Origin: Catajapyx aquilonaris
Lineage: Eukaryota
Length of the DNA stretch: 22,509 nucleotides
Reading direction: 5' to 3'
Assembly: GCA_000934665.2 (NCBI GenBank)
Contig: KZ538320.1
Span: forward strand, 62,001-84,509
Shown here piece after piece: positions 1 to 22,509 of the stretch (its first letter is position 1; every line of letters begins with the position of its first letter). Below the pieces are notes generated by a model that searched no databases, was not told the DNA's origin, and saw only the letters and a program-made list of their open reading frames with translations. The position numbers were made by a program, and so were the translations under genes.

Positions 1-326
1 GCTTTGATGTCGATCCCTCTTTAGACCCTACTCCGGTTGTGATTGGCTGCTTCTGGTGGTGTCCTGCTGCAAGTGTCCTCCATTTTGGAATAAAGAGTGT
101 GACGTGTTGTGGAGTGTGGTGTAAGTGGTGTTGGTGTGTTGGTGAGGGCGAGGGTGAGGTGACAACGGTGATGCGAGGTGCGGTGGGCGCCCGGGTGACG
201 AATGCGGAGGTGAGGCTCCGGCGGCGGGCTTGCCTACTACTCCCCCCGATAAGGAAGAGAGCAAACGCACCGCTGCATCGCGTCACCCTTCGCAACACTG
301 CCAACCCACTTGTCGTCCCTGCAGAC

Positions 327-386
327 ATGGCCATGTATTACTACGCCAGCAGACTCAATGCCTCCGCGCAGGCACTCTCCAGGAAG
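327..386 (+). CDS. Probable first/early coding exon (MAMYYYASRLNASAQALSRK); tentatively resembles the N-terminus of insect EF-hand calcium-binding protein E63-1 (Eip63F-1-like)
   Basis: ATG at 327 in good context (agacATGg), then exactly 20 codons ending at a strong donor AAG|GTAAGA (386/387, phase 0). A possible acceptor cccacttgtcgtccctgcag| ends at 324. The E63-1 resemblance (MxMY[FY]xASR) is from memory only and unverified; no EF-hand exon is seen in the window. Confidence 0.5.
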
Positions 387-1273
387 GTAAGACTGACCCT
401 AGACACGTGTGGCAACCTGAACATAACTCTGTCCTTCTCTGTGCATCTGTCCTGTCCAGGGAAGCTCAGATTGCGCTGAGAATCGCAGGAAAAGTTTATT
501 GGAGGTTCAGTGTTGCGTGACTGAACTCGGGGATTGTCGATGGTTATCTCACCATCGATTGATCATGATAAAGGCGGTCCCCTGAACACACCAATTCTTC
601 ATTCGACCTTTCATGATTGGAGCTGATTGGCAGCCTTGATTGGGCCTTGGCTCTCTGGCCATCTTGCAAAGCTGAAATTTCCCGGTGTGGAGCCTTTTAT
701 CTTTGCTATCACCTGTCCATTGATAGACTTCGGTTATTGAGCATCCACCCACATACGATAAAATGTGGTAGTCTTATCCCCCTAAGCGAATCTAAGCGTA
801 TAACCTTTATTATAATACCTTACATTCCTGTTTTTCATTTTAACGATAATAATTTTCATATAACGAAGGTTAAGGATTCCATATAGCCTGTCACGACCTG
901 ACCTAATATTAGGTGCGCAAAAACTGGCCTTCAAGTAAAATAATACCATTAGAAAACTACTAATTACGTAGACAATAAGTGCGAACAATAAGTATTGAGT
1001 GAAATAATCATTCAAAATTTTAAATACAAATGTACGTACATAAATGTCATTGCTCTAATGAACATAAGAATAGTGATAAATAACAATTTTTAAATTAGTG
1101 AACCCAATATGATAAGCAAGTAGTAACTTAACCTCAATATACAAAGCATAGCTGAGGAACTAATAACCGCAAGATATACGATATATCTTAGGAAATATTT
1201 CGAATTTTACTTTCACGCCATAAAATGCAATACATAAATTTATGATCATTATTGTAAAATAACGTGTAAAAGG

Positions 1274-1308
1274 AATAAATAAATAAATAAATACATTTAT
1301 AAATAAAT
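1274..1308. repeat. (AAAT)n microsatellite, possibly the decayed 3' tail of a retroelement
   Basis: aataaataaataaataaatacatttataaataaata read directly; no recognisable element body next to it. Confidence 0.6.
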
Positions 1309-2694
1309 ATTACGTAGCGAACTGGTTATATGAGTAACATATACAGTTACTGTTGACACTATTTAAGTCACTTCCTCTTTTACAAGGTGTGCAAAAACCG
1401 AAGTGTATCCTTATCCGTCATGGGGAAGAGGCGGGTTGGAACAGGGCCACCAGGACATTAAACCCTCATCCTCACCCATACCTCCCTCACCTCTCCCAAT
1501 CTCTGATTCGGCAGACAAAACCTGGCCTAACATTATAATCGGGTGTTTGGGTGTTGTTAGGCTTTCACGACGGTTTCATAGGTCGTATATCCGGGGGATT
1601 TGCAACGAGCTTGGCCCAACGACTTGGTCTCCTCTAAACCTCCCCTCCCGTGGATATAACCCGAACCCCAACACATAAGCTTCCACGGGGTTTTTGTCCT
1701 CTGCCACCCCCTCTACACTCTCCACTCGCAAAAAAATTGCATACTCGAGCCGAAAAAGCTTGGCAAGGGCTTAGTCAGTGTGAATTTTTGACGGGAAAAA
1801 ATTCTGCAATCTTCGATGGTTGATCCGCATGTGCTCGTAGAGTAGGAAAGTTTCGGTGCTCGTAATTCCCGAATGTGCCGAAACAGGACTGAAACAAAAG
1901 GGGGGGCAGGTTAGAAAGGGGGTTGGAAAATGGCCTCCAATTCTGCGAACAATGCGAGCTGGAATTATAGCAATTTTGCACCCGCACAATACAGTGGGTG
2001 GTGGGGGAGGGAGGCAGTTTTGCACAGAGGGAGGCTGGCATGATGGTGAGGGAGGGAAGAGCGTTTTCCGACCTGCTGCAAGTCGCCTCACGGTTGAGAT
2101 CACTTGTACAAACTTTGCTGGAGGGAACAGGAAAATGGGAGTTTTTTTAAATAAAAAAAAGAGGTTGCAGAAAGAAAGAGAGGAAGAAGGCGCTATGCAA
2201 ATGGGAAAGGGAAGCTATTCTTGGATGTAGCCAACCGGCTGCGGAGATAGAGAAAATGGCCAGGATTCTTTGACCTTTTCATTGCACCAGACAGGACCAG
2301 GGATTGGATTGCGGGAAAAGTCTTACAAAACGCTGTCACTTGCTATTACGAACTCTTTGTGTTTAAGGAGCCGACTTTTGAAAGGCAGACTGTACAAACG
2401 TGTCCCATTCTTGCATTTTGTCACGTTGTCAAGCACTTCTCACACCGATTGGACGATGTTATTCAATAATGTGTCAACCCACAAGAATATCAAATATTGA
2501 TGAACATAATATACCAAAGGATCGTACTTCATTCAGTTAAAAGAAAGCTGGCGAAATCTGCATACTTTTGCCATAAATGACCGAATTAATTTCACTGGTC
2601 AAAGCCCCTTTTCTCAAAATTGTTCTTATGTGGGTTGACTCATTATTGCATAACACCATCCAATTGCGTCTATGGCAAACAGTATGTATTATCA

Positions 2695-2802
2695 GTCCAA
2701 CAAGAATTGTCGCAGCGGCAGCGCACGAACTACAATCTACGAGCACAGGTATACGAGAGACTGTAGTTCGTGCGCTGCCGCTTGCGACAATTCTTGTTGG
2801 AC
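2695..2802. mobile_element. Hairpin/foldback MITE-like element (~108 bp)
   Basis: GTCCAACAAGAATTGTCGCAGCGGCAGCGCACGAACTACAATCT (2695-2738) is the near-perfect reverse complement of 2758-2802, with a loop of about 19 nt. Superfamily and TSD not clear. Confidence 0.7.
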
Positions 2803-2810
2803 ACCAGGTA

Positions 2811-2941
2811 CAGCGCTGGGCATTAATGGTGTTGCACTTGTGGCGCCATGATACGTTGACGGCAGAAGAGAGAATCGAAGCTCTTCTTCAGCCGTCGAAT
2901 CACGGCGCCACCAGTACAATACCAATTAATTCCTAGTACTG
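2811..2941. mobile_element. Tc1/mariner-like hairpin MITE (~131 bp) flanked by TA
   Basis: TA|CAGCGCTGGGCATTAATGGTGTTGCACTTGTGGCGCC ... GGCGCCACCAGTACAATACCAATTAATTCCTAGTACTG|TA. The arms are imperfect reverse complements along the whole length; CAG...CTG ends with TA flanks. Confidence 0.65.
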
Positions 2942-5195
2942 TACCTCTTGGTATAAGCTCACCATCACATTTGGCTATGCTTGAAGGCAAAGGTAACGTC
3001 GCAGCCGTGTAAACCGCCATGTTTGTATTAACTGGCGCCATGGGGAACAAACTGGATTACATCGGAACAAAAACATGGCTAAAAATGTCCTCCGGTTTTC
3101 CTGTCAGCTGTTTCAGCTGTCGGTTTTCATCTCCCTCTTTCCCTCCATTTTGGGCTAAAGGCACCTTTTACGGCCCCGTCATCTGTTCGCAGGCAGGCAG
3201 GGCTCCAGCCGTAATTCCATCCGGATGGTGACGTCCACCACCATTCTCTCCACTCAAAATTATTGATGCGTGCAACTGTACCCATCCTTGTTGTTCACTC
3301 TGATGCTCCTCCAAATGGCCACAACCCCGGAATCAAAATGGCGTCTATCTCCGGGTGGAATCCATCTTTTTTATTTTTATGAGGTTTGCTTTGCGTTGCT
3401 GGGGTCTTGGTGATTTACTTTCCACTCCGGAACCGCCGAGGCTGGATTGTGCAAGCAAATCTCATGAGCATTAGGCGGATGAATATGGAGCGATTGTGAC
3501 TGGACCAATCCGAGAGGCACGCACTACTTGAGAGTGGTGGAGGATGAGGAGGACAGGAGGGGGTGCAATCCATTAGGTTATGCCGAGTTTATTTGCATGG
3601 GATGTACTCTGGGTGCGTCCCATGCTTGCACTTAGGAGGTGCCTGGTTCCTGCAAAATGATGCCGTCCATTAAGTGGATGTGGGCATGAATTTTGGGACG
3701 GATCAACATGGCCGGATTCTGCGCAGGCGCCAGTACAATTGGGAGATGGAATCCACAGATTTTTGGTTGAAATCAAATCGACTTGTGTGAACAAAGCTTC
3801 CCATGAATGAAAGCTTAATGAACTTCAAGACAATCCGGATTTTTGTTCAGGTTGCCTACAAAGGTTGTTTGTACACACTGTAGTTGAACCGGTCGTTAAC
3901 GTCATAATCATAAATAACCGAGAAAATCACTTTATATCGTAACATAACCGCCAATATTGCAGGCTAGAGGCATCATAGTATTACAGTAGTTATTTGAGTA
4001 CATTATGTGTAACTATGTGTGGAATGAAAACATATTGGTGTGTTGACTACACTTGATCGACAGGGTAGTCATCGATTGGTTTATTTCGCGTTCAGGTCAA
4101 TTAATTACAACCCGGTCGTTACCTGCTTTTGTCGCACGCATACGTGAACGGAACCCTGTACCAAACACATGTGAAATTAATTAATTTGAAGATAAAGCGA
4201 GTACGTATGTACGAAACAATTTTAGGAATTTATTTGAGTACACCGCCTGCCTACACTGACCAGGTCGAGAATACTTCGCATGAGGCTCAACTGGATTTAA
4301 CCAAAAGACATGCTCCAAAAATGTCCTGGAACCACTCCACTCCATGTAATCCAACTCCTCCCACTTCACATGGAGAGAGCCAGCCTCCGAATAAAGGACA
4401 CTTCGGTTCCAGGGGGCTTATGTTCCTCCCGTGCACCTGCACACCCGAAAGGAAGAAAAAAAGATTGGTCCAAAAGTTGGCCCGGGTTTTGCCCCGGCTT
4501 TCAAGTTGTGGGGGGGTGGGGGACAAGCAGGAGAAGGTTTTCGGGGATTCCCCGATATAGAATTAAGCTTGTGAAGGGCTTAGGGTTGGTGGGCCAGGGA
4601 AGGCACCAAGATTGAAACTGGAATGGGATTAGCAGGGCATTGAGGCAGTTGGCCTTCCTGCCTGCAAATACTGGTTGGGGTGAAGGGGGGTGACTGTAAT
4701 AATCCAACGGGGGAGTGGACACACTCCACTCCCCCAGGTTCCTTCAATTAGGGGGGCAGATGAGTCCGGACTGCTCTGCGGGTGGGTCCCACAATTTCGG
4801 GGCACGTAGTTGATTAATGGCCCCTCTCTTGCCCGCTAATGGCGGCCCACGAGGGGTACAGAGGGAGGCGAAGGTGCTCTGGATTCCTGCAGGTGGCGCC
4901 ACCTAGGCCTGGAATAATAAAACGTACTACAGCTCGGAATGCTCAAAAAGATGAGGAACACTTAGTGACTTAGAGATGAATTTTTGGCTACGCTTTCACT
5001 TCGAGAGTCGCCGCCCTTTTTCCTAGTTTCCTAGTCTTGTGTCTGCTGAAATATAGGCGTGTATCCGCTGAAGGATGGCATGTATCCGCCAGGGAATGGG
5101 ATAGGTTGGTGCAGCGTACAGTAGGCATACCCCTATATGGCCATGTTCCTGCCAAATTAGGTCAGCCAATAGGAAAGTCCTTCCGATTTTTTTTA

Positions 5196-5470
5196 CGGGC
5201 GCAACCGAGTGCGCACCACAGTTTTGCGCAGTGTGCACGGTTGGCATTATCAATGATAGTTGGTAAGCTGTATATATAGTGGGTTTATTTCCAACGCCAC
5301 GCTTAGGAGAAACAAAATGGCCTACTTTTGCGACGTTGCCAAAGCCATGGAACGATCATCAGGTGCTACGGGTGTGAATAATTTTTTGCCCCCCTGGGGA
5401 GTTACTCTGGCAACATTGTTGTCAGAACAATGGAATTACGCGATAGTGGACGCGCACTCGGTTTCGCTCG
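5196..5470 (+). mobile_element. MITE family A, full-length copy 1
   Basis: TIRs CGGGCGCAACCGAGTGCGCACC / GGACGCGCACTCGGTTTCGCTCG, with TA on both sides (5194-5195, 5471-5472). Internal motifs (TGCACGGTTGGCATTATCAATGATAG, TTATTTCCAACGC, CAAAATGGCC, GTTGTCAGAACAATG) recur in three other copies in the window. Confidence 0.85.
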
Positions 5471-5474
5471 TATA

Positions 5475-5795
5475 CATGGTGTTTCAACTTTTTTGTGCGA
5501 ACAGTTATCGTAAAATTGCACGTAGCTGCTACTTTGTAAGCAGTGACTTGCAACCGGTGATTTGTCGGAGGAATGGGGAATGGGGAAAAAGAGGGTCACA
5601 CATCCCATGGCATGTGTGACCCTCTTTTTTCCAGGCAACTCGACCCTCAATTTTCAGCGGGCAGCACATATGCCAACTTCAACCTACGATTCGCAGGGAA
5701 TATTCCCCAGTTTGCAAATCACTGCTTACAAAGTAGCAGCTACGGTCAATTTTCCGATACCGTAACTGCCCGGACAAAAAAGTTGAAACACCCTG
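5475..5795. mobile_element. Tc1/mariner-type MITE (family C) with ~85-bp TIRs, TA-flanked
   Basis: TA|CATGGTGTTTCAACTTTTTTGT...GTAGCTGCTACTTTGTAAGCAGTGACTTGCAA versus TTGCAAATCACTGCTTACAAAGTAGCAGCTAC...ACAAAAAAGTTGAAACACCCTG|TA. CAGGGTG-type ends plus TA flanks; internal palindrome at 5586-5629. Confidence 0.85.
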
Positions 5796-7028
5796 TATAT
5801 TGTATAGATGACAAACTACTGGGGAAAACAAGTGTTGACCAGTTGAGACAGACGTGCATTATCGCATCACACTCGACTTGGGATAATTTTGAATTTTTAA
5901 TAGCGATAGATGTGGCGACAGCTTCCGACCGGATAGTTCCGGATTTTTTATTTTTCACCCCATTTCCGATGCCGTTACCTTTCCAGCCAACGAGGTACAA
6001 GTAATGGCGAGTTTCCAAGCAGCTGATTGGGTGCGGTTGGATCAAACACACCGCTGCGGCCTGTACCCGTCAGGTGTTTCATCAGGTCCCAAAATGCAAC
6101 GGCCTGGTTGTCATTTGCACCGGATAATCACCAAGTGACGTCACACGTCCCCCGGATAACCCGGGCTGCCTCATTTCCCATGGAAAGCGAGTCGTCCCCA
6201 ATTAAATGATTAACTTTAATATGACGCGTTGCGGAAATTACGAGTCCGCCCCGTGCTGCCCGCATGCGAATATATTTTATTGCGGTAATGCAGTAATATT
6301 TTCGGTAATGCCCGGCGTCATGGGGGGAAACACAGGCGATTTATGCTCCGCGTAAATTATGGCCCCGGAAAATCAGCATACCATTTTCATTAGGGCCATT
6401 ACAAGCGCTGCCCCCTTGGCGGATTTTCCGTAATCATATCCGTGACTTGTTTATTACACCGGACTATATAGTTTGTGTCCCCTTTTGGCGTTCAAGTCAC
6501 CTCTTGGCCCGGGAAAAAAACGGGGTCTTTTGGTGCGAATGAATAGCCATGTTAACCCTTTTGGATACAGGTTGTTAAATGAGGCATTGTGTCGCCAGAG
6601 GGGGCCGCCTTTTATGGATTATTATTGCGGAGTAATTAGTCCCTCTGGCTTATATACGCGGCGGATGTTATTTGCGTGCGGTGGTATCCGGAGCATCCGT
6701 ATGATGTGGGGGTAGGGGGGTGTGTATACCATTCCTCCTTCCCCTCCCCTTTGATATGCTCCTCAGGACTTTGGACGAGATCAAGGCGCCGGAGGATAAT
6801 TGAGTGGAAGATCAAGTTTGCACTCGTTCCTCACTCGACAAGCAATCACGATGGGATTACATGCACTCCCTTGCGTTTAACGCTGGGTATAAACCAATCG
6901 GGAGCAGACGGGGGAATCCGGACTGACCTCCTGGGTCGAGAGGTCGTCAATTAACAGACGGTTCAAGCCATAAACTAGGAGTCATTTCATAGTTAAATTG
7001 GCTGAGATGATTTTTTTAACGATCTCAA

Positions 7029-7185
7029 CCTGTAGCCTCTGAGGTTCGTTCCAGAACCTTAGCAACATACACTTCGGCCATTTTGCCCCCATCCCCAAGC
7101 GTAGCGTTGGAAATAAATGCACCGCACTATAGCCTACAGAGAGCTTACCAGCTATCATTGATAATGCCAACCGTGCACGATGCGC
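7029..7185 (-). mobile_element. MITE family A, truncated internal copy in reverse orientation
   Basis: The reverse complement reads GTGCACGGTTGGCATTATCAATGATAGCTGGTAAGCT...TTTATTTCCAACGCTACGCTTGGG...CAAAATGGCCGA...CTGGAACGAA, colinear with the copies at 5196 and 16207. TIRs are lost. Confidence 0.85.
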
Positions 7186-10100
7186 TCCTAAAAGAAATTA
7201 TAAGTTATATATACTTATGAGACGATAATTATGAAAGGTCCAAGATATGGGTGACATACCGTCAATTGGGATGAGATTGTGCCAGCGCATTTTTGGCCAA
7301 CAGTGCATTAGGTATAGGTTACTACATTGGGGGATGGTCAAGGTTGGCAATGACGAGTAAAATTCGCGGGAAGTACAACAAATGCGCTGGCACAATCTCA
7401 CCCCACCTGGCACAATCTCATCCCATATTTACAGTACGTTGTGACAATTCTGGCGTGAAAATCTGTGTTCTTTTTACCCGTGGAAATTGCAGTCCTTATA
7501 TTAATTTTGACACGCACTAAAAACCCGCGCTTGAAACGAGTGCATGACACCATCAGGTAAGTTGCGTTAACCAGTCCGTAATGGACTATGACACGAGTGT
7601 TGGCAGGGTTGGAAATAGCCGGCTCGCCACCAAATCCGCAGCGGGGGGAAAAAAAAGTTTTTGTCCAGATCCGGCGGGGGTTAAAAAACAACGGTGGAAA
7701 AAAAAAGAGCAGCAGCATCAGGCAGGCAACAAAATGGATCTGGGTGGGCTGCAAGTTGACCACTGGCTCTTGCGGTCATCCGCAATTCCCTGCACACTCG
7801 CTGATTTACCGCACGTGCTTTTCGGGGATGACATGTGGCCTGAGCCCCAACTGTCCTTTTTCATTTGCAGCACAACACACAAGTTGTCGCGTTTTGAGCT
7901 GCCTCTCACGCTTTTCCAGTCCAACCCACCCAACCACCCTCTCTCTTTTTTTTTGTATGTGTATGTGTGTGTGTCTGCTTGGCTGAGTCCGGCATTCAAC
8001 TCCCTGGATGACCGCACTCAATTAGCGAATCGCGTGCTCCAAATGTCATCCTTTTGGACATGTTCCTCGCTTCGAATTCAATGCCCATCGAGCACTTGCC
8101 CCAGGTTCGAACTTTTGTGCGCTAAATGATAACTTGTGTAGCCGGACCCTTTTTTTTTGGGGGGGGGGGGGGACTCTGATGTAAATCNGTCAAAGGGCGA
8201 AAGAGAGTAGTGTCCCCTCTCTGACCGGGAGCGGACAGACGGACACTCCGGGTTGCAAATGGGGGGCAGCCTGGTCCAAGTGCCAAAAAACCAGTAGATG
8301 CTTTTAGGAGAGGCAGGGGAATCTGAATATCAAGTCCATCCATTGCCAGATCACATCACGTAGAGCGGAACTGTTCAACTTAAAGATTTAATATACGGTA
8401 ATTATATCGAATATTTAATTATGTAGATATTTAAAATGGAATTACGATGAATGTAAAATAATTTAATTTGGCAGCGTGATATAAAATTTATTGAAAACGC
8501 GATCAAAACCGTCGACGGCCTGTGTGAATGGGCCTTAATAATACAAAGCTTATGTCGTATAAGTAACTCAATAAGGGTTTTACATGTATCAAAATTAACG
8601 CAATTAAACTTATACAAGAGTAACTATCAAAATGATGTCAAATCTGATGTGATTATGAATTCATATTAAATACTGCTTCATTTACACAAATAAAATCCTA
8701 TTAAAATAATTAAAATGCTTCGTATGAAATGAAATCAATGTCAATTTAGTATCTAAAATGATGCCATTAATTGATAATAATTTCCATTGCAATGAGTCAT
8801 TTACGTTACTTGTGTATACTTATTCGCATTGAAATATTAGTGCCGTACAGTAGGGCCTAATAAGTAATAGTATAATTTAAGCCACGAATTTAATTTTATT
8901 GCTATTAATATGGGTCAGCTCATCTACAGACAAAATGAAGTAAAAAAAAAATGATAAAGTAATAAATTGTCTTCAACCGTACACCAGCAGAATTCATAAT
9001 TATTTATACGTGAAACGAAATGATCAAACGAAATAGCGCGCCGACATCTTCAGTGCTGACGTGTAAATGTTTTTAAATTGCTCCCCCNTGTTTTTAAATT
9101 GCCCCCCCCCCCCCCCTAAAAAAAGGTGTGTGTCATAATCTCGGACCGTTTTCTGGTCCGAGTAGTTCAACACCGTATATACATATGCTTGACTTTCTGG
9201 CCTCCTTGCCAAGAATAGCAAGTTTCCACGCTCAGTTTTTGGCACCGCCCTTGGCTTTACAAACAGCCCTTAATAGCACTGCTTGCATATGCATTCCGAC
9301 TTTTTAAAAAAAACTTCTATACGCTTAAAAAAAAAATCTAGTCGCGAGCAGGCTAGCCTTTGGGCATGTGATAGAGCAATCAGCATGACGTGTTTTTATC
9401 CGGATGGAGCCAATTTCGCGGGTACTGTAGTGTATGTGTGCATAGAGCACTCGTTGAGGCGCAATTTATTTTTTTTGCGTGTAACTCATTGCAATTTGCC
9501 AGGTGAGGGTAGTTATCCTCTTTTTTTTGGGTACGGCGCCGGATATGACGGTCGTTTATTGGCAGGACTTGGGGGGACAGGAGTCCAATCCGGGGCCTGC
9601 GTCGCACTGTTAATGAGCTTCCTATTAGCCAAGGTTGCGATCAAGTGTGGAAAAGCGGAATGCTCATTGCGGTTTTTGCGCGTATGTCCAGCACATCCAC
9701 TTTACAACGGGCATAAAAAGAGAGACCCAAACAGCTGCAGGGTTTTAAAAATGTAAAATAAAAAAAATTGAGCGTATATGTCGCCAATTTTCATTTCGGG
9801 TCGTTACATTCGGATGGAACTGACCAAAAATGAGGTGCTTTAAAGGGTAATGTGAGGTAGATGTGGAGAGTACAGAGGAAGGTATAGTTGTTACTTGACA
9901 TGTAACTGGTGGTCATGCGATGCAAACAGTAGTCTTTGTTAGTACAACCCGTACCGTACTTAATTCTGGGTGACATCATTAACATTCGTACTAATAAAGT
10001 TAATTGTGACAGATTCGGATGTATTGGCACAGCCAAACCATAGGCGTTAATTTTAACTAATGCGAAGTGGCAGTAATGTGTACACATCCACCCATTTACA

Positions 10101-10231
10101 TGTGACAAATGCAAGTAATAAAGCATGCCGGTATTTATATTTGGTCAACTAATGTCAAGTGCTGACAGTTTGAATGCACACCGTATACGTGTCTGTATGA
10201 AATTTTTTTTTAAGAAAAATGTTTTTTTAGA

Positions 10232-10405
10232 CTTTTTATTATCGAAAAAAGTACATATTATATAACGGCTTTGTCCGCCCGTCTGTCTGTGGACAGGCAT
10301 CAGGGCCTAAACCGCAAGAGATGGCGACAAACTGATTTCGGATTCGTATTAAGCGTAACCAAAATATGTTTCATGGCCAACATCCGGTGACCGGCCACTT
10401 CCGGT
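10232..10405 (+). mobile_element. Possible DINE-1/Helentron-associated (HINE)-like remnant
   Basis: T-rich start followed by a short GTCY-type microsatellite (GTCCGCCCGTCTGTCTGT, 10273-10290) and a GC-rich CCGGT...ACTTCCGGT stretch near 10383-10405. The layout recalls insect DINE-1-like elements, but the subterminal inverted repeats are not resolved. Confidence 0.3.
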
Positions 10406-11337
10406 GTGTCCACAATGATCAAATCTGCAGGCAGGTACCAATATCACTTGGGTTCCTTCGCAACGGAAAATGAGACTGACAATCAATGCGATTGTTGTCC
10501 AATTAGAATCGCATCATGGCGTATCGCATCGGGTTTGTCAGCCCAATGAGAAAAAGTCTACTCAAATCACGGTCGTGTGATTTGCCAGTCTTGTTTTTAA
10601 AAAATGGCCCCTTTCGAAAATGTGGGTCTGAAGCTTGTATATTGACACGTCTAGTCTGTCCGAAACACTTTTTGACACAGCCTATAGTATGCGGACGTCC
10701 GCTTTTCGTGTAGAGCCGATATCTTCCATCTGACAAGAAACTGTGGAATGAGACAGGCCAATTTTTGAATGGGGCGCATTGGCCCAGTTGTCCAGCAAAG
10801 TTTCCGCCCCGGTGCTCTGCCCCGGATTCCACTCCCGAAACGCATTGCGGCAAAGCCTCTTGTGCCACACTCTGTAGGCCCTGCAGCACCCCTGGTTTTT
10901 TTTCCTCTTCTTTTTTGACCGGGGTTATATGCTCACGACCTCAGCACAGCATTCGTTTGGAATTGCCGGTATTTTTGGGGGGGGGTAGGGGGGAAGTTAC
11001 CACCCTCCCCGTTTCCAGCCCGTCTCCCGGATGGCATCCGGGGATATGCTCCGGAGCGGCGGCCATGCTGGTTTGCCCTGTGATTGAGAGCAATTTTTCA
11101 GGCAGCGCGATCCTCACATAGTTGCGCGGTATGGCCCTCTCTCTACCCCCAATTTTTTTTTGTGAACGATATATCTGGGCGTGTCGTTAATTAGAGCAGA
11201 AGCAGGCTTGCGGGGGAAAGATGGCTCGTTATTACCAGGGGGGAATATTGAACATGTGCTGCGACGTGTACAGGGCGTCGGTGGTATGTAACATATGCGG
11301 TTTTCCTATTCCACGGTTCAATTATGGTAATATAGAG

Positions 11338-11975
11338 GGCGCACCACAGTTCACGCAGCTTGCACGGTTGGCATTATCAAGGGATACAGTTGAATCCGGA
11401 TATAACAGACTTCAAGGAACATCGGAAAGAGGTCTGTTACAGCCAAATTCCCACTTTTGAACGAATGCTTTCCATGTGTCTATAATGCACACTACTGCAT
11501 GCTCATCATTGAACCTATCGTCAAAAATTCAAAACTAGCTCACCCGAAAATTGTGAAGGATTAAAAAACGCAATTTTCTTCTGCAATCTCCATGTTGCCA
11601 AATATACCAGAAAATATTATTTTGATCTTTCCGGTTAGTGTAAAGGAGCGCCTAGATCAGTAGCAGATGGGAAAATTAGCCCTGATCCTGTATACATTGC
11701 TTTTCTCGCGTGGAAAAGGAAGCCGGGTAATCGAAAACAGCATATTTTCCCACCGGGAGGCCAAGAAATGGTCTATTATAGCCGAAGTGATGTGAATATG
11801 AGTATGTTATATCAGGAGTTAAAAATACACAGGGCCGTAACCCGACCTTTCCAGTCTGTTATAGCCGAGGCTAACTGTAACTGGTAAGTTCTATATACCG
11901 TAGTGGGTGTATTGAGCTGTACTTATTTCCAACGCTAAACAAAATGGCTACTTTTGCTACGTTGCCAAAGCTCTA
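11338..11975 (+). mobile_element. MITE family A, degenerate copy split in two by a family B insertion
   Basis: 11338-11386 (GCGCACCACAGTTCACGCAGCTTGCACGGTTGGCATTATCAAGGGATA) resumes at 11880 (ACTGGTAAG...CTTATTTCCAACGCTAAACAAAATGGCTACTTTTGCTACGTTGCCAAAGC), colinear with copy 1. Confidence 0.85.
11387..11877 (+). mobile_element. pogo/Tigger-like MITE (family B), copy 1, TA target-site duplication
   Basis: TA|CAGTTGAATCCGGATATAAC ... GTTATAGCCGAGGCTAACTG|TA, with repeated subterminal GTTATA(G/A)CCGA motifs. The body is colinear with 20615-21441, and the duplicated TA corresponds to a single TA in intact family A copies. Confidence 0.85.
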
Positions 11976-14813
11976 GCCTGCTGATGAGAGGCAAGATTCT
12001 TCAAGTGACGGACATTTAGAGGTCAGCATCTGGCAGGCTGGCTTGCAGATCCGTCTCACAGGTTAACACAAGCGACCTTTTTATTATGTAGGTGGGCCAA
12101 ACTCTGACGTGTTGTGGGCATCCCTGAAATCCTAGTCCCGAGACGCATCACTCAGCCAATGAGATGCTCTCCCCCCCTTTTTTTGGCTGTGATCCTGCGA
12201 GCAGACTTGGGGAGTGGTGGAGGCCACCAACGCATCTAGTTTTCATGAGACTTACTCTAAGCTGCACTTTAAGCCCGAGTAACGGCACCCTAATCCCGTC
12301 TTATGTCCACTTTAGGACCAACAGGGTGGGACTTGGTTTTTTCCGCGCAACTTGGCGCGTTCGGGAGGCGGCCGCTGCTCCGATGCAATATTCAAGTCAG
12401 TCTGCGGCCGCTTTTTGCCAGCGGGGAATTTCATTACTGGACGCCACGGGAGGACAGACCGAAAAAAAAAAAATCCGACACTGCTACCAGGTGATGTCAC
12501 CTACAAATGAAGGCGTGGGATCAAAAAATGGGGGGGTGGAGAGAGAAGTGTCGCCATTTTTTTAAAAACAGAGGATTAAATGCCAGGGGTTTTGCAAACA
12601 GTGCGAACAGGTTGGATCAAAATCCGGTTCAAATCCATTTCGAATGAGAGAATTCTTTTTTGGCAGGAATATTTGTAATGCTCAAATCTGTTTGAGATTG
12701 AGATGTGAATATTGGCTTGGAAAAGCTAGTCGAATTCGATTTTTAAACTGTTATAAATGGTGTCAGTAATTGTCGTTATACCAAACATACTTGTCACAAT
12801 AGCCAAATTCACACGTTTTAAATGAATATTTCAGTTTATATTCACTGTACAGTCCATTCTGCTCAGATACATCACATTTGCGAAAGAAACTATTGGTTTG
12901 GGTGAATTATTCCAAAAAAAGAACTGCTCAATTATTGAAAGTAGCAAATGAGGCTTGTTTAAACCTGCCTGCGTCTATTATATGAGACGAAAGTCATTAA
13001 ATTTTGCAAATATTGTTAAACATTTTATTCGTCGTAAACGTTGCTTTTTAAACGGGTAATTGGTGTCAAAGTAATTTATAAACAGCACAACTCTAAAACT
13101 GCAATTACCTACCTATATGAGATCTACCCGTCTAATTGCACTTTTTGAAACAAATTGGCACGATTGTATCAACACCAGTCAAGTTTTAACACCCGATACT
13201 TCACTGTTGCTAAACGTTAGGTCAATATTGATCAGCAATGATATACTGTGCAGGCGGTTAAAGATTTACAGGCTTTTTGCCCGGATTGTATCGCGATTGG
13301 TAAAGTTTTAACCTGTTTTTATTAGTATAGTAGTAGGCAAATTGGTTGGTAAACACTTCATAACAAAGAAAATACATGTCGTTAAAACTGTACAGTGTAT
13401 ATAGTACATGCTGCAATAATCCATATGAATACTTTTGACTACTATATGTAACTGAAATATTTAAAAAAATATGCACGATGGATTATTCATTATGAGATAT
13501 TTTACCAATTTTTTCGTCTAGATGAAAACTGTCCATCAAAAAGTGCACGTGAAGTACTACGGCTCATTATGCATTGCCCAACTCAAATTCTACCAAAATG
13601 TGACTGATCCCTCTGAATTTCATGTCTTGATATGTTCAAATCGGAGCCACTCTCTATTCAAATTAAAATGTGAAGGCCAGGTTTAAACTAAGTTAAAACT
13701 ATAACACCGGTCCTTTTGAAACGCTAGAAAAAATGACCCAAGTGTATTGCTCACACTCCATGACAGTATTAACACTCAGGGTTCAGCCCAATTAGAACGA
13801 CACAGCTTAATTTCCATCCAGGCCGAACCAAGTCCAGACCTTTGTGACATCAAAGTTCAATAGCGCAGGTTCATATTCTCGTTTTTTTAAATAAAAAAAA
13901 GTAGGGCGAAATGTAAAGGTTTTTTGATCCCGCCCATTCAATAGGTCCAGACTAGTGGTAGCGGCGGAATGAGATTTTTTTCCCTCTCTATTTCGGATCT
14001 GGGTCTGTCCCGCACTCTTTTTCACCTTGGATTCCGGAATTCCTGTCGAGATGGATGACTGAAAAGAGTTGGGAGAAGGGACAAGTGGCGCCTAATTTGT
14101 GAAGCGACCCCCGGATATATTCCAGGGGACCCAATAATTCGGGCCAACTGGTCGGAAAAAGCTCACATGCAGGATCGATCATGAAGTCAGCCCCACTCGA
14201 TATTGCAAAAAAATGGAGTGCGAATTATTACTCCAGTTTGTGCAAAAATGACTGCAGATTGTTTGTGTACTATACCAGCAAAGGATTTTAAATATATGAA
14301 GTAAATATGTTGATTTTTTTTTGGTCTTTTTTGCGGGGGAGTGTGTGTTGGAGGTGTGTTGACCTCTGATTGGTCGATGACATGCACGTAATGCAGATCT
14401 GTCTTGCGGCGATGAAAAGTTGGGAGCTTGTGGGACGTGGGAGATAATTCCTGTTTGAGTCTGCTGCCAGCTGCAGGCCAGCACCGGTGTACACCCACCC
14501 ATCCACCCACTACGGTACACGAGAGAAGGGTGGGGGGTAGGGAGAGCAAGTTTGCGGCCTAATGGATGGCACAATGTAATAAATGATCCAAAATAGAAGT
14601 GTAATAGAATTTCGGAGCGCACCCACCCACCATCCACCCACCCATCATCCAACCCCTCTTCTCCCCTAGAGGGGGGTGGCGCCGTCTGCTGCACAGAATG
14701 GCTGAAAAATCACGTCATATTCGCAAAAAAATATATATGCCTTAAAAACATGTCTGGAATTGGGAGTGAGCGAAACGGGTGAATTTTTACAAGCAGGGAT
14801 AGCTACTGCTATT

Positions 14814-15189
14814 TTAAAAGTAGCAGCGATTTCATGTTACTCAAAAGTAGCAGCGATCGATATGTTGGTCAAGCGTAGCAGTGATCGATACGGTACTCAA
14901 AAATAGCAGCGATCGATATGTTGGTCAAAAGTAGCAGCGATCGATAAGGTACTCAAAAATAGCAGCGATCGATATGTTGGTCAAAAGTAGCAGCGATCGA
15001 TAAGGTACTCAAAAATAGCAGCGATCGATATGTTGGTCAAAAGTAGCAGCGATCGATAAGGTACTCAAAAGTAGCAGCGATCAATATGTTGGTCAAAAGT
15101 AGCATCGCTCGATATGTTGGTCAAAAGTAGCATCGCTCGATATGTTGGTCAAACGTAGCAGCGATTGATAAGTTACTAAAATAGCAGTG
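14814..15189. repeat. 28-bp minisatellite, ~13.5 units, with a 56-bp higher-order dimer
   Basis: Units start every 28 bp from 14841. TCAAAA(A/G)TAGCAGCGATCGATATGTTGG alternates with TCAAAAGTAGCAGCGATCGATAAGGTAC; 14897-15064 is three identical 56-bp dimers. Confidence 0.95.
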
Positions 15190-15277
15190 CCGTTTATTAA
15201 CTTGAATACTGTACTTACATCATTCCTTAAATGTTTCAATACATGTAATTAGCTAGTAATAAATATTGTAAACATAA

Positions 15278-15311
15278 TGACTAATTTTATCTTCTCTTTC
15301 TGTAGGTAAGT
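15278..15311 (+). promoter_or_regulatory. Candidate recursive splice site (ratchet point; 3' splice site fused directly to a 5' splice site)
   Basis: TGACTAAT branch-point motif (15278-15285), pyrimidine tract TTTATCTTCTCTTTCTG, then TAG|GTAAGT (AG 15304-15305, GTAAGT 15306-15311). No other AG lies between 15257 and 15303. Same strand as the exon at 327-386. Confidence 0.7.
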
Positions 15312-16206
15312 GCTGTGATGCTGTTCGTACGCCGATTGTACGGTAACGTGAATATTTTCTTTTTGGCAGCGTTGTATTTTACTGGTTGCGACGTTGCCTT
15401 TTTGCACTATTTTTTCTAGGTACGGTTACAGAGTTAGTTCAGATAGTTGCTGGATACTGCAACATGGGGGGGGGGGGGGGGGGGGGAAAAATNNGGGGGC
15501 AAAATTGCACCGGTGCAGCTCAGCACCAGACGAAATGGTAGCTCTCTGAAGATTATGAAATTTTGACCCTTGACTGGATTTTGACCTTGTTTTTTTATGT
15601 AAAGGCATTTTTGGATGGCTCAAAAGAGGCAAAGATTGAGTTTGTGCTTGCCTTCAAAGTAACATTTATATTTGACGGTGCGCGGACAGGCAGTGTCGAG
15701 ATTGATGCTTGCTTTGCACCGGAAGAGGGAGGGAGGGAGGGACCACCCACCCACCCATGGGATAGATACACCAAGCAAGCGAACGAGGCTCGGAATGGAA
15801 GAGGACAGCAGGAGATAAATTGACATACTTGCCACCCACCCCCGTTTGGCAATCCCAACACCCCTCTTTTTGCCTCCGTAATAAATTCTCACTTTGGAAA
15901 TTGCTCCTCGTCTGGTAGCTATATTAATATTGTAGGATCGGGGAGCGTCTCGGGGGATTACCTTCCCCCCTCGTCTTCCCCCTTCAACCCAGATCGAAGA
16001 CCCATCAATAACAACTGACGTGATCAGATTCGAAATGACTCGGACCACTCCAGAGAACACCCTGTCGTTTAAGCCAGCTTTATCCAGTCCATTTATTATT
16101 AAACAGTGATAATGGGCCAGCAAGCCAGGATTTTCTGTATTTGCTGGTTTGTGTCCTCACATACATGTACCCAACAATCTGCCGTGGAATAGGTGATTTT
16201 TTTTAA

Positions 16207-16442
16207 CGAGCGCAACCGAGTACGCACCACAGTTAGCGCAGCTTGCACGTTTGGCTTTGGCATTATAAATTATAGTGGGTGTACTGCACTGCACTTATTT
16301 CCAACGCTACGCTTGGGAGGGACAAAATGGCCGAGTTTGCGACGTTGTCAAGGCTCTGGAACGAAACTTAAAATAATTCTGGGAACAATGTTGTCAGAAC
16401 AATGAAACTGCGCGAGTATGGGTGCGCACTAGGTTGCGCTCG
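16207..16442 (+). mobile_element. MITE family A, full-length copy 2
   Basis: 22-bp TIRs CGAGCGCAACCGAGTACGCACC / GGTGCGCACTAGGTTGCGCTCG (2 mismatches), AT-rich flanks (ttttaa / tataaa), body colinear with 5196-5470. Confidence 0.85.
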
Positions 16443-16469
16443 TATAAAGAATTCATCTACATTCTACAG

Positions 16470-17145
16470 TATAGTCAGGGAGCATATACTACATAAGAGG
16501 CGCAAACATTCGATTCGCGCGTCTCGCTGTTTGGGCCGTTGCCTAGGCTGGCGGCCATTTTGAAACGGGGGCAACGCCAACGAGGTATAAATATGGTACA
16601 GGCAGGCCGTAAAGGTCCGCCATATTTGATGGTTTTGGTGGCCATGGCATTTCACGGCAAGAACACGCGCGAAAGGAGCTCATACGGCAAAAATATTCAA
16701 ATTCGCGCGTGTTCTTGCCGTGAAGTGCCATGGCCGCCAAAACCATCAAAGATGGCTGACCTTTACGGCCTGCCTGTACCCTATTTCTGCCGTCAGATGT
16801 GAGAGGACCGTGACTCATTATCCACTTCCCTTGCGGCGAGAAAAGAAAGCAAGTGTTACCGAAAGCATCCAAGATGTGGCGTTGGGGGAAGGGGGGAAAA
16901 GGAACGGCATCCCAACTCCACCTGTTGGGTGCTTTTGGTATACCACTACTTTTTTCTCGCCGCAAGGGGAAGTGGACATTGAGTTACGGTCTTCTCATAT
17001 CTGACGGCAGATTTATACCTCGTTGGGGTTGCCCCCGTTTCAAAATGGCCGGCAGCTTTGGAAACGGCCCCAAACAGAGAGACGAGGACATCAAAGGCGT
17101 CGACGGAAGTGTGCGCCTCTTATGTAGGATGTGCTCCCTGGTATA
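16470..17145. mobile_element. Long foldback element (family D), arms about 225 bp, left arm interrupted by an insertion
   Basis: 16470-16592 plus 16787-16886 form the imperfect reverse complement of 16911-17145 (e.g. CAGGGAGCATATACTACATAAGAGGCGCA versus TGCGCCTCTTATGTAGGATGTGCTCCCTG; GGCCATTTTGAAACGGGGGCAAC versus GTTGCCCCCGTTTCAAAATGGCC). Exact termini and TSD are uncertain. Confidence 0.85.
16593..16782. mobile_element. Hairpin MITE (~190 bp, ~81-bp arms) nested in foldback D
   Basis: GGTACAGGCAGGCCGTAAAGGTC...CACGGCAAGAACACGCGCGAA (to 16673) versus TTCGCGCGTGTTCTTGCCGTG...GACCTTTACGGCCTGCCTGTACC (from 16702). It is absent from D's right arm, which reads GGTATAAATCTGCCG across the site. 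Flanks AAAT/ATTT. Confidence 0.85.
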
Positions 17146-18698
17146 GTAAGGTAAGCCCTGAAACGTGACGCAAACAATCGCCAATCATAACTAGTGCTGT
17201 CATGACTGTTGTCGTCAACAAAATCAGCGTCTATAAACCATAATACGTCCTGATTAACTTGACTAATATTTCGACAAATTAGTCGCGACACCAATGCGAT
17301 AAGGTATTTTTTTAGTTGTTGTTAGAAAAAACCTTCGCTGCACAGTTGCATTTGATGAGTGTTCGAATAACAATCCATTACAGCCACCAGCATTTTATCG
17401 CCCCTTTCATGCCTCCAATCCGACATAAGTGACCATATTGCAGCTGCCATGTTGACGCCCCACTAAAAATATACAGCTGAACACCCCGCTCCGACACTTC
17501 ATTCCCACTGGTATACTGCTGGGTATATACGTCATGTAAATTGCAACCGGCCTGGACATTAGTGTCTCCATCTTCTAACCCTGCATATCTCACACCCTGC
17601 ACTAAAAAAAAAGCGCAGAAGTAAATCACGGCTCGACGACGTTTTTCCGCGGTCGCAGTTTGTGCCAAAATTATCGCGATTATTTGGTAGCATCCGGGCA
17701 ATGCACATCGTCTAAATCAGCGGTCGCAAATACATATTTTTAGGTCCAGGTGTTATTCCTCATGCAGTGCATGGATTTTGATAAAACAAGTTTACTGATT
17801 CAGAGCTGGGGTTATTTCGGGAGGTTTTTTTTTTTTTTTTTTTTTGCAAAAACGTGATGAATCGTGTCCCACTGGGACGGGTCGTTTTGAAACAGTTGGC
17901 GCAATTTGACGTTTGCCGTCAATTCAATCATGTGACGTTGAGGGGGGGGGGTTGTGGTCGGTCCGTTTTAATTTTTACGTAAGAGTTATTTCATTAATTG
18001 TATTGGAAGCGTTATTAGGGGAGAGCTGGAATTAAATGCGAGAGGAGTGATCGTAAACAGGCATTCACTGGGATGTCAGCCAGTCAAAAGGCGTCGGAAT
18101 GTGGTCGGATATTATTTATTAATTATTACTCGAGCGTCGACAGGGTTCGAACGTGCTCGTTGCAACATCTAGCAACATAGCAACAAAAAGGGGCGTTCAA
18201 ACCGGGAAAGCCGCGTTATATCGAGATTTTACTGTAATTGTAATTTATGTATACTTCAGCTGTTGAAACTTGCGGTTGGCAGGTACAGTTATTAATATTA
18301 AGTAAAAAAAATTTGCCCGCATGTTGTCAACACGGAATAATATGTATAGTCAGCGCATTAAATTATGTAGCCTACCCGGAAATTTGGATGAATTATTAAG
18401 CTTGTTAGGCGCCTGAACCTATGTTCTACATGAATATGTGCGTCAGTGCTTCTGAATATTCAAGTCGCACTTGAAACGGTGTTGCACATGAAGTTTGAGG
18501 TGGAGTACTGCACTTACCTTTCAGATTTTATGCCCACTTGGAAAATCCCCGGTTTATAGCGGAATTCTCAGAATGACACTCTCTTGCTTACATGCTATAT
18601 AGAAGTGGCAAGAATACATTCCATAAAAGGGGTTGTACTGTCAGTATGCAAATTGCAATTTTGGGCAACTTCAACAGCCCGTAGTAAAAGCATAAATT

Positions 18699-18773
18699 AT
18701 GGTCCTCATTTACCATTGCTATGAAATGTAATATTATGTAATACATTTTATAGAAAGGGTAAATGAGGACCAT
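18699..18773. repeat. 75-bp hairpin (tiny MITE-like inverted repeat)
   Basis: Perfect 16-bp inverted repeat ATGGTCCTCATTTACC / GGTAAATGAGGACCAT, continuing imperfectly inward (CTATGAAATGTA / TACATTTTATAG). Confidence 0.7.
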
Positions 18774-19543
18774 TTTGAATTGCAAAAATTAACATTTAAT
18801 GGAATTGCTGTTGTGGTGTCCCATAATTGTGCAGAATTATTGATGAATTAAATTCTTGGAATAGATTTTCACTAGCAGGTTTCTAATTGTGACAAGTGTC
18901 GCTACAATGAGGTAAAGTGGGAGTAAACGATGTACCGAACCAATTTCCAGATTATTGAACCTTTTCGTCTGGTCCAATTTTTTTTTTCGGCGTCTCGGAG
19001 GTTGAAGGGGGGTTGTTCTCTCTCTGGCTCCTTTTGTGCCTCGGGAAAAACCTTCTCTCATATCTGTCTTGGTTCTTGGGGGGCGGAGGAAGGAGGGGAA
19101 AAGGGACTATCGTTCGCTTCCGGGGCTATCTGGCTCATTCTTCTGGATGAGCCCCTTTTGACCAGCGGGGATTTCTTCAGAAGAAGCGCCGACCGGCAGC
19201 TCACTTTGGAAAACCCGGGTGGTTCTTCTCTCCTGACGGCACAGTGAGAGTGGTGGTGCATCACCCTGTGATGCCAGTAAGAGGAAGAAGAAGAAGAAAA
19301 AAAATGGAGGGAAAGAAAGGAGCCGACTATATCTGTCCGACTTCAACTCTGCCGATACGTCCCATTCACTTTTTTCTCTCTCTCACGAGAAAAGTCATTG
19401 GTGCATTAGTTCTTTTTGTACCAATGTGATGTCACGTTCATACCTGAAAAATCGTATGCCAACTTGATAATAATTTATAACAGCTACACTTGCCGGATAA
19501 AGTGACCAGAATTTGTGATTTATTTCTTATTATTGGGGAATGT

Positions 19544-19834
19544 TACTCTCTAAAAAATAGAGTTAAAAAACTCAAGTTGGGTTCTTTTTAACTCTTTTAA
19601 ACCTTGAAAGTGGTCATTACCAAAAATGAGTTATAGTAACTCTTTCGCTGGAGTTAAAACAACTCTTTTAGTTCATTTCATCCTCCGAAAGAGTTATTCA
19701 TTAACTCTTTCGGAGGATGAAATGAACTAAAAGAGTTGTTTTAACTCCAGCAAAGAGTTATTATAACTCATTTTTGGTAATGACCACTTTCAAGGTTTAA
19801 AAGAGTTAATTTAACTCTTATTTTTTAGAGAGTA
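19544..19834. mobile_element. Near-perfect 291-bp palindromic foldback MITE, possibly CMC/EnSpm-type
   Basis: Ends TACTCTCTAAAAAATA / TATTTTTTAGAGAGTA. Inner arms 19588-19696 and 19702-19809 differ by one substitution and one 1-bp indel around a 5-nt loop. Built from repeated GAGTTA/TAACTC modules and flanked by GT on both sides (possible 2-bp TSD). Confidence 0.85.
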
Positions 19835-20614
19835 GTTTAGGCCATTGGTCACAAAGGAAGGTGTCACTCCACTGATACGTGTCCAATGTTATCTCTGCGG
19901 AGTTATGTCATTGTTTGCCGCCATTTTGGATGAGGCATGCACATATTCACGCGTCCCCAGAATTGATTCGAGGGAAATAGTTGTCGGCAAGTTCTGGTCG
20001 TCCCTTAGGCCGAAAATGGAAGTGAGGGTGGAGAGGGTGGTCTATTGATTTCTGCCCCGGGTGAATGGCTTGTGTTATCAGGAAGGGAAGAGTGGGGGAA
20101 GCTGCAGCCAGGAAGGACAAAAGGGGAGGTTCCCGGATTCCTCCGGATTCCTCCCTTACACGTCCTGCCTTGTCTCAACGGCAGCACTCTTTTGTGGCCA
20201 GCATGTCCGGGGATGGGGTGGGAGAGGAAGGGGTGATTTGAGCCGATGGCATCCCGGAGATTCCTCTCTCCTCCAAAAGCCCACTAATCTTGTCTAACGA
20301 AGGCTCTCTCCCCTTCTCTTATGTGGAGACCGCCGCCGGCGACCAAGGATATCGCCTGACAGATTAGGCTGCGGGGACTTGGGGACAATGACAGGAGGCT
20401 GGATGACTCCGGAAGGGTTTTGAGGGTGGGGGCGAAATTTCATCGCCAGTTTGAGAACGGGAGATGACAGCACGTTGGGTCGTACGAAGCTGAGTGGGCA
20501 GGTGTCCCCCCAACCCCGCGTCACTAACTGTCACAATGGGCCAGACCCACTCTCAAAGAGTGTCACGCCATTTAACCCCCAACACATGTACTTTCCTATT
20601 CAAAGAAAACTATA

Positions 20615-21441
20615 CAATTGAATTCGGATATAACAAGGGACTGCTGAAAAGGTCTGTTATAACCGAGGTATGTTATAGCCAAATTGCCACTTTTCAACGA
20701 ATACACATGCCTACAATGCCCACTGCTGCATGATGATTAATGAAACCATCCACAAAAATTCAAAACTAGCTTGCTCGGAAAATTTTGCAGGATCAGCCGT
20801 TTTCTTCTGCCATTTTTATGTTACAAAATATACCCAGAAAGATGCGGGGGAAAATCTGGGCTATCCTCGCGTGGGTATAAGGAAGCAAGGTAATCGAAAA
20901 CATCATATTTTCCCACCCAGAGGGCAATAAATGGTCTCTTATACCAGGGGTGAGGTCATATCAGGAGTAAAAAGACACAGGGGGGAGGCGGAGTGGTGCT
21001 GCGGTAACGTATGCGCCCACGGATGTTAAGGTCCCGGGTTCGATTCCAGCCCGGGGATACCCCCTTCATCTCGTGCAGAGTTCAGGGTCACCTCTGGCTT
21101 CGTCTCGGGTGGTATTTCCACAGACTAAACCACTCGGGGGAGTTCACTAAAAATGGCCACAGCGTCAGATGCACTGCACCTTGCACATCCCCTCCTGTCA
21201 TCCTGCCCGTGGGCCCGGGCTTTAATTAAATAGGCACCATGTACTGAACAACTCAAAATACAATAAAGGTCCATGCGATATACCCGGGAAGGGGTGAAAG
21301 CATTACCCACAATTTATTTAATTTATTATTTATTTATTTAAAAAGACACAGGGACTTGTGGTTGTGGAAGTATGCCAGGACTGGCTTTTCCAGTCTGTTA
21401 TAACCGAATGTCTGGTGTAGCCGAAGCTCCGGATTCAACTA
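20615..21441 (+). mobile_element. pogo/Tigger-like MITE (family B), copy 2, interrupted by a SINE
   Basis: TA|CAATTGAATTCGGATATAAC ... TCCGGATTCAACTA|TA. Shares GGTCTGTTA, GCCAAATT(G/C)CCACTTTT, CAAAAATTCAAAACTAGCT, GGTAATCGAAAACA, CATATTTTCCCACC and TTTCCAGTCTGTTATA with 11387-11877. Confidence 0.9.
20983..21338 (+). mobile_element. tRNA-derived SINE (~356 bp) with 15-bp target-site duplication
   Basis: A-box-like TGGTGCTGCGG (20994-21004), B box GGTTCGATTCC (21037-21047), 3' (ATTT/TTA)n tail (21311-21338), and a perfect direct repeat TAAAAAGACACAGGG at 20968-20982 and 21339-21353. The empty site TTAAAAATACACAGGG is present in family B copy 1 (11819-11834). Confidence 0.92.
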
Positions 21442-22509
21442 TATTTTGTGCCAAGTTACGTGTTATACGTGTCGATAAAGCCAAACATGGACAAACAAAC
21501 AACCAAGCAAACTTTGCATTTTACAATAATCGAGACTATTATCATTATATATTTTTATAACAGTTCCCTCTCAAATGTTGATAGAATGCAAGGGTATGAG
21601 TGTCCAAAACTGTGTGTTTAAGCAGTGTACCCTATTCATACACAGCTAAATCTGACATTCGTCCCTGATGAATACTGTTGGTACTGTCAGTTTATTTTGT
21701 TTGCACCAACATAATCAGATGGACAACATTTTGTTGGCAGTTGTAGGCTACTCTGTTCGGTTTTACGTTGCACCGTGTGTATATATGATCCCTGGAAACA
21801 ACGGAAACTTGAACGTTGTCGGCAGGTTTCACCTCATTTTCCAATAAGCAGTCGCCTGAAGCTGCTAATTAGCTCAAAAACGAGCAAGCTTCTTTTGCGC
21901 AAAAAAAAAAAAAAAAACGAGACTTTGGCTCAGCGTGTTAATCCGAGCATAATTTTTTCGAACCCAGCCACGTGTGGTGGGATGAAAAGAGTGGAGGTAT
22001 ATTTCTCCCTCCTTTTGAGTGCCTTCTGTGCCTCTGCTGCCTCTTTTTTTCATTTCTCTTCCTTCCTTTTTCGCCGCGGAAGCAAGAGCAGACGACGACT
22101 GGTTCTTGAGCGCGCCAAGTGGGAAGCTGATTAAGCCCAGTGCGCTTAATTAAGTTAGGTGGGATTGGCGAGGGGGCTTTACCATGATCACTTTCAGAAT
22201 TAGGGCCTCGGCCTCATTTTGGCTCAAGACTTGTTTTTGAGTGGAGTTTGCGGGATTTTACGAGCTGACTGCGCCTACCTCTCCCCCACCCTCTTCCCAC
22301 CCACCTCTCAAGTCATAATCAGCCTAAGGAAGCTGTATCCTCTTATGGGTGTTGGGATGTAGTCATTCAAATCACTGGAAATGAAAAATGAAAGCTCAGA
22401 TAGGAGCATGTAGTACCACTACCCTTACCAAAATTCTCGCGACCTCGTGGCGAGGTCGCAGGACCTCGCAAATTGCGACCTGGCAGCTAGGTTGTACATC
22501 GCAAAATGT

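Follow-up and report, generated by a model that had tools for sequence, protein, structure and literature searches.

A candidate ratchet point for recursive splicing was identified on the + strand of the window (the whole stretch of DNA analyzed, 22,509 nucleotides), where the sequence TAG|GTAAGT at positions 15303-15311 joins an acceptor AG to a consensus donor with no gap between them. The sequence signals of such a site are present, adjoin one another, and are of good quality. Taken as a whole, the reading of this site as a ratchet point is plausible on these signals, and we consider it possible, though somewhat short of probable, that AG|GTAAGT at 15304-15311 works as a + strand ratchet point, whether or not a cryptic exon takes part.

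Signals at the acceptor-donor junction

The candidate site is made up of the following elements.

15257..15303, + strand: AG-free zone before the acceptor AG, 47 nt (nearest preceding AG at 15255-15256)
15278..15285, + strand: branch-point-like TGACTAAT (CTAAT), with the candidate branch A at 15284
15286..15303, + strand: pyrimidine tract, C or T at 16/18 positions, longest run 12
15304..15311, + strand: juxtaposed acceptor and donor AG|GTAAGT, junction 15305|15306; candidate ratchet point

An earlier note on this DNA had described a branch motif, a pyrimidine tract, a 47-nt AG-free zone, and TAG|GTAAGT, and each of these was found at the positions listed above; its statement that the perfect donor GTAAGT directly follows the acceptor AG was likewise borne out (AG at 15304-15305, GTAAGT at 15306-15311). 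The candidate branch A at 15284, assigned from the motif, precedes the junction by 22 nt (-22), a distance at the limit of the fly range. The 3' end of the tract has C at -6, T at -5, G at -4, and T at -3.

AG|GT sites on both strands of the window were scored (149 sites, of which 93 are + and 56 are -; 2 close to the ends of the - strand were dropped). The site at 15304 ranks first of the 149 on donor match and pyrimidine content, and it is the sole one that combines a 6/6 donor with a strong acceptor, namely 16/18 pyrimidines, a 47-nt AG-free zone, and CTRAY in the branch window. Elsewhere in the window, AGGTAAGT occurs at 7555 (+) and 18519 (-), where the acceptors are poor (9/18 and 6/18 pyrimidines, respectively) and have no branch motif. 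Among the 565 YAG trinucleotides on the + strand, only 21 are preceded by at least 14/18 pyrimidines (the site has 16/18); 10 of these also have an AG-free zone of at least 30 nt, and 3 have CTRAY in addition. A second combined acceptor-donor site on the + strand, at 9472-9508, is much weaker (CAG|GTGAGG, 11/18 pyrimidines, 42-nt AG-free zone).

In a first-order model of the window, the probability of GTAAGT after G is 2.3e-4, and analytically ~0.0023 chance sites are expected per strand, 0.0007 when the branch motif is included, and ~0.006 on both strands. With ~0.002 sites expected per strand of the window, the motif is not noise at the level of the window, and it is very unlikely that the full composite arose in this window by chance. 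At the same rate (~0.002 to 0.006 sites per 22.5-kb window), a genome of hundreds of Mb would, by our own arithmetic, hold tens of chance sites, and this one was picked after the window had been read. For these two reasons, chance has to be weighed as an explanation: TAG|GTAAGT could be a juxtaposition without function, in DNA that is intergenic or whose + strand is not the sense strand of any intron, or at a site that the spliceosome ignores. The rarity of a composite made of a branch motif, 16/18 pyrimidines, a 47-nt AG-free zone, and a perfect GTAAGT argues against this explanation. Together with the evidence on the upstream exon and on the base at -6 given below, we regard a juxtaposition without function as a substantial possibility that is nevertheless on the doubtful side.

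Upstream of the candidate site is a repeated element that could bear on its function.

14816-15187: tandem array, ~13 units of 28 nt each, higher-order period of 56 nt (88% match)

From the end of the array to the junction and its perfect donor there are 118 nt, and GATCGATA or a close variant of it is found in every copy, with 10 CGATA on the + strand in one orientation. We take the CGATA and GATCGATA motifs to resemble promoter or insulator motifs of the DRE/BEAF type. A 14-nt piece of the tandem unit had no match in a full-text literature search. The nearness of the array to a perfect donor and the single orientation of its motifs are points in favor of TAG|GTAAGT being the donor that ends a short alternative first exon, with a promoter in or just after the array and an incidental pyrimidine tract; so is TCATTC at 15220-15225, which we take to be initiator-like. 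However, the array has no exact TATCGATA, hexamers of the initiator type would turn up by chance about once per kb, and a first exon would account for neither the branch motif nor the tract nor the AG-free zone. We consider a first exon at this position very improbable.

The donor half of the site could also act by itself. GTAAGT pairs perfectly with the 5' end of U1, and it may be only an intronic U1 snRNP site that suppresses premature cleavage/polyadenylation or supports trans-splicing and is not spliced to. Drosophila mod(mdg4) is described as having an intronic U1-binding motif that is conserved and acts outside splicing, and in the window an AATAAA is present at 15258, 48 nt upstream. 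Such a role would, however, leave the adjoining strong acceptor unexplained, and the perfect GTAAGT sequences at 7557 and 11884 lack a strong acceptor, so a bare U1 site needs none. A role in U1 binding only is a slimmer prospect still than a first exon.

The putative upstream exon and the strand of the putative intron

The ratchet-point reading places the start of the intron near the left end of the window, at the following features.

325..386, + strand: putative upstream exon, with ATG at 327 and 20 codons (MAMYYYASRLNASAQALSRK), ending in phase 0 in AAG
387..392, + strand: donor GTAAGA of the putative exon (AAG|GTAAGA, exon end at 386)

Directly 5' of the putative exon is an acceptor-like cctgcag at 318-324 (CAG at 322-324). 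The donor at 387 has a score of 6.45, which places it in the top 6 among 1329 GT dinucleotides of the + strand; the score matrix is not species-specific, so this and all other donor scores are rough. The earlier note had placed a donor at 386 on the same strand, ~14.9 kb upstream of the candidate site, and this agrees with the AAG|GTAAGA found there (386 to 15306 is 14,920 nt); splicing from 386 to 15306 would remove the segment 387-15305, which is 14,919 nt long. Joining 386 to 15306 would, also as the note had proposed, give AAG|GTAAGT (...CCAGGAAG + GTAAGT), and this regenerated donor has a rough score of 8.09 vs 6.45 for the original one. The presence of a good donor on the same strand, at a typical distance, from which an optimal 5' splice site would be regenerated argues against a juxtaposition without function.

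The + strand intron status of 387-22509 is the weak link of the ratchet-point reading. It is putative, and its only premise is a 20-codon ATG frame between an acceptor-like CAG and a good donor. When the 40-residue frame 267-386 was compared with longer proteins, there was no match at E values up to 10. On the - strand, a 112-codon frame (2-337) is also open at the left end, running off the window, and it had no match to longer proteins at E values up to 1. Counts of AATAAA, ATTAAA, and donor-like or U1-type words in the window did not differ between the strands clearly enough to identify + as the sense strand. A putative first exon without a homologue in the protein search, a GC-rich left end that is open in several frames on both strands, and donor-like and poly(A)-signal motifs without clear strand asymmetry are each points in favor of a juxtaposition without function. 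The + strand of the window also has a steady excess of G over C, which was not taken as strand evidence.

Positions 1-700 of the window are GC-rich and promoter-like, with several frames open on both strands. This left end contains ATTGG (CCAAT on the - strand) at 42, 616, 626, and 639, GTCACACT on the - strand at 96, and GCCATCTTG at 658.

The content of the rest of the window was analyzed for genes and for noncoding RNAs. The Pfam scan covered the 34 frames of at least 100 residues among 68 listed stop-to-stop frames, the longest in the window being 193 codons, and it found 0 families in 34/34 frames. There is thus no coding signal in frames of at least 100 residues across 387-22509 by Pfam, which fits a long intron. 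A tRNA scan of the window found none, and Rfam gave no match near 15306, with only sub-threshold matches to miRNA families elsewhere in the window. Near-perfect palindromic hairpins at 2703-2797 and 19615-19783 gave sub-threshold Rfam matches to unrelated miRNA families on both strands; these hairpins look like inverted-repeat elements and not like members of those families. The window has a GC content of ~45% and a CpG observed/expected ratio of 0.84, and this ratio is unlike that of vertebrates and like that of many invertebrates.

The earlier note had raised the possibility that the motif belongs to a multicopy repeat. Inside the window, self-BLAST found no second copy of 15188-15500, a region that is single-copy there apart from homopolymer matches, and none of the short interspersed repeats of the window covers the candidate site. 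A search for inverted repeats across 13500-17000 found no transposon-marking arms flanking the site. In metagenome contigs, an exact 24-nt pattern across the site and an exact 27-nt pattern at the exon end each had 0 matches.

Several other repeats were observed in the window. An inverted repeat of 90 nt, 92% complementary with a 28-nt spacer, is present at 16584-16791, and dispersed two-copy repeats at 78-83% identity include the pairs 5406-5474 / 16378-16446 and 11477-11793 / 20708-20956. Paired homopolymer runs (T9 G14, C15 T A7, and G21 A5) are found at 8152-8188, 9088-9125, and 15467-15494; each pair is within ~30 nt of an N position (8188, 9088, and 15493-15494, respectively), and these runs probably reflect assembly uncertainty.

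The stretch downstream of the junction

According to Joseph et al. 2021 (PMC8605326), a short cryptic exon of ~50 nt is required at intronic ratchet points, and its downstream donor is usually weaker than the ratchet donor; the content of these exons is poorly conserved and usually out of frame. A stretch that could have this role adjoins the candidate site.

15306..15419, + strand: candidate cryptic recursive-splicing exon, with weak donors at 15343 and 15420

Within 130 nt downstream, the only donor-like GTs are ACG|GTAACG at 15343 (+37, for a 37-nt exon, rough score 1.10) and TAG|GTACGG at 15420 (+114, for a 114-nt exon, rough score 2.59), and both are weaker than the ratchet donor. Equal-sized stretches would hold donors that weak by chance in 30% of cases for the 15343 type and 13% for the 15420 type. 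From 15306 onward, in phase with the exon ending at 386, there are 37 codons and then TAG as the last codon. The two weak donors and the stop-terminated frame fit the picture of cryptic exons in flies, with which they agree without proving it.

Further acceptor-like sequence is present in the same stretch. One tract, ttttctttttggcag, is at 15355-15369, and cactattttttctag|GTACGG (15418-15425) is a second AG|GT, weak in its donor, with 15/18 pyrimidines and an AG-free zone of 48 nt; the acceptor-like tracts at 15369 and 15419 are both within 115 nt downstream of the candidate site.

The likeness to Drosophila cryptic recursive-splicing exons (Joseph et al. 2018, as summarized in PMC8605326) extends to the relative strength of the donors, since in those exons the donor is weaker than the ratchet donor, as it is for the 37- or 114-nt stretch here. 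Inclusion of the Drosophila exons disrupts the reading frame, and inclusion of the stretch after 15306 would do likewise. In size, the Drosophila exons are typically ~50 nt, whereas the stretch here would be 37 or 114 nt, with donors that are weak at the level of chance.

The same features were considered as those of a real exon. In this explanation, 15305 is the acceptor of an expressed exon (15306-15342 or 15306-15419) that begins with GTAAGT and serves as a recursive-splicing, poison, or UTR cassette. Evidence for it includes the donors at 15343 and 15420, the two additional acceptor-like tracts within 115 nt (at 15369 and 15419), and a frame, continuing in phase from the exon that ends at 386, that is open for 37 codons and meets its stop exactly at the TAG|GT at 15417-15420. 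Exons of this type are also known, with fewer than 50 expressed recursive-splicing exons in flies and many in mammals (PMC8605326).

Against an expressed exon, the 37-residue frame (15306-15416) had 0 matches among 1.84 billion protein representatives, and both downstream donors are weak. A 37-codon open frame is also not rare, with a probability of roughly 0.1 to 0.2 by our own arithmetic. Expressed recursive-splicing or cassette exons usually preserve the reading frame. Either form of the exon here would shift the frame or end translation, as Joseph et al. (PMC8605326) describe for cryptic exons that are skipped and not for expressed ones. Considering both sides, we regard an expressed exon at 15306 as improbable.

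Comparison with known recursive splicing and meaning of the site

Recursive splicing is best compared through the 197 ratchet points reported in flies by Duff et al. (bioRxiv 10.1101/006163), which are strongly conserved. Their host introns are 11.3-132.7 kb long, the median removed segment is 16.4 kb, and the branch points, usually A, are mostly at -36 to -21; recursive introns make up only 6% of the fly introns >11.3 kb in that work. Like Drosophila ratchet points (such as those of Ubx, kuz, and luna), the candidate has a strong acceptor in juxtaposition with a donor of the consensus GT(A/G)AGT, here GTAAGT, and a prominent pyrimidine tract. Its branch-like A at -22 falls within -36 to -21, its first segment of 14.9 kb is close to the median of 16.4 kb, and its intron would exceed 22 kb, compared with at least 11.3 kb for fly recursive introns. 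In Drosophila, a consensus donor is regenerated on ligation, and by its sequence the same would hold for the candidate.

The candidate differs from Drosophila ratchet points at -6, where they have T and it has C, and in being known from sequence alone. The earlier note had called the site a textbook ratchet point, a description that its C at -6 does not sustain, because Duff et al. (bioRxiv 10.1101/006163) found TT at -6/-5 in 196/197 fly sites. Pai et al. list 539 fly candidates, 243 of them at high confidence. In their S1 table, strings counted anywhere in the file over six -4/-3 contexts gave 285 with TT and 21 with CT, the high confidence flag is present in only 2/21 CT rows, and in part 1 of 11, the part inspected by eye, all rows have TT at -6/-5. 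By fly standards, the candidate thus resembles the ~1% of exceptions; the rule is one of flies and may not be that of the host. This departure from a near-invariant fly rule is a further point in favor of a juxtaposition without function.

Evidence from other animals bears on whether chance explains the site. In Shepard et al. 2009 (PMC2773006), Table 2 compares combined acceptor-donor sites on the sense and complementary strands of introns >50 kb. The values are 2.196 vs 0.101 in fly (ratio 21.7), 1.029 vs 0 in mosquito (ratio much greater than 10), 0.807 vs 0.101 in beetle (ratio 8.0), 0.540 vs 0.066 in sea urchin (ratio 8.2), and 0.484 vs 0.122 in bee (ratio 4.0); in the vertebrates of that table, the ratio is 0.9-1.5, which is no enrichment and would count against the ratchet-point reading if the genome were vertebrate-like. 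For the locust NPF1 gene, PMC8892266 describes a predicted site in a 230-kb intron, with indirect support from a U2AF65 pull-down. Like these invertebrate cases, the candidate is a combined acceptor-donor site predicted from its motifs, it is placed in a long non-coding stretch, and its genome is of non-vertebrate appearance; it differs from them in that PMC2773006 reports statistical enrichments and PMC8892266 a U2AF65 pull-down, whereas the candidate is a single site known from its sequence. Vertebrate recursive-splicing exons (Sibley et al. 2015, as cited in PMC8605326) likewise have a donor abutting the acceptor, and that donor competes with one farther downstream, as it would here. They differ from the candidate in being mostly expressed exons, with only nine intronic sites noted as fully suppressed, and the CpG ratio of 0.84 in the window is unlike that of vertebrates.

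These studies also bear on the statement of the earlier note that ratchet points are little characterized outside Drosophila and vertebrates. This holds for experimental work, and within the literature searched, direct demonstration outside Drosophila is scarce. It does not hold for computational work, since an enrichment was published in 2009 (PMC2773006) and the locust site has indirect support (PMC8892266).

The sense-strand excess in invertebrates, from 4-fold to more than 20-fold in PMC2773006, means that a match on the sense strand is more often selected than not, which argues against a juxtaposition without function. For the same reason, a working ratchet point is favored if the candidate is in a + strand intron, the enrichment in long invertebrate introns being 4- to 22-fold or more. 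If the host is an invertebrate in which such sites are used, and + is the sense strand of one of its long introns, the match is, by analogy with these animals, more likely to be selected than accidental. Our estimate for a working ratchet point is lowered because the intron status is putative and because the C at -6 is a heavy penalty if the fly rule applies.

In the proposed use of the candidate ratchet point, a pre-mRNA beginning with the exon that ends at 386, or farther upstream, would be transcribed through the window. U2AF and U2 would recognize the tract and the CTAAT branch site (15278-15303), and exon definition, probably with the weak donor at 15343 or 15420, would help the acceptor at 15305. 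The exon ending at 386 would then be ligated to 15306, and 387-15305 (14,919 nt) would leave as the first lariat. The new AAG|GTAAGT would outcompete the weaker downstream donors and hence be used next. In the second step, it would be spliced to the next acceptor, beyond the window, with removal of the remaining intron and the cryptic exon, and the mRNA would retain nothing from the ratchet region.

A more specific form of this proposal is that the site is a working ratchet point in a non-Drosophila invertebrate despite lacking T at -6, and that the tandem array 118 nt upstream might influence its recognition. The array could do so through, for example, chromatin state, polymerase pausing, or RNA-binding sites. 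We consider this specific form unlikely. If a site with C at -6 works, the acceptor rule for recursive sites would differ between lineages.

The mechanism of recursive splicing has been well described in work from 1998-2018. The phenomenon is therefore already well known, and what is new here is, at best, the C at -6 and a host that is possibly a non-model species. If the site is unused, it would indicate that chance can produce a near-perfect composite motif and that calls made from motifs only need support from RNA or conservation. If the site is used, it would add an intron to those known to be spliced recursively, possibly from a species without prior experimental proof of the process, and it would break the TT rule at -6/-5 of flies. 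Its use would also help annotation and the comparison of how long introns are handled across invertebrates.
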